A stretch of DNA of 59,287 nt, taken from the NCBI GenBank assembly GCA_964607465.1, contig CAZSKS010000002.1, positions 31,657 through 90,943 on the forward strand, given 5' to 3'. Each line of letters starts with the position of its first letter. The first letter of the stretch is position 1. The notes under the pieces were generated by a model. That model had not been told where the DNA came from, did not search any database, and saw only the letters and a list, made by a program, of their open reading frames with translations. The position numbers and the translations under genes were made by a program. Shown one piece after another: positions 1-59,287 of this stretch. This DNA comes from an uncultured Gemmatimonadota bacterium (GTDB lineage: Bacteria; Gemmatimonadota; Gemmatimonadetes; Palauibacterales; Palauibacteraceae).

Positions 1-23
1 CGGCCGCCGGCTGCGGCGCCCGG

Positions 24-485
24 CTAGGACTCCACGTAGTCCGTCAGGTCCAGCACCTCCATGCCGGCGATCCGCCGCAGCCCCGAGTCCCGCGTGAGGT
101 AGAGGTCGGCCCGGGCGTCCAGGGCGGTGGCGATCTGCACCGCCCGCTCGCTGCGGCCTCCCAGGCGGGCGCGGACCTCGGCCGCCTGCCGGGACACCGC
201 CGCGCTCACCGGCACGACCTCCAGGCCCCGAAAGGCGGTGAGGTAGTCGGCGGCCTCCCCCGCCGCCCCATCCTCCCCCCGGCGGTACGCCTCCACCAGG
301 AGCTGATACAGCGACAGGGCGGAGGTCTGGCCGGTGACGTCTCCCTCCCGCAGGCCCTCGAAGAGCTGGCGTGTCAGCTCCACCTGGCCGGGCACCGCCA
401 GCAGGTGGGCGGCCAGGGCCCGGGGGTCGAGGTGGACCCGGCGAGCCTCCTCCAGCCGGTCCCGAAAACGGGCCCGGAGGCTCAC
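24..485 (-). CDS. PIN-domain (VapC-like) toxin, apparently degenerate active site
   Basis: PIN layout (VHLD...A-V-Q-I-A-T-A...YLTRD); GTG start at 485 overlaps the antitoxin stop (GTGA). Confidence 0.8.
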   Translation of the reverse strand: MSLRARFRDRLEEARRVHLDPRALAAHLLAVPGQVELTRQLFEGLREGDVTGQTSALSLYQLLVEAYRRGEDGAAGEAADYLTAFRGLEVVPVSAAVSRQAAEVRARLGGRSERAVQIATALDARADLYLTRDSGLRRIAGMEVLDLTDYVES

Positions 486-718
486 GCCAGCTCCTCCCAC
501 AGCTCCGGCCCGCCGTCCCCGGCCCCTCCGGACGCGCCCGGAGCCAGGATGCCCTCGAGCTTCGCGGCCAGGTCCCTGGGCTCCCGCTCCATCTCCAGGA
601 CCCCGTCGTCCCGGACCGTGACGAGGAGGCGATCCCCCGGCCGCAGCTGCAGGGCCTCGCGGGCCTCCTTGGGGACCACGATCTGGTTCTTGCTGGACAT
701 CTTCACGGAGACGGCCAC
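482..718 (-). CDS. AbrB/MazE/SpoVT-family antitoxin (VapB-like)
   Basis: VKMSSKNQIVVPKEAREALQLRPGDRL is the AbrB signature; coupled upstream of a PIN gene. Confidence 0.9.
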   Translation of the reverse strand: MAVSVKMSSKNQIVVPKEAREALQLRPGDRLLVTVRDDGVLEMEREPRDLAAKLEGILAPGASGGAGDGGPELWEELA

Positions 719-751
719 GGGTCCCTCCCGGCGGAGACGGAAAGCGGGAAG

Positions 752-784
752 GTAAAGCTACCCGGCGGCGATTCGCTTTACAAG
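752..784 (-). promoter_or_regulatory. TA operon promoter with overlapping inverted-repeat operator
   Basis: Minus strand TTGTAA-N17-TAGCTT; inverted repeat GTAAAGC(752-758)...GCTTTAC(775-781) overlaps both elements. Confidence 0.55.
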
Positions 785-794
785 AGCGCTTGCG

Positions 795-1745
795 TCAGGC
801 CAGCACCCACCAGATGAAGCCGACGTACCCCGTCAGGAGGAGCAGGCCCTCCCACCGGTTCACCCGCATGCCCGTGTAGGCCAGGGGGACCAGAGCCAGG
901 CAGAAGAGGAGGGCCGGGATCACCTGGCTGATCACCTGCATCGGCGTCATCTGCAGCGGCTTCAGGAGGGCGGCGGAGCCCAGGACCAGGCCCAGGTTGA
1001 ATACGTTGGACCCGATGACGTTGCCGATGGCGATGTCGCCGAGCTCCCGGAAGGCGGCCGCCGCGGTGGAGGCCAGCTCCGGGAGGGAGGTGCCCACCGC
1101 CACCATCGTGGCGCCTATGACGGCGTCCGGCACCCCGAAGGCCTCGGCCAGCGCCGTCGCCCCCTCCAGCAGGTAGTGGGCGCCCAGGACCAGCCCCGCC
1201 AGCCCCAGCACGGTCAGGGTCGCGTCCACCGCCAGCGGACGCCCCCCCTCGGCCTCCTCCTCGCCCACCGCCGGGAGGGACGCCTCGCCGCGGGCCGACC
1301 AGCGGAAGAGGAACCACAGGTAGACCAGGAAGCCGGTCAGCAGCCCGAGGCCGTCCAGCCGGCCCAGGGCGTTGTTCCAGGAGAGGGCCATCACGATGGT
1401 CAGGATCAGGATCAGGAGGGGGCTCTCCCGCACCAGGAGCCGCCGGTGGACGTCGATGGGCCGGATCAGCGCCCCGACGCCCACGATCAGCCCCACGTTG
1501 GCCACCGTCGAGCCCATGACGTTCCCCACCGCCAGGCCGGGCTCGCTCCGGATGGCCGCGCCGCCGGACACGACCAGCTCGGGGGCGGAGGTCCCGAAGG
1601 CCACCACCGTCAGCCCGATGACCAGCTCGGGGATCCCCAGCTTCTCGGCGATGCGCGAGCCGCCGCGGACCACCCAGTCGGCGCCGAAGACCACCCCCGT
1701 CAGCCCGCCGGCGAAGAGCAGCGAGTTCAGGAGGATGGGGTCCAC
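795..1745 (-). CDS. Calcium/sodium antiporter (CaCA/YrbG family)
   Basis: Two alpha repeats GTSAPEL and GTSLPEL, GNVMGS/GNVIGSN, multiple TM helices. Confidence 0.92.
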   Translation of the reverse strand: MDPILLNSLLFAGGLTGVVFGADWVVRGGSRIAEKLGIPELVIGLTVVAFGTSAPELVVSGGAAIRSEPGLAVGNVMGSTVANVGLIVGVGALIRPIDVHRRLLVRESPLLILILTIVMALSWNNALGRLDGLGLLTGFLVYLWFLFRWSARGEASLPAVGEEEAEGGRPLAVDATLTVLGLAGLVLGAHYLLEGATALAEAFGVPDAVIGATMVAVGTSLPELASTAAAAFRELGDIAIGNVIGSNVFNLGLVLGSAALLKPLQMTPMQVISQVIPALLFCLALVPLAYTGMRVNRWEGLLLLTGYVGFIWWVLA

Positions 1746-1855
1746 GAGCTCATCGCCTCCCGGCGGGAGGAACGCTATCCCCCTGCGACGGCGTCATCCA
1801 CGGCCTCCGGCCCGGTGCCGGAGAGGGGAGAGATTCCCACATCCGTGTGGAAAAC

Positions 1856-2290
1856 TCACCCGTCCTCCCCGTCCTGCGGCGCTTTCTCCGGCGACGACTG
1901 TGGAGAACCCGCGGGTCGGCGCTTCCCGGCCTCGGTGCCGCCCATCTCGATCCGGCCGTCCACGAAGCCGCCCTCCTCCAGCTTCACCCGTCGGCAGCGG
2001 ACGTCTCCCTCGATGCGGGCCGAGGCCTTGAGCTCGATGCGGCTGTCGGCCTGGATGCTCCCCTCGACCCGACCGGCCACGACGGCGTCCTGGGTGTGGA
2101 TGTCGCCGACCACCTCGCCGTCTTCCCCGATGACGACCGCCTTCCCCGAGCGTATGGTCCCCTCCACCTTGCCCTCGATCCGGAGCGTCCCCTCGGTGTC
2201 GCAATCGCCGGTGATGGTCATGCCCGGCCCCACGATGGAGACCACGTCCTCGGCCTCGCGGCCCTTCTTCTTGTCGTCCTTCCCGATCAC
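1856..2290 (-). CDS. Bactofilin (polymer-forming cytoskeletal protein)
   Basis: SIVGPGMTITGD...LRIEGKVEG...VVGDI...IEGDV beta-helix repeats; GTG start overlaps the M23 gene stop. Confidence 0.9.
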   Translation of the reverse strand: MIGKDDKKKGREAEDVVSIVGPGMTITGDCDTEGTLRIEGKVEGTIRSGKAVVIGEDGEVVGDIHTQDAVVAGRVEGSIQADSRIELKASARIEGDVRCRRVKLEEGGFVDGRIEMGGTEAGKRRPAGSPQSSPEKAPQDGEDG

Positions 2291-3111
2291 GGCGTCACCC
2301 TCCTTGGCTCCTCTCTCGATTCCCGCGTCGCCCCCTGCAGACGCAGAAGCTGCGCCGGGTCCATCGTCTCGCCGCCTCTCCGAACCTCGAAGTGCAGGTG
2401 GGGAGCCGTCGACCGGCCGGTGTTCCCCGACAGGGCGATGACCTCCTGCCGCTCCACGGTATCCCCCTCGGCGACGAACAGCCACTCGTTGTGCCCGTAG
2501 AGGGTGGAGATCCCCTCCGGGTGGTGGAGCTCGACGAAACGGCCGTAGATGCTGTCCCGCCCGGCGGACGCGACGATCCCCCGTCGGGCCGCCCGGACGT
2601 AGGAGCCGGTGGGAACGGCGACGTCCATGCCGGGATGCCCCGGGGGACCCGCCTCACCGTAGTCCCGCGTCACGAAGCCCCGGTCCGAGAGAGGCCAGCT
2701 CCAGGCCGAATCGACGGGGGAGCCGTCCCCCGCGGCGTCGCCGGCCTCCTCCCCGGCCGCCGGCACGGGAAGCGTGACGTCCCGGCCCGACGCCGCCACC
2801 CTGCCCCCCATCACCTCCCGGATCCGGGCGTAGGAGCTCTCCACGCTGTCCAGGCGCTCGGCCAGCAGCTCCAGGCGCTGCTGCTCCTCGGTCATCCGGG
2901 CCACCCGCTCCTCCAGCTCCCGCACCCTCTGCGACTCCTGGAGGCTGGCCCACCCGAGACCCGCGGCCGTCCCCACCGCCAGCAGCACGAAGACGGCCGC
3001 CGCCAGGACGAGGGGACCCGTCCGGGGACCCAGGTTCCAGGAGAAGGCCCGCACGCCGCCGTCCCGCAGAAGCAGGAAGGTCCACCTGCCCTCGCCGGGC
3101 TCCCGGTTCAC
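2287..3111 (-). CDS. M23 family metallopeptidase with TM anchor and coiled coil
   Basis: HPGMD (HxxxD), YGH, GNTGRSTAPHLHFEV motifs. Confidence 0.92.
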   Translation of the reverse strand: MNREPGEGRWTFLLLRDGGVRAFSWNLGPRTGPLVLAAAVFVLLAVGTAAGLGWASLQESQRVRELEERVARMTEEQQRLELLAERLDSVESSYARIREVMGGRVAASGRDVTLPVPAAGEEAGDAAGDGSPVDSAWSWPLSDRGFVTRDYGEAGPPGHPGMDVAVPTGSYVRAARRGIVASAGRDSIYGRFVELHHPEGISTLYGHNEWLFVAEGDTVERQEVIALSGNTGRSTAPHLHFEVRRGGETMDPAQLLRLQGATRESREEPRRVTP

Positions 3112-3123
3112 CGCCGTGGCCCG

Positions 3124-4026
3124 TCAGTCGAAGAGGGAGTCGCCGTCGTCGCCCGCCAGGAGCCCGCACAGCCGCCGGAACTCCTCGCTGTCGTGGAAGG
3201 CGACGCCGATCTCCCCGGCCTCGGCTCCCTTCAGGCTCACCTTCACCTCGGTGCCCAGGGCCCGCTCCAGCACCTGCTCGGCCCGCCGCGCCACCGGGTC
3301 CCGGCGCTCGGTACGTTGTTCCGTCCCCTCCCCGGCGCCGGTTCCTCCGTCCCTGCCTCCCTCTTCCTTGAGCCGTCGCACCCGCCGCTCGGTGGCCCGG
3401 ACCGACAGGCCGCGCTCCACGACCTCCTCGGCCAGCTCCCGCTGCCGGCCGGCGTCCTCGAGCGCCAGGAGGGCCCGGGCGTGGCCCGCGCTCAGCCTCC
3501 CTTCGGCCAGCAGCTCCCGGGCCCGACCCTCCAGCTTCAACAGCCGCACGGTGTTGGCCACCGTGGATCGGTCGCGGCCCACCCGCTCCGCGACGTCCTT
3601 CTGGGTGAGGCCGAAGCCCTCCATCAGGCGCTCGTAGCCCAGCGCCTCCTCCAGGGGCGAGAGGTTCTCGCGCTGGAGGTTCTCCACCAGGGCGAGCACC
3701 AGCATCTTCTCGTCGTCCAGCTCGCGGACGATGGCCGGGGCCCGGTCCCACCCCAGCTTCCGGAGGGCTCGCCATCGGCGCTCCCCGGCCACCAGCTGCC
3801 ACCCGTCGTCGGCGGGGCGGACGACCAGGGGCTGGAGCAGCCCGTTCTCCCGGATGGACTCCACCAGCTCGCCCAGGGCCTCGGGCTCGAAGTCGGATCG
3901 GGGCTGGAACGGGTTGGGGTGGATCCGCTCGACCTCGACCTGGCGCTCGGCGCCGGCGTCGTCGTCCAGGTTCTCCCCCAGCAGGGCCCCGAGGCCCTTC
4001 CCGAGGCGGGAGTCCTTCCTAGCCAA
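3124..4026 (-). CDS. parB: Chromosome partitioning protein ParB
   Basis: LGKGLGALL, NPFQPR, AGERRWRA, ENLQRENL, HTH. Confidence 0.97.
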   Translation of the reverse strand: MARKDSRLGKGLGALLGENLDDDAGAERQVEVERIHPNPFQPRSDFEPEALGELVESIRENGLLQPLVVRPADDGWQLVAGERRWRALRKLGWDRAPAIVRELDDEKMLVLALVENLQRENLSPLEEALGYERLMEGFGLTQKDVAERVGRDRSTVANTVRLLKLEGRARELLAEGRLSAGHARALLALEDAGRQRELAEEVVERGLSVRATERRVRRLKEEGGRDGGTGAGEGTEQRTERRDPVARRAEQVLERALGTEVKVSLKGAEAGEIGVAFHDSEEFRRLCGLLAGDDGDSLFD

Positions 4027-4804
4027 CTTTCTGCTTCCTTTCGTCCAGGCGGATCATCTCGCGGGCCAGGCTCAGGTAGCCCCGCGCCCCGCTGGAGAGG
4101 ACGTCGTAGAGGGCGATGGGCTTGCCGAAGCTCGGGGCCTCGGCCAGCCGGATGTTCCTGGGAATGACCGTCTCGAAGACCTTGGAGCCGAAGTACTCGC
4201 GGGCCTCCTCGGCCACCTGCTTCGAGAGGTTCAGGCGGGAGTCGAACATGGTGAGGAGGACACCCTCTATCTCCAACTCTGTATTGATGTTACGCTGAAC
4301 GAGACGCACGGTGTTGAGGAGCTGGCTGAGGCCCTCCAGGGCGTAGAACTCACACTGGATCGGGATCAGCACGGTGTCGGCCGCCGCCAGGGTGTTCAGG
4401 GTGAGGAGGCCGAGGGAGGGGGGCGAGTCGATGAGCACGTACTCGTACTCGTCCCGCACCGGCTCCAGCGCTCCCCGCAGCACCTTCTGGCGGTCCGGCC
4501 GGTCGATGAGCTCCACCTCCGCGCCGGCCAGGTCACGGCTGGCGGGGATCACGTCCAGGAAGGGGAAGTGCACCTCCCGTCGGATCGTCTCCTCGACGCC
4601 CACGCCGTCCACCAGGCAGTCGTAGATCGAGGGCTCCCCCACGTCCTTCCGGATGCCGAAGCCGGAGGTCGCGTTGCCCTGGGGGTCGCAGTCCACCACC
4701 AGCGTCTTCTTCTCGGCCACGGCCAGGGAGCCGCCGAGGTTGATCGCGGTGGTGGTCTTGCCGACCCCACCCTTCTGGTTCGCGATGGAGATGACTCGTC
4801 CCAT
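4019..4804 (-). CDS. parA: Chromosome partitioning ATPase ParA/Soj
   Basis: ANQKGGVGKTTT deviant Walker A, DPQGN, LAEAPSFGKP; ATG at 4804. Confidence 0.97.
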   Translation of the reverse strand: MGRVISIANQKGGVGKTTTAINLGGSLAVAEKKTLVVDCDPQGNATSGFGIRKDVGEPSIYDCLVDGVGVEETIRREVHFPFLDVIPASRDLAGAEVELIDRPDRQKVLRGALEPVRDEYEYVLIDSPPSLGLLTLNTLAAADTVLIPIQCEFYALEGLSQLLNTVRLVQRNINTELEIEGVLLTMFDSRLNLSKQVAEEAREYFGSKVFETVIPRNIRLAEAPSFGKPIALYDVLSSGARGYLSLAREMIRLDERKQKVG

Positions 4805-5038
4805 GCTCCCGATCCGTGCGGTGGAGAAGCAGGCGCCGGGCACGCCGGGAGGTGGGCCCGGCCCGGGGCGGGCCCGGCGAGCGCGTAGCCCCGGGCCGTT
4901 CCGAAGGCAGCCCGCGCGCTCGCGCTCCCCGGGCGACGCCCGCTCCGTCGTTCGGCGGGGCCGAATATACGAGCCGCGCCGGACCGCCGCCAAGCGCCGG
5001 TCGCCCCTGTCGTACCCCTCGACCGGTCCCCGGACGAG

Positions 5039-5071
5039 CGTTTCACGGGAAACATTACGGTGAAACAACCC
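5039..5071. repeat. 33-bp direct repeat copy 1 containing a parS-like site
   Basis: CGTTTCACGGGAAACATTACGGTGAAACAACCC; first 16 bp resemble parS consensus TGTTTCACGTGAAACA. Confidence 0.85.
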
Positions 5072-5250
5072 CGTGATTCCGGGCCGGAACGGGGACCGGC
5101 CCTCACATCGACCCGGCGACGGTGGGTGCGCAGAGCCCGTTTGCCGTGCCACGTTCAGGGGTGGAGCCGAGCGCCGGCCGGATGGGCGCGCCGACGGCGG
5201 GACGGAACCGCGAGGGGGGCACCCCTTGCGGGGCGACGCGGCGGCGGGGA

Positions 5251-5283
5251 CGTTTCACGGGAAACATTACGGTGAAACAACCC
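5251..5283. repeat. 33-bp direct repeat copy 2 containing a parS-like site
   Basis: Identical to 5039-5071; abuts the GGAGG RBS of the next gene. Confidence 0.85.
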
Positions 5284-5298
5284 GGAGGTGTACGCACG

Positions 5299-5652
5299 AT
5301 GGAGCCGAACGGGGGAGACGATCCGCCCCACAGCCGGGATTTCGAGCGTGGCTTCCTCCTGGGCGTCCTGATCGGCGAGGGACACTTCGGGGGGGACGGG
5401 CGCCAGCCGCAGATCACCCTGCGTATGCATACGGACCACGAGTCCCTCTTCCGGTGGATCGAGGACCGCTTTCCGGGGGGCAAGCTGTACGGCCCCTACC
5501 ACCACAGCGGCCGCAGCTACTTCCAGTGGATGGCCCGGGGACGCTTCCTGCGGGAGGAGATGATCCCCCTCCTGGACGAGCACCTCACCGAGGAGCTGGA
5601 CGCCCGGCAGTACCGGAGGTACCGGGAGATGAAGGAGAGCTACGATCTCTGA
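5299..5652 (+). CDS. Small single-motif LAGLIDADG-like protein (117 aa)
   Basis: GGAGG at 5284-5288, ATG 5299; GFLLGVLIGEGHF resembles the LAGLIDADG helix, followed by QITLRM, GGKLY and YFQWMARG beta elements. Confidence 0.7.
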   Translation: MEPNGGDDPPHSRDFERGFLLGVLIGEGHFGGDGRQPQITLRMHTDHESLFRWIEDRFPGGKLYGPYHHSGRSYFQWMARGRFLREEMIPLLDEHLTEELDARQYRRYREMKESYDL

Positions 5653-5844
5653 GCCCCCGGGGCGGACGGCCCCGGCGGCCGGCCCGCCGGTCTGCCTCGT
5701 CTCCGCGGGGCGACCGGCACGCGCCTTGCGCCGGTCCTCCACCCGGAGTCGGCGCCGTGCTCTGCGCGCGGACCGCCTCCTTTCTCGGAACCCCCGATCC
5801 CGAACCGAACAGCCCGGGTCGACACGCTGTCTCCCCGAATCACC

Positions 5845-6132
5845 ATGACGGAACAGGAAGACCTCGAGCGCAGGGGCTACGAGGTCCACGGCCGGGTGCA
5901 GGGCGTGGGTTTTCGCTGGTCCACGACCCGCACCGCGCGGGAGCTCGGTGTCTCGGGAACCGTCCGGAACCGGAGCGACGGGGCCGTGGAAGTGCACGCG
6001 GAAGGCCCTCCCGAGGCGATGCGGGAGCTGGAGGAGTGGCTCCAGGAAGGACCGCGGGCCGCCCGGGTGCAGCGCGTGAAGGAGATCCCCCCGGAGGACG
6101 ATCTCCCCTCCCGCTTCGAGATCCTTCGGTGA
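5845..6132 (+). CDS. acyP: Acylphosphatase
   Basis: VHGRVQGVGFR and GTVRNRSDGAVEV signatures. Confidence 0.95.
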   Translation: MTEQEDLERRGYEVHGRVQGVGFRWSTTRTARELGVSGTVRNRSDGAVEVHAEGPPEAMRELEEWLQEGPRAARVQRVKEIPPEDDLPSRFEILR

Positions 6133-6260
6133 CCGGCGCCACCCGCCGGCCTCGATCCCGGGGCAGCCGACCGCCGCTGCAGGGAGCGCCGTGACCGGCA
6201 CAACCGGTCTCGCCCGGGGTAACGACGCCAACCCTTTTCCCACGGAGGACTCTTCCCTCG

Positions 6261-7058
6261 ATGATTGAACTCCCCGACGTCGAACGCATGATCGATGGCT
6301 TCGCCGGCTACGCCACCGGCAAGACCATCTCCGAGGTCCTCATCGACGACCAGGAGGCCGTCGACGTGGATCCCGACCGGGCCTCCGATAGCCTCGAGGA
6401 CCACTCCATCGAGGCCGTCGAGCGGCAGGGGCGGTACATCGTCCTGCGGTTCAGCTCGGACCACAGCCTGATCTTCCACATGGGCGACCAGGGGGAGATC
6501 TACCTGGAGTCCCAGACGGCCCCGCCCCGGGAGCACTCGAAGATCCGCCTCCAGTTCGCCGCGGGGCGGGAGCTGCGCTATACCTCCCCGGGCACCAAGG
6601 GCGAGGTGCACCTGGTCGAGGGAGACGACTTCACCGGCCTCGACACCCTCGAGAACCTCGGGATCGACCCGCTGAGCGACGACCTCACGGCGGATCGCTT
6701 CGTGGAGCTGGCGGAGGATCATCCCCGCAGCTCCCTCAAGGGGATGTTAATGAACCAGGAGATCGTGGCCGGCATCGGCAACGAGTACGCCGACGAGATC
6801 TGCTTCCAGGCGGGCTATCGGCCGGACACGCGCGTCGGCGACATGTCCGAGCACCAGATCCGACGGGTGCACAGGTACCTGAAGCGGGTCCTCCGCCGGG
6901 CCACCCTCCACTGGGAGGCCGCCCACGCAGACCCCGGGTGGCTCATCAACCACCGGAGGGACGGTGACCCGTGCCCCCGGTGCGGCAACGAGGTGGAGTC
7001 CATGACCCTCATCGGCCGAAAGACCTATATCTGTCCGCGTTGCCAGCGGGCGGCCTGA
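6261..7058 (+). CDS. Fpg/Nei family DNA glycosylase-like protein with atypical N-terminus
   Basis: MIELPDVE start, H2TH AGIGNEYADEI, C-terminal CPRC...CPRC zinc finger. Confidence 0.85.
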   Translation: MIELPDVERMIDGFAGYATGKTISEVLIDDQEAVDVDPDRASDSLEDHSIEAVERQGRYIVLRFSSDHSLIFHMGDQGEIYLESQTAPPREHSKIRLQFAAGRELRYTSPGTKGEVHLVEGDDFTGLDTLENLGIDPLSDDLTADRFVELAEDHPRSSLKGMLMNQEIVAGIGNEYADEICFQAGYRPDTRVGDMSEHQIRRVHRYLKRVLRRATLHWEAAHADPGWLINHRRDGDPCPRCGNEVESMTLIGRKTYICPRCQRAA

Positions 7059-7073
7059 GCCACGGGCTCTCGC

Positions 7074-7565
7074 CTACGGGCGATCTCCCGGTCCATCCCC
7101 GGCCAGGAGCGCCTCCAGCAGCCGGGCGCTCCGGGCCACCGTTTCCACCTCCTCCCGCTCCAGCTTCGAGAGCAGCGCGGCCAGCCGCTCCACCCGCCGG
7201 TCCCTTCCCTCCTCCAGCATCCTGCGGCCCTCCCGGGACGGCTCGAGCCGCACGGCCCGTCCATCCGACGGGTCGGGCCGCCTCGTGACGAGACCCCGCT
7301 CCTCCAGCGCGGCCACCAGCCGGCTCATGGTGGGCACCGCGACCTGCTCGGCCGCCGCCAGCTCGGAGATCGAGCAGGGACCCCCGAACACCAGCACCGA
7401 GAGCGCGGATAGCCTGGCGGGGGTGATGCCCACCCCCGCGTCCTCCGCCCGCAGCCGCCTGAGGAGGTGGATGGCCGCCGCGTGGAGCCGGCTGGCCACC
7501 GCCTCGAGGCTCGTCCCGTCGTCCCCGCCGGTTCCGGGTCGGGAAGAAGAAGTTGCCGTATCCAT
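7074..7565 (-). CDS. MarR family transcriptional regulator
   Basis: ELAAAEQVAVPTMSRLVAALEERGLVTRRPDPSDGR winged HTH. Confidence 0.92.
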   Translation of the reverse strand: MDTATSSSRPGTGGDDGTSLEAVASRLHAAAIHLLRRLRAEDAGVGITPARLSALSVLVFGGPCSISELAAAEQVAVPTMSRLVAALEERGLVTRRPDPSDGRAVRLEPSREGRRMLEEGRDRRVERLAALLSKLEREEVETVARSARLLEALLAGDGPGDRP

Positions 7566-7569
7566 GGGT

Positions 7570-7603
7570 CTTTATTATTTAGTTAGCCTATCTAATTAGT
7601 CAA
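7570..7603 (-). promoter_or_regulatory. marR promoter/operator
   Basis: AT-rich island; TTGACT on minus strand at 7603-7598; imperfect palindrome TAGTTAG-N5-CTAATTA at 7580-7598. Confidence 0.6.
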
Positions 7604-7683
7604 GGCAGCCGCCGGTTCGGCCTCCCGGCAGGGGTCCGGCGGCCCGCGCCCGCGCAGGCGCGCGACCGAGACGGTGCACGAAG

Positions 7684-8571
7684 GTGAAGGTCATGGACGA
7701 CGACACACCCGCCGGCCCCGCGCGTCACCTCGCCCGCGTCGCTCCCGCCCTCGTGGGGACCCTCCTCCTGCTCGGCCCCGGCCCGGCGACCGGCCAGCAC
7801 GCTGCCGGCCAGCAGGCGGGGGGCGACCCGTGCGCCTCCGACGCCCCCTGGCCCTTCCCGCCGCCGGCCGTCTCGCCCCTGGAGCCCCGCACCCGGCTGT
7901 CGCCCGTGCACGTCAGCCGCGGCGAACGGAGCCGCTGGGTGGGCCTCGTCGACCTCGGCGATCGCTTCCCGTTCTGGCTGGTCGACCCCGGCGGGGGCGC
8001 CTCCCCGGCCCTCGCCGCCTCTGTGGCCGGCGGAGCCTTCTCCCGCTTCGACCTGGAGTCCAGCCAGAACGACTTCATCGAGGTCCACTACCGGGTCGGC
8101 CTCCGGCTCCTGGCCCGCCTGGGCGGCCTGGACGCCCGGCTCGAGCTCTTCCACGTCAGCTCCCACCTGGGCGACGAGTTCCTCCAGCGGACCGGCCGGG
8201 AGCCGGTCTCCACCAGCCGGGAGGGCCTGGAGCTGCTGCTGGCCGGCCGGCCGGCGGACGGGCTGCGGATCTACGGCGGGCCCGGCCTCCTCGTCCGGAG
8301 CTCCCGGGGCTTCGAGGCCGCCTCGCTCCGCGGCGGCCTGGAGTGGGATCCGGCGGTCCGCTGGGGGCCGTTCCGTCCCTACGTGGGGATCGCCGCCTTC
8401 GCCTGGGAGGAGCTCTCGTGGGAGCCGACGGCCGCCGCCGAGGCCGGCCTACGCTTCGGGAACGGGCGCTACCGCCTGGCCCTGACCGCCGGCGCCGGGC
8501 GCTCGCGGGCGGAGCAGTTCCTCCGGGAGGACGAGACCCTGGTGGGGATCACCCTCAGCGCCGACTTCTGA
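7684..8571 (+). CDS. DUF1207-like exported/outer-membrane protein
   Basis: Signal-like N-terminus, HVSSHLGDEF motif recalled from DUF1207, amphipathic beta strands, terminal Phe; start uncertain. Confidence 0.6.
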   Translation: MKVMDDDTPAGPARHLARVAPALVGTLLLLGPGPATGQHAAGQQAGGDPCASDAPWPFPPPAVSPLEPRTRLSPVHVSRGERSRWVGLVDLGDRFPFWLVDPGGGASPALAASVAGGAFSRFDLESSQNDFIEVHYRVGLRLLARLGGLDARLELFHVSSHLGDEFLQRTGREPVSTSREGLELLLAGRPADGLRIYGGPGLLVRSSRGFEAASLRGGLEWDPAVRWGPFRPYVGIAAFAWEELSWEPTAAAEAGLRFGNGRYRLALTAGAGRSRAEQFLREDETLVGITLSADF

Positions 8572-8684
8572 CCGCCCCGGGCGGGCCGCTCCGCCGGGCC
8601 GTCGGCGGACCGTCGGGAGGCGGGGGGCAGGGCGCGGCGGGCTCCGGTCGCACGCGGGCGGCGCCTCCCGCCCGCCGGGGAGCT

Positions 8685-10517
8685 TCAGTCGTCGTCGCTC
8701 CCCGGCATCTTCCCCTCGGCCTGGGCCTTCTGGCGCTCCTTCGACAGGTACCACTGCTGGGGCAGCGAGGCCAGGTTGCTGGTGGCGTAGTAGAGGTTGA
8801 GCCCCGCGGGGAAGCGGAGGAAGACGACGAACATGATCACCGGCATGCCGTAGCTCAGCAGCTTCATCTGGGTGTTCCGCTCCATCCCCCGTTGACCGAT
8901 CCACTGCATGAGGAACATCGAGACGCCCATCACCAGCGGCGTGGCGTAGATCGGGTCGTGGAGCGAGAGGTCGGGGATCCACAGGAACGGGACGCCCCGG
9001 AACTCGATGGTGCTCTGGAAGACGAAGAAGAGCGTGATGAGGATGGGGAAGGGCAGGAGCATCGGGAGGCACCCGGCCAGCGGGTTGATGTTGTGCTCCT
9101 TGTACAGCCGGATCATCTCCTGCTGCAGCTTCTGGGGCTCGTCCTCGTACTTCTCCTGCAGCTCCTTGATGCGGGGCTGCACCTGCATCTGGGCCATCTG
9201 GGCCCGCATGGACTTCTGATAGAGGGGGAAGAGGACGACCCGCATCAGGACGCCGAAGAGGATCAGCACCCACCCGTACGCCAGGCTGAAGGTGGTGTGC
9301 AGCCAGGTGAGGGCGGTGAGGATGAGGTCGGCCAGGGGCCGGATGATGAAGCGGAGCCAGTCGTAGCCGATGGGGTTCACGCTCTGGAGCTCCTGCCCCA
9401 CCGCCTGCAGCCGCTCGTGCTCCTGGGGGCCCATGTAGGCCCGGAACCGGAAGCCCTCGCTCCCCGCCGGCACCGGCAGCGCCGCCGTCAGCTCCGCCGC
9501 GTGCTCCGCCTCCACGCCCTCGGCGATGAGCCCTCCGAACCCGCTGGCCTCCGGCGGCGCCACGTAGGCGGCCAGGAAGTACTTGTTCTTCACCGCCACC
9601 CACCGGAAGGGGCCGCCCTCGGCCGCCACGCGCTCGCCCGGCTCGATGTCGTCCAGCTTCCGGGTGTGGACGTCGCCGCCGCCCTGGTTCACGGCGAAGG
9701 CGAGCTGGTCGAAGTCCTCGTCGGGGTTCGCCTCGTTGGTCTTCAGCCCCCGCCCCAGGGAGGAGAGCACCGTGTAGCCCCGGCTCCCGATCCCTTCGAA
9801 GGCCCCCTCCACGTCCACGACGTAGCTGTCCGCGTGGAAGCGGTAGGTGACCCGGAAGGTGAGCCCCGGGTTCGACGGCAGGGGATAGCGGAAGGTGAGC
9901 TCGCCGGCGTCGTCCCCGTCGGCCAGCGCCAGGTCGCCGTCTCCTTCCACCTGGAAGCTCCGCCGTCGGAGGTCCAGCGTGTCGCGGCCGTCGGTGACGC
10001 GCCACCCCAGGAGCCGGTCGCCGGGCCGGACCAGCTGTGCCTGCTGGTCCTGCTCGTCCTCGGCGTAGGACCGGTAGCTCGCCAGCCGGACGCCCGTCAC
10101 GGTGGCGCCCCGGGTGGAGAGGGTCATCTCGTAGAACGGCGTCCGCACGCGCAGGGTGTCGCCGGCCTCCGTCGTGTCGGGCCCGGCGAAGAGCCCGCCC
10201 TGCTGCCCGGCCTCCTGTCCGGCAGCGCCGGTGTCCTCCGCGGCCTGCCGTCCGGCGTCCTCCCCTCCGGGCAGCCCCTCGGCCGCCTCTTCCCCGGGCG
10301 TCGGCTCCTGCCCGGGGCGGCCCTCCGTCGCGTCCGCCCGCTCCTCTCCCGACCGGTCCGGGTCGGCGGCCTCCGCCACCGGCGAGTCGGCCACGGCCGC
10401 GGCGGTGTCGCCCGCCCCCTGGCCGGCCCGCTGGGGTGGCGCCGGGGGAAAGAGGAGCTGCGTCAGGACGATGACGGCGATCATGAGGACGATCGCCAGG
10501 AGGACTCGTCGTTCCAT
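8685..10517 (-). CDS. yidC: Membrane protein insertase YidC
   Basis: INPLAGCLPMLL, FLWIPDLS, GLNLYY; position next to yidD and rnpA. Confidence 0.96.
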   Translation of the reverse strand: MERRVLLAIVLMIAVIVLTQLLFPPAPPQRAGQGAGDTAAAVADSPVAEAADPDRSGEERADATEGRPGQEPTPGEEAAEGLPGGEDAGRQAAEDTGAAGQEAGQQGGLFAGPDTTEAGDTLRVRTPFYEMTLSTRGATVTGVRLASYRSYAEDEQDQQAQLVRPGDRLLGWRVTDGRDTLDLRRRSFQVEGDGDLALADGDDAGELTFRYPLPSNPGLTFRVTYRFHADSYVVDVEGAFEGIGSRGYTVLSSLGRGLKTNEANPDEDFDQLAFAVNQGGGDVHTRKLDDIEPGERVAAEGGPFRWVAVKNKYFLAAYVAPPEASGFGGLIAEGVEAEHAAELTAALPVPAGSEGFRFRAYMGPQEHERLQAVGQELQSVNPIGYDWLRFIIRPLADLILTALTWLHTTFSLAYGWVLILFGVLMRVVLFPLYQKSMRAQMAQMQVQPRIKELQEKYEDEPQKLQQEMIRLYKEHNINPLAGCLPMLLPFPILITLFFVFQSTIEFRGVPFLWIPDLSLHDPIYATPLVMGVSMFLMQWIGQRGMERNTQMKLLSYGMPVIMFVVFLRFPAGLNLYYATSNLASLPQQWYLSKERQKAQAEGKMPGSDDD

Positions 10518-10790
10518 CTAGCTGCCGTGCGTCTCCGTTCTCTCGTGCGCTGCGTCGTCTCCGTCGTCCGGTTCCGCCGGCGGCACCGGATCGTAGCCGC
10601 GTCCCCCGAAGGGGTGACACCGGAAGATCCGGCGGACCGCGAGCCAGCTCCCCCTGGCCGCGCCGAAGCGGCGGATCGCGGTCACGGCGTACTCCGAGCA
10701 GGTGGGCGTGTAGCGGCAGGCGGCAGGAAGCAGCGGCGCGATACCGGCCTGGTAGAGCCGGATCAGGCCGATGACGACGCGCCGTCCCAC
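10518..10790 (-). CDS. yidD: Membrane protein insertion efficiency factor YidD
   Basis: [11 protein letters not shown]...[17 protein letters not shown]; GTG at 10790. Confidence 0.93.
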
Positions 10791-11155
10791 GGAAGGTCCT
10801 CGAGTCCGGTGCTCAGCGACGCCCGGAGCTCCTCGAAGGTGGCGCCGTAGGCCTCCGGCCGCGCCCGGACCACCACGTCCAGCCGGAGGTCCTCCTCCAG
10901 GGCGCCGGGCAGCCAGTCCCGCCGGGCGATCTCCCGGAGCCGCCGCTGGAGCCGGTTGCGGTCGACGATCGCATGCCCGTGGCGGGGCACGACGAAGGCC
11001 ACCCGGGGCCGGGCGGCCGGGGAGGGCCGGACGAAGAGCTCCAGCGGTCCGCTCCGGCGTCGGCGTCCCTCCCGGAAGGCGGCCCGGATGTCCCGGGTGC
11101 TCCGGATGCGGGCCGACCGCGGGAAGCGCTGGCCGGTCGCGTCCGGGCTCGCCAC
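10763..11155 (-). CDS. rnpA: Ribonuclease P protein component
   Basis: [15 protein letters not shown] (RNR motif); canonical synteny. Confidence 0.92.
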
Positions 11156-11170
11156 CCGGGGGCCCTCCCC

Positions 11171-11332
11171 CTACCGGCGCTTGCGGCCGCTGCGGTCGTG
11201 GCTGACGGTGAGGCGCCTTCGTCCCTTGCGCCGCCGTCGGGCCAGCAGCTTGCGGCCGGCCCTGGTCTTCATCCGCGCCCGGAAGCCGTGGTCCTTCACG
11301 CGCTTCCGGTTGCTGGTGGTTCCCTTCCCCAT
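11171..11332 (-). CDS. rpmH: 50S ribosomal protein L34 (absent from the ORF track, 53 aa)
   Basis: Manual translation [53 protein letters not shown]. Confidence 0.95.
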
Positions 11333-11405
11333 GTTCGTCGCGTCCGTTCCGGCGGCCTGAGGCCACCCGTGGGTCCTGTCTCGGTCTCCGTCCGGCGAGC
11401 CCGCA

Positions 11406-11435
11406 AGTATAGGCGCGACGCAGCGAGGGTGTCAA
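11406..11435 (-). promoter_or_regulatory. sigma70-type promoter for the rpmH operon
   Basis: TTGACA-N18-TATACT on minus strand. Confidence 0.75.
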
Positions 11436-11458
11436 ACCGGCATCCCGGGAGCCTCGCG

Positions 11459-11511
11459 TGTGGAAAACCGGTCAGGCCTCGTTGACATCGTCGACGAGCC
11501 GCCGCTACGTT
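11459..11511 (+). promoter_or_regulatory. dnaA promoter with upstream DnaA box
   Basis: TGTGGAAAA (=TTTTCCACA) at 11459-11467; TTGACA(11482)-N18-TACGTT(11506). Confidence 0.7.
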
Positions 11512-11573
11512 GGTCGGCCCCGTCGCCCCGACCCCCCGGTCCGGCGAATCCTTCGACCCGCCGACCACGCCGC

Positions 11574-12962
11574 ATGGAGCTGACCGCCGACGAAGTCTGG
11601 AGCCGCATCACCGAAGCCGCCCGCGAGGTGCTGCCGGAGCAGACGTTCCGCACGTGGCTCTCCTCCACCGAGGCGGTCACCCTCTCCGACGAGACCCTGG
11701 TGGTGGGCGCTCCCACCAAGTTCGCCGTGGAGTGGATCGAGGATAAGTACGGCGACCTCCTCCGGGAGCTGGCGGAGCGCCAGATCGGCCGGTCCCTGGA
11801 GCTGAGCTTCGAGCACCAGGGGAACGCCGGCCGCCTCGACTTCCCCGAGATCCGCACCGGGGACGAGGAGCAGGAGAGCGAGGCCGGGACGGAGTCGGCG
11901 GGGGAGCCGCCCAGGGCCGACGCCGGTCGGGCGGAGAGCGCCGGCCTAAACGAGCGCTACACCTTCGAGCGCTTCGTCATCGGGGGCAACAACCAGCTGG
12001 CCGCGGCCGCCTGCCAGCGGGTGGCCGACGCCCCCGCCAAGGCCTACAACCCCCTCTTCATCTACGGAGACACCGGCCTCGGCAAGACGCACCTCATGCA
12101 CGCCATCGGCCACGCGATCCTGGACAGCCTGCCCGACCGCCGGGTCGCGTACATCCCCTCCGAGCAGTTCACCAACGAGATGATCACGGCCATCCAGAGC
12201 GGTCGCACCGCCGAGTTCCGGCAGCGGTACCGCAAGATCGACGTCCTGCTGGTCGACGACGTCCACTTCCTCGGGAACAAGGAGGGGACGCAGGAGGAGT
12301 TCTTCCACACCTTCAACTCGCTCTACGACGCGCAGAAGCAGATCGTCATCACCAGCGATCGTCCCCCCCAGGAGATCCCGGGCCTGCAGGAGCGGCTCGT
12401 CTCCCGCTTCGAATGGGGGCTGGTCACCGACATCAAGCCGCCGGACTTCGAGACGCGCGTGGCGATCCTCCAGAAGAAGGCCGCCGAGGACCGGCTGGTG
12501 ATCGGCGATGAAGTCCTGGAGTTCATCGCCCGGAACCGCAGGACGTCGGTGCGCCAGCTCGAGGGCGCCGTCATCAAGCTGCTGGCCTACAGCTCGCTCA
12601 CCCGGCGGGAGATCACCCTCGAGCTGGCCCGGGAGGCGCTGGGCCCCGAGGCCGAGGAGGAGGCGGAGGAGGAGAAGCGGACCTCGCCGGAGGAGATCCG
12701 CCGCCGCACCGCCCAGGCGTGGGAGGTGACCGTCGACGGCCTCACGTCCAAGCGCCGCACGAAGAACCTGACCGTTCCCCGTCAGGTGGCGATGTACCTC
12801 ATCAAGACGACCCTCGACCTCCCCTACACCGAGATCGGCGACCTCTTCGGGGGCCGCGACCACTCCACCGTGATCCACTCCGTCAACAAGGTCGAGGCGG
12901 AGATGGCCAACGACGCCGACTTCCGGGAGCGCGTCCAGTCCCTCAGGGACGAGATCACGTGA
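11574..12962 (+). CDS. dnaA: Chromosomal replication initiator DnaA
   Basis: YNPLFIYGDTGLGKTHL, LLVDDV, GGRDHSTVIHS; ATG at 11574. Confidence 0.98.
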   Translation: MELTADEVWSRITEAAREVLPEQTFRTWLSSTEAVTLSDETLVVGAPTKFAVEWIEDKYGDLLRELAERQIGRSLELSFEHQGNAGRLDFPEIRTGDEEQESEAGTESAGEPPRADAGRAESAGLNERYTFERFVIGGNNQLAAAACQRVADAPAKAYNPLFIYGDTGLGKTHLMHAIGHAILDSLPDRRVAYIPSEQFTNEMITAIQSGRTAEFRQRYRKIDVLLVDDVHFLGNKEGTQEEFFHTFNSLYDAQKQIVITSDRPPQEIPGLQERLVSRFEWGLVTDIKPPDFETRVAILQKKAAEDRLVIGDEVLEFIARNRRTSVRQLEGAVIKLLAYSSLTRREITLELAREALGPEAEEEAEEEKRTSPEEIRRRTAQAWEVTVDGLTSKRRTKNLTVPRQVAMYLIKTTLDLPYTEIGDLFGGRDHSTVIHSVNKVEAEMANDADFRERVQSLRDEIT

Positions 12963-13294
12963 TGTCGAACCCGCCCGGGGAAAATCCCGTGGAGAACCGT
13001 GGCGCCCCTCGTGGAAACGCGCGGGCCGTCCACTCCGCTCCGGCAGGCCCGCTCCCCGCCGTGGAGAACGGCTCCCCTTTTCCCCGGGGATCCACACGCC
13101 CGCGGTCCCGGCACACCCCGCTCCGTCCCGGGACGATCCGCCGGGCCGCGCCCGGTTCTCCACGTCTCCACCACGCCTACTACTACTGCGAGGTTTTGTA
13201 TATCATGTCCGAAACAGAAGAACGCCGTGGAAAGACTCCCAGCCGGCCCGCTCGAATCGCCGCCGCCGGCACAGCCGAGACAGCGAGGAGCTAG
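12963..13294. other. Replication origin oriC
   Basis: dnaA-dnaN intergenic; repeated TTCTCCACG/TTTCCACG boxes, then GCC-TACTACTACT DnaA-trios (13175-13187) and AT-rich TTTTGTATATCAT. Confidence 0.85.
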
Positions 13295-14398
13295 ATGAAG
13301 CTTTCCATCACCAGGGAGAAGCTGCAGGACGGCCTCGGGGCGGTCTCGGCGACGATCCCCAGCAAGACCACCCTGCCCGTCCTCTCCAACATCCTGATCC
13401 GTGCCGACGCGGACCGCCTGGAGCTCAGCGGCACCGACCTCGACATCTCCGTCTCCATGTCGGTTCCCGCGGAGGTGGACGAGGATGGGGCGGTCACCGT
13501 TCCCGCTAAGAAGCTGTCCGACATCGCCCGGGAGCTCGAGGACGCCCCCGTGCACCTGGCGGCCGACGGCGACCAGATCCGGCTGGAGTGCGGCAAGAGC
13601 CGCTTCAAGCTGTTCGGGCTGGCCGAGGACGAGTTCCCCTCCTTCCCGGAGGTGGACTTCTCGGCCAGCTGGCACGTGGCGGCCGGCGACCTGCAGCGCC
13701 TTATCGGTCACACGGCGTTCGCCGCCTCCACCGAGGAGAGCCGCCCGATCCTGAACGGGGTCCTGTGGCAGCTGCGATCCGACCACAGCACGATGGTCGC
13801 CACCAACGGCCACCGGCTGGCCAAGATGACCGTCCCGCTGGAGGAGACGGACGCACCCGAGGCGGATCTCATCGTCCCGCCGAAGGCGCTGCAGCAGGTC
13901 GACCGCCTCTTCGAGGAGGGGGAGCCCCTGGAGGTGGCACGCTCGGAGAACCACCTGGCCTTCCGATCAGAGGACAGGGTGGTGTACACCCGGCTGATCG
14001 AGGGGCCCTACCCCAACTACGAGCAGGTCATCCCCTCGGACAACGACAAGGAGGCGGTGGGGAGCCGGGAGGCTCTGGAGCGGGCCATCCGCCGGATGGC
14101 GGTGGTGGCCAGCGATCAGACCCACCGGGTGCGGCTGGTCTTCGGAGAGGACCGGCTGGGCTTCCGGGTGCAGACCCCCGACCTGGGGGAGGCCGAGGAC
14201 GAGATCGCGGTGCACTATGAGCAGGAGGAGATGGAGATCGGCTTCAACGCCAACTACCTGCTGGAGGTACTCCGTTACATGCCCACCCAGGACGTGCGGC
14301 TCACCTTCCAGGCTCCCGAGCGGGCGGCGACCATCGAGCCGGTGGACGAGGAGCTCGACTACCTGTGCCTGGTGATGCCCCTGCGGCTGCTGGACTGA
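13295..14398 (+). CDS. dnaN: DNA polymerase III beta clamp
   Basis: TTLPVLSNI, VATNGHRLA, IGFNANYL, LVMPLRL. Confidence 0.98.
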   Translation: MKLSITREKLQDGLGAVSATIPSKTTLPVLSNILIRADADRLELSGTDLDISVSMSVPAEVDEDGAVTVPAKKLSDIARELEDAPVHLAADGDQIRLECGKSRFKLFGLAEDEFPSFPEVDFSASWHVAAGDLQRLIGHTAFAASTEESRPILNGVLWQLRSDHSTMVATNGHRLAKMTVPLEETDAPEADLIVPPKALQQVDRLFEEGEPLEVARSENHLAFRSEDRVVYTRLIEGPYPNYEQVIPSDNDKEAVGSREALERAIRRMAVVASDQTHRVRLVFGEDRLGFRVQTPDLGEAEDEIAVHYEQEEMEIGFNANYLLEVLRYMPTQDVRLTFQAPERAATIEPVDEELDYLCLVMPLRLLD

Positions 14399-14602
14399 CG
14401 CCGGGCGCGCGGCTTCAGAGCACACCGGATGGAGCGAGGACGGCGGATCCGCCGCGCGAGATCTCCGACGGCTCGCCGCCCGGGCAGGAAGACTCGCCGC
14501 GCGGCTGTCGGTGAGACGTTGCAAGCTCGCGCGGTGGAGTCCGCCGCCCGAGCCGCCGAGAGGCACGTGGCCGAGGGAGCTGTCGCGCGAAGCGGGTAGC
14601 CG

Positions 14603-15022
14603 TCAGCCTCCCGTGTAGTCGGACCACAGGTCGCGGTCCTCGTGGACGCGAACCCGCGCCAGGCGGCAGCCGTCCGGGAGCCGCGGCTCCAGCCGGTCCC
14701 ACACGACCCGGGCGATGTTCTCCGTCGTCGGGACCTGCCGCTCGCCTTCGAAGTCCGGGAGGTCGTTGAGGAAGGCGTGGTCCATAGGATCGTGGACCTC
14801 GTCCGCCAGGAGGGCGTCCAGCTCCCCGAGGTCCACGACCATCCCCGTCTCCGGGTCCACCGGACCCTCGACCGTCACCTCGCACCGGTAGTTGTGGCCG
14901 TGGCCGGGGGCTCGGGCGCATGTTCCGAAGCGCTCGCGGTTCTCGGCCTCGCTCCACTCGGGACGGTGGTAGCGGTGCCCGGCGGCGAACTCGACGGCTC
15001 GGGTCAGGGAGGCTCGGGCCAT
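14603..15022 (-). CDS. 6-pyruvoyl-tetrahydropterin synthase / QueD family
   Basis: AAGHR, FGTC...GHGHNY, DHAFLN, PTTENIA. Confidence 0.9.
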   Translation of the reverse strand: MARASLTRAVEFAAGHRYHRPEWSEAENRERFGTCARAPGHGHNYRCEVTVEGPVDPETGMVVDLGELDALLADEVHDPMDHAFLNDLPDFEGERQVPTTENIARVVWDRLEPRLPDGCRLARVRVHEDRDLWSDYTGG

Positions 15023-15129
15023 GGGGGTCCGGGACGCTCCGGGGCTCGGGTCCGGCGGCTCGACGGCGCGGCCGCCTCGTCGCCATACGCTCTGCACGCA
15101 TCCTATCCCCACGCGAAGGAAAGCGCACC

Positions 15130-17244
15130 ATGGCCGACGGCACCCTGCAGAGCCTGCTGAAGCCGAGCTCGATCGCGGTGATCGGGGCCAGCCGCCAGCC
15201 CGGCACCATCGGGTACGAGCTGCTGGCCAACCTCCTGGAGCACGGCTTCACGGGGACCGTCTATCCGGTCAACCCCAGCGCCCGCTCCGTCCATTCCGTC
15301 CGTGCCCATCCCTCGGTCTCCGACCTGCCGGAGGTGCCGGAGCTGGCGGTGATCGCCGTCCCCAGGGAGCACGTCCTCGGGGTGGTGGAGGAGTGCGGGG
15401 AGCTCGGCGTCCGGGGCGTCGTCGTCATCTCCGCGGGCTTCCGCGAGGTGGGGGGCGAGGGGGTGGAGAGGGAGCGCGAGCTCCTGGAGACGGTCCGCCG
15501 CCACGGGATGCGCATGGTGGGGCCCAACTGCATGGGCATGATCAACACCACCGCGGACACGGCCATGAACGCCACCTTCGCCCCGACGATGCCCCCGCCG
15601 GGGCCCATCGCCTTCATGAGCCAGTCCGGCGCCATGGGGGTGTCGATCCTGGACTACGCCGCCGAGTACGGGTTCGGGATCAGCCAGTTCGTCTCCATGG
15701 GCAACAAGGCCGACGTCTCGGGCAACGACCTGCTCGAATACTGGCGGCGGGACGACGACGTGGGCGTCATCCTCATGTACCTGGAGAACTTCGGGAACCC
15801 GCAGAACTTCAACCGCATCGCCGGCGCCACGACCCGCGAGAAGCCGGTGGTGGCGGTGAAGGCGGGCCGGACCCGCGCCGGCGCCCGGGCGGCGTCCAGC
15901 CACACCGGCGCGCTGGCGGCCATGGACGTCGCCACCGAGGCGCTCTTCGCCCAGTGCGGCGTTCACCGGGCCGACACCGTCGAGGAGCTCTTCGACCTGG
16001 CCATGGCTTTCGGCAACGCGCCGCTGCCGGCGGGTCCCGGCGTGGCCGTCGTCACCAACGCCGGCGGGCCCGGGATCATCATCGCCGACGCCTGCGAGGC
16101 CCGGGGGCTGGACGTCCCCTCCCTCTCCGAGGCCACCCGGAGCCGGCTCCGGGACATCCTGCCCGCCGAGGCCAGCGTCGGGAACCCGGTGGACATGATC
16201 GCCAGCGCCGACGCCGAGGACTACCGGGGTGCGCTGGAGGGCGTGCTGGCCGACGACGCGGTGCATTCGGTGATCGCTGCCTTCGTCCCGCCCCTGGGCA
16301 TCGACGCGGTGGACGTGGCCCGGGCGATCCGCCGGGCGGCTGACGCCTCCGACAAGCCGGTGATGGCCGTGCTCATGGGGCGCAAGGGCCTCCCCCAGGG
16401 GATGGCCGAGCTCCGGGAGGCCGGCGTGCCGGCCTTCATCTTTCCCGAGTCCGCCGCCCGGGCGCTGGGAGCCATGGAGCGGCAGCGACGGTGGCTGGAG
16501 CGCCCCGTCGGCGAGGTCCGTGCCTTCGACGTCGACGCGGAGGCGGCCGGCCGGGTGCTGGACCTGGCGGCCGACGGGGGGCGGCGTCTTCTCACCGTGA
16601 CCGAGTCGCTGGAGGTCCTGGACGCCTACGGGATCCCCACCGCCCCGTACCGGAGCGCGGCGGACGAGGGGGAGGCCGTCGAAGCCGCGCGGGACCTGGG
16701 GTTCCCCGTGGTCCTGAAGGCGGTGGCTCCGGGGCTGAGCCACAAGACCGAAGCGGGCGCGGTCCGGCTGGGCCTGGAGGACGAGGAGGACGTCCGTGCC
16801 GCGTGGCGGGAGATTGCGGAGAGCTCCGAGGCGTGGGAGGACGCCCGCCTGGACGGGATGGTGGTCCAGCGGATGCTCTCCGGCGGCCGGGAGACGATCG
16901 TCGGCATGACGACGGAGCCGAACTTCGGACCTCTGGTCATGTTCGGGCTGGGCGGCATCTACGTCGAGGCGCTGGGGGACGTCACCTTCCGCCTCCAGCC
17001 GGTGAGGGACGTGGACGCCCGGGAGATGGTCCGCTCCATCCGGGGGGCGCCGCTGCTGGAGGGGATGCGCGGGGAGGCGGGGGTGGACCGGGAGCGGCTG
17101 GCGGAGGTCATCCAGCGGATCAGCCAGCTGGTGGGCGACCATCCCCGCATCGCCGAGCTGGACGTGAACCCGTTCCTGGCCTACCCACGGGCCGATCGCT
17201 GCGCCGCGGTGGACGGCCGGATCCTCCTCCACGAGGAGGTGTGA
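15130..17244 (+). CDS. Acetate/acyl-CoA ligase (ADP-forming), alpha-beta fusion
   Basis: CoA-binding SIAVIGAS, GPNCMG, ASSHTGALA phospho-His, C-terminal ATP-grasp (ELDVNP). Confidence 0.9.
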   Translation: MADGTLQSLLKPSSIAVIGASRQPGTIGYELLANLLEHGFTGTVYPVNPSARSVHSVRAHPSVSDLPEVPELAVIAVPREHVLGVVEECGELGVRGVVVISAGFREVGGEGVERERELLETVRRHGMRMVGPNCMGMINTTADTAMNATFAPTMPPPGPIAFMSQSGAMGVSILDYAAEYGFGISQFVSMGNKADVSGNDLLEYWRRDDDVGVILMYLENFGNPQNFNRIAGATTREKPVVAVKAGRTRAGARAASSHTGALAAMDVATEALFAQCGVHRADTVEELFDLAMAFGNAPLPAGPGVAVVTNAGGPGIIIADACEARGLDVPSLSEATRSRLRDILPAEASVGNPVDMIASADAEDYRGALEGVLADDAVHSVIAAFVPPLGIDAVDVARAIRRAADASDKPVMAVLMGRKGLPQGMAELREAGVPAFIFPESAARALGAMERQRRWLERPVGEVRAFDVDAEAAGRVLDLAADGGRRLLTVTESLEVLDAYGIPTAPYRSAADEGEAVEAARDLGFPVVLKAVAPGLSHKTEAGAVRLGLEDEEDVRAAWREIAESSEAWEDARLDGMVVQRMLSGGRETIVGMTTEPNFGPLVMFGLGGIYVEALGDVTFRLQPVRDVDAREMVRSIRGAPLLEGMRGEAGVDRERLAEVIQRISQLVGDHPRIAELDVNPFLAYPRADRCAAVDGRILLHEEV

Positions 17245-17353
17245 GAGCCCGGGGGAGCGGGGGGCGGTATGGCGCAGAAGTTGCGCGTCCCGGAAACCCG
17301 GTCGAACGGGCCTCGACCGGGCCTGCCGAAGCACCATCGTCCGACGGAGCAGC

Positions 17354-17869
17354 ATGGAGACCATACCGGGCCTCACCTCCGATCCGGGGGACGAAGCGCC
17401 AGCGGAGAGATCGGTCCGCCGCCCCTCGCCGGCGCCCGACGGTGACGCCAGTCGCGGCCCCGACGCGGATTCCGCGCCGGACGGCGACGCCGACGGCGCG
17501 ACGGGCGGCGGGAGCATCCTGGTGGCCGACGACAACGAGGACTGCAGGATGGCGCTACGGGCCCTCCTGGAGTCGCTGGGCTACGAGGTCCACGAGGCCG
17601 CCGACGGGGAAGAGGCGGTGGAGGTCGCCCTCCGGGTCCAGCCCGACCTGGTCCTGATGGACATCATGATGCCCGGGGTGGACGGCCTCGAGGCGACCCG
17701 GCGCCTCCGATCGGATTCCGAGCTGGACGACACCCGCATCGTCGCCGTGAGCGCGATGGAGGGGGCCTGCCAGGCCAGCCGCTCCGCCGGCTGCGACGAC
17801 TGCATCCTGAAGCCCATCGACCTGGGCGGCCTCGACGACCTCGTGGCCGGCTGGCTCTCGGACGGCTAG
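17354..17869 (+). CDS. Single-domain response regulator (receiver)
   Basis: ILVADD, DLVLMDIMMPGVDG, KPID; low-complexity N-terminal extension. Confidence 0.9.
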   Translation: METIPGLTSDPGDEAPAERSVRRPSPAPDGDASRGPDADSAPDGDADGATGGGSILVADDNEDCRMALRALLESLGYEVHEAADGEEAVEVALRVQPDLVLMDIMMPGVDGLEATRRLRSDSELDDTRIVAVSAMEGACQASRSAGCDDCILKPIDLGGLDDLVAGWLSDG

Positions 17870-17877
17870 AGGGTCCC

Positions 17878-18669
17878 GTGGCCGCCACCGCCTGCCCGCA
17901 CTGCGGCCACGAGAGCGAGGATGACGTCTGTCCCCTGTGCGGGACGGACATGCCGCCCGGCCGGGAGCGCCCCTCCCCCGGATCGGCCGGTCGGGACGCG
18001 TCGGGGCGGTCGGCGACGTCGCCGGGGGACGGTGGTCCGGTGGCCTGGGAGGACCCCGCCGTCCCCTTCCCCGTCAATGCCTGGAGGAGCTGGCGCGAAA
18101 GCCTCCTGGAGCCGACCTCCTTCTTCCGCGGGATCGACCACGGGGCCCCGCTGGTCCGGCCGATCCTCTACTTCCTGCTGGTCAGCGTCACCGGGGCGTT
18201 CTTCCATCTCGTCTGGCAGGCGTACCTGTACGTCCCGATGATGGGCCAGGCGGCGGCCTACGGCGGCGACGCCTACGTGATCCAGTTCTTCGCGGCCCCC
18301 TTCGTGGTGCTGGTCGGGCTCGGCTTCCAGACGCTGATCCTCCATCTCTTCGTGCTGATGCTCGCCCCCGAGCGACGGGGGATGGGATCGACGGCCCGGG
18401 TCATCTGCTACGCCTCCGGCCCGGCCCTCCTGAGCATCGTCCCCTTCGTCGGAGCCCTGGCCGGCGGGATATGGGGCCTGGTCCTTCAGGTGGTCGGCAT
18501 CCGGGAGGCGCACCGGACGTCCACGGGCCGGGCCGTGGTCGTGGTCCTCGCCCCGGTCATCCTGGCCTTCCTGGCCGCCGTCCTCCTGATGGTGCTCCTC
18601 GCCCTGGCGATGGGCGGCGGCGAGCTGGCCTCCGGGCCGCCCCCGCCCGTGCCCCTTCCCCTCCCGTGA
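17878..18669 (+). CDS. YIP1-family membrane protein with N-terminal zinc ribbon
   Basis: CPHC...CPLC, then LLEPTSFFR and five TM segments. Confidence 0.7.
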   Translation: MAATACPHCGHESEDDVCPLCGTDMPPGRERPSPGSAGRDASGRSATSPGDGGPVAWEDPAVPFPVNAWRSWRESLLEPTSFFRGIDHGAPLVRPILYFLLVSVTGAFFHLVWQAYLYVPMMGQAAAYGGDAYVIQFFAAPFVVLVGLGFQTLILHLFVLMLAPERRGMGSTARVICYASGPALLSIVPFVGALAGGIWGLVLQVVGIREAHRTSTGRAVVVVLAPVILAFLAAVLLMVLLALAMGGGELASGPPPPVPLPLP

Positions 18670-18715
18670 GCGTCCCGCCACCCGTGACGAGCTCGCTCAC
18701 GGGCCCGCCCCTCTC

Positions 18716-19531
18716 GTGAGCGAAGGGATCGCGCGGAGCGAGGGCCTCGAGCGCGAGGAGTTCGCCCGGGGGCACATTGCTCCGGGCGAGGACCCGGTGG
18801 AGCCCCGGCCCGCGGCCACGATGGTGCTGGCCCGGGAGGGGCGGGACGGCTTCCGGCTCCTGTTCCTGCGGCGTCCGGACGAGGCTCGCTTCGCCGCGGG
18901 GGCGTACGTGTTCCCGGGCGGCGTGGTCGACCCGGAGGACGCGATCCCCGACGCGGGGGAGCGGCTGGGGGAGGGGGTCACCCGGGCGGAGCCGGCGTCG
19001 CTGGCGGCGGCCCTTCGCGAGGGGTTCGAGGAGACGGGGCTCCTGCCGGCCGACCGCCTCCCCGGCGGACGGGAGCTGGAGCGGGCCCGGGGGGACCTCC
19101 TCCGCGGGGAGACGGACCTGACGGCCCTGGTGCGGCGGTGGGACCTGACCTTCCACGGCCTCCGGGCGGCCTACTTCGCCCGCTGGATCACCCCGGCCCG
19201 GCTCTCCCGGCGGTACGACGCCCGCTTCTTCCTGGCGGAGCACCGGGGCGGCGAGCCGCGGCCGGCCGAGGAGGAGCACACCGAGGCCGTCTGGATCGGG
19301 CCGGACGAGGCCCTGCGCCGATTCGGGGCCGGGGAGCTACCGATGCTCTTCCCCACCCGGAAGACCGTGGAGGCGCTGGCGTCCTTCGCCTCCCTGGACG
19401 AGGCCATGGACGCCTTCCGGCGCCGGCGGGTGACGCCGGCCCGGCCCCGCCTGCTGGTGGAGGGGGAGACCGTGGTTCCCGTCCTGCCCGGCGAGGAGGG
19501 CTACGAGCGGGCCGCGCTGGACCGGGGATGA
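18716..19531 (+). CDS. NUDIX hydrolase (NUDT19-like)
   Basis: RPAAT, YVFPGGVVD, ALREGFEETG, RWITP...RRYDARFF. Confidence 0.88.
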   Translation: MSEGIARSEGLEREEFARGHIAPGEDPVEPRPAATMVLAREGRDGFRLLFLRRPDEARFAAGAYVFPGGVVDPEDAIPDAGERLGEGVTRAEPASLAAALREGFEETGLLPADRLPGGRELERARGDLLRGETDLTALVRRWDLTFHGLRAAYFARWITPARLSRRYDARFFLAEHRGGEPRPAEEEHTEAVWIGPDEALRRFGAGELPMLFPTRKTVEALASFASLDEAMDAFRRRRVTPARPRLLVEGETVVPVLPGEEGYERAALDRG

Positions 19532-19538
19532 CGGCGGG

Positions 19539-20462
19539 ATGCCCGGCGCCCGGGCCGGCTCGGGGGGGCGCGACCCTCGCCGGGGCGGGGGGCCTCGGCA
19601 CGGCGGGGGGTCCAGGCGCGCCGGGGGGACGCTGACCGTGCGGGTGCTGGAGCCGGCCGACGGCCTCCGCTGTGCGGTGGCGGACAACCCCGGGCCCATG
19701 ACGCTGGACGGGTCGCGCAACTACCTGGTGGGACGGGACGAGGGCGTCCTCGTGGACCCCGGGCCGGGAGGCGACGGCCAGCGGGAGCGGGTGGCCCGGC
19801 TCCTGGAGGGCGGGCCGTCGGTCTCGGCCGTCGCCCTCACGCACGCCCATCCCGACCACGCCGGCGGAGCCGAGACCGTGGCCCGGGAGCTGGGCGTCGG
19901 GCTGGCCGCCTCGGCCGGGACGCTGGAGCGGCTCGGCGTCGAGGGGCGGATCCTGGAGGACGGGGACGTCCTCCCGCTGGACGGCGGCGACGGCTCGCTC
20001 GCGGCCGTGGCAACTCCCGGCCACTCCGCCGACCACCTGTGCTTCCTCTGGCTGCCCCGCCGGGCCGTGTTCACCGGCGACCTGGTGCTGGGCAGCGGCA
20101 CCGCCATGGTCGGCCACCCCGACGGCCACATGGGCAGCTACCTGGCCAGCCTGGAGCGGCTGATCGAGCTGGAGCCGACCCGCCTCTACCCGGGCCACGG
20201 TGCGCCGGTGGACGGGGCGGTGGAGCGGCTCCGGGCGTACACCGAGCACCGGCGGGAGCGGGAGGAGCAGGTCCGCCGCGCCGTGGAGGAGGGGGCCGGC
20301 TCGGTGGCCGGCATCCGGCGGCGGGTGTACGCCGAGCTGCCCGAGGGCCTGGCCTGGGCGGCCGAGGCCTCCATCCGGGCGCACCTGCTCCACCTGGAGG
20401 AGCGGGGCGCGGAGCTGCCGGAGCTGGGGGGCAGGGAGCCGGGGGCCGCCGGGGGGCACTGA
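19539..20462 (+). CDS. Metallo-beta-lactamase-fold hydrolase (LACTB2-like)
   Basis: NPGPMTLDG, THAHPDH, TPGHSADH, PGHG; true start may be ~19637. Confidence 0.88.
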   Translation: MPGARAGSGGRDPRRGGGPRHGGGSRRAGGTLTVRVLEPADGLRCAVADNPGPMTLDGSRNYLVGRDEGVLVDPGPGGDGQRERVARLLEGGPSVSAVALTHAHPDHAGGAETVARELGVGLAASAGTLERLGVEGRILEDGDVLPLDGGDGSLAAVATPGHSADHLCFLWLPRRAVFTGDLVLGSGTAMVGHPDGHMGSYLASLERLIELEPTRLYPGHGAPVDGAVERLRAYTEHRREREEQVRRAVEEGAGSVAGIRRRVYAELPEGLAWAAEASIRAHLLHLEERGAELPELGGREPGAAGGH

Positions 20463-20480
20463 GCGGGCCGCGGCGGTCCG

Positions 20481-21629
20481 TCAGCCGGCGGACCGCCCCT
20501 CGCCGCGGATCTGCTCCAGGATCCTGTGGTTCGCCGCCGGGAAGGGGAGCTCGTCCAGGCGGCCCGGCTCCATCCAGCGCCAGTCCGTGGCCGAGCGGGC
20601 CTCGGGCTCGCCGGCCAGCACCCGGGCGTGGAAGGGATGGAGGGTCACCCGAAAATGGCTGTAGGCGTGGTTCACCGGCTCCAGGGTCCCGGTGACCTCC
20701 ACCTCCACGGCCACCTCCTCCCTCAGCTCCCGGCAGACGGCCTCGCGGGGGGACTCCCCGTCCTCCACCTTGCCGCCGGGGAACTCCCACAGGCCGCCCA
20801 GGAGCCCGTCCGGCGGGCGCCGCTGCACCAGCACGCGGCCGCGGGGGTCCCACACGACGCCCACCGCGACCCGCCGGTGGGGGATCTCCCGGCGGGGCGC
20901 GGCGGGCGGCCGCTCGGCCACCGTCCCCCGCTCCCGGGCCAGGCAGCTCCCGGCCGCCGGGCACGTCGCGCACGACGGGTCCCGGGGCGTGCAGATCCCG
21001 CCCCCCAGGTCCATCAGCGCCTGGTTCAGCTCGGCGGGCTCGTCGGGCCGGGCGTCGAGCAGCTTCCGGGCGGCCGCCTCCAGCCGGGCCGGCGTCGGCT
21101 CGGCCAGGTCGAACAGGCGGGCGAGGACGCGCCGCACGTTGCCGTCCACCGCCGGCTCCGCCTCGCCGAAGGCCATGCTGGCGACGGCCCCCGCGGTGTA
21201 GGGGCCCACGCCGGGAAGCTCCCGCAGCCGGTCGGCCGTCCGCGGCAGCTCGCCGCCGTAGCGCTCCATCACCTCCCGGGCCGCCCGGTGCAGCCGGCGG
21301 GCCCGGGCGTAGTAGCCGAGGCCCTCCCAGGCCTTGAGCACCTCCTGCTGGTCCGCGTCGGCCAGGGTCCCCACGTTCGGGAAGCGCTCCAGGAAGTCGC
21401 GGTAGTAGTCCCGGACGGTGGAGATGCGGGTCTGCTGGGCCATGACCTCGGCCACCCAGATCCGGTACGGATCCGACTCGCCCCGTCCGGGGACGTCCCG
21501 CTCCCGGCCGCGGTACCAGCCGAGGAGCGCGTCGGCGGCCGCCGCGGCGTCCACGGGGCGTTCCTCGCCGGCGGGCGGGCCCTCCTCGCCGCCGGAGCGG
21601 GCGGGCCGGGAGGCCGGCTCCCGGCTCAC
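20481..21629 (-). CDS. mutY: A/G-specific adenine glycosylase MutY with C-terminal NUDIX domain
   Basis: EVMAQQT, WEGLGYY, LPGVGPYTA, VDGNV, 4Fe-4S CTPRDPSCATCP...C; GTG overlaps dapF stop. Confidence 0.95.
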   Translation of the reverse strand: MSREPASRPARSGGEEGPPAGEERPVDAAAAADALLGWYRGRERDVPGRGESDPYRIWVAEVMAQQTRISTVRDYYRDFLERFPNVGTLADADQQEVLKAWEGLGYYARARRLHRAAREVMERYGGELPRTADRLRELPGVGPYTAGAVASMAFGEAEPAVDGNVRRVLARLFDLAEPTPARLEAAARKLLDARPDEPAELNQALMDLGGGICTPRDPSCATCPAAGSCLARERGTVAERPPAAPRREIPHRRVAVGVVWDPRGRVLVQRRPPDGLLGGLWEFPGGKVEDGESPREAVCRELREEVAVEVEVTGTLEPVNHAYSHFRVTLHPFHARVLAGEPEARSATDWRWMEPGRLDELPFPAANHRILEQIRGEGRSAG

Positions 21630-22504
21630 GTCCGCCGGCTTCCTTCGGCGGCCGCCTCCCCGAGCGGCGCCTCCCCCGGGTCCGGGAAGCGACCGACGAA
21701 GAGCCCGCGTGCGGGACCGGTGAGCCGGATGTGGCGCGGCCGGACCTCGTCCGCCGGGGCGTCGGATCCCGGCGGCCCCTTCTCCACCTGCACCGTCAGG
21801 ACGGCGCCGCTCCGGGTCTCCAGCTCGACCCGTGCCCCGGCCCGGTCCGCGGCGCCCAGGGCGAAGGCCGCCGCCATGGCCCCGGATCCGCAGGCGGCGG
21901 TCTCCCCCTCCACGCCCCGCTCGAAGGTTCGGATCCGGCCCCGGCCCGGCGACGCCAGCGCCACCAGGTCCACGTTGGCCCCCTCGGGCCCCAGGTCGGG
22001 GTGGGAGCGGATCGGCCGGCAGATCTCCTCGATGGGACCGTCGGGCAGGTCGTCCAGGGGGAGGACCAGGTGGGGGGTGCCGATCCGCACCAGCCAGCCG
22101 GTGCGCCGGCCGCCGGGGAAGGGCACGTCGTGCTCGCCCGCCACGCCGGCCTCGATGCGGTAGGCCAGCGTCACGGCGTCCCCCTCGACCCGGGCGTCGA
22201 TGGGCCCCTCTGCGGTGACGAGACGCACCGTGCCGCCCGGGGCCAGCCCCCGGTCGGCGGCCCACCGGGCCACGCACCGGCTGCCGTTGCCGCAGGTGCC
22301 GAACTCGCTGCCGTCGGGGTTGAAGAAGCGGACGCGCAGCGCCCCGTCGGGGGCCCTCTCCACCAGGGCCATCCCGTCGACGCCCACCCCGGTGGAGCGG
22401 GGGCAGATCCTGCGGGCGGCCCGGGAGGGGTCGGCGTCCAGGCCGGAGACGTCGACGACCACGAAGTCGTTGCCGGCGCCGGTGTACTTGCTGAACTCGA
22501 GCAT
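21626..22504 (-). CDS. dapF: Diaminopimelate epimerase
   Basis: KYTGAGNDF, NPDGSEFGTCGNG, ERGVEGETAACGSG. Confidence 0.93.
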   Translation of the reverse strand: MLEFSKYTGAGNDFVVVDVSGLDADPSRAARRICPRSTGVGVDGMALVERAPDGALRVRFFNPDGSEFGTCGNGSRCVARWAADRGLAPGGTVRLVTAEGPIDARVEGDAVTLAYRIEAGVAGEHDVPFPGGRRTGWLVRIGTPHLVLPLDDLPDGPIEEICRPIRSHPDLGPEGANVDLVALASPGRGRIRTFERGVEGETAACGSGAMAAAFALGAADRAGARVELETRSGAVLTVQVEKGPPGSDAPADEVRPRHIRLTGPARGLFVGRFPDPGEAPLGEAAAEGSRRT

Positions 22505-22789
22505 CTCTCCGTCCCCCGTACGACGGCCGCGGCCTCCGGGGAGGTCCGCGGCCGCGGGTGCGCCGTCCGACCTGGCTCGACGCGGTGCCGGCGGCGACCG
22601 CGCGGAGGCCGAAGCTATCCCCGGGGTGCGGGGGGCGGCAAACGGCCGCGCTCCCGCCGCGTCCCGCTCTGCGCCGCCGGGTGGCGGGCCGTTATCTTTC
22701 CGGGCGGCGGCGCATCCCGGCCGCTCCGATCCCGGAGCCGGCGGGCCGGCGCCCCCCGCCCCGACACCGCACCCCGCAGGGAGGAACGC

Positions 22790-23854
22790 ATGCCTCGCTT
22801 CATCGCCAGGAAGTCGCACAAGGTGGGCCTCGCGCCGGGGAGCCTCGTGCCGGTGGAGGTGCCCGGCTCCGGGCCGGTGAGGATGCACGTGCTGGATTAC
22901 GACACCGAGGGGCTCCGCGAGCGCGACGTGGAGGAGCTGGAGGAGACCCTCCCCCTCCGCGACTCGCCCACGGTGACCTGGCTCAACGTGGACGGCCTCC
23001 ACGACGTGGAGCTCCTGGAGGGCCTCGGCGAGCGGTTCGGCCTGCACCCGCTGGTGCTGGAGGACGTCCTCAACACGGGGCACCGGCCGAAGATGGAGGA
23101 GTTCGACGACTACCTCTTCATCGTCCTGAAGATGCTGACCTTCGACGTCGAGAAGCGGCGGCTGGAGGACGAGCAGGTGAGCCTCGTCGTGGGCCCGAGC
23201 TTCGTCCTCACCTTCCAGGAGCGGAGCGGGGACGTGCTGGACCCGGTCCGGGAGCGGATCCGCGGTGCGAAGGGTCGGATCCGGCGGATGGGCCCCGACT
23301 ACCTGGCCTACGCGGTCATGGACGCCATCGTGGACCACTACTTCGTGGTCCTGGAGCGGGCGGGGGAGTGGATCGAGGAGCTGGAAGCGGAGCTGGTGGA
23401 GGACCCTGGCATGGAGACCATGCGGGAGATCCACCGGCTCAAGCGCGAGCTCCTGCTCTTCCGGAAGGCGGTGTGGCCGGTGCGGGAGGTGGCCGGGAAC
23501 CTCCTGCGGGAGGAGAGCGAGCTGGTGGACCCGGAGGTGCGGCCCTTCGTCCGGGACCTGTACGACCACGCCGTGCAGATCATCGACACCGGCGAGACCC
23601 TCCGGGACCTGGCCTCCGGCATGCTGGACACCTACCTGTCCAGCGTCAGCAACCGCATGAACGAGATCATGAAGGTGCTCACCATCATGGCCAGCATCTT
23701 CATCCCGCTGACCTTCATCGCCGGGATCTACGGCATGAACTTCGAGTGGATGCCCGAGCTGGGCTGGCGGTGGGGCTATCCCGCGGCGCTGGGGCTCATG
23801 GCCGTGATCGGCGGGGGCATGGTGCTGTATTTCCGGGCGAAGGACTGGCTCTGA
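22790..23854 (+). CDS. corA: Magnesium/cobalt transporter CorA
   Basis: HPLVLEDV, YGMNF, MPEL. Confidence 0.95.
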   Translation: MPRFIARKSHKVGLAPGSLVPVEVPGSGPVRMHVLDYDTEGLRERDVEELEETLPLRDSPTVTWLNVDGLHDVELLEGLGERFGLHPLVLEDVLNTGHRPKMEEFDDYLFIVLKMLTFDVEKRRLEDEQVSLVVGPSFVLTFQERSGDVLDPVRERIRGAKGRIRRMGPDYLAYAVMDAIVDHYFVVLERAGEWIEELEAELVEDPGMETMREIHRLKRELLLFRKAVWPVREVAGNLLREESELVDPEVRPFVRDLYDHAVQIIDTGETLRDLASGMLDTYLSSVSNRMNEIMKVLTIMASIFIPLTFIAGIYGMNFEWMPELGWRWGYPAALGLMAVIGGGMVLYFRAKDWL

Positions 23855-23946
23855 GGCCCGCGGGGCCGGCGGGGCCGCGGGCGACGCCGGCGGGGCCCCG
23901 CCCGGCGCCGGGCCGAGGGTCGGGAGCACGGTCCGGCGATCGGAGG

Positions 23947-23976
23947 TTGCAGGCGTCCCTCCGGGCCGGGTATTCT
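23947..23976 (+). promoter_or_regulatory. Putative gcv operon promoter
   Basis: TTGCAG-N18-TATTCT. Confidence 0.4.
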
Positions 23977-24029
23977 CCGGTCGCCACGCCGGCCGGGGAG
24001 CGGCCGCACACCACCAGGCGGAGGGGACG

Positions 24030-24419
24030 ATGGCCGAGGTGCCGCAGGGGCTGCGCTACAGCGAGGAGCACGAGTACGTGAGGGAGACGGAGACCGAGGG
24101 CGAGTACGTGGTGGGAATCACCGACTACGCCCAGGCCGAACTCGGCGACGTGGTCTTCGTCGAGCTCCCCGCCCCCGGAGACGCCTTCGACCGCATGGAC
24201 GTCTTCGGCACCATCGAGGCGGTGAAGGCGGTCTCCGAACTCTTCTCCCCCCTGTCGGGCGAGGTCGTGGAGGTGAACGAGCAGCTGGAGCAGGACCCCG
24301 CGCTGGTGAACTCCGACCCCTACGGCGACGGCTGGATGATCCGCCTGGCGGCCTCCGATCCGGCGGAGCTGGACGAGCTCCTCGGCGCGGCGGGCTACGA
24401 GGAGCACATCTCGGCCTGA
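24030..24419 (+). CDS. gcvH: Glycine cleavage system H protein
   Basis: GITDYAQAELGDVVFVELP, IEAVKA lipoyl-Lys, NSDPYGDGW. Confidence 0.97.
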   Translation: MAEVPQGLRYSEEHEYVRETETEGEYVVGITDYAQAELGDVVFVELPAPGDAFDRMDVFGTIEAVKAVSELFSPLSGEVVEVNEQLEQDPALVNSDPYGDGWMIRLAASDPAELDELLGAAGYEEHISA

Positions 24420-24499
24420 CGCGTCCGGCCGCCCTCCGCGCCCCGCTCCGGGGCGGCCGACGGCAGCGGCGGGCCGCCGCACCCAACGAGAGAAGATCC

Positions 24500-25846
24500 T
24501 TGTCCTTCGTACCGCACAGCGACGCCGACCGTCGCGAGATGCTCGAGGCCATCGGCGTCTCCGACGTCCGGGACCTGTACGACGGCGTGCCCGCCTCCCT
24601 GCTGCTGGACGGCGAGCTCGACCTGCCCGACGCCCTGTCGGAGTGGGAGGCGGTCCGCCTGCTCGAGGGGCTGGCGGCCCGCAACGAGAGCCTGACGAGC
24701 TTCGCGGGCGCCGGCATGTACGACCACCACGTCCCGGCGGCCGTGGACCACCTGCTCCGGCGGAGCGAGTTCTACACCGCCTACACGCCCTACCAGCCCG
24801 AGGTCGCCCAGGGCACCCTGCAGGCCATCTACGAGTTCCAGACGATGGTCTGCGAGCTGACCGGCATGGAGGTGGCCAACGCCTCGATCTACGACGGCGC
24901 CACGGCCACGGCCGAGGCGGCGCTCATGGCGATCTCGGCCACCCGGCGGGAGCGCGTGGTCCTCGCCGGCAACCTCCACCCGTACTACGGCCGCGTCGTC
25001 CGCACCTACACGTCGGGGACCGCCTCGGCGGTGGACGTCGTGGCCCCGGGGCCCGACGGCAGGATGGACGCCGGGTCGGCGGCCGGGGCGCTGGACGACG
25101 AGACCGCCTGCCTGGTGGTCCAGAACCCCAACTTCCTCGGGGGGCTGGAGGAGCTGGAGCCGCTGGCCGACGCCGCCCACGAGGCCGGGGCGCTGCTCGT
25201 CGTCGCGGTGGCGGACCCCGTGTCGCTGGCCCTGATCCGCCCGCCGGGGGAGGCCGGGGCCGACATCGTGACCGGGGAGGGCCAGCCCTTCGGCAACGCC
25301 ATGAGCTTCGGCGGCCCGGCCCTGGGCCTCTTCGCGGCCCGGGAGGAGTTCATACGGCGCATGCCGGGACGGATCGCCGGGGCCACCGTGGACGAGGACG
25401 GGCGGCGCGGCTACGTCCTCACCCTGCAGACCCGGGAGCAGCAGATTCGGAGGGAGAAGGCCACCAGCAACATCTGCACGAACCAGGGGCTCAACGCCCT
25501 GGCGGCCACCCTCTACCTGGCCACGGTGGGTCGGGAGGGCCTCCGGCGGGTGGCGGAGGCGTCGACGCAGAACGCCCACTGGGCCCGGGCCCGGGTGGAG
25601 GCGACCGACGGCGTGGAGCAGATCCATCCCGACGTCCCCTTCCTGCGGGAGTTCGCCGTCCGCACCCGGGAGGATCCCGGCGAGGTGCTCCGTCGGGGCC
25701 GGGAGCGGGGGCTGCTGGCCGGGGTGGACCTGGCGCGCTTTCCCGAGCTGGGGGTGGGGGAGGGGCTCCTGCTGGCCTTCACCGAGAAGCGGGACCGCGA
25801 GGAGATCGACGCGCTGATCGAGACGCTGCGGGGCGGCGAGGCCTGA
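24500..25846 (+). CDS. gcvPA: Glycine dehydrogenase subunit 1
   Basis: EFYTAYTPYQPEVAQG, QTREQQIRREKATSNICTNQ. Confidence 0.96.
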   Translation: MSFVPHSDADRREMLEAIGVSDVRDLYDGVPASLLLDGELDLPDALSEWEAVRLLEGLAARNESLTSFAGAGMYDHHVPAAVDHLLRRSEFYTAYTPYQPEVAQGTLQAIYEFQTMVCELTGMEVANASIYDGATATAEAALMAISATRRERVVLAGNLHPYYGRVVRTYTSGTASAVDVVAPGPDGRMDAGSAAGALDDETACLVVQNPNFLGGLEELEPLADAAHEAGALLVVAVADPVSLALIRPPGEAGADIVTGEGQPFGNAMSFGGPALGLFAAREEFIRRMPGRIAGATVDEDGRRGYVLTLQTREQQIRREKATSNICTNQGLNALAATLYLATVGREGLRRVAEASTQNAHWARARVEATDGVEQIHPDVPFLREFAVRTREDPGEVLRRGRERGLLAGVDLARFPELGVGEGLLLAFTEKRDREEIDALIETLRGGEA

Positions 25847-25899
25847 GCGGGCCGGCCCGCGGCCGGAGCTGCGAGAGGCACGAGTGCGAGGAGGCGACC

Positions 25900-26592
25900 A
25901 TGGGACAGCTGACCTTTCACGGCCACGCCTGTACGGAGATCGTCACCGACGACGGCACCCGGCTGCTGGTGGACCCCTGGCTCACCGACAACGACCTGGC
26001 GGTCGTCGGACCCGATCATTTCCACGACGGGCTGGACTACGTGCTGCTGACGCACGGGCACTTCGACCACACCGGCGACGCCTGGGACATCCTGCGGGAG
26101 ACGGGCGCCACCCTGGTGGCCACCTTCGAGCTGGTGGCCTACGGGCAGAACGAGGAGGGCGTGGAGGCGGCCCACCCGCTCCACATCGGCGGCGGGCACG
26201 ACTTCCCCTTCGGCCGCGTCCAGCTCACCCCGGCTTTCCACGGCGGCCAGGTGGCGGGCGAGAACGGAGGACCCTACACGACCTTCCCCGCCGGCCTCCT
26301 GCTGCAGCTGGACGGGACGACGATCTACCACGCCGGGGACACGTCCCTGACGAAGGAGATGGAGCTGCTGGAGGGGCGGGTGGACATCGCCCTGCTCCCC
26401 ATCGGCGACAACTTCACCATGGGACCGGAGGACGCGGCGAGGGCCGTCCGGATGTTCGGGCCCGACACGGTGATCCCGATCCACTACGACACCTTCGAGC
26501 TCATCGAGCAGGACCCGGAGGCGTACCGGCGGCTGGTCGGGGACGCTGCCGAGGTGGTGGTGCTGGAGCCCGGGGAGACGCATGAGTTCTGA
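25900..26592 (+). CDS. Metal-dependent hydrolase, MBL fold (UPF0173-like)
   Basis: GHAC, LTHGHFDH, YHAGDT, LLPIGDNFTMG, PIHYDTF; GGAGG before ATG 25900. Confidence 0.9.
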   Translation: MGQLTFHGHACTEIVTDDGTRLLVDPWLTDNDLAVVGPDHFHDGLDYVLLTHGHFDHTGDAWDILRETGATLVATFELVAYGQNEEGVEAAHPLHIGGGHDFPFGRVQLTPAFHGGQVAGENGGPYTTFPAGLLLQLDGTTIYHAGDTSLTKEMELLEGRVDIALLPIGDNFTMGPEDAARAVRMFGPDTVIPIHYDTFELIEQDPEAYRRLVGDAAEVVVLEPGETHEF

Positions 26593-28150
26593 GGACGGAC
26601 GCGCGGCGATCGAGGCGCCGGCCGCCGCCGGCCGGGAGGAGGCCGGGTCCCCGGGGGCGAGGGAGGCGTCCTCGTTCCCCTTCAAGGGACCCCACACCCC
26701 GACGATCTTCGAGAAGTCACGGGGCGGCAGGGGAGGCACGGCGGTGCCGGACCCCGGCGTCCCGACCCGCCCGCTCGGGGACCTGGTGCCCGCCCGACAC
26801 CTGCGGGAGGACGCCCCCCGGCTGCCGGAGGTCCCGGAGCACGAGGCGGTCCGCCACTACACCGAGATCTCCCTCAAGAACCACCACGTGGACCGGGGCC
26901 TCTATCCCCTGGGGTCGTGCACGATGAAGTACAATCCCAAGGCGAACGAGGCGACGGCCCGCCTTCCGGGCTTCGCGGGCCTGCACCCCTTCGCCCCCGA
27001 CGAGGCCGTCCAGGGCGCGCTGGAGCTGATGCACGAGCTGGGCGAGATGCTGAAGGAGATCGCCGGCCTGGACGCCGTCAGCCTCCAGCCGGCCGCCGGG
27101 GCCCAGGGCGAGCTGACGGGCGTCTTCCTCATGCGGGCCTACCACCGGAAGCGGGGCGACGGGGAGCGCCGCAGGGTGCTCATCCCCGACTCGGCCCACG
27201 GGACCAACCCGGCCACGGTGGCCCTGGCGGACATGGAGGTGGTGGAGCTGGCCTCCAACGAGGAGGGCCGCCTGGACCTGGACGCCCTGGAGGGGGCCCT
27301 GGACGACGAGCTGGCCGGCGTGATGCTGACCAACCCGAACACCCTCGGGGTGTTCGAGTCCGACATCGAGGAGATCAGCCGGCGGGTTCACGAGGCCGGC
27401 GGGCTGATGTACATGGACGGGGCGAACCTGAACGCCCTCATGGGCCTGACCCGTCCCGGGGCGATGGGCTACGACATCGTCCACTTCAACCTGCACAAGA
27501 CGTTCAGCACCCCCCACGGCGGAGGCGGCCCCGGGTCAGGGCCCGTCGCGGTGCGTGACGCCCTGGAGCCCTTCCTCCCGGTCCCCTCGGTGGAGGCGCG
27601 GGACGGTGGCTATGGCCTGGAGTGGGACCGGCCCGACTCCATCGGCAAGATCCACGGCTTCTACGGCAACTTCGGGGTCCTGGTACGGGCCTACACCTAC
27701 ATCCGGATGCTGGGCCGGGAGGGGATCCGGGAGACGGCCGAGGCCGCGGTCCTGAACAACGCCTACGTCAGCGCCCGGATGTCGGAACGCTATCCGCTCC
27801 CCTACGGCCGGGGGCTCCACGAGTCGGTCTACTCCGGCAAGCGCCTGAAGGACGAGCACGGCGTGCGCACCATGGACGTGGCCAAGCGGCTGCTGGACTA
27901 CGGCTTTCACGCGCCGACCATCTACTTCCCGCTGATCGTGGAGGAGGCGCTGATGACCGAGCCCACCGAGACCGAGACGCGGGAGGAGCTGGACCGATTC
28001 GTCCAGGCCATGGAGGCCATCGCGCGGGAGGCCGCCGAGGACCCGGAGCGGGTGACGTCGGCCCCCCACACGACGCCGGTGCGGCGCATGGACGAGGGCC
28101 GGGCCGGCCGGCAGCTGGACGTGAGGTGGACGTTCCCGGAAGGGGGGTGA
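26582..28150 (+). CDS. gcvPB: Glycine dehydrogenase subunit 2
   Basis: PLGSCTMKYNP, HFNLHKTFSTPHGGGGPG. Confidence 0.96.
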   Translation: MSSEDGRAAIEAPAAAGREEAGSPGAREASSFPFKGPHTPTIFEKSRGGRGGTAVPDPGVPTRPLGDLVPARHLREDAPRLPEVPEHEAVRHYTEISLKNHHVDRGLYPLGSCTMKYNPKANEATARLPGFAGLHPFAPDEAVQGALELMHELGEMLKEIAGLDAVSLQPAAGAQGELTGVFLMRAYHRKRGDGERRRVLIPDSAHGTNPATVALADMEVVELASNEEGRLDLDALEGALDDELAGVMLTNPNTLGVFESDIEEISRRVHEAGGLMYMDGANLNALMGLTRPGAMGYDIVHFNLHKTFSTPHGGGGPGSGPVAVRDALEPFLPVPSVEARDGGYGLEWDRPDSIGKIHGFYGNFGVLVRAYTYIRMLGREGIRETAEAAVLNNAYVSARMSERYPLPYGRGLHESVYSGKRLKDEHGVRTMDVAKRLLDYGFHAPTIYFPLIVEEALMTEPTETETREELDRFVQAMEAIAREAAEDPERVTSAPHTTPVRRMDEGRAGRQLDVRWTFPEGG

Positions 28151-28182
28151 GACGGGGGCAGGCCTGCCCCTCGTCCGACGCC

Positions 28183-29001
28183 ATGACGTTCCGGGCGATC
28201 CGCTGCCTCGTCCACCCGCCCGCCCCCGGGGCGCGCAACATGGCGGTGGACGAAGCGATCATGGACGCCGCCCGGGAGGGGCGGATCACCCTCCGCTTCT
28301 ACGCCTGGTCCCCGCCCTGCCTCTCGCTGGGCCGCCACCAGCCGGCCCGCGGCCGCTACGACCTGGAGGCCGCCCGGGAGCGGGGGATCGATGTCGTGCG
28401 CCGTCCCACGGGCGGGCGCGCCATCTACCACCACCGGGAGCTCACCTACGCCGTCGCGGCGCCGGCCGGGCTCTGGGGTGGCCTGCGGTCGGCCTACCGT
28501 CGCATCAACCGCGCGCTCCTGCGGGGGCTCTCCCGACTGGGCGCGGAAGTCGCCGAGGCCGGCCGCGACGCGCGGGTCCCTGGACCCTCGTCCCGGGCGT
28601 GCTTCCGGGACCCGCTGCCGGGGGAGATCGTGGCGGGGGGCCGCAAGCTGGTCGGAAGCGCCCAGTGGCGGGACCGGGGCGCCCTGCTTCAGCACGGCTC
28701 CATCCTGCTGCACGACGAGCAGGAGATGGCCGAGCGCCTCCGCCTCGACGGCGCGTCGCGGAAGCCGGCGGCCGGGCGGCCACCCGCGGAGACGGAGCCG
28801 GCGGGCGGGCCGTCGGCCGGTCTGTCCGATCTCCTGGACGAGGTCCCGCCGCCGGATCGGCTGGCGCAGGCCCTGCGGCCGGGCTTCCGGGACGTCCTGG
28901 GCCTGCCGGTGCGCGACGGCCGGCTGAGCGCGGCCGAGGTGGAGCGGGCGGAGGCCCTCGAGGCCCGGTACCGCGGGGACGACTGGACCTGGCGCCTCTG
29001 A
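28183..29001 (+). CDS. Lipoate-protein ligase / octanoyltransferase (LipM/LplA family)
   Basis: NMAVDEA, VVRRPTGGRAIYH, GRKLVGSAQ, LQHGS. Confidence 0.9.
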   Translation: MTFRAIRCLVHPPAPGARNMAVDEAIMDAAREGRITLRFYAWSPPCLSLGRHQPARGRYDLEAARERGIDVVRRPTGGRAIYHHRELTYAVAAPAGLWGGLRSAYRRINRALLRGLSRLGAEVAEAGRDARVPGPSSRACFRDPLPGEIVAGGRKLVGSAQWRDRGALLQHGSILLHDEQEMAERLRLDGASRKPAAGRPPAETEPAGGPSAGLSDLLDEVPPPDRLAQALRPGFRDVLGLPVRDGRLSAAEVERAEALEARYRGDDWTWRL

Positions 29002-29107
29002 GCCGCGACCGTTCCGCGGAGGGCTTCCGGCCCCGCCGCCGCCGGGGCGCCCGGTGGTGGCGGCGGGCTCCTTTCTCGGGGCGCGGGCGGCGCCTACCTT
29101 CCGGGAC

Positions 29108-30739
29108 ATGTTGGACGAATCGTGGGATCGGACCCGTCGGCGTGCTCGGGCGGCGCTGGCCGCCGGCGCCCTCCTCCTGGCCGCCTGCGGCGGAGGGGAG
29201 CCGGACGGGGCCGCCTCCGACGGGCGTCCGCTCGTGCTGGCCTACAAGGCCGACCTCCAGACGCTGAACCCGGTAACGAGCACGGACCAGGTGGCCAACG
29301 AGGTCATGCGCTCGCTGGTCTTCACGCCGCTGGTGACCTTCGACTCCACCTTCGAGGCGCGACCCTGGCTGGCGGAGTCCTGGACCCTGACCGACAGCTC
29401 CGTCGTCTTCCGGCTCCGGGACGACGTGCGCTGGCACGACGGGGAGCCGGTGACCGCCGGGGACGTGGCGTTCACCTTCGAGCTGGCGAAGGACCCGGAC
29501 ACCGCCTCCCCGCTGGCGGCGGCCTACCTGGGCAGCGTGGAGTCGGCCACCGTGCTGGGCCCCCACCAGATCCGCTTCGACTTCACCACCCCCCACGCCC
29601 AGCCGCTGCAGGACTTCTACTGGCCGCCGGTGCCGCAGCACGTCCTGGACGGCGTCGCCCCGGCGGAGCTCTCCCGCCACCCCTTCGGCCGGGACCCGGT
29701 GGGGAGCGGCCCCTACCGGCTGGAGAGCTGGGAGGCCGGGTCCACCCTCCGCTTCCGGGCCGTGGAGTCGTATCCCGAGGCGCTCGGGGGTGCCCCGGCG
29801 ATCCCCGAGGTCGTCTACCGCGTCCTCCCGGAGGCCACGACGCGCCTGCGGGAGCTGATGCGGGGCACCGTCCACCTGGACGGTCCCCTGACGCCGGCCG
29901 ACGCCTCCGAGGCCCGCTCGGCCGAGGGGGTCGAGCTGGCCGCCTTCCCCTGGCGCCTCTTCACCTACATCGGCTGGAACGGCCGTGACCCCCGCTTCGC
30001 CGAGCCGTCGGTCCGGCGGGCGCTGACGCTGGCCCTGGATCGGCCGGAGCTGCTCCAGGCCGCGCTCTACGGCCACGGACAGGTGGCCAGCGGGCCGATC
30101 CCCCCCTGGCACCCGTACGCGCCGGACCTGGAGCCCCTGCCCTCCGACCCGGACTCGGCCCGGGCCCTGCTGGACGCCGCCGGGTGGCGGGACCGGGACG
30201 GCGACGGCGTGCGGGAGAAGGAGGGACGGGAGATGCGCTTCCGTCTCATGACGGGCCAGGCGAACCCGGTCCACGCCGACCTGGTCCAGATGATCCAGGC
30301 CCAGCTGGGCGAGGTGGGGGTGGCGGCCGAGCCGCTGCTGCTGGAGTGGCAGACGGTCCTCGGCCGGCATCGGTCCCGGGACTTCGAGGCGGTGCTGACG
30401 AACTGGGTGCTGGACAACTTCCGGGTCGATCCCCGGCCCCTGTTCCACAGCAGCCAGGTGGAGGTGGAAGGGAGCGCCAACCGGAGCTCCTACGGCGACC
30501 CGGTGGCGGACAGCCTGATGGAGGAGGGCGCCCGGACGACCGACCCGGAGCGGGCGGCCCGGATCTGGGCCGAGTTCGCGGAGGTGATCCAGGCGGACCA
30601 GCCGTTCACGTTTCTGTTCTGGAACGACGAGCTGGCGGGAGTGAGCCGACAGCTGGAGGGAGTCGAGATGGACGCGAGGGGCGAGCTGCACGGGGTGGCG
30701 ACGTGGCGATGGCGGGACGGTCCCGGGAGCTCGCCGTGA
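29108..30739 (+). CDS. Peptide ABC transporter substrate-binding lipoprotein (family 5)
   Basis: Lipobox LLAAC, LRDDVRWHDGEPVTAGDVAFT, GSGPY. Confidence 0.9.
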   Translation: MLDESWDRTRRRARAALAAGALLLAACGGGEPDGAASDGRPLVLAYKADLQTLNPVTSTDQVANEVMRSLVFTPLVTFDSTFEARPWLAESWTLTDSSVVFRLRDDVRWHDGEPVTAGDVAFTFELAKDPDTASPLAAAYLGSVESATVLGPHQIRFDFTTPHAQPLQDFYWPPVPQHVLDGVAPAELSRHPFGRDPVGSGPYRLESWEAGSTLRFRAVESYPEALGGAPAIPEVVYRVLPEATTRLRELMRGTVHLDGPLTPADASEARSAEGVELAAFPWRLFTYIGWNGRDPRFAEPSVRRALTLALDRPELLQAALYGHGQVASGPIPPWHPYAPDLEPLPSDPDSARALLDAAGWRDRDGDGVREKEGREMRFRLMTGQANPVHADLVQMIQAQLGEVGVAAEPLLLEWQTVLGRHRSRDFEAVLTNWVLDNFRVDPRPLFHSSQVEVEGSANRSSYGDPVADSLMEEGARTTDPERAARIWAEFAEVIQADQPFTFLFWNDELAGVSRQLEGVEMDARGELHGVATWRWRDGPGSSP

Positions 30740-30752
30740 CCGGGCGAGCCGG

Positions 30753-32441
30753 ATGCGGGCGAGCCGGGACCGCACGGGGCGGGGGCTCGCCGTGAGAGGC
30801 CGGGCGGCGACGGGGTGGCGGACGGCCCGTCGGCTGTTGCTCCCCCTCCTCCTCGCGGCGGCGGCCTGCGGCGTGGAGGAGAGGGACGACGCCGCGACGG
30901 CCGGGGACGTGGCCGAGGAGGACCGGTACGGCGGCACGGCCGTGGTGGCGGCGATCGGCGACCTGGCCACGGTCAACCCCTTCGGCCTCAACGACTACCT
31001 GGGGGGGCAGTTCGCCCGGCACGCCCTCTTCACCCCCCTGATGGAGCTGGACGAGGACCTGGAGCCGCGCCCCCGGCTGGCCAGCGGCTGGGAGCCCAAC
31101 GCGGACACCACCCGGATCACCGTCCGGCTCCGCGAGGGCGTCCTGTGGCACGACGGAGAGCCGGTCACCGCGGAGGACGTGGCCTTCACGTTCCGTCGGG
31201 TGAAGGATCCCGCCGTCGGGTCCCCGGCCCAGCCCTACTTCTCGGCCTGGGACTCGGTGGAGGTGCTGGATCGGCACACGCTCCGCTTCCGCGTCCGGCC
31301 CGTGGCGGGGCTCTTCTTCGGCTGGACGCTGGTACCCGTCGCCCCGGAGCACGTCCTGGGCGACGTCCCGCCCGGGGAGCTGGCCACCCACGCCTTCGGC
31401 TCCACCTCGCCCGTGGGCAGCGGGCCCTTCCGGTTCGTGCGCCGCCAGGCGGGCGACCGGTGGGTGCTGGAGGCCAACCCCGACTACCCGGAGGAGCTGG
31501 GGGGGCGTCCCTACCTGGACCGGCTGGTCTACCGCGTCGTTCCCGACGAGTCGACCCTCCTGGCCGAGCTCCGCTCCGGCGACGTGGACTTCTATCACCG
31601 GGTGGCGCCCTCCCAGGCGGACGACGTCCGGGAGGCGCCCGACCTGCGCCTGCTGGCGTTCCCCTTCCCGGGCTACAGCTTCGTCGTCTGGAACACGCGC
31701 CGGTCGCCCTTCGGGGAGACGTCGGTCCGGCGGGCCCTCACCATGGGGATCGACAGGGAGGAGATGGTGGAGGCCATGCTGGAGGGGTACGGCCGCCCGG
31801 CCACGGGGCCCATCGGGCCGTGGCACTGGGCGTACGACACCGCCTGGCAGCCCCTGCCCTTCGATCCGGACTCCAGCCGGGCGCTGCTGGCGTCGGCGGG
31901 CTGGACGGACGGTGACGGGGACGGCGTCCGTGAGCGGGACGGGCGCGACCTCCGGTTCCAGCTCCTGACTCCGGACAACCGGCTGCGCCGGGACATCGCG
32001 GTGATGATGCAGGAGCAGCTCTCGGAGGTCGGGGTGGCCGTGGAGCCGCAGGCCCGGGACTTCCCCACGCTGTCGGCGGCGATCACGGGCTCGGATCGGG
32101 ACTTCGACGCGGCCCTCCTGGCCATCACGCCGGACCTGATGATCGACCAGCGCTCCGTGTGGGCCTGCGACCGCAAGGAGCAGCCTTTCCACATGAGCGG
32201 CTGGTGCGACCCGGCCCTGGACGCCACCATGGACTCGCTCGTGGAGGCCAGGGACCGGGAGACCCGCCGCCGGCTGCTCAGACGCCAGAGCGAGCTGGTC
32301 CACCGGGCCCAACCCTTTACATTCCTGTACTTCGAGGATCGGATCGACGGGCTCCGGGACCGGCTCCGGGGCGTGGAGGTGGACGCCCGGGGCGAGCTGA
32401 TCTCCGTCGGGAACTGGTGGATCCACCCCGGGGGTCGCTGA
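30753..32441 (+). CDS. Second peptide ABC transporter substrate-binding lipoprotein
   Basis: LAAAAC, WHDGEPVTAEDVAFT, GSGPF; paralog of the preceding gene. Confidence 0.9.
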   Translation: MRASRDRTGRGLAVRGRAATGWRTARRLLLPLLLAAAACGVEERDDAATAGDVAEEDRYGGTAVVAAIGDLATVNPFGLNDYLGGQFARHALFTPLMELDEDLEPRPRLASGWEPNADTTRITVRLREGVLWHDGEPVTAEDVAFTFRRVKDPAVGSPAQPYFSAWDSVEVLDRHTLRFRVRPVAGLFFGWTLVPVAPEHVLGDVPPGELATHAFGSTSPVGSGPFRFVRRQAGDRWVLEANPDYPEELGGRPYLDRLVYRVVPDESTLLAELRSGDVDFYHRVAPSQADDVREAPDLRLLAFPFPGYSFVVWNTRRSPFGETSVRRALTMGIDREEMVEAMLEGYGRPATGPIGPWHWAYDTAWQPLPFDPDSSRALLASAGWTDGDGDGVRERDGRDLRFQLLTPDNRLRRDIAVMMQEQLSEVGVAVEPQARDFPTLSAAITGSDRDFDAALLAITPDLMIDQRSVWACDRKEQPFHMSGWCDPALDATMDSLVEARDRETRRRLLRRQSELVHRAQPFTFLYFEDRIDGLRDRLRGVEVDARGELISVGNWWIHPGGR

Positions 32442-32565
32442 GCTCCGCAGGCCCGGCGCCCGGGACGGGTCGGGCCCGGGAGCCCGGGGGGCGGGGCGTG
32501 GTGGGTACCGCGGCCCGGCCCGGATCCCGCGCCTCGCCGCATCCGCCGCACCCGAGGGAGGCGTC

Positions 32566-33546
32566 CTGCTTCGTTACGTAGCCCGCCGGCTCCTCCAGTC
32601 GGTGCCCCTGCTGCTGGGGCTCGTGACCCTCACGTTCCTCCTCCTGCACCTGGCGCCGGGCGACCCCACCACGGCGTACTTCAACCCGAACATCCCGCCC
32701 GAGGTCATCGACGCGATGCGGCGCAACCTGGGGTTGGACGAGCCCCTTCACGTCCAGTACCTGCACTGGCTCGAGGCCTTCCTGACCGGCGACTTCGGCT
32801 ACAGCTTCAGCCAGCACCGGCCCGTGGCGGCGGCCCTCGCGGACGCGCTGCCCAACACGCTCCTCCTGGGCGGGGTGTCCCTGCTCCTGATCTTCGCCCT
32901 GGGGTGCGCCGCCGGCGTTGTGCAGGCGGTCCGGCAGTATTCGCTGCTGGACAGCTCGCTCACGGCGGCCACCCTCTTCATCTACTCGATGCCCGGCTTC
33001 TGGCTGGCGCTGATGCTGATCCTGCTGGTCTCGGCCCCCTGGATGCCCGACGCCCTCCGGCTGCCGATCTCGGGCATGACCTCCATCGGCCACGCCTCCA
33101 TGGGCACGTGGGAGCAGATGGTCGACCTGGCCCGCCACCTGGTGCTCCCGTCGGTGGCCCTCGGCCTGGCGTCGGCCGCCGGCGTGGCGCGCTACACCCG
33201 GGGCTCCATGCTCGACGTGGTGGGCCAGGACTACATCCGGACGGCGCGGGCGAAGGGGCTCTCCCGCCGCCGGGTCGTCCTGCGCCACGCCCTCCGCAAC
33301 GCGCTGCTGCCCGTGATCAGCCTCCTGGGCCTGTACCTGCCGCTGCTGTTCGGCGGGTCCGTGGTCATCGAGGTGGTGTTCTCGTGGCCCGGCATGGGAC
33401 GGCTGCTGTACAACGGGATCCTCGCCCGGGACTACCCGCTGGTGATGGCGGCCACCTTCCTGTTCGGCGTCCTGGTGGTGGCGGGCAACCTGGTGGCCGA
33501 CATGCTGTACGCCGCCGTGGATCCCCGGGTGCGCTATGACGACTGA
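32566..33546 (+). CDS. Peptide ABC transporter permease (DppB/OppB type)
   Basis: APGDP, DYIRTARAKGL, HALRNA; N-terminal LRYVARRLL suggests a CTG start at 32566 (track start 32602). Confidence 0.9.
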   Translation: MLRYVARRLLQSVPLLLGLVTLTFLLLHLAPGDPTTAYFNPNIPPEVIDAMRRNLGLDEPLHVQYLHWLEAFLTGDFGYSFSQHRPVAAALADALPNTLLLGGVSLLLIFALGCAAGVVQAVRQYSLLDSSLTAATLFIYSMPGFWLALMLILLVSAPWMPDALRLPISGMTSIGHASMGTWEQMVDLARHLVLPSVALGLASAAGVARYTRGSMLDVVGQDYIRTARAKGLSRRRVVLRHALRNALLPVISLLGLYLPLLFGGSVVIEVVFSWPGMGRLLYNGILARDYPLVMAATFLFGVLVVAGNLVADMLYAAVDPRVRYDD

Positions 33547-34741
33547 CGCCCTGGGGTGGCTCCTGCCGGGCCTGCCGCGCCTCCTGCGCGGGCGGCGCTC
33601 GGGGGTCCCGATCCTGGGCGGGTGGCTCTTCCTGTGGGGCGTCGCCCTCCTGCGCGCCGACCGGGTGGCGGCCACGCTGTCCGGCGGCGGCATCGACGAC
33701 TGGGTGGCGCTGGCCACCCTGGTCGGGGGGATGGCGGCCTGCTGGGCGGCGGCCAACGCCGGCCTGCTGGAGGGTCTGCCGACGGGAGGGGACGCCGACG
33801 GGAACGGGGAGGCTTCCGGCGCGCCTCCGGCCCGGGCGGTGGGCGCGGCGGCGGACCGGGAGGGGCCCTCGGGCGGTCGGGGGCCGACGCGGGGGGCCGT
33901 GGCGTGGCGGCGTTTCGCCCGACATCGACAGGCGGCCGCCGGCCTGGTCCTGCTGGCCGCCCTCTGCCTCTCGGCGCTCCTCACACCCTACCTGGCCCCC
34001 CACGACCCGGCGGAGCAGGACCGGGTGGTGGAGACCCGCTACCAGCCGCCCTCGGCCGCCCACCCGCTGGGCACGGACCGATTCGGCCGGGACGTCCTGA
34101 GTCGGGTCCTGTACGGCGCACGGATCAGCCTGGGCATCGGATTCGTGGCGGTCCTGATCGCCATCACGCTGGGCACCGTGCTCGGCGCCGGCTCGGGGTA
34201 CCTGGGGGGATGGGCGGACACGGTCACCATGCGGAGCGTCGATCTCCTGCTGAGCTTTCCGCGCCTGGTCCTCCTGATCACGGTGGTGGCCCTGTTCGAG
34301 CCGTCCATCGCGCTGGTCACCCTGGTGCTGGGGCTCACGGGCTGGATGGGCACCTCCCGGGTGGTGCGGGGGGAGGTGCTCTCGGTGCGGGAGCAGCCCT
34401 ACGTCGAGGCGGCCCGCGCGCTGGGCTACTCGGACGGGAGGATCCTCTTCCGCCACGTGCTGCCCAACGCGCTGGGGCCGGTCATCGTGGCGGCCACCCT
34501 GGGGGTGGGGAACACCATCCTGGCCGAGGCGGCCCTCAGCTTCCTGGGGCTCGGCGTGCAGCCGCCGACCGCCAGCTGGGGCAACATGGTGGCGGCGGGC
34601 CGGGACGTGATGCTGGAGGCCTGGTGGATCACCCTCTTCCCGGGCCTGGCGATCGTCCTCACCGTCATGAGCTTCAACCTGGTGGGCGACGGCCTGCGCG
34701 ACGCCATGGATCCCCGTCACGCGGCCGAGGGGGTGGCGTGA
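33536..34741 (+). CDS. Peptide ABC transporter permease (DppC/OppC type)
   Basis: HPLGTDRFGRDV, YVEAARALG, GDGLRDAMDP; N-terminal extension. Confidence 0.9.
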   Translation: MTTDALGWLLPGLPRLLRGRRSGVPILGGWLFLWGVALLRADRVAATLSGGGIDDWVALATLVGGMAACWAAANAGLLEGLPTGGDADGNGEASGAPPARAVGAAADREGPSGGRGPTRGAVAWRRFARHRQAAAGLVLLAALCLSALLTPYLAPHDPAEQDRVVETRYQPPSAAHPLGTDRFGRDVLSRVLYGARISLGIGFVAVLIAITLGTVLGAGSGYLGGWADTVTMRSVDLLLSFPRLVLLITVVALFEPSIALVTLVLGLTGWMGTSRVVRGEVLSVREQPYVEAARALGYSDGRILFRHVLPNALGPVIVAATLGVGNTILAEAALSFLGLGVQPPTASWGNMVAAGRDVMLEAWWITLFPGLAIVLTVMSFNLVGDGLRDAMDPRHAAEGVA

Positions 34742-35825
34742 CCCCGCCCCTCCTGGAGGTGTCCGACCTGCGGACCTGGTTCCACCTGCCCGAGGGCGTG
34801 GCCCGGGCGGTGGACGGCGTCTCCTTCCGCCTGGACGACGGCGAGACGTTGGGCCTCGTGGGGGAGTCGGGCTGCGGGAAGTCGGTGACCGCCCTCTCCC
34901 TGACCCGCCTCCTGCCCCGGCCGCCGGCCCGGATCGGCGAGGGCTCCAGCGTGCGGCTCCGGGGCGAGGAGCTGCTGGAGGCCCCCGAGTCGCGTCTGCG
35001 GCGGGTGCGGGGCGGGGAGATCGCCATGGTGTTCCAGGAGCCCGCCACGAGCCTGAACCCGGTCCTCACGGTGGGCGACCAGATCGTGGAGGCCCTGAGC
35101 GAGCACCAGGGGCTGCGGGGCCGGGACGCCCGGGAGGAGGCGGCGTCGCTGCTGACCCGGGTCGGCATCCAGGACCCGGCGGAGCGTCTGGACGCCCATC
35201 CCCACGAGCTGTCGGGCGGACAGCGGCAGCGGGCGATGATCGCCATGGCCCTGGGCTGCCGCCCGTCCCTGCTGGTGGCCGACGAGCCGACCACGGCGCT
35301 GGACGTCACGGTGCAGGCCCAGATCCTCCAGCTCCTCCGATCCCTCCAGGAGGAGACGGGGATGGCGATCCTCCTCATCAGCCACGACCTGGGCGTGGTG
35401 GCGGAGATGGCGGACCGGGTGGCGGTGATGTACGCCGGCCAGATCGTGGAGGAGGCCGGGGCCGCCGACCTCTTCCGGGACCCGCGGCACCCGTACACGC
35501 GGGCGCTGCTGGCCGCCGTCCCGGACCTGGAGAGGCCCAGGAGCCGTCTGACGGCCATCGGCGGCACCGTTCCGCATCCCACGCGCTGGCCGCCCGGCTG
35601 CCGCTTCCATCCGCGCTGCCCCCATGCCTGGGAGCGCTGCCGGGAGGAGCCGCCCGACCTGATGCCCGACGGCGACGCCCGCTCGCGCTGCTGGCTGGCG
35701 CGGGAGCCCGACCGGCGGGGCGAGACCGGGGGCGCGCCGGCGGAGAGGGGGGTCGGCGGGCCGGCCGCCGGGGACCGCGGGCCGGGCCGGGACGGGGACC
35801 GCGGCGCGGGACGTGAGGGGGACCC

Positions 35826-35829
<4 letters not shown>
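34738..35829 (+). CDS. Peptide ABC transporter ATP-binding protein (DppD type)
   Basis: GESGCGKS, LSGGQRQR, ADEPTTALD, GCRFHPRC; GTG at 34738. Confidence 0.92.
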
Positions 35830-36838
<1,009 letters not shown>

Positions 36839-36842
<4 letters not shown>

Positions 36843-36868
36843 CACGGTCGGAACGGGCCGGGTAGCTT
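36839..36868 (+). promoter_or_regulatory. sigma70-type promoter for the exbB-like gene
   Basis: TTGACA-N18-TAGCTT. Confidence 0.6.
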
Positions 36869-36958
36869 CTCCGGCCTGCCCGCCGGGCGCGAGCGGCGGA
36901 GCCTGCTCCGGCCCGGGCTCGCGGGGGCTCACGTCAGAGGATCGAGCGCACGCTGGAG

Positions 36959-37675
36959 GTGACCTTGAGCAGCTTGACGGGAACGACGTTACTCCTGCTA
37001 CAGCAGGCGACCACTCCCCAGTTCGGCCAGGGCGGGCAGCTGAGCATGGCCGAGATCTGGGACGCGGGGGGCTTCATGATGTGGCCCCTGGGCGCCCTGC
37101 TGGCGATCGGCGTCCTGATCAGCATCTGGAAGTTCATCGACCTCCAGATCAAGGCCTCCAAGACCCGAACCCTGCTGGACGAGGTCGACGGGCTCATCAC
37201 CTCCCACCGCCTGGGCGAGGCCCTGCAGGTGTGCGAGGAGTCGGACTCCCCCGCGGCGAACATCCTGCAGGCCGGCCTGAAGCGGCACGAGGAGGGCATC
37301 GAGCGCGCGATGCGGGCCGTGGAGAACGCGGGCGTCATCGAGCTGGCGTCCCTCGAGCGCGGCCTGGTGTGGCTGGCCACCATCTCGAACGTGGCGCCGC
37401 TGCTCGGCTTCCTGGGGACCGTGATCGGGATGATCATCGCCTTCCAGAACATCGAGATGGCGGGCGAGGTCGAGGCGACGCTGGTCGCCGGAGGCATCAA
37501 GGTGGCCCTGATCACCACGGCCAGCGGCCTGGCCATCGCGATCCCCATCAACATCTTCCACAACTACTTCGTCACGCGCGTGGACCGGCTGGTCATCGAG
37601 ATGGAGGAGAGCACGCAGAAGATGATCGACGCGCTCCACGCCGTGGAGGACCAGGCCGGCGCCGGCACGGTCTGA
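36959..37675 (+). CDS. MotA/TolQ/ExbB proton channel family protein
   Basis: GGFMMWPL, APLLGFLGTVIGMI, ALITTASGLAIAIP. Confidence 0.93.
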   Translation: MTLSSLTGTTLLLLQQATTPQFGQGGQLSMAEIWDAGGFMMWPLGALLAIGVLISIWKFIDLQIKASKTRTLLDEVDGLITSHRLGEALQVCEESDSPAANILQAGLKRHEEGIERAMRAVENAGVIELASLERGLVWLATISNVAPLLGFLGTVIGMIIAFQNIEMAGEVEATLVAGGIKVALITTASGLAIAIPINIFHNYFVTRVDRLVIEMEESTQKMIDALHAVEDQAGAGTV

Positions 37676-37751
37676 AGCTCCGTGCGCGAGCGCCGCGCCC
37701 GGACGGGCGCGGCCTGCTCGCCGCCGGGGTCGGTGCTGGACAGGCGACGAG

Positions 37752-37779
37752 AGGGCCCGGGGCCGACCCGGGCCCTTTT
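37752..37779 (+). terminator. Putative intrinsic terminator
   Basis: 10-bp stem AGGGCCCGGG/CCCGGGCCCT with 5-nt loop, followed by a short T run. Confidence 0.55.
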
Positions 37780-37942
37780 CGCGTTCTCGGGTGTCCGCCG
37801 AAGGGCCGAAACGGCCTGCGGCTCCGGGCTCTCGGCCGCTATTTCTTCTTGCGTCCCGCGCCTCGAAGCGTGAGATTCGGGCCGGACGGCACGGCGCCGG
37901 GATCCCGGCGATCACCCTGTTCGGAACTCCGCGAAAGGTGAC

Positions 37943-40768
37943 GTGATGGGCAAGCTCCGCCTGCGGTCGGTCCTCTGGTCGCTGCTTCCTCTCCTGCTGA
38001 CGCTGGTGCCGGGGGCCCTGGCCGCCCAGGAAGGCGCCCTGGCGGGCACCGTCCGGGCGTCGGAGACGGCGGAGCCCCTGGCGTCGGTGCAGGTCCAGCT
38101 GCTGGACGCCGGGGAGGACGTGGTGGCCGGGGCGCTGACGAGCTCTTCCGGCCGGTACCGGATCGACGGGATCCCGGCGGGCACCTATACGGTGAGCTTC
38201 GACCTGCCCGGCCGCGCCACGGTCCGTCGCCCGGGGATCCGGGTCCAGGCCGGGAGCACCACCGACCTCTCGGTGGCGATGCCCGCGCAGGCGTACGAGC
38301 TCAATCCCCTGACCGTGAGCGCCGCGCGGCAGCAGGAGCGGCTGGTGGACGCGCCGGCCTCGGTTCAGGTGGTGGGCCGGGAGGCCGTGGAGTCGGAGCC
38401 CGCCCTGAGCCACCTGGACTACGTGGAGGGGATGGCCGGGGTCAACGTCATCAAGTCCGGGCTGCAGCAGGGCTACGTCGTGGCCCGGGGCTTCAACAAC
38501 GTCTTCTCCGGCTCCATGCTGACCCTCACCGACCACCGCATCGCCCGCGTCCCCTCCCTGCGGGCCAACATCCCGCACCTGGATCCGACCACCAGCCTGG
38601 ACATCGACCGCGTCGAGGTGGTGCTGGGTCCGGGCTCGGCGCTGTACGGCCCGAACGCCGCCGCCGGGGTGCTCCACAAGCTCACGAAGTCGCCCATCGA
38701 CGACCCGGAGTCGACGATCAGCGTGGCCGGGGGGCTGCGGCAGCAGGGCGCCGTCGCCAACCCGCTCACCGGCGCCCCGGAGTTCTCGTCGAGCGAGGAG
38801 GGCGTCCTCCTCGTGGAGGGACGCCTGGCCCATCGCTTCAGCGACGAGTTCGGCGTCAAGGTCTCGGGCGACTACTTCTCGGGCGAGGACTACCGCTTCG
38901 TGGATCCCGACGAGGTCGCCAACGGCGCCGTGGCGGACGCCTGCCTCGCGACGTACTCGCTGGCCAACCCGGCCTGCCTGACCCTGGCCCCCACCGGCGA
39001 TCAGCTCCCGGACCAGACGGAGCTGCAGCGGATCGGGCAGCGTGACTTCGACCTGGAGCGCTGGTCGCTCAACGCGGAGGCCGAGTGGCGTCCCGCCGAC
39101 GACGCCACCGCCACCCTGACCTACGGCCGCTCGCAGGCCGTCAACAGCATCGACCTCACCGGTATCGGGGCGGGCCAGGTGAAGGACTGGGCCTACCAGT
39201 TCGCCCAGGCCCGCTTCACCAAGGACGACCTGTTCGCCCAGGCCTTCGTGAACTGGACCGACTCCGGCGACACCTACATCCTGCGCACCGGCCAGCCGAT
39301 CCGGGACGAGTCCTACATCGCCGTGGGCCAGCTGCAGCACGCCACGGAGGTGAGCGACCGGCAGCGCTTCGTGTACGGCGCCGACTACATCCACACCACC
39401 CCCCAGACCAACCGGACCATCAACGGGGTGCACGAGGACGACGACGAGATCGACGAGTACGGTTTCTATCTGCAGTCGGAGACCCAGCTGGCCGAGCCGC
39501 TGGAGCTGACGCTGGCGGCCCGGGGCGACTACCACTCGGTGCTGGACGAGACCATCTTCTCGCCCCGCGGCGCCCTGGTCTACCAGCCGGACCCGAACCA
39601 CGGCGTCCGGCTCACCTACAACCGGGCCTTCTCGACCCCGGACAACAACAACCTCTTCCTGGACATCATGGCCCAGCGGGTCCCCATCGGGGCCAGCGGG
39701 TTCAGCTACGGCCTGAACGCCCAGGGGACCACGGACCGGGGCTTCAGCTTCGCGGCGGGCCCGGGCGGGCGGCCGATGATGAAGTCGCCCTTCACGCCCG
39801 CGGGCCTCGGCGGGCCGGGCCAGTTCCTGCCGACCCGCACGCCGACCCTGTGGCAGCTGGCCGTGGGCGTGGTGGGCGCCCAGGATCCGGCGGCCGGCGC
39901 CCTCCTCTCCTCGCTGCCGGTGCCCGACGACTCGCAGGTGGCGACGCTGCTCCGGATCCTGAACACGGGGGAGGACAGCGGGACCACGCCCTTCCTCCCC
40001 TTCCCCGGCTTCGACGCGGTGCGGGATGTGCCGCCCATCCAGGAGGAGATCACCAACACCTTCGAGGTGGGCTACAAGGGGCTGGTGGCCGACCGGCTGC
40101 TGCTGTCGACGGACGTCTACTTTTCCCGGATCGAGGACTTCATCGGCCCGCTGGAGGTCGTCACGCCCAACGCCTTCCTGGACGGGACCGACGTGGCCCA
40201 GTACCTGATCGGCTTCGGTGTGGATCCGGCGACCGCCCAGGGCCTGGCGGAGCAGGTCGCCCAGATCCCGCTGGGCGTCGTGACCCCGGAGCAGGTGGCC
40301 GCGCCGGGGGCCAACATGCTGCTCACCTATCGGAACGTCGGCGACGTGGACCTGTGGGGCACCGACGTGTCGGCGACCTACCAGGTCACCGACATGTGGG
40401 AGCTGGGGCTGGCCACATCGTTCGTGTCGGACAACCTGTTCCGGACCGACCAGGACGCCCGGGTCGAGCTGAACGCCCCCGACTTCAAGATCCAGGGCTC
40501 GCTGGCCTACCGGAACGAGGACGCGGGCTTCCGGGGGAAGGCGAGCTACCGCTTCGTGAACGGGTTCCCCGCCGCCTCCGGCGTGTTCGTGGGCCAGGTC
40601 CCCGACCACGAGGTGGTGGACCTGAAGCTGTCCTATCGGATCCCCACCTACCGCGACGTCTCGCTTCAGCTGGACGTGCAGAACCTGCTGGACGAGGAGT
40701 ACCACACCTTCCCCGGCTCGCCCACGCTGGGCCGGTTCACCATGGCCCGGGTGATGTACAGGTTCTGA
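37943..40768 (+). CDS. TonB-dependent outer membrane receptor
   Basis: Signal peptide, carboxypeptidase-regulatory-like N domain, plug IDRVEVVLGPGSALYG, VQNLLDEEY...YRF terminus. Confidence 0.95.
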   Translation: MMGKLRLRSVLWSLLPLLLTLVPGALAAQEGALAGTVRASETAEPLASVQVQLLDAGEDVVAGALTSSSGRYRIDGIPAGTYTVSFDLPGRATVRRPGIRVQAGSTTDLSVAMPAQAYELNPLTVSAARQQERLVDAPASVQVVGREAVESEPALSHLDYVEGMAGVNVIKSGLQQGYVVARGFNNVFSGSMLTLTDHRIARVPSLRANIPHLDPTTSLDIDRVEVVLGPGSALYGPNAAAGVLHKLTKSPIDDPESTISVAGGLRQQGAVANPLTGAPEFSSSEEGVLLVEGRLAHRFSDEFGVKVSGDYFSGEDYRFVDPDEVANGAVADACLATYSLANPACLTLAPTGDQLPDQTELQRIGQRDFDLERWSLNAEAEWRPADDATATLTYGRSQAVNSIDLTGIGAGQVKDWAYQFAQARFTKDDLFAQAFVNWTDSGDTYILRTGQPIRDESYIAVGQLQHATEVSDRQRFVYGADYIHTTPQTNRTINGVHEDDDEIDEYGFYLQSETQLAEPLELTLAARGDYHSVLDETIFSPRGALVYQPDPNHGVRLTYNRAFSTPDNNNLFLDIMAQRVPIGASGFSYGLNAQGTTDRGFSFAAGPGGRPMMKSPFTPAGLGGPGQFLPTRTPTLWQLAVGVVGAQDPAAGALLSSLPVPDDSQVATLLRILNTGEDSGTTPFLPFPGFDAVRDVPPIQEEITNTFEVGYKGLVADRLLLSTDVYFSRIEDFIGPLEVVTPNAFLDGTDVAQYLIGFGVDPATAQGLAEQVAQIPLGVVTPEQVAAPGANMLLTYRNVGDVDLWGTDVSATYQVTDMWELGLATSFVSDNLFRTDQDARVELNAPDFKIQGSLAYRNEDAGFRGKASYRFVNGFPAASGVFVGQVPDHEVVDLKLSYRIPTYRDVSLQLDVQNLLDEEYHTFPGSPTLGRFTMARVMYRF

Positions 40769-40929
40769 TCCCGGCGCCCTGAGGCCGCCGGCCCGGCGGC
40801 GGCGCCCGGCCCGGCGACAGCGGCCGGGCGGAAGAAGTCGGGCGTCGGGAACCGCTGCGCTCACCTCTGGTCGTACGTACGAGCAGAGGGCGATGGAGAG
40901 GGCCGGACGGGGACCCCGTCCGCCGCTCG

Positions 40930-43119
40930 ATGGTATCCGTTCTCCCGATGAACCGTCCGACGAGCCACCCGATGAGACGCCTCGCAGCGAGCTCCGTCCC
41001 GGCCCTGGCGGCCGTCCTCCTCCTCGTCCTCCCGGGCGGGGCGGCGCCCGATGCCGACCCCGCGGGCCCGAACGGGCTCCGGGCCCCCGCCCCCGCGCCC
41101 CCCGACACGGTAGCGGACCTGGTGGAGCGGGCCCGGACCCGTGCGGAGGCGTCCGACCACGCCGGGGCGGCCGAAGCCTACCGGGAGGCGGCCGAGCGGG
41201 CGCCGGAGCTGTCGGCCTGGCTCCGGCTCTCCGCCCTGCAGGCCGCGGCCCGGGCGGCGGACACGGCGGCGGCTCGTCGGATGGCCGGGGAGCTGGCGGA
41301 GGCCTCCGTCGTGCCCCCCGACTCGGTGCGCCTGGAGGAGGCCCGGGCCGCCTTCCTGGCCGGGGACGCGCGGCGCGGCACCGAGCTGGCCCGGGAGCTC
41401 TCCGGCGACGCGGACGCGGTCCTGTGGTCCGAGAGGGTGGCGCCGGCCCTCCTGTCCGCCGGCGACACGGCCCGCGCCCGGCGGGGCCTGGCCCGGGCGG
41501 CCGGGAGCTCCGGCGCGCCGGAGGCGGCGGGCGAGCTGCTGCTCCGCCTCGAGCCGGGCTGGCGGGACCTGGAGCGGGTGGCACGGCGGGACCTGGACGA
41601 GGGGCGTGAGGCCCGGGGTCGGCGCCTCCTGGCCCGGGCCCTGGAGACGGCCCCGGCCGGGGAGCGAGCGGAGCTGGCCCTGGAGCTGGCCGAAGCGGAA
41701 GCCCGGGCGGGCCACCACGGCGAGGCCCACCGGGTGGCGGCCCGCTGGCTCGAGCGGGGGGGCCTGAGCGCGGAGACCCGGGCGAAGCTCGAGCTGGCGG
41801 CGGCCAGCTCCCACCTGCGGCGGGGACAGCGGGAGGAGGCCGAGGTCCACTACCGGCGGGGCGCCCGGGCCGGGAGCGTGGAGGCCGCGGCGCGGGCCGC
41901 CTTCCTGCTGGCCAACCTGGCCCACGGGCGGGGAGAGACCGCGGCTGCACGGGCCCGCTACCGCGCGGCCGCCGAGCGCTTCCCCGGCACCGAGCACGGC
42001 GGCCTGGCCCGGATGCGGCTCGGCTTCCTCGCCTTCCTGGAGGGCGATCACGACGGGGCGGGCGCCCACTTCCGGGCGTACCGGGACGCCCACCCCTCGG
42101 GCGGCGGCTGGACGACGGCCTCCCTCTACTGGGAGGGCCGGGCCCGGGCGTCCGCCGGCGACGATCCCGGGGCCCGGGGCCTCTACCGGCAGGTGGTCCG
42201 ACGGGACCCGCTGAGCTGGTACGGTGTGCAGGCCGCCGCCCGGCTGGACGAGGACGCCGTGGCTACCTCGATCGCCCGGAACCGGGACGGCGGGGGGTCG
42301 GCGACCGCGGCCGGGCCGCCGCCGGCCCCGGAGCCCCGCGCCGGGACGGACGGCTTTCCGCCGTCGGGCGTGGAGACGCTGCCGCCGGAGGCGGAGGCGC
42401 TGCTCCGGAGGATGCGGCTGCTGAAGGAGCTCGGCTGGCGCGGCCGGGCCCTGCGGGAGCTGGAGCACGCCGGCCCGACGCGGATGGCCGCCGGCCGCCT
42501 GACGGCGCTGGCCGGCCGGCTGGGCCGGGAGGGATGGACCGGGCCGGGCATCCGGCTGGGGTGGCGGGCCTTCCAGCAGAACCGCGGCCGCTGGACCCCG
42601 GAGCTGATCCGGGCGGTGTGGCCCCTCCCCCATGACAGCGCCGTGGTCCGGGCGGCGGAGGGCCGGGACCTGTCGGCGGCCCTGGTGGCGGGGCTCGTGC
42701 GGCAGGAATCGTCCTTCGATCCCGGGGCGGTCTCCTCGGCCGGGGCCGTCGGTCTCATGCAGCTGCTGCCGTCCACCGCGCGCCGGCTGGCGCGGCGGGA
42801 AGGCCTCCGGGTCCCGGACCCCGAGGACCTGAAGGAGCCGGGCCTCAACCTGGAGCTCGGGACCCGGTACCTGGCCGGGCTGCTGGAGCGCTTCGACGGG
42901 TCGCGGGTGGGAGCGCTGGCGGGCTACAACGCCGGGCCCGAGCGGTGGATCCGCTGGCGGGACTATCCCGAGGCGAGCGTCGACGCGGAGCTGCTGGTGG
43001 AGCGGATCCCCTACGTGGAAACCCGCCGCTACGTGAAGGCGGTCCTCCGCAACGCCCACCTGTACGCCCGGGTCTACGGCCTGGTTGACGATCCGCGCGC
43101 CGCCGCGCTAGGATCGTAG
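40930..43119 (+). CDS. Soluble lytic transglycosylase (Slt70-like, TPR-like superhelix)
   Basis: RQESSFDP, GAVGLMQL, AGYNAG, IPYVETRRYVK. Confidence 0.92.
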   Translation: MVSVLPMNRPTSHPMRRLAASSVPALAAVLLLVLPGGAAPDADPAGPNGLRAPAPAPPDTVADLVERARTRAEASDHAGAAEAYREAAERAPELSAWLRLSALQAAARAADTAAARRMAGELAEASVVPPDSVRLEEARAAFLAGDARRGTELARELSGDADAVLWSERVAPALLSAGDTARARRGLARAAGSSGAPEAAGELLLRLEPGWRDLERVARRDLDEGREARGRRLLARALETAPAGERAELALELAEAEARAGHHGEAHRVAARWLERGGLSAETRAKLELAAASSHLRRGQREEAEVHYRRGARAGSVEAAARAAFLLANLAHGRGETAAARARYRAAAERFPGTEHGGLARMRLGFLAFLEGDHDGAGAHFRAYRDAHPSGGGWTTASLYWEGRARASAGDDPGARGLYRQVVRRDPLSWYGVQAAARLDEDAVATSIARNRDGGGSATAAGPPPAPEPRAGTDGFPPSGVETLPPEAEALLRRMRLLKELGWRGRALRELEHAGPTRMAAGRLTALAGRLGREGWTGPGIRLGWRAFQQNRGRWTPELIRAVWPLPHDSAVVRAAEGRDLSAALVAGLVRQESSFDPGAVSSAGAVGLMQLLPSTARRLARREGLRVPDPEDLKEPGLNLELGTRYLAGLLERFDGSRVGALAGYNAGPERWIRWRDYPEASVDAELLVERIPYVETRRYVKAVLRNAHLYARVYGLVDDPRAAALGS

Positions 43120-43182
43120 AGAGTCCTCCCGGCAGGGGGGCGGACGCCCGGCTTCTCATCCTTCCGCGCAGGAGGCAGATCG

Positions 43183-43386
43183 ATGCCCCGGGGCAAGGTG
43201 AAGTGGTTCAACGACTCCAAGGGCTACGGATTCATCGAGCGGCCCGACGGCGAGGACGACGTCTTCGTCCACTTCAGCGCCATCCAGATGGACGGCTTCA
43301 AGACCCTCTCCGAGGGACAGGAGGTGGAGTTCGAGCTGGTGACCGGCGACGAGGGGCCGCAGGCGGCCAACGTCCAGGGCCTCTGA
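43183..43386 (+). CDS. Cold-shock protein
   Basis: [24 protein letters not shown]. Confidence 0.97.
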
Positions 43387-43445
43387 TCGTCCCCTGAGCG
43401 CCCGGGCGGCCCGCCGGGTGGCCTGACCGGGGCCGAACCCGCCGG

Positions 43446-43553
43446 GGGACGCCCGCCGCCTGATCGCGGCCCCACCCGGCCGCGCGGGACGCCCGCCGCG
43501 CCCTGATCGCGGTCCGACACCCGGCTGTCCGGGACGCCCGGCGCGCCCGCTGA
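43446..43553. repeat. Imperfect tandem repeat, about 3 units of 40-45 bp
   Basis: GGGACGCCCG...CTGA cores at 43446, 43486 and 43531. Confidence 0.5.
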
Positions 43554-43692
43554 CGCCTGGCCCGGGATCGAGCACCGCGCGAGCCCGGCGGCCACGGCGA
43601 TCCGCGTCCCGACGGTGCCGCCCGCTGGCCTTCGCCTTGCACCCCCGGTCTCGCCCGAGCCCCGGTTCCGATCCCCGCCACGCAGGAGCGCC

Positions 43693-46470
43693 GTGCCCGA
43701 CCCCGAGAGCGTCGAGTTCGACCGTCCCACCCTCTACCTGATCGACGGCTACGCCCTCATCTACCGGGCGTTCTACGCCATGATCAGCCGGCCGCTCACC
43801 ACCTCGAGCGGGGAGAACACATCGGCTCCCTACGGCCTGGCCCGCTTCCTGGTGGACCTGCTGGAGGAGCACGATCCCGACTACGTGGGCGTCGTCTTCG
43901 ACGCCGGCCACAGCTTCCGGGAGGAGGTCCATCCCGAGTACAAGGCGACCCGGGAGAAGATGCCCGAGGAGCTGGAGGCGTCCCTGCCGCGCTGCCGGGA
44001 CCTGGTGGAGGCCTTCCGGATCCCGGTGGTCGAGGCGGAGGACTGGGAGGCCGACGACGTCATCGGCACCCTGGCCGCCCAGGCCGAGGAGGAGGGCCTC
44101 CACACCGTGGTGATCTCGGGCGACAAGGACTTCTACCAGCTGGTGGACGACCACCTGTGGCTGCTGAACCCCGGCCGGGGCGGCCACGCGCCGGTGGAGG
44201 CGGAGTGGGTCACCCGGGAGAACGCCTCCGAGCGGCTGGGGGTCCCGCCGGAGCAGGTCACCGACTACCTGGCGCTCATCGGCGACAGCTCCGACAACGT
44301 CCCCGGCGTCCGCGGGATCGGCGAGAAGACCGCCCCGAAGCTGCTGGACGCGTGGGGATCGCTGGAGGAGGTGCTGGAGCACCGGGAGGAGGTCTCCTCG
44401 ACCCGGGCCCGCAACGCCCTGGAGGAGCACGGGGACCAGGCCCTGCTGTCGAAGCGGCTGGTGACCATCAAGCGGGACGCCCCGGTGGAGCTGGACCTCG
44501 ACCGCTTCCGCCGGGAGCCCCCGGATCGCCGCCGCCTGCGGGACCTCTTCCTGGAGCTGGAGTTCCACAGCCTGGTCCGGGAGTTCGCGCCCGAGGGCGA
44601 CGAGGTGGAGGAGGACTACGAGCTGGTCCTCGACCCCGACCGCGTCCGGGAGGTGGTGGACGAGATGCGGGCCGCCGATCGCTTCGCGGTGGACACCGAG
44701 ACCACCTCCCTGGATCCCATGCGGGCGGAGCTGGTGGGCGTCTCGCTCTGCGCCGAGCCGGGCCGGGCCTACTACCTCCCCTTCGGCCACGTGGCGCCGA
44801 CGGTGTCCCGGGACGAGGAGGGGAACCCCACCCTGGCGCTGGACGAGGCGGAAGAGCCGGAGAATCTCCCGGACTTCACCGGCCCGGAGATGGACGAGCT
44901 CCGGCGGCTGCTGGCCGACCCCGGGCCGGGCAAGGTGGGGCAGAACCTCAAGTACGACCGCATCGTGCTGGAGCGGGCGGGCGGGGCGCTGGAGGGGGTC
45001 GTCTTCGACACCTCGCTGGCCTCCTACTGCCTGGACCCGGGCAAGCGGAGCCACGCCCTGGACCTGCTGGTGATGGAGAAGCTGGGCAGGAAGCTCACCC
45101 CCTACGAGGAGGTGGCGGGGAGCGGGGCGTCGCAGATCTCCTTCGCCGAGGTGCCCCTGGACGAGGCGCTGCAGTACGCGGGCGAGGACGCCGACTACTG
45201 CCTCCGGCTGGCCGCGGTGCTGGAGGAGGAGCTGGAGGAGCACCACCTGCTGGAGCTGATGCAGCGGATCGAGATCCCGCTGCAGCCGGTGCTGGCCGAC
45301 ATGGAGACGTGGGGGATCGGGCTGGACCTGGACTTCTTCGACCGGCTGGAGGAGCGGGTGACCCGCGAGCTCCGGCTCGTGGAGGAGGAGATCCGCAAGA
45401 TCGCCGGCGAGGAGGTCAACCTGCGCTCGGTGCCCCAGCTCCGGGAGCTGCTCTTCGAGGAGCTGGACCTGCCGGTGCTGAAGCGCACCAAGACGGGCCC
45501 GTCCACCGACGAGAGCGTCCTGAGCGAGCTGGCCGCCCGGGGCCACGAGGTCCCGAGGCTGATCCTGGAGTACCGGGAGCTGGACAAGCTCAACTCCACC
45601 TACGTCAGCGTCCTGCCCGGGCTGGTCCACCCGGAGACGGGCCGGGTCCACACCAGCTTCAACCAGACGGTGGCGGCCACCGGCCGCCTCTCCTCCTCCG
45701 AGCCGAACCTGCAGAACATCCCGGTCCGCTCGGCCCTGGGACGGGAGATCCGCAAGGGCTTCGTCCCCGAGGAGGGGTGGACCTTCCTGGGGGCCGACTA
45801 CTCCCAGGTGGAGCTGCGCATCCTGGCCCACCTGTCCGGCGACCCGGCCTTCGTCGAGGCGTTCCGCGCCGGCCGTGACATCCACCGGGAGACGGCCGCC
45901 CGGATCTTCGGCGTGGATCCGGAGAAGGTGAGCGGCGGAATGCGGGACCGGGCCAAGACGATCAACTTCGCCACCATCTACGGGCAGGGCCCGTCGGCCC
46001 TGGCCTCGCAGCTCGGCGTCTCACGGGAGGAGGCCGAGCGATTCATCGAGGGGTACTTCGAGCGCTTCTCCGGCGTGAAGGAGTACATCGAGACGATGAA
46101 GGAGCGGGCCCGCGAGCAGGGCTTCGTGGAGACGGTGAGCGGCCGCCGCCGCTACATCCCGGAGATCCGCTCCCGCAACCCCGGCGTCCGGGGGTTCGGC
46201 GAGCGGACGGCCGCCAACTCCCCCATCCAGGGCACCGCCGCCGACCTGATCAAGATCGCCATGATCCGGCTGCACGACCGGCTCGAACCGGACCGGGCCC
46301 GCATGCTGCTGCAGGTGCACGACGAGCTGCTCTTCGAGGTGCGGGAGGAGGAGCTGGAGGGGACGCGCGAGACGGTGCGGTCGGAGATGGAGGGGGCCAT
46401 GGAGCTGGACGTGCCCCTGGAGGTGGACATGGGGGAGGGCGACAGCTGGTTCGCCTGCAAGCCGGACTGA
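43693..46470 (+). CDS. polA: DNA polymerase I
   Basis: 5'-3' exo LIDG/EADD, 3'-5' exo DTETT, ADYSQVELR, AKTINFATIYG, QVHDEL; GTG at 43693. Confidence 0.98.
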   Translation: MPDPESVEFDRPTLYLIDGYALIYRAFYAMISRPLTTSSGENTSAPYGLARFLVDLLEEHDPDYVGVVFDAGHSFREEVHPEYKATREKMPEELEASLPRCRDLVEAFRIPVVEAEDWEADDVIGTLAAQAEEEGLHTVVISGDKDFYQLVDDHLWLLNPGRGGHAPVEAEWVTRENASERLGVPPEQVTDYLALIGDSSDNVPGVRGIGEKTAPKLLDAWGSLEEVLEHREEVSSTRARNALEEHGDQALLSKRLVTIKRDAPVELDLDRFRREPPDRRRLRDLFLELEFHSLVREFAPEGDEVEEDYELVLDPDRVREVVDEMRAADRFAVDTETTSLDPMRAELVGVSLCAEPGRAYYLPFGHVAPTVSRDEEGNPTLALDEAEEPENLPDFTGPEMDELRRLLADPGPGKVGQNLKYDRIVLERAGGALEGVVFDTSLASYCLDPGKRSHALDLLVMEKLGRKLTPYEEVAGSGASQISFAEVPLDEALQYAGEDADYCLRLAAVLEEELEEHHLLELMQRIEIPLQPVLADMETWGIGLDLDFFDRLEERVTRELRLVEEEIRKIAGEEVNLRSVPQLRELLFEELDLPVLKRTKTGPSTDESVLSELAARGHEVPRLILEYRELDKLNSTYVSVLPGLVHPETGRVHTSFNQTVAATGRLSSSEPNLQNIPVRSALGREIRKGFVPEEGWTFLGADYSQVELRILAHLSGDPAFVEAFRAGRDIHRETAARIFGVDPEKVSGGMRDRAKTINFATIYGQGPSALASQLGVSREEAERFIEGYFERFSGVKEYIETMKERAREQGFVETVSGRRRYIPEIRSRNPGVRGFGERTAANSPIQGTAADLIKIAMIRLHDRLEPDRARMLLQVHDELLFEVREEELEGTRETVRSEMEGAMELDVPLEVDMGEGDSWFACKPD

Positions 46471-46486
46471 CCTGCCCCCCCGACGT

Positions 46487-46792
46487 ACGAAATCCCCGAC
46501 CGGGCTCACGGCTCCGATCGGGGACTTCGTTGTGCCGGCGAGCGTTGATCCGCTGGTTTGGCGCCGTCCCGTGAGACGACCGGATCGCGGCTCTCTCCCT
46601 CGGTCTCGGCGGCACGACCGAAGTCGTGTCACCGTCCTCAGGCGCCCCCGTTCCCGGGGCTGACGGCTGCGGCCAGCAACCTCGCAACCGGTCCACCGAG
46701 GCCAAACTCCCGGTGGACGATCGGGCCGACGATCTCTCGTCGACCCTCTCCCTGTCGAGGACTCGCTGCAGCGAGCTTCCCTCGACGGGAGA
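46487..46792 (-). ncRNA. Candidate ~300-nt structured non-coding RNA, family unrecognised
   Basis: Consecutive hairpins capped by GAGA, GGAA and cUUCGg tetraloops on the minus strand, G-U wobbles valid only on minus, own promoter, long 3' hairpin. Confidence 0.7.
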
Positions 46793-46795
46793 ACC

Positions 46796-46823
46796 AACGT
46801 AGCACAAAAAAATGCGGTGTCAA
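46796..46823 (-). promoter_or_regulatory. sigma70-type promoter driving the ncRNA candidate
   Basis: TTGACA(46823-46818)-N16-TACGTT(46801-46796) with extended TGn; same -10 hexamer as the dnaA promoter. Confidence 0.75.
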
Positions 46824-46978
46824 GGGCCGGCCGCCAGATCCGTCCGAGAGGCCGCCGACCTCCGTCGGGGCCGTCGCCGACGGGCGCCGATGGGGGGGCG
46901 GTCGCCCGCGGCGGAGGCGTCGGCGGGCCCCCGGAGGGGGGTCGGCGGAGCCCCCGGCGGCGGGAGCGCCGCCGCCGG

Positions 46979-49165
46979 CTACAGCACCCCCCGGAACCTG
47001 GGGTGCGCCGAGACCACCCATTCCCACCGGCCGCCGTCCAGCCCGCGGATGAAATCGGCCCTCAGGATCCCGTCCAGGAGACCGACCCCCAGGCCGACGG
47101 AGGGACGGACGCCACCGGTGCCGGCCAGCGTCCCGCCCTCGGGCCCGCCGAAGCGGGCGGCGGCCCCGGCGCCCGGGCCGGCCACCTCGGCCCAGCCTGC
47201 GGCGGCCACGGCTCGGAGGGCGACCCACGGCCCGGCGATCTCGCGGAAAGCCTCCAGGCCGAGCCAGGCCGCACGGTCCCCGCCCCAGCGACGGAATGCG
47301 TAGCCCGGGACCGACCCCCGGCCGCCGAGCAGGAGCAGGCGCTGGGGCGGGAGATCGCCGCCGGCGATCCCGAGGCCGCTCTCCAGCCGCCAGCCCCACG
47401 GGCCGCCCCCCGTCCCGGTCTGCGCCTCCACCCGCCCGAGCAGCCGTGTCCACCCTCCGACCTGGCCGGCGGCCGCCTGTCCGGTGAGGGACGCCCGCCA
47501 GCCGAGGCCCAGGGCGTCCCCGAGGGGGACGGACCAGCCGAGGGTGGCCCGGGCCTCGTCCCCGTCGGCCACCGGCCGGACGGCCCGTGCCGCGTCGCCG
47601 TCGGGGGGGAGGGCCACCAGGCGTGCGGACCGGTGCTCCTCCAGCGCCAGCCCGACCCGGAGCGTTCCGCTTCCCGCCGGCGCCCGCCAGTCGGCCGCGG
47701 CGCCGGAGCGCAGCCAGGGATCGGTGTAGTCCTCGCCGGAGAGGAGGAAGCCGAGGCTGGAGACGACCCCGGAGGCGCCGGGCCACGGCCCCACGTCGGT
47801 GAAGCGGTCCCCGTAGGCCCGCAGGGCGATCCGGCCACCGGCCACCGGCCCGTGCCAGGCGGCGCTCCATTCCATCCCCCCCACCTCGAACGGGTGGCCG
47901 ACCCAGGCCTCCAGCCGCCGGGCGTCGTCCAGCCGAACGCGCCCACCGGCGCCCGCCAGGGCCCCCTCGGCCCGGCGCACCCGCAGCACCCGCGAGACCG
48001 CCGGCATCGCCGGGCCCAGCCGGGGGGTGCCCGAGAGGTGGCGGTCGCGGACGATCCGGCGGGCCGCCCGGCGGACGGCGGACAGCTCCAGTCGCCCCGC
48101 CTCGCCGGCGAGGAGGGGCCCGTCGTACAGCCCTCCCTCCCAATCGTCGAAGGCGGCCAGCGCACGCTCCGGCCGGCGGACCACCCGCCCCCCCGGCGGC
48201 AGGGCGGAGGGGACGTCCGCGTTGATCTCCATGTCGCGGATACGGAGACGGGTGCGGATCACGCCGGTCAGCGGCACCGCCAGCCAGCGGACCTGCCGTC
48301 GGATCTCCGTCGTCTGCTCCGCCGGCAGCCACCACCGTCCGCGGTAGAGGGCCGACTGGAGGTCCACCTCGATGCGCTCGAGCCTGGGGTCGAGGTAGGC
48401 GGCCGGCGTGAAGGTGAACCGCATGCGGGCCACGGCCCGGCTCTCGCGCACCACCCGGAGCTCCCCCACCACGCCGGGGCTGTCGTGATCCCGGGGCCGC
48501 ACCTGGACCTCGTACAGCCGGATCTCGCGGTCGGCCACCCTCATCCCGAGGGAGTCGGCCATGCGGTACTCGTAGAACTCCAGGGCCCCGGGCGCCGCGG
48601 GGTGGAGCACGTCGCGCACCTCGGTACCCTCGCCCATGCGGATGCGATCGCCGAAGTTCCCCATGGCCAGGACGAGGTGGTCGATGTGGTACCGGATCGA
48701 GGTGGGCAGCCGCTTCTCGGAGCGGCGCCCCACCATCGTCTGTCGCCAGCGGTCGGGGGCCCGCCAGGCGACCTCCAGGGCGACCTGGTCGGCGCGGACC
48801 ACCTGACGCTCTCCGGGCGCGAGCCCGTCCGTCGACAGCTCCGAGTCCGCCCCGATCCCTCCCAGGTAATAGACGTGCCCCTGCGCCCGAGCGCGGAAGC
48901 TGTGGAGGGCGGTGTCGGAGTAGGCGTGGCGGCGCGCCTCGATCACCGAGGCCATGAGCTCCCGGACGCGCGGCGCGTCCCAGGCCGCCTCGACGGTGTC
49001 CGGCGTGGCGGCCTGCGCCGGGAGCCCGGCGGGCGACAGCGCCAGCAGCAGCAGCGCGACCGTCAGCGCCGAACCGGCCAGCGCCGTCCCGGTCGGGACC
49101 GGACGCGCGGAGGCGGACGGGCGGGCGGGCGTCGGGACGGGAGATCGATCCTGGGGTCGGGTCAC
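46979..49165 (-). CDS. Large exported protein, probable outer-membrane beta-barrel C-terminus
   Basis: Signal peptide (ALLLLALSPAGLPAQA), alternating beta strands, LGGRGSVPGY motif reminiscent of Omp85-type barrels; start uncertain. Confidence 0.6.
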   Translation of the reverse strand: MTRPQDRSPVPTPARPSASARPVPTGTALAGSALTVALLLLALSPAGLPAQAATPDTVEAAWDAPRVRELMASVIEARRHAYSDTALHSFRARAQGHVYYLGGIGADSELSTDGLAPGERQVVRADQVALEVAWRAPDRWRQTMVGRRSEKRLPTSIRYHIDHLVLAMGNFGDRIRMGEGTEVRDVLHPAAPGALEFYEYRMADSLGMRVADREIRLYEVQVRPRDHDSPGVVGELRVVRESRAVARMRFTFTPAAYLDPRLERIEVDLQSALYRGRWWLPAEQTTEIRRQVRWLAVPLTGVIRTRLRIRDMEINADVPSALPPGGRVVRRPERALAAFDDWEGGLYDGPLLAGEAGRLELSAVRRAARRIVRDRHLSGTPRLGPAMPAVSRVLRVRRAEGALAGAGGRVRLDDARRLEAWVGHPFEVGGMEWSAAWHGPVAGGRIALRAYGDRFTDVGPWPGASGVVSSLGFLLSGEDYTDPWLRSGAAADWRAPAGSGTLRVGLALEEHRSARLVALPPDGDAARAVRPVADGDEARATLGWSVPLGDALGLGWRASLTGQAAAGQVGGWTRLLGRVEAQTGTGGGPWGWRLESGLGIAGGDLPPQRLLLLGGRGSVPGYAFRRWGGDRAAWLGLEAFREIAGPWVALRAVAAAGWAEVAGPGAGAAARFGGPEGGTLAGTGGVRPSVGLGVGLLDGILRADFIRGLDGGRWEWVVSAHPRFRGVL

Positions 49166-49227
49166 GGGGGAGGGTACGCGCCAGCGCCTCGGCGCGTTCC
49201 CGACGGGCGCCGGTCGGGTCGGCCCGG

Positions 49228-50523
49228 CTAGCCCGCCAGGGGGAGGTACAGGGTGAAGACCGAGCCCCCGGCGTCCGCCGCCGCCGCCAGGTCGCCTCCC
49301 TGTCGGCGGGCCAGCCGGCGGGAGATGGCCAGGCCCAGGCCGGGCCCCTCGTGGCTGCGGTCGAGGACCCGGGAGACCTGTTGGAAGGGCTCGAAGACCC
49401 GCTCGCGCTCCTCCTCGGGGATTCCGGCTCCGGTATCCCGGACCGAGACGGCCAGGAACGGTCGCCGGGCCGGCAGGTCGGCGCCGGACTCCCGCTCGGG
49501 GTCGCTCACCCGCCGGGTCTCCAGGGAGATCTCTCCCCGCTCGCCGAACTTGATGGCGTTGGTGACCAGTTGCATGAGGATCTGGCGGGTCCGGTCCGGA
49601 TCGCCGTCCACCAGGCCCGGCGATCCGTCGCCGTGGCGGATCACCGTCTCCCGCTCGGACTCCGCCAGGAGCGCCTCCGTCGTCTCGGCCACCTCCCGCA
49701 GCAGCTCGTCCACGCGGAAGGAGACGATCTCCAGCTCCAGCTCCTCCGCCTCGAGCCGGGCGAAGTCGATGAGGTCGTTGATGAGGGAGAGGAGGCCGCG
49801 GCCCGCCCGCACCGATCGCTCGACCGAGTCGCGCTGGTCCTCCGTGAGCTCGCCCTGGACCCCCCGCTCCAGCAGGGAGAGCTGGCTGAGGATCACGTTC
49901 AGCGGCGTCCGCAGCTCGTGGCTCACCAGGGCCAGGAGCCGCGACTGCGTCTCCAGCTCCGAGCGCAGCAGCCGGTTGGCGCGCTCCACGCTGCGGATGC
50001 GGGTGAGCTCGGTGATGAACCAGATGAAGCGCCGACGCCCGCCGGAGAGCGGGGTGCTGACCCCCCGCAGGAGCACGGGACGGCTGGCCCCGGAGGGCTC
50101 CACGAGGCTGGCCTCGGTCCGGGCGCAGCTGACACGGGCCAGCATCCCGCGCAGCTCCTCGAAGTCCGGGAGGCCGATGGCGCCGAGGATCCGGTCGGCG
50201 GGCTCGCCGGCCACCTCCTCCGGATCGGCCCCCGCCAGGGAGGCCAGGCGACGGCTGGCGAAGGTGGTACGGCCGTCCTCGTCGGCCACCAGGACCTCGT
50301 CGCGCGTCCCCTCCAGCAGGGCCCGGCACAGGGCCGCGGCGTCCTCCAGCCGCGGGGCCGCGCCCTCGGCGCTCCAGGCGGGGGGCTGGTCGCGCTCGGC
50401 GGCGTAGGGCTCGAGGACGCACCCCAGCTCCCTCGCCCGCTCCTCGAGTTCCGCGCGGGCCCCGGCGTCGGGCGCCCGCAGGATCATGAGGTCCGAGCTG
50501 TCGGTCCGGGGGCTCTGGGACAT
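49228..50523 (-). CDS. PAS-domain sensor histidine kinase
   Basis: SHELRTPL H-box, LVTNAIKF, DTGAGI, GPGLGLAIS. Confidence 0.92.
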   Translation of the reverse strand: MSQSPRTDSSDLMILRAPDAGARAELEERARELGCVLEPYAAERDQPPAWSAEGAAPRLEDAAALCRALLEGTRDEVLVADEDGRTTFASRRLASLAGADPEEVAGEPADRILGAIGLPDFEELRGMLARVSCARTEASLVEPSGASRPVLLRGVSTPLSGGRRRFIWFITELTRIRSVERANRLLRSELETQSRLLALVSHELRTPLNVILSQLSLLERGVQGELTEDQRDSVERSVRAGRGLLSLINDLIDFARLEAEELELEIVSFRVDELLREVAETTEALLAESERETVIRHGDGSPGLVDGDPDRTRQILMQLVTNAIKFGERGEISLETRRVSDPERESGADLPARRPFLAVSVRDTGAGIPEEERERVFEPFQQVSRVLDRSHEGPGLGLAISRRLARRQGGDLAAAADAGGSVFTLYLPLAG

Positions 50524-50614
50524 GGCTCGTGCCGGTGGGGGTCGTGCTACGGCTCGCCCCTATGCGGGGCAAAAGGCAGGCCACAGGGGGGGAAGCGGGG
50601 CCAGGGCGGCCGCC

Positions 50615-51010
50615 TCAGACGCCGGGAAAGAGCTCCTCCTGCTCCTCGGAGGGGTCCGGCCCGCCCACCATGTCGGAGAGGCGGTCGATCCAGGCCTGCA
50701 CGTCCATGTTCTCCTCGTTCCGGAGCATCCTCCGGATCACCGGCGACAGGCTGCGCAGTCGCTCGAGGAGGTCCTCCACTCCCTCCCGGAGCTCGTCGAC
50801 GTCGGCCGCTCCGCGCTCACGGCCCATGTCGCCCAGGATCGCCTCCTCGGTCCGGGAGGCGACGACCGGCTCCTCCCGGGTGGCCACGTAGACCTCGGTC
50901 CGGCGGCCGGGCCCCCTGTCCTCCGAGATGGGGAGGAGCCCGACGATCTCGTCCGAGCGCCAGTACCTCGCATAGCCGAGGTGGACCATCCGGTCGCGCT
51001 TGATCTCCAC
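50615..51010 (-). CDS. Hypothetical protein, possibly RemA/DUF370-like
   Basis: GGAGG before GTG 51010; MVHLGYARY...GRRTEVYV resembles RemA N-terminal and GRRT segments. Confidence 0.5.
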   Translation of the reverse strand: MEIKRDRMVHLGYARYWRSDEIVGLLPISEDRGPGRRTEVYVATREEPVVASRTEEAILGDMGRERGAADVDELREGVEDLLERLRSLSPVIRRMLRNEENMDVQAWIDRLSDMVGGPDPSEEQEELFPGV

Positions 51011-51189
51011 GGGACCTCCCTCCCTGGGCTGTGGGGGACGACGGCTCCGGCGCCACGTCCGCCCCCGGCGGGGACGCCTCCTCGGGCCCCGCCGGGACAC
51101 GTCGTCGGCGTGCCGCACCGGCGGTGCGGACCGACGCCACGCCACGCTGGACAGTATGCGGAATCACCGGTGCGGTCGGAAGGCCCGAC

Positions 51190-51423
51190 CTGCGGGAGCC
51201 GGCCGACCTCCTGGTGATTCCCGAGCTCTCGGCGACCGACACCGGATACGAGCTGCTGTCGCGCCCGGGTGGCGCGGAAGCTATCGGCCCCGTGCTACTC
51301 GGAACCGAAGAGCCGGTGCACATATTGCAGCGCGGTGCCACGGTGGCGGAGATCGTGAGCCTGGCTTCCATCACCGTGGTGGACGCCGAGATCCGCCGTC
51401 GCCAGGCCGCGCTGGACCTGTGA
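51190..51423 (+). pseudogene. Remnant of a phosphotransacetylase-like C-terminus (MaeB/Pta)
   Basis: ADLLVIPEL...GGAEAIGPVLLG..EPVHILQRGATVAEIVSLASITVVDA matches the end of MaeB; remainder of the gene absent. Confidence 0.7.
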
Positions 51424-51520
51424 GGGTCGATGGGAAACCTTATGGGGGTCCGCGGCGCGCCTGCCGTTCGCGACCTGGCCCCGCGATCGGCCTCATCGTC
51501 CGACGACCGACGGGAGAACC

Positions 51521-53044
51521 GTGATCATAGCCACCGACGCACCGCCCCGAGCTCGCCGCATCCTGGACAACCCCGGCCGCGAGGAGCTCCGGGAGCTGGC
51601 AGGGGAGGACGAGCGGACCACCGAGTTCGGGAGCGCCGCCTACGTGAGCGAGCACCGGGCCCGGAGCGCCGCGGACACGCGCACCACCGTGGACGACGAG
51701 GTGACCGAGGAGGACCTGGAGCGGATCGAGGAGGCCCGGCGCTTCCTGGAGGACCGGGAGCTGATCTGCGTGGACCGCCGGATGGGCGAGGGGAGCGGGT
51801 TCGGCGCCCTCCACTGCCGCCTCTACGTGACCAGGTCCTTCGCCCGGCTGGGGAACATGTTCCACGCCAGCCTCGAGCCGGCGGGCGATCCGGAGGGGGA
51901 GCCCCACTTCGTCACGGTGGACGTCCCCGAGTGGCCGCACGGCAAGCACATCCTGGTGGACCCCGACAGCGGCACCACCTACGTGCTGGGCTCCGACTAC
52001 TTCGGTGAGATCAAGAAGTCGTTCCTCCGCCAGGCCATGTACCACGCCAAGAAGCGCGGATGGCTGGGCCTCCACGCCGGCAGCAAGGTCGTGCGGGCCC
52101 GGAGCGCGCGGGACGACCGGCTGCGCGAGAAGGGGCTCCTCTTCTTCGGCCTCTCGGGGACCGGGAAGACGAGCCTCACCTGCCACGACTTCGACCTGGA
52201 CCTGGAAGGGGGCGAGCACGTCCGGGTCCGGCAGGACGACGTGGTGCTGCTGGACCGTCAGGCCTACTGCAAGGGCACCGAGGGCGGCGGCTTCTACATC
52301 AAGACCGACGGTTTGGATCCCGAGGACCAGAAGGCCCTCTACGACGCGGCCATCAGCCCCCGGGCCATCCTGGAGAACGTGTGGGTGGAGGACGACGGGC
52401 GGGTGGACTTCCACGACTCCCGGCTGACCAGCAACGGTCGGGCGGTGGTGCCCATCGACGAGGTCCTCAACACGGACGACACCATCGACGTGGACGGCAT
52501 CACCCACGTCTTCTTCATCACCCGCAATCCCCTGGTGCCGGCGGTGGCGCGCCTGACGCCCTCGCAGGCCGCGGTGGCCTTCATGCTGGGCGAATCCATC
52601 AAGACGTCCGCCGCCGACCCGGACGCCCGGGGCGAGCCGGTGCGCTCGGTGGGCACCAACCCCTTCATCGTGGGCCCGAAGGGACGCGAGGGGGAGATCT
52701 TCCACGAGATCCTCGCCGAGAACCCCGATCTCCACTGCTACCTGCTGAACACGGGACGGATCGGCGAGGGGGAGGGGGCCGAGACGATCCGGCTGCCCGA
52801 CACCGTCGCCATCCTCCGGGCCCTGTGCCGGGAGCAGGTGACCTGGGAGGACGACCCGGCGTCGGGGCTGGAGATCCCCGAGGCGGGCACCGTGCCGGGG
52901 GTGACCGACAGCAGGTTCCGGCTGGCCGAGCACTACGGGGAGGCGGAGCTGGCCGAGCGGATGGAGGAGCTCCGCGGGGAGCGGCGCGCGTGGCTCGACC
53001 GCTTCCCGAAGTTCCCCGAGGAGCTCCGGCGGGCCGTCTACTGA
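51521..53044 (+). CDS. pckA: Phosphoenolpyruvate carboxykinase (ATP)
   Basis: YFGEIKKS, LHAG, FFGLSGTGKTSL, QDD, EGGGFYIKT, LLNTG. Confidence 0.9.
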   Translation: MIIATDAPPRARRILDNPGREELRELAGEDERTTEFGSAAYVSEHRARSAADTRTTVDDEVTEEDLERIEEARRFLEDRELICVDRRMGEGSGFGALHCRLYVTRSFARLGNMFHASLEPAGDPEGEPHFVTVDVPEWPHGKHILVDPDSGTTYVLGSDYFGEIKKSFLRQAMYHAKKRGWLGLHAGSKVVRARSARDDRLREKGLLFFGLSGTGKTSLTCHDFDLDLEGGEHVRVRQDDVVLLDRQAYCKGTEGGGFYIKTDGLDPEDQKALYDAAISPRAILENVWVEDDGRVDFHDSRLTSNGRAVVPIDEVLNTDDTIDVDGITHVFFITRNPLVPAVARLTPSQAAVAFMLGESIKTSAADPDARGEPVRSVGTNPFIVGPKGREGEIFHEILAENPDLHCYLLNTGRIGEGEGAETIRLPDTVAILRALCREQVTWEDDPASGLEIPEAGTVPGVTDSRFRLAEHYGEAELAERMEELRGERRAWLDRFPKFPEELRRAVY

Positions 53045-53117
53045 GCCCGGCTCACACCCTGCTCCGGAGCTCGTCGGCGATCCGGCGCTCCAGCCGACGT
53101 CTGCGGCGGGGGCGACG

Positions 53118-54608
53118 ATGACCCGATCCGCCGGTGGTCGCCCCCGGACGGTCCGGGACCCCCTGTGGCACAACATCCGGCTGGAGGCCGAGGCGGCGGC
53201 GGTGGTGGACACCCCCGAGTTCCAGCGCCTCCGCCGCGTGAAGCAGCTGGGCTTCGCGCACCTGGTCTACCCCGGGGCCGTGCACACCCGCTTCCTCCAC
53301 GCCCTGGGAGTCTACCACCTGACACGCCGGGCGCTGGAGGAGCTGGAGCGTCGGGGCTCGCTGGCGCCGCTGGCGCCGCCGGACCGGGAGCTCCTCCCCC
53401 TGATCCCCCTGGCGGCACTCCTCCACGACGTCGGCCACTACGCCTTCTCCCACGCCATGGAGGAGGTGGAGCCCGACTCCCTTCCGGGCCACCACGAGGA
53501 GCTGGCCGACCGATTCCTCCGCTCCGACGCCATCCGCGCGGCCCTGGAGGAGGTCCATCCTGACGGGCCGGCCCGGGCGGGGGAGCTGATCCGGGGCCGG
53601 TCGGACCATCCGCTCCAGGGGCTGGTGTCGGGCTCGCTGGACCTGGACAAGATCGACTACCTCCGTCGGGACGCGTTCTTCTGCGGCGTGCCCTACGGGG
53701 CCGTCGACGTGGACAGGCTGCTGGACGCCCTCACCCTGGCCCGGCAGGCGCCGGACGCCCCCCTGGAGGTGGCGGTCACCGAGAAGGGGATCACGGCGCT
53801 CGAGTCCCTCCTGTTCTCCAAGTACCAGATGTTCCGCAACGTCTACTGGCACCACACCGTCCGGGCGGCCACCTCGGCCTTCCGTCGCCTGGTGGAGAGC
53901 GCGGTGCACGCGGGCCTGCTGGGACGGGAGGAGCTGCCCGGCCGCACCGACGAGGAGCTGATGAGCCTGCTGGCGCACCGGAGCGGCGACATGGAGTCCG
54001 GGGGCGGACGGCCGGCGGGCGCCCGGCCAGCGGGAGACGCGGCCGGCGGCCGAAGCGCGGACGCCGACGCCGGGGCGGGCGGGGCCGGGTCCGACGGGGC
54101 GGCCGGGTCTGACGCCGCCGGCCCGCCCCGGGCCGCCGGTTCCGACGCCGCTCCCATGGACCGGGTGCGGCTCCTCCACACCGCCCTGGTGGACCGGCGG
54201 CTCCCCAAGCGGAGCGTGGAGATCTTCGGCGACGAGATCCCCGACGGCATGGGGCGGTGGATGCAGACCGAGCCGGCGCTGGTGCGTCGGCTGGAGGACC
54301 GGCTGGCCCGCGAGTGGGGCGCCGGCGCCGTGCTGGTGGATTACCCCGCCTACCCGAAGATGCTGGAGCTGGACCTCCTGCTGGTCCGCCGGGACGGCGA
54401 CGTCCAGCGGCTGACCTCCGCCGGGGAGGAGGGGCTGATCGCCCTCCCGCGGCTCAGCCGCCGGCTGCACCACAGCGCCCGGGTCTTCCGCGTCTACACC
54501 CTGCCCGGGCTGGGCCGGATGGCGCCCGGTCCGGTGGTGGAGCTGCTGGAGGCGCCGGCCGACGAGGTGGAGGCCCGGCTGGACGAGGGACGGGCGCTGT
54601 ACGGCTGA
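53118..54608 (+). CDS. HD-domain phosphohydrolase (SAMHD1/dNTPase-like)
   Basis: RDPLW, FQRLRRVKQLG, HTRFLHALG, LLHDVGH, DLDKIDYLRRD, VYWHHT. Confidence 0.9.
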   Translation: MTRSAGGRPRTVRDPLWHNIRLEAEAAAVVDTPEFQRLRRVKQLGFAHLVYPGAVHTRFLHALGVYHLTRRALEELERRGSLAPLAPPDRELLPLIPLAALLHDVGHYAFSHAMEEVEPDSLPGHHEELADRFLRSDAIRAALEEVHPDGPARAGELIRGRSDHPLQGLVSGSLDLDKIDYLRRDAFFCGVPYGAVDVDRLLDALTLARQAPDAPLEVAVTEKGITALESLLFSKYQMFRNVYWHHTVRAATSAFRRLVESAVHAGLLGREELPGRTDEELMSLLAHRSGDMESGGGRPAGARPAGDAAGGRSADADAGAGGAGSDGAAGSDAAGPPRAAGSDAAPMDRVRLLHTALVDRRLPKRSVEIFGDEIPDGMGRWMQTEPALVRRLEDRLAREWGAGAVLVDYPAYPKMLELDLLLVRRDGDVQRLTSAGEEGLIALPRLSRRLHHSARVFRVYTLPGLGRMAPGPVVELLEAPADEVEARLDEGRALYG

Positions 54609-54670
54609 CGGCCGGGACGACGCGCGGCGCCGGTCCCGTCGGTCCGATCGCCGCCGGACCGCGCCCGGGC

Positions 54671-55441
54671 TCAGCCCTCCCTCGCCGCCACCAGCGCGAC
54701 GGTCACGTTGTCCGGGGCGCCGCGCCGCTTCGCCTCCTCCACCAGCTCCCGCGCGGCGGCCTCGAGGTCTTCGTCGGCCCCCTCGCGGTCGTCCGGGCCC
54801 GTGTCCGCGGCGTCGCCCGCCCGCCCCACCCCACCGGCCGCCGGGGCCGCGAGGCCCGCCAGTCGCTCGGCCAGCTCCTCGTCGCCGAAGACCTTGTTCA
54901 GGCCGTCCGAGCAGAGCAGGAAGAGGTCGCCGTCGCGCAGCTCGCCCTGGTAGACGTCGGGTTCGGGGTCGTCGTCGGTGCCCAGCGCCCGGGTGAGCGT
55001 GTTCGATCCCGGGAAGACGGTATGGTCGACGGTGACCTGGTCCAGCTCACGGTCGCGGACGAGGTAGCCGCGGCTGTCGCCCACGTGGCCCACCGACCAG
55101 CGCCCGTCCCGGAGCAACAGCGCCGTGAGCGTGGTGCCCATGCCCCGCCGCTCCGGATCGCGGCGCCCCTCCTCGACGATGCGCCGCCCGGCCTCGGCGA
55201 CGGCGACCCGCATCGCCTCCCGGGCCTCCGCGGCGCCGGCCTCGGGGTCGAGGCCCGCCAGCCGCTCGCAGACGACCTCCACGGCCAGGGCGCTGGCGAC
55301 GTCGCCGGCGGGGTGGCCGCCCATGCCGTCGGCGACGACGAACAGTCGATCGCCGGGCTCGACTCTCACGGCGTCCTCGTTGCGGGAGCGCACCTGGCCG
55401 CGGTCGGTGAGGGCGGCGTGTCGGACGGAGAAGGAACCCAC
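54671..55441 (-). CDS. PP2C-family Ser/Thr protein phosphatase
   Basis: RSRNED, VADGMGG, GMGTT, HVGDSRGY, LCSDGL, DNVT. Confidence 0.93.
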   Translation of the reverse strand: MGSFSVRHAALTDRGQVRSRNEDAVRVEPGDRLFVVADGMGGHPAGDVASALAVEVVCERLAGLDPEAGAAEAREAMRVAVAEAGRRIVEEGRRDPERRGMGTTLTALLLRDGRWSVGHVGDSRGYLVRDRELDQVTVDHTVFPGSNTLTRALGTDDDPEPDVYQGELRDGDLFLLCSDGLNKVFGDEELAERLAGLAAPAAGGVGRAGDAADTGPDDREGADEDLEAAARELVEEAKRRGAPDNVTVALVAAREG

Positions 55442-55622
55442 GGGTGACCTCGCGCCTTGCACTGGAGGAGGCCCGGAGGCGGGCCGGACCGACGTCGACG
55501 GGCGCGCCGTCCCGGCACCGCACGGACCGGGCCCGTTTGCGGACGAGCGTCGCGGACGCCAGCGTATCGACCCCGGGGATGCACGAACCCCCGGACGCAC
55601 GAACCAGGGAGATGGAAAGGCC

Positions 55623-56654
55623 ATGCCGTCGGCGGATCTGCCCATAGCCGAGCCGTACGGATCGAACGCGGGCCCGGAGGCGCCGGACGCCCACGGCCCG
55701 GGGACCGGCGCCGGGGTGCGACCCTCACCCTCGTCCGGCGGGGCCGGGGTCCGGCCCGACCTGGCCGACGACGCCCCGGAGGTGGCGCTTCGCCACCTGG
55801 ACACCCTCTGGTTCCAGGTGGCCGGGACGGTCTGCAACCTCCGCTGCTCCCACTGCTTCATCAGCTGCTCGCCGGACAACCACGCCTTCGGCTTCCTGTC
55901 CCTGGACGAGGTGACGGGTTGGGTCGAGAAGGCCCGGGAATGGGGCGTGAAGGAGTACTACATGACCGGGGGCGAGCCCTTCATGAACCGGGACCTGCCG
56001 GCCATGGTCGAGGAGATCCTGGAGGTCGGCCCGGTCTCCATCCTCACCAACGGGACCCTCCTCCGGGATGACGATCTGGAGCGCATGGCGGCCGCCGACC
56101 GCTCGTCGATCTACTCGCTGGAGATCCGGGTCAGCATCGACGGCCCGAACGCCGAGATGAACGACGCCGTGCGGGGCGAGGGCACCTTCGAGCGGGCGAT
56201 GGACGGCGTGCGGAAGCTGCTGGACCACGGCTTCCTCCCCATCATCACCGCCACGCAGGTGTGGCCGGAGGAGGAGGACGAGCGGGTGCGCCGGGAGTTC
56301 CTGGACCGGCTCCGGGGGCTGGGCTACGACAGGCCGCGGATCAAGATCCTCCCGTCGCTGAAGATCGGCCGCGAGATCCTGCGGGACCGGGGCTACGACC
56401 CCCACGAGTGGGTGACGGCCCAGATGATGGAGGGCTACGACGAGGGCCAGCTCCTCTGCTCCCACAGCCGGATCGTCACCGACCGGGGCGTCCACGTCTG
56501 CCCGATCCTCATCGACGATCCGGACTCCCTCATGGGCGACACGCTGGAGGCGGCGCACCGGCCGTTCGAGCTGCGCCACCAGGCCTGCTACACCTGCTGG
56601 ATGCACGGGGCCATCTGCAGCAACTACGGCGGGGTGGGCGAGGATGCCTCCTGA
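55623..56654 (+). CDS. Radical SAM protein with Cys-rich C-terminus
   Basis: CNLRCSHC, TGGEP, TNG, SIDG; additional Cys LLC/VCP/CYTC/IC. Confidence 0.9.
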   Translation: MPSADLPIAEPYGSNAGPEAPDAHGPGTGAGVRPSPSSGGAGVRPDLADDAPEVALRHLDTLWFQVAGTVCNLRCSHCFISCSPDNHAFGFLSLDEVTGWVEKAREWGVKEYYMTGGEPFMNRDLPAMVEEILEVGPVSILTNGTLLRDDDLERMAAADRSSIYSLEIRVSIDGPNAEMNDAVRGEGTFERAMDGVRKLLDHGFLPIITATQVWPEEEDERVRREFLDRLRGLGYDRPRIKILPSLKIGREILRDRGYDPHEWVTAQMMEGYDEGQLLCSHSRIVTDRGVHVCPILIDDPDSLMGDTLEAAHRPFELRHQACYTCWMHGAICSNYGGVGEDAS

Positions 56655-57501
56655 CGCCGGCGGGCCGTCCCGCGGCGAGCGGCCGCCTCCCGGGCGGCTC
56701 CACGATCGTCACGAGGGCCCGGTGGCGGTCTTCGGCGGCGTCTACAGCAATCACCTGGCGCTGGAGGCGGTGCTCCGGGACGCCCGGGAGCGGGGCGCGG
56801 AGGCCTTCTACTGCCTGGGCGACCTGGGGGCGTTCGGGCCCAGCCCGGACCGGGTCCCTCCGATCCTGCGCGACGCCGGCGCCACGGTGATCCGGGGCAA
56901 CTACGACGACTCGCTGGCCCGGGGGCTGGAGGACTGCCAGTGCGGCTACACCGATCCCCGGGACAACCGCTTCGCCCGTCTGTCCTACCGCTACACCTTC
57001 CGGGAGACCTCCGGGCGGTGGAAGAAGTGGATGGGGACGCTGCCCGAGTCGCTCCGGATCCGGCTGGGCGACCGGGAGGTGCTGATGTGCCACGGCAGCC
57101 CGCGGCGGATGAACGAATTCCTGTGGGAATCGACGACCTCGACCGACTTCCTGGCCCACCTGGTCGAGGCGCACGGGGCGGACGCGATCCTGGCCACGCA
57201 CACCGGCCTGCACTGGAGCCGCGAGCTGCCGGGAGGTCGTCTCTTCGCCAACGTCGGGTGCATCGGCCGTCCCGCCAACGACGGGCGCACGGATGTCTGG
57301 TACGCCCTCCTGCGGCCGGGATCGGAGGGCGAGGCTCCCGACGTGGAGTTCGTGCCGGTGGCCTACGATCACGAGGCCCTGGCCGAGGAGATGCGGGCCG
57401 AGGGGCTGCCGGAGGCGTTCGTGGAGACCATCCTCACCGGCTGGTGGACCACCTGCCTGGAGGTGCTGCCCGCGGCCGAACGGCGTCGGGGACGGCACTG
57501 A
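56644..57501 (+). CDS. Calcineurin-like metallophosphoesterase
   Basis: CLGDL, RGNYD, CHGSP, HTG, NVG; overlaps the radical SAM stop. Confidence 0.85.
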   Translation: MPPDAGGPSRGERPPPGRLHDRHEGPVAVFGGVYSNHLALEAVLRDARERGAEAFYCLGDLGAFGPSPDRVPPILRDAGATVIRGNYDDSLARGLEDCQCGYTDPRDNRFARLSYRYTFRETSGRWKKWMGTLPESLRIRLGDREVLMCHGSPRRMNEFLWESTTSTDFLAHLVEAHGADAILATHTGLHWSRELPGGRLFANVGCIGRPANDGRTDVWYALLRPGSEGEAPDVEFVPVAYDHEALAEEMRAEGLPEAFVETILTGWWTTCLEVLPAAERRRGRH

Positions 57502-57586
57502 CGGCCCGCGCCGCGCGGCGAGGGTCCGGAGCGCGGAGCCCGGACCCGCCTGCTCCTTCCCGCGGATCGTCGCGCGCCGGGCCGCG

Positions 57587-57615
57587 TTGACGCGGATAAT
57601 CGGCCCGCCTAGCTT
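57587..57615 (+). promoter_or_regulatory. Promoter for the sigma factor gene
   Basis: TTGACG-N17-TAGCTT. Confidence 0.55.
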
Positions 57616-57706
57616 GCTGCGTCCGGCGGCACCGCCGCCCGGCCCCGGCCCGCCGTAGCCGGGGAGCCGGGCCCTGGATCGTGCACCGCTTCGTCCGGAT
57701 CCATCC

Positions 57707-58585
57707 ATGACGCCCACGGGCCGGCTCACCAACGGTGCCAGTTCCGCTTCCGGCGGCACCGCGGCGTCCAACGCCCTCGACCTCTACCTGGACGAGCTGG
57801 GCCGCCATCCCCTGCTGGACCCGGAGGAGGAGGAGCGGATCGCCCGCCGGGCCCGCGCGGGCGACGACGAGGCGTTCCAGCAGCTGATCCGGTCGAACCT
57901 CCGCTTCGTGGTCTCGGTGGCCAAGCGCTACCAGAACCGGGGGATGTCCTTCGCCGACCTGGTGCAGGAGGGCAACGTCGGCCTGGTCACGGCGGCGCGG
58001 AAGTTCGACCCGGACCGCGGGGTGAAGTTCATCAGCTACGCGGTCTGGTGGATCCGACAGTCCATCCTGGCGGCCCTGGCCCGGCAGAGCCGGTCGGTCC
58101 GCCTGCCCCTGAACCGGGCCACCGAGTTGGGACGGGTCATGCGGACCCGGGAGGAGCTCCGGCAGGAGCTCCGTCGGGACCCCACGGCGGAGGAGATCGC
58201 CGAGGCCGCCGACCTGGACGCCTCCACCGTCGAGATGCTGCAGGCCATCAACGTGGCCGAGGTCCGCCTCGACGCCCCGGTGGGCGATTCCGACGACAAC
58301 CAGCTGGTGGACCGCTTCCTGGTGGACGACCAGGACCTGGAGGACGACCTGGAGGGGAAGATCGTCCGGGAGCACATCGCCGACGCCCTGGACGTGCTGA
58401 GGCCGCGCGACGCCCGGGTGGTACGTCTCTACTACGGCCTCCAGGGGGAGCAGGAGCACACCCTGGAGGAGATCGGCGAGATGCTGGGGGTGACCCGGGA
58501 GCGGATCCGTCAGCTCCGGGACCGCGCCCTCCGCGAGATGCGCGAGAGCGAGGCCGGCTCGGCGCTGAAGACCTTCGCGGCCTGA
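57707..58585 (+). CDS. RpoD/SigA-family sigma70 factor lacking region 1.1
   Basis: NLRFVVSVAKRY, DLVQEGNVGL, KFISYAVWWIRQ, TLEEIG..LGVTRERIRQ. Confidence 0.93.
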   Translation: MTPTGRLTNGASSASGGTAASNALDLYLDELGRHPLLDPEEEERIARRARAGDDEAFQQLIRSNLRFVVSVAKRYQNRGMSFADLVQEGNVGLVTAARKFDPDRGVKFISYAVWWIRQSILAALARQSRSVRLPLNRATELGRVMRTREELRQELRRDPTAEEIAEAADLDASTVEMLQAINVAEVRLDAPVGDSDDNQLVDRFLVDDQDLEDDLEGKIVREHIADALDVLRPRDARVVRLYYGLQGEQEHTLEEIGEMLGVTRERIRQLRDRALREMRESEAGSALKTFAA

Positions 58586-58670
58586 AGGCCCCGCGATCGG
58601 CCGGGCCCGGAGGCCGGCGGCCGGGTCCGGGCGGCCTGCGGCCCGGTCCGGGAGGTCGGCCGCGCCCCGG

Positions 58671-59287
58671 CTAGGGCGCGCCGGCCGCGGGCGGCGGGGG
58701 GGCGGGCACCACGGGACACTCCGTTCCGCCGGTCCACACGATCTCGCCCCCGCCCGCCGGATCGAGGCGGGCGGCCGCCAGCCGCTCCCCGTCGTCCTGC
58801 ACGCGCCGGAGCATCTCCAGGCGCCGCTCCCCGGCCGGGATCATGCCCAGGTGGACGAGGACGTCCTTCCCCCCGGTGCTGTCGTAGCGGGCGACGCGCT
58901 GCCACTCGGAGACGTAGCCGTCGGAGCGGTCGAAGCGGGCCAGGAAGAAGAGGGACACGGAGGAGCCGGCGGTGGAGGGGACGGGCGCCAGGGTGTCGGC
59001 GATGAGGTAGGTGGCGGCCATGCCCGCCGCCGTGTCCCCCGGGAAGGCGACGGGCTGCAGGTCGGCCTGCCGGGCCAGGAAGGCCCGCTCCACCCCGGCC
59101 TGCTGCAGCAGGCGCTCCGCCATGATGGGCCCGAAGGTCCGGAGACGGCTGGTCGAGATCGGCGCGGCGACGGCCTCCGGCGGGGGGGCGTCGTCCGACA
59201 GCCACGCGAAGGCCACGTCGGGGACCCCGACGCCGGGCCGCGTCAGCACGTGCCCGTCCGAGACGGGCGGGCAGGCGGCGTCGTCCG
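58671..59287 (-). CDS. Hypothetical protein, 3' part (probably starts outside the window)
   Basis: Open frame with protein-like composition ending convergently after the sigma gene. Confidence 0.55.
   Translation of the reverse strand, partial: DDAACPPVSDGHVLTRPGVGVPDVAFAWLSDDAPPPEAVAAPISTSRLRTFGPIMAERLLQQAGVERAFLARQADLQPVAFPGDTAAGMAATYLIADTLAPVPSTAGSSVSLFFLARFDRSDGYVSEWQRVARYDSTGGKDVLVHLGMIPAGERRLEMLRRVQDDGERLAAARLDPAGGGEIVWTGGTECPVVPAPPPPAAGAP

What the first reader, a model, noticed from the sequence alone, without database searches (positions are those of the whole stretch)
46487..46823. Unrecognised ~300-nt highly structured ncRNA with its own promoter, convergent on polA
Seen: the polA 3' intergenic region has a minus-strand TTGACA-N16-TACGTT promoter with an extended TG, followed by back-to-back stems: 46747-46792, 46723-46746 (GAGA loop), 46691-46718, 46646-46659 (GGAA loop), 46613-46628 (cUUCGg loop), a closing UGCUGGC/GCCGGCA helix forming a multibranch domain, and a long 3' hairpin at 46487-46530. 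Stable tetraloops and G-U wobbles read correctly only on the minus strand. There is no credible ORF and no downstream same-strand gene, so it is not a riboswitch leader. I do not see the hallmarks of SRP, RNase P, tmRNA or 6S RNA. Inference: an independently transcribed large structured RNA, possibly of an undescribed class.
Basis: partly seen in the sequence, partly recalled or inferred. Interest (0 to 1): 0.85.

Follow-up and report, generated by a model that had tools for sequence, protein, structure and literature searches.

The report
New pseudoknotted RNA gene in Gemmatimonadota
The gap after polA holds a real, separately transcribed, roughly 305-base RNA gene with a conserved double-pseudoknot fold that matches no catalogued RNA family and occurs in one to several copies in some soil Gemmatimonadota, so it looks like an undescribed bacterial RNA whose job is still unknown.

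Summary
Window 46487-46823 (minus strand) carries TTGACA-N16-TACGTT with an upstream TG, then about 305 nt of stacked helices ending in a terminator-like hairpin 16 nt from the polA stop.

- **Not a known family.** Rfam 15 gives nothing for it or for 12 distant homologues. RNase P, tmRNA and SRP lie elsewhere in the genome.
- **A family, not a one-off.** I found 36 distinct sequences. The genome has a second copy on another contig. Relatives carry 1-4 copies, one pair in tandem.
- **Patchy spread.** It is in four families of one Gemmatimonadota class.
- **Structure is supported.** 90.9% of cells pair, against 30-42% in slid controls. 40 of 51 core pairs change on both sides. Two pseudoknots were not part of the final search model.
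- **polA is incidental.** Neighbours differ and downstream genes are as often convergent as co-directional.
- **Promoter type varies by lineage.** I read sigma-70-like, sigma-54-like next to an NtrC-type activator, and a palindrome-bearing type.
- **No conserved ORF.** CsrA, Hfq and Ro were not found.

Most likely it is a trans-acting, protein-binding regulatory RNA. That mechanism is inferred, not shown.

The parts
46824..46902 (-). Upstream region duplicated together with the RNA gene; possible regulatory region
   Evidence: The second copy, on contig C54, is 98.4% identical over window 46463-46902 and unrelated beyond it. G004 and G002 partly conserve this region.
46818..46823 (-). -35 hexamer TTGACA
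   Evidence: Read. TTGAC(A/G) is conserved at this place in genera g1 and g10.
46796..46804 (-). Extended -10: TGc then TACGTT
   Evidence: Read. TAnnnT follows a 16-17 nt spacer in g1 and g10 homologues. The generic scan misses it.
46487..46792 (-). The RNA, about 305 nt; the start near 46790 is inferred from promoter spacing
   Evidence: Fold z = -6.1. Models R1, R2 and R3 match it end to end. The 5' and 3' ends have not been mapped.
46747..46792 (-). P1, a branched 5' hairpin, variable between lineages
   Evidence: It pairs and covaries within g1 and g20. It is replaced or lengthened in g10, f4 and f6.
46723..46746 (-). P2 hairpin with a GAGA loop, variable
46691..46718 (-). P3 hairpin; its loop carries the 5' strand of pseudoknot PK1
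   Evidence: 90.8% of cells pair, and 8 of 9 pairs change on both sides.
46701..46707 (-). PK1 5' strand, GUUUGGC, in loop L3
   Evidence: It pairs with 46556-46562. Pair sets seen include UUUGG/CCAAA, UUCGG/CCGAA, UCUGG/CCAGA, UGUGGU/ACCACA, UGCGGU/ACCGCA and CUUGAG/UUCAAG. Paired cells: 99.4% in the MAFFT alignment and 91.7% on 36 sequences, with 5 of 6 pairs changed on both sides. PK1 was in none of the models.
46665..46689 (-). P4 hairpin; loop L4 (GAGGU plus the PK2 strand) is nearly invariant
   Evidence: 95.2% paired, 5 of 7 pairs changed on both sides. The rival pairing from RNAalifold has 9 A-C mismatches at one pair and almost no covariation.
46672..46678 (-). PK2 5' strand, UGCUGGC, in loop L4
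   Evidence: It pairs with 46533-46539; 92.0% paired, 4 of 7 pairs changed on both sides. PK2 was not in models R2 or R3.
46644..46660 (-). P5 hairpin with a GNRA-type GGAA loop
   Evidence: One pair switches between C-G and U-A.
46637..46643 (-). Conserved joiner GCCUGAG
   Evidence: CcuGa is conserved at 80-97% across 37 aligned sequences.
46613..46628 (-). P6 hairpin with a UUCG loop; variable, absent or expanded in some homologues
   Evidence: One tandem copy in G013 carries an insert of about 70 nt here.
46593..46604 (-). Conserved purine-rich joiner, CGAGGGAGAGAG here and CGAGGGnAAGAG in the consensus
46540..46593 (-). P7a/P7b enclosing P8 (loop nCACGG) and the PK1 3' strand
   Evidence: P7a: 88.8% paired, 4 of 4 pairs changed on both sides. 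P7b: 83.6%, 5 of 6. P8: 96.7%, 6 of 6.
46556..46562 (-). PK1 3' strand, GCCAAAC
   Evidence: See the PK1 5' strand.
46533..46539 (-). PK2 3' strand, GCCGGCA, directly 3' of P7a
   Evidence: See the PK2 5' strand.
46487..46530 (-). P9, a long G+C-rich 3' hairpin ending in UUUCG; probably a terminator, possibly acting in both directions (the polA stop is at 46470)
   Evidence: 97.3% paired, 7 of 17 pairs changed on both sides. One homologue (L133) has a long U run after it. The generic terminator scan finds none, because the U tract is short.
43615..46470 (+). polA, the convergent neighbour; not part of the element
   Evidence: Pfam DNA_pol_A plus 5'-3' and 3'-5' exonuclease domains.

Best explanation
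**Shown.** This is a stand-alone gene for a structured non-coding RNA of about 305 nt. It belongs to a family absent from Rfam 15. The family is confined, as far as I searched, to some lineages of one class of Gemmatimonadota, at 1-4 or more copies per genome.

**The fold.** The 5' hairpins P1 and P2 vary between lineages. The core is conserved. In it, the loops of hairpins P3 and P4 pair with two segments that flank the P7/P8 domain, forming pseudoknots PK1 and PK2. This clamps the molecule into a compact shape. Four nearly invariant, mostly purine-rich unpaired elements remain exposed:
- GAGGU in loop L4
- CCUGA
- CGAGGGnAAGAG
- ACGG in loop L8

A hairpin ending in UUUCG closes the unit.

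**Inferred mechanism.** The RNA acts in trans as a regulated effector. It binds a protein through this rigid core, either titrating it or serving as scaffold of a ribonucleoprotein. It does not act by base-pairing or by controlling a gene in cis. Copy number sets its level. So does a promoter whose type differs by lineage:
- a strong sigma-70-type promoter in this genome
- a sigma-54-type promoter beside an NtrC-type activator gene in genus g20
- a palindrome-bearing promoter in family f4

**My odds.**
- About 0.9 that it is a real, independently transcribed structured RNA.
- About 0.85 that the family is undescribed.
- About 0.4-0.45 for the protein-binding mechanism.
For: **Structure**
- Fold z = -6.1.
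- In structure-blind MAFFT alignments, 93.7% of cells pair (22 sequences) and 87.0% (23 sequences including distant ones). Slid controls give 32-44%.
- On 36 distinct sequences, 90.9% pair against 30-42% in slid controls. 40 of 51 pairs change on both sides. 0 of 500 shuffles reach any measure.
- PK1 and PK2 covary although neither was in model R3.

**Independent unit**
- Promoter-like elements sit directly upstream in every lineage.
- In two 16-kb g20 loci, the only match to GGCACG-N4-TTGC lies directly upstream of the RNA on its strand. Chance expectation is 0.04-0.05.
- rpoN was found in 5 of 5 genomes tested.
- The duplicated unit is upstream region plus promoter plus RNA plus terminator.
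- G013 has two head-to-tail copies; a TTGACA-type promoter is read before one and a TATATT -10 before the other.
- RNA-library contigs of 156-189 nt from three studies lie inside the RNA core.

**Not cis-acting**
- Neighbouring gene families differ.
- The nearest downstream gene is co-directional for 15 copies and convergent for 15. This is my tally, covering the 30 copies for which a downstream gene could be read. It leaves out one copy at a contig end and one copy followed by another copy.

**Not coding**
- No conserved ORF.

**Not a known RNA**
-.

**For protein binding, indirect only**
- Multiple copies suggest dosage matters.
- The conserved unpaired purine-rich elements are held on a rigid scaffold.
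- From general knowledge, not from any call: most large bacterial ncRNAs with known roles work with proteins. I recall 6S, Ms1, OLE, SRP and RNase P as examples.
Against: - No partner protein is identified, and no gene is consistently linked to the RNA.
- The three usual RNA-binding partners I tested were not found: CsrA 0 of 5 genomes, Hfq 0 of 5, Ro/TROVE 0 of 5.
- An invariant core with two pseudoknots fits a ribozyme or a ligand sensor equally well.
- Transcription, strand and ends are not shown. All RNA evidence is contigs. One contig, 100% identical, runs from the polA 3' end into the RNA's 3' half (46343-46606). That could be DNA carry-over, polA read-through on the opposite strand, or read-through of the RNA.
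- Base pairs favour the sense strand only mildly: 90.9% against 86.7%.
- The generic scans call no promoter and no terminator.
- Distribution is patchy: 12 of 121 genomes in a phylum sample and 13 of 81 in the family sample. The RNA therefore cannot be essential for the phylum.
- The sequences are related, so shuffle controls overstate significance.
Confidence: 0.45

Rival explanations
1. A catalytic RNA, or a trans-acting RNA that senses a ligand. The double-pseudoknot core with its invariant joiners would be an active site or a metabolite pocket rather than a protein-binding surface.
For: The core is compact and clamped by pseudoknots. Its unpaired nucleotides are nearly invariant: GAGGU, CCUGA, CGAGGGnAAGAG and ACGG. 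GNRA and UUCG loops are typical of folded RNAs. No partner protein was found, and CsrA, Hfq and TROVE were not detected.
Against: No substrate or target is apparent. The RNA sits in no intron, tRNA or mobile-element context. No known ribozyme or riboswitch model matches even weakly. A ligand sensor usually controls a downstream gene, and none is consistent here. Multiple identical copies fit a stoichiometric role better than a catalytic one.
Confidence: 0.2
2. A base-pairing small RNA. One conserved single-stranded segment would be a seed that pairs with mRNAs, and the fold would serve only to stabilise and present it.
For: It is a stand-alone gene with its own promoter and terminator. Paralogous and tandem copies recall sibling sRNAs. 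The sigma-54-type promoter beside an NtrC-type activator in g20 recalls sigma-54-dependent sRNAs such as Qrr and GlmY/GlmZ. Those names are recalled, not tested here.
Against: At about 300 nt, with 51 covarying core pairs and two pseudoknots, it is far more structured than typical seed-type sRNAs. The conserved unpaired parts are purine-rich, unlike the usual pyrimidine-rich anti-Shine-Dalgarno seeds. Hfq was found in 0 of 5 genomes. I made no target prediction.
Confidence: 0.15
3. A cis-acting element: a riboswitch or leader for a downstream gene, or simply an elaborate shared terminator region for convergent genes.
For: Fifteen of 30 copies have a co-directional gene downstream. For 10 of the 12 such copies the gap is 17-159 nt; it is 392-1131 nt for the other three, and the distant loci add three more whose distances, measured from the model core, are about 205 nt or not reliable. 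All 4 g20 genomes have the NtrC-type gene 78-159 nt downstream. The 3' hairpin ends 16 nt from the polA stop and could terminate both strands.
Against: Both copies in this genome, and 15 of 30 copies overall, face a convergent gene. The co-directional genes belong to unrelated families: SRAP, Met-zincin, AddB-like nuclease, NtrC-type regulator, carbonic-anhydrase-like protein and an acyl-ligase. The element carries its own promoter and was duplicated as promoter plus RNA. A terminator does not need 250 nt of covarying pseudoknotted structure.
Confidence: 0.05
4. The RNA or repeat of a mobile element: a MITE-like unit, a guide RNA of a transposase, or a phage- or plasmid-borne RNA. Mobility would then explain the multiple near-identical copies.
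For: There are two copies 98.4% identical over 440 bp in different contexts. G004 has two full copies and a partial third on one contig. One genome has 4 copies plus a partial one. Distribution across genera is patchy.
Against: The genes I annotated near the copies, immediate neighbours and some further ones at most loci, include no transposase, integrase, reverse transcriptase or phage gene; not every called ORF in the flanks was scanned. The duplicated units of G004 have no terminal inverted repeats. In G000 the two ends share a C-run/G-run resemblance that I judge to be chance in 73% G+C DNA. There were 0 matches in viral contigs by pattern, 0 in 50,697 phage records and 0 in 72,556 plasmid records by blastn. 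Copies in other genomes are diverged paralogues, not identical repeats.
Confidence: 0.05
5. A very divergent member of a known housekeeping or global RNA family, for example the lineage's 6S-type RNA.
For: The Rfam 6S model found nothing in 0 of 41 genomes of this order, including this one. A 6S-like role is therefore formally vacant. The size and stand-alone promoter resemble Ms1, which is about 300 nt (abstract of PMC9130861).
Against: There is no match to any Rfam model. The 5' and 3' ends do not pair. There is no rod with a central bubble. The core is built from pseudoknots. The RNA was found in only 12 of 121 genomes of the phylum sample, too few for a housekeeping RNA. RNase P, tmRNA and SRP are present elsewhere in the genome.
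Confidence: 0.03

Closest known systems
Orphan large structured bacterial ncRNAs (raiA motif, OLE, GOLLD, ROOL)
   Same: Stand-alone, promoter-to-terminator RNA of a few hundred nucleotides. It has many covarying helices, pseudoknots and invariant unpaired nucleotides, a narrow taxonomic range and no known function. raiA is described as a widespread large structured ncRNA of unknown function; I saw only the search listing and abstract start of PMC10861870.
   Different: No sequence or structure match to any of these Rfam families. The phylum differs (Gemmatimonadota). Multi-copy genes and a promoter type that changes between lineages are features I do not recall for those classes.
6S RNA and Ms1 RNA (RNA-polymerase-binding RNAs)
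   Same: Abundant, independently transcribed structured RNAs of about 180-300 nt that act by binding a protein. Ms1 was likewise found only in one phylum that lacks canonical 6S (abstract of PMC9130861). No canonical 6S was detected in this order: 0 of 41 genomes.
   Different: There is no rod-like fold, no closing helix between the ends and no central bubble. The core is a double pseudoknot. It was found in only about a tenth of the genomes sampled. Polymerase binding is untested.
Sigma-54-dependent or multi-copy regulatory RNAs (Qrr, GlmY/GlmZ, CrcZ/CrcY; names and properties recalled, not tested)
   Same: Paralogous copies, tandem arrangement in one genome, a sigma-54-type promoter in g20 and g11 with an NtrC-type activator gene adjacent in g20, and sigma-70-type promoters in other lineages.
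   Different: Those RNAs are smaller or loosely structured, and they work through Hfq, CsrA-like, RapZ or Crc partners. Hfq and CsrA were not found here. No Rfam match.
Riboswitches and ribozymes with double pseudoknots (glmS, HDV-like; recalled)
   Same: A compact pseudoknotted core with invariant joining nucleotides.
   Different: No model match. No consistent downstream gene. It is not placed in a 5' UTR of glmS or of any single gene family.

Membership tests
Any Rfam 15 family (4227 models) | Covariance-model score at or above the family's gathering threshold | tested here: not met
   0 matches in the whole window and 0 in 12 distant homologous loci totalling 137 kb. At E up to 10, only unrelated miRNA, snoRNA and sRNA models appear, scoring at most 17.3 bits, and no family recurs across three homologues.
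6S RNA | Match to RF00013 | tested here: not met
   No match here or anywhere in the genome. 0 of 41 related genomes match.
6S RNA | Rod-like fold with a closing stem between the 5' and 3' ends and a central bubble | tested here: not met
   The covariation-supported structure is a series of local hairpins plus two pseudoknots, and the ends do not pair.
6S RNA / Ms1 | Binds RNA polymerase holoenzyme or core | not testable with these tools
   Needs co-immunoprecipitation.
RNase P RNA, tmRNA, SRP RNA | It is the genome's copy of the family | tested here: not met
   These lie on contigs C23 (209 bits), C4 (153 bits) and C46 (50 bits). ARAGORN finds no tRNA or tmRNA in 46000-47300.
Riboswitch or cis-regulatory leader | A co-directional gene, or set of related genes, lies directly downstream | tested here: not met
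   Both copies in this genome face convergent genes. Overall the split is 15 co-directional to 15 convergent, and the downstream gene families are unrelated.
CsrB/RsmZ-type sponge | The genome encodes CsrA/RsmA | tested here: not met
   PF02599 was found in 0 of 5 genomes, four of them carriers. Genome completeness is 89-98%.
Hfq-dependent sRNA | The genome encodes Hfq | tested here: not met
   PF17209 was found in 0 of 5 carrier genomes.
Bacterial Y RNA | The genome encodes Ro (TROVE domain), usually adjacent | tested here: not met
   PF05731 was found in 0 of 5 genomes.
Mobile-element RNA (MITE, guide RNA, phage or plasmid RNA) | Terminal repeats, or an associated recombinase, or presence on phages or plasmids | tested here: not met
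   The neighbours I annotated (not every called ORF) include no such genes. The G004 units have no terminal inverted repeats. There were 0 viral, phage or plasmid matches.
Proposed new family (this RNA) | P3 and P4 hairpins whose loops form PK1 and PK2 with segments flanking P7/P8, plus the conserved joiners CCUGA and CGAGGGnAAGAG | tested here: met
   Thirty-six distinct sequences match model R3 end to end, at E from 1e-14 to 1e-37. Pair counts are and conservation.

The most novel reading that the evidence does not exclude
The RNA is a new ribozyme or a new trans-acting small-molecule sensor. Its double-pseudoknot core with invariant purine-rich joiners would be an active site or ligand pocket. 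The cell would deploy it as a free-standing, dosage-controlled and condition-induced RNA (sigma-54 with an NtrC-type activator in one lineage). That would be a mode of RNA-based sensing or catalysis not tied to any adjacent gene.
Probability: 0.2. Interest if true: 0.85.

Novelty: new variant of a known kind. Interest (0 to 1): 0.62.

Why it matters
New large, well-folded bacterial RNA classes are rare. Those solved so far (RNase P, 6S, OLE, GOLLD/ROOL, IscB guide RNAs; recalled) each revealed new biology.

This one comes with unusually clean comparative support:
- two independently covarying pseudoknots
- 36 distinct sequences
- four families of one class

It lies in an under-studied soil phylum in which I found no 6S RNA, Hfq or CsrA in the genomes tested.

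The same RNA is driven by three different promoter types in different lineages. Cells also keep it in several copies. Both facts suggest a regulated effector whose amount matters. That gives experimenters direct handles: induction conditions, an adjacent activator gene and a compact core suited to probing or cryo-EM.

If it turns out to bind RNA polymerase or a global regulator, it would fill a gap in how these bacteria control gene expression.

Tried and rejected
**Searches that led nowhere**
- **Rfam.** Gathering scan of the window, E-value scans and a gathering scan of 12 distant loci gave nothing usable.
- **ARAGORN** found no tRNA or tmRNA here.
- **Generic promoter and terminator scan** found 0 and 0. 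Its rules are too strict for this -10 hexamer and this short U tract.
- **Literature.** Four searches on Gemmatimonad* with structured RNA, pseudoknot, 6S, small RNA, RNA motif or Rfam returned nothing about this RNA. A term search inside PMC11109978 found no mention of 'Gemmatimon'. Motif lists in the supplements of the Breaker-lab surveys (PMC11109978, PMC8632094) could therefore hold a motif that never reached Rfam, and I could not check that.

**Ideas rejected**
- **Ms1 RNA of Actinobacteria.** This was my first idea, prompted by the high G+C content. The organism is a Gemmatimonadota MAG: 9 of 12 record titles name Gemmatimonadota or Gemmatimonadales, and 3 say only 'uncultured bacterium'. 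The fold also differs.
- **CsrB-like sponge.** The many GGA motifs suggested it. CsrA was not found.
- **Y RNA.** No TROVE protein was found.
- **Hfq-dependent sRNA.** No Hfq was found.
- **Conserved small ORF.** None exists.
- **RNAalifold's alternative helix** (CAG/CUG plus CGU/GCG). It is not supported.
- **Further long-range pairs.** A scan of all column pairs gave only one extra P3 pair and scattered pairs that look phylogenetic.
- **Terminal inverted repeats.** A C-run/G-run resemblance at the two ends in G000 does not recur in G004.
- **A DNA-repair theme among neighbours** (polA, AddAB-like, SRAP). This is 3 contexts out of about 30, so I treat it as chance.
- **A stress-gene theme in family f4** (CBS, BON, PRTase-hydrolase, erythromycin-esterase-like genes). 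It occurs in 3 related loci only. The link to a dormancy regulon is recalled, not tested.
- **The f4 palindrome as a regulon signal.** At up to 3 mismatches it occurs only before the RNA, in 4 of 12 loci. With 4 mismatches allowed, the matches are at chance level.

**Uninformative coverage and holders**
- RNA-library contigs: parts of the window without cover say nothing.
- DNA holders are soil and rhizosphere metagenomes. Only the four RNA runs were laid.

**Not tested**
- Distribution outside the phylum was tested only with a strict pattern tuned to family f1. It would miss diverged forms.
Full report
**What is at the site**

Read on the minus strand, the 16-nt gap after the polA stop (polA 43615-46470, Pfam) is followed by a long hairpin at 46487-46530. 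About 260 nt of further helices come next. Upstream of them lie TACGTT (46801-46796), preceded by TGc, a 16-nt spacer and TTGACA (46823-46818).

The stretch 46480-46795 folds to -185.1 kcal/mol. One hundred dinucleotide shuffles average -148.4 (sd 6.0), so z = -6.1 and none of the 100 folds as well. The opposite strand gives z = -3.97.

The generic scans report no promoter and no terminator. Their rules need at least 4 of 6 matches to TATAAT and at least 5 T after the stem. This -10 hexamer (3 of 6) and this tail (UUUCGU) fail both.

**Is it a known RNA?**

- Rfam 15 at gathering thresholds finds nothing in the 59-kb window.
- A permissive scan of 46300-47000 gives six matches with E of 0.82 or more. 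All are to miRNA models or SorX, at 16.4 bits or less against gathering scores of 46.6 or more.
- ARAGORN finds no tRNA or tmRNA.
- The genome's RNase P RNA, tmRNA and SRP RNA lie on other contigs: C23, C4 and C46.
- RF00013 (6S) matches nothing in this genome and nothing in 0 of 41 genomes of the order.

**It is a family, and it is multi-copy**

BLAST over 41 related genomes gave strong matches in the four other genomes of the genus and in two further genera. It also gave a second hit in the window's own genome.

The second copy is on contig C54. It is 98.4% identical over 440 bp, which corresponds to window 46463-46902. It is identical across the whole RNA and has unrelated flanks. On C54 the upstream gene is an SGNH-type hydrolase by its motifs (not scanned against Pfam). 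The convergent downstream gene has a tRNA-editing domain.

G004 has two full copies that share a 420-bp unit, plus a third partial copy at the end of the contig. G013 has two head-to-tail copies about 340 nt apart. One of them is preceded by TTGACA at -35 spacing and the other by a TATATT -10.

Results with covariance models:

| Model | Sample | Genomes with a match |
|---|---|---|
| R1, full length | family | 13 of 81, in 4 of 20 genera (g1 4/4, g10 3/3, g20 4/4, g11 1/8); up to 4 copies in one genome |
| R2, core | order | 9 of 101; the same four genera, plus one weak partial hit that looks like a terminator |
| R2, core | phylum | 13 of 101; 10 end-to-end matches in other families of the class, at E from 1e-12 to 1e-28; two weak hits |
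| R3, broader core | phylum | 12 of 121 (f4 7/28, f5 1/1, f6 3/9, f3 0/53, f9 0/13) |

These searches score only about 21-23 candidates per genome and use strict filters, so the tallies are lower bounds.

A strict pattern scan of 185,579 species genomes gave 12 loci. Nine record titles name Gemmatimonadota or Gemmatimonadales, and three say 'uncultured bacterium'. The same kind of pattern gave 14 metagenome contigs and 0 viral contigs. blastn found nothing in the phage or plasmid collections.

In all I hold 36 distinct sequences that match R3 end to end.

**Structure**

Reading 5' to 3':
- P1 (branched) and P2 vary, and in some lineages they are replaced.
- P3, whose loop holds GUUUGGC.
- P4, whose 11-nt loop reads GAGGU followed by the strand UGCUGGC.
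- P5, with a GGAA loop.
- The joiner GCCUGAG.
- P6, variable, with a UUCG loop in this genome.
- The purine-rich joiner CGAGGGnAAGAG.
- P7a and P7b, which enclose P8 (loop nCACGG) and the strand GCCAAAC.
- GCCGGCA, directly after P7a.
- The terminal hairpin P9, CGAA...UUUCG.

The P3 loop pairs with GCCAAAC (PK1). The P4 loop pairs with GCCGGCA (PK2).

Pair counts:

| Alignment | Sequences | Cells paired | Slid controls | Pairs changed on both sides |
|---|---|---|---|---|
| A5, MAFFT, structure-blind | 22 | 93.7% | 33-44% | 41 of 74 |
| A8, MAFFT, with distant members | 23 | 87.0% | 32-42% | 39 of 51 |
| A10, aligned to R3 | 36 distinct | 90.9% | 30-42% | 40 of 51 |

- On A5, PK1 pairs in 99.4% of cells, PK2 in 94.8% and P8 in 100%.
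- On A10, 0 of 500 shuffles reach any measure.
- On A10, PK1 pairs in 91.7% of cells, with 5 of 6 pairs changed on both sides.
- On A10, PK2 pairs in 92.0% of cells, with 4 of 7 pairs changed on both sides.

PK1 was in none of the models and PK2 was not in R2 or R3. Their support therefore does not come from fitting to a model.

PK1 pair sets seen by eye include UUUGG/CCAAA, UUCGG/CCGAA, UCUGG/CCAGA, UGUGGU/ACCACA, UGCGGU/ACCGCA and CUUGAG/UUCAAG.

The helix that RNAalifold preferred to P4 shows 9 A-C mismatches at one pair and almost no compensatory change. P4 pairs in 95.2% of cells, with 5 of 7 pairs changed on both sides.

A scan of all column pairs added only one further P3 pair.

Two caveats apply. 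The sequences are related, so shuffle controls overstate significance. The slid controls are the fairer comparison.

**Strand, coding potential and expression**

The pairs favour the sense strand only mildly, at 90.9% against 86.7%. The strand call rests mainly on the promoters and on the hairpin-plus-U tail.

The longest sense ORFs in 25 full-length members range from 0 to 97 aa, with no shared frame or position.

Public runs:
- Fourteen soil or rhizosphere DNA runs hold 0.43 to 0.52 of the sampled words (X2-X14), and one run of kind 'other' (X1) holds 0.83.
- Six RNA runs hold small shares.
- I laid four RNA runs. Three of them, from three different studies, each have one short contig (156, 186 and 189 nt). 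These lie almost wholly inside the conserved core (46534-46740), with 10-11 differences, so they come from relatives.
- The fourth run has a 264-nt contig that is 100% identical. It runs from the polA 3' end to the middle of the RNA (46343-46606).

Contigs show neither strand, ends nor level, and DNA can be present in such libraries. I take this as a weak hint of transcription and no more.

**Context**

I called genes by third-position G+C and compared them across 18 loci of family f1 and 12 distant loci. I then annotated selected neighbours with Pfam.

No gene family accompanies the RNA across lineages. Neighbours include:
- polA
- an outer-membrane protein
- a tRNA-editing protein
- SRAP
- a Met-zincin
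- an AddAB-like nuclease-helicase pair
- trehalose phosphatase
- an ATP-synthase subunit
- ADP-ribosylglycohydrolase
- RNase H
- an acyl-ligase

For the 30 copies where a downstream gene can be read, it is co-directional in 15 and convergent in 15. This is my tally. It leaves out one copy at a contig end and one followed by another copy.

The polA adjacency is unique to this genome. This rules out a riboswitch or leader as the general function.

Among the genes I annotated near the copies I saw no transposase, integrase, reverse transcriptase or phage gene; I did not scan every called ORF in the flanks. The duplicated units have no convincing terminal repeats.

**Promoters differ by lineage**

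- **g1, g10 and two f6 members:** TTGAC(A/G), about 17 nt, then TAnnnT.
- **g20 (all 8 distinct sequences) and the g11 sequence:** GGCACG-N4-(T/G)TGC, which is the sigma-54 -24/-12 pattern. I recall that consensus; it comes from no call. In two 16-kb g20 loci the only match to GGCACG-N4-TTGC sits directly before the RNA on its strand, where 0.04-0.05 matches are expected by chance. rpoN is present in 5 of 5 genomes tested. In all four g20 genomes an NtrC-type response regulator (receiver, sigma-54 interaction and HTH_8 domains) lies 78-159 nt downstream on the same strand.
- **f4:** a TTCAGGGAnTCCCTGAA-like palindrome lies about 105 nt before the core. It matches with up to 3 mismatches in 4 of 12 loci and is degenerate in others. 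A TAGATT-like hexamer follows it.

Keeping one RNA under three kinds of promoter argues for a regulated, trans-acting product.

**How it most likely works**

Shown: a conserved, compact, pseudoknot-clamped fold; its own transcription signals; multiple copies; and no cis target.

Inferred: it acts in trans by binding a protein, as a decoy or as a scaffold. The four nearly invariant unpaired elements would form the recognition surface.

I prefer this reading for two reasons. Several near-identical copies suggest a stoichiometric role. Most large bacterial ncRNAs of known function work with proteins; that point is general knowledge and was not tested here.

The evidence is indirect. The three partners I could test were not found: CsrA, Hfq and Ro, each in 0 of 5 genomes. 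A ribozyme or a free-standing ligand sensor fits the anatomy equally well and is my main rival at 0.2. A base-pairing sRNA gets 0.15. It is less likely because of the RNA's size, rigidity and purine-rich unpaired parts.

**Comparison and novelty**

In kind, it resembles the orphan large structured RNAs (raiA, OLE, GOLLD, ROOL) and the polymerase-binding 6S and Ms1 RNAs. It is a member of none of them, because the model matches and the defining folds were tested and not met.

I rate it a new family within the known kind 'stand-alone structured bacterial ncRNA'. Whether it is new in mechanism cannot yet be said.

**Limits**

- Distribution outside the phylum was tested only with a strict pattern.
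- Transcript ends are unmapped.

Noticed in passing
G000 whole genome and 40 related genomes (no window coordinates): The Rfam 6S model (RF00013) matched 0 of 41 genomes of this Gemmatimonadota order, 24 of which are at least 90% complete. The control rang in only 5 of 14 well-known genomes. Either 6S is very divergent here or it is missing.
   Followed up: partly
L071, L072, L073, L074 (genus g20), directly upstream of the RNA; for example L071 8430-8443, minus strand: In this genus a sigma-54-type GGCACG-N4-TTGC element replaces the TTGACA/TAnnnT promoter. An orphan NtrC-type response-regulator gene follows the RNA 78-159 nt downstream, with no histidine kinase beside it.
   Followed up: partly
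L127, L128, L131, L132 (family f4), about 105 nt before the RNA core: A conserved palindrome of the TTCAGGGAnTCCCTGAA type lies before the RNA gene. It is probably a transcription-factor site. At up to 3 mismatches I saw it nowhere else in these loci.
   Followed up: partly
L078 (G013 contig C11), 8057-8323 and 8399-8733, minus strand: Two tandem copies of the RNA lie head to tail. The upstream copy carries inserts of about 42 nt (P2 region) and about 70 nt (P6). The downstream copy lacks P6 altogether.
   Followed up: partly
window 46979-49165, minus strand: This is a 728-aa gene directly upstream of the RNA, with a signal-peptide-like start. Its only family hit is a sub-threshold DUF5686 match (24.2 bits against a cut-off of 39.2). 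It is probably an outer-membrane protein. Long ORFs overlap it in other frames, and I picked the coding frame by third-position G+C.
   Followed up: partly
window 49228-50523, minus strand: A PAS/HisKA/HATPase histidine-kinase gene lies upstream of that outer-membrane protein gene, on the RNA's strand. I found no evidence linking it to the RNA.
   Followed up: no
L129, L131, L138 (family f4), within 0.1-4 kb of the RNA: A recurring set of genes lies near the RNA: CBS-domain, BON-domain, PRTase-hydrolase fusion and erythromycin-esterase-like. A CBS gene also lies 392 nt after one G072 copy (L077). This may be shared synteny or a stress-gene neighbourhood.
   Followed up: partly
window 46343-46606: One RNA-library contig (run X15, 264 nt, no differences) bridges the polA 3' end and the 3' half of the RNA. 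It could be DNA carry-over or read-through across the shared hairpin in either direction.
   Followed up: no
L036, upstream of the RNA copy: A run of N (withheld bases) interrupts the region just upstream of this copy, so its promoter could not be read.
   Followed up: no
G000, G023, G071, G160 and G206 or G019 (whole genomes): Neither Hfq (PF17209) nor CsrA (PF02599) was found in any of the five Gemmatimonadota genomes tested for each. This is notable for a Gram-negative lineage if it holds in complete genomes.
   Followed up: partly
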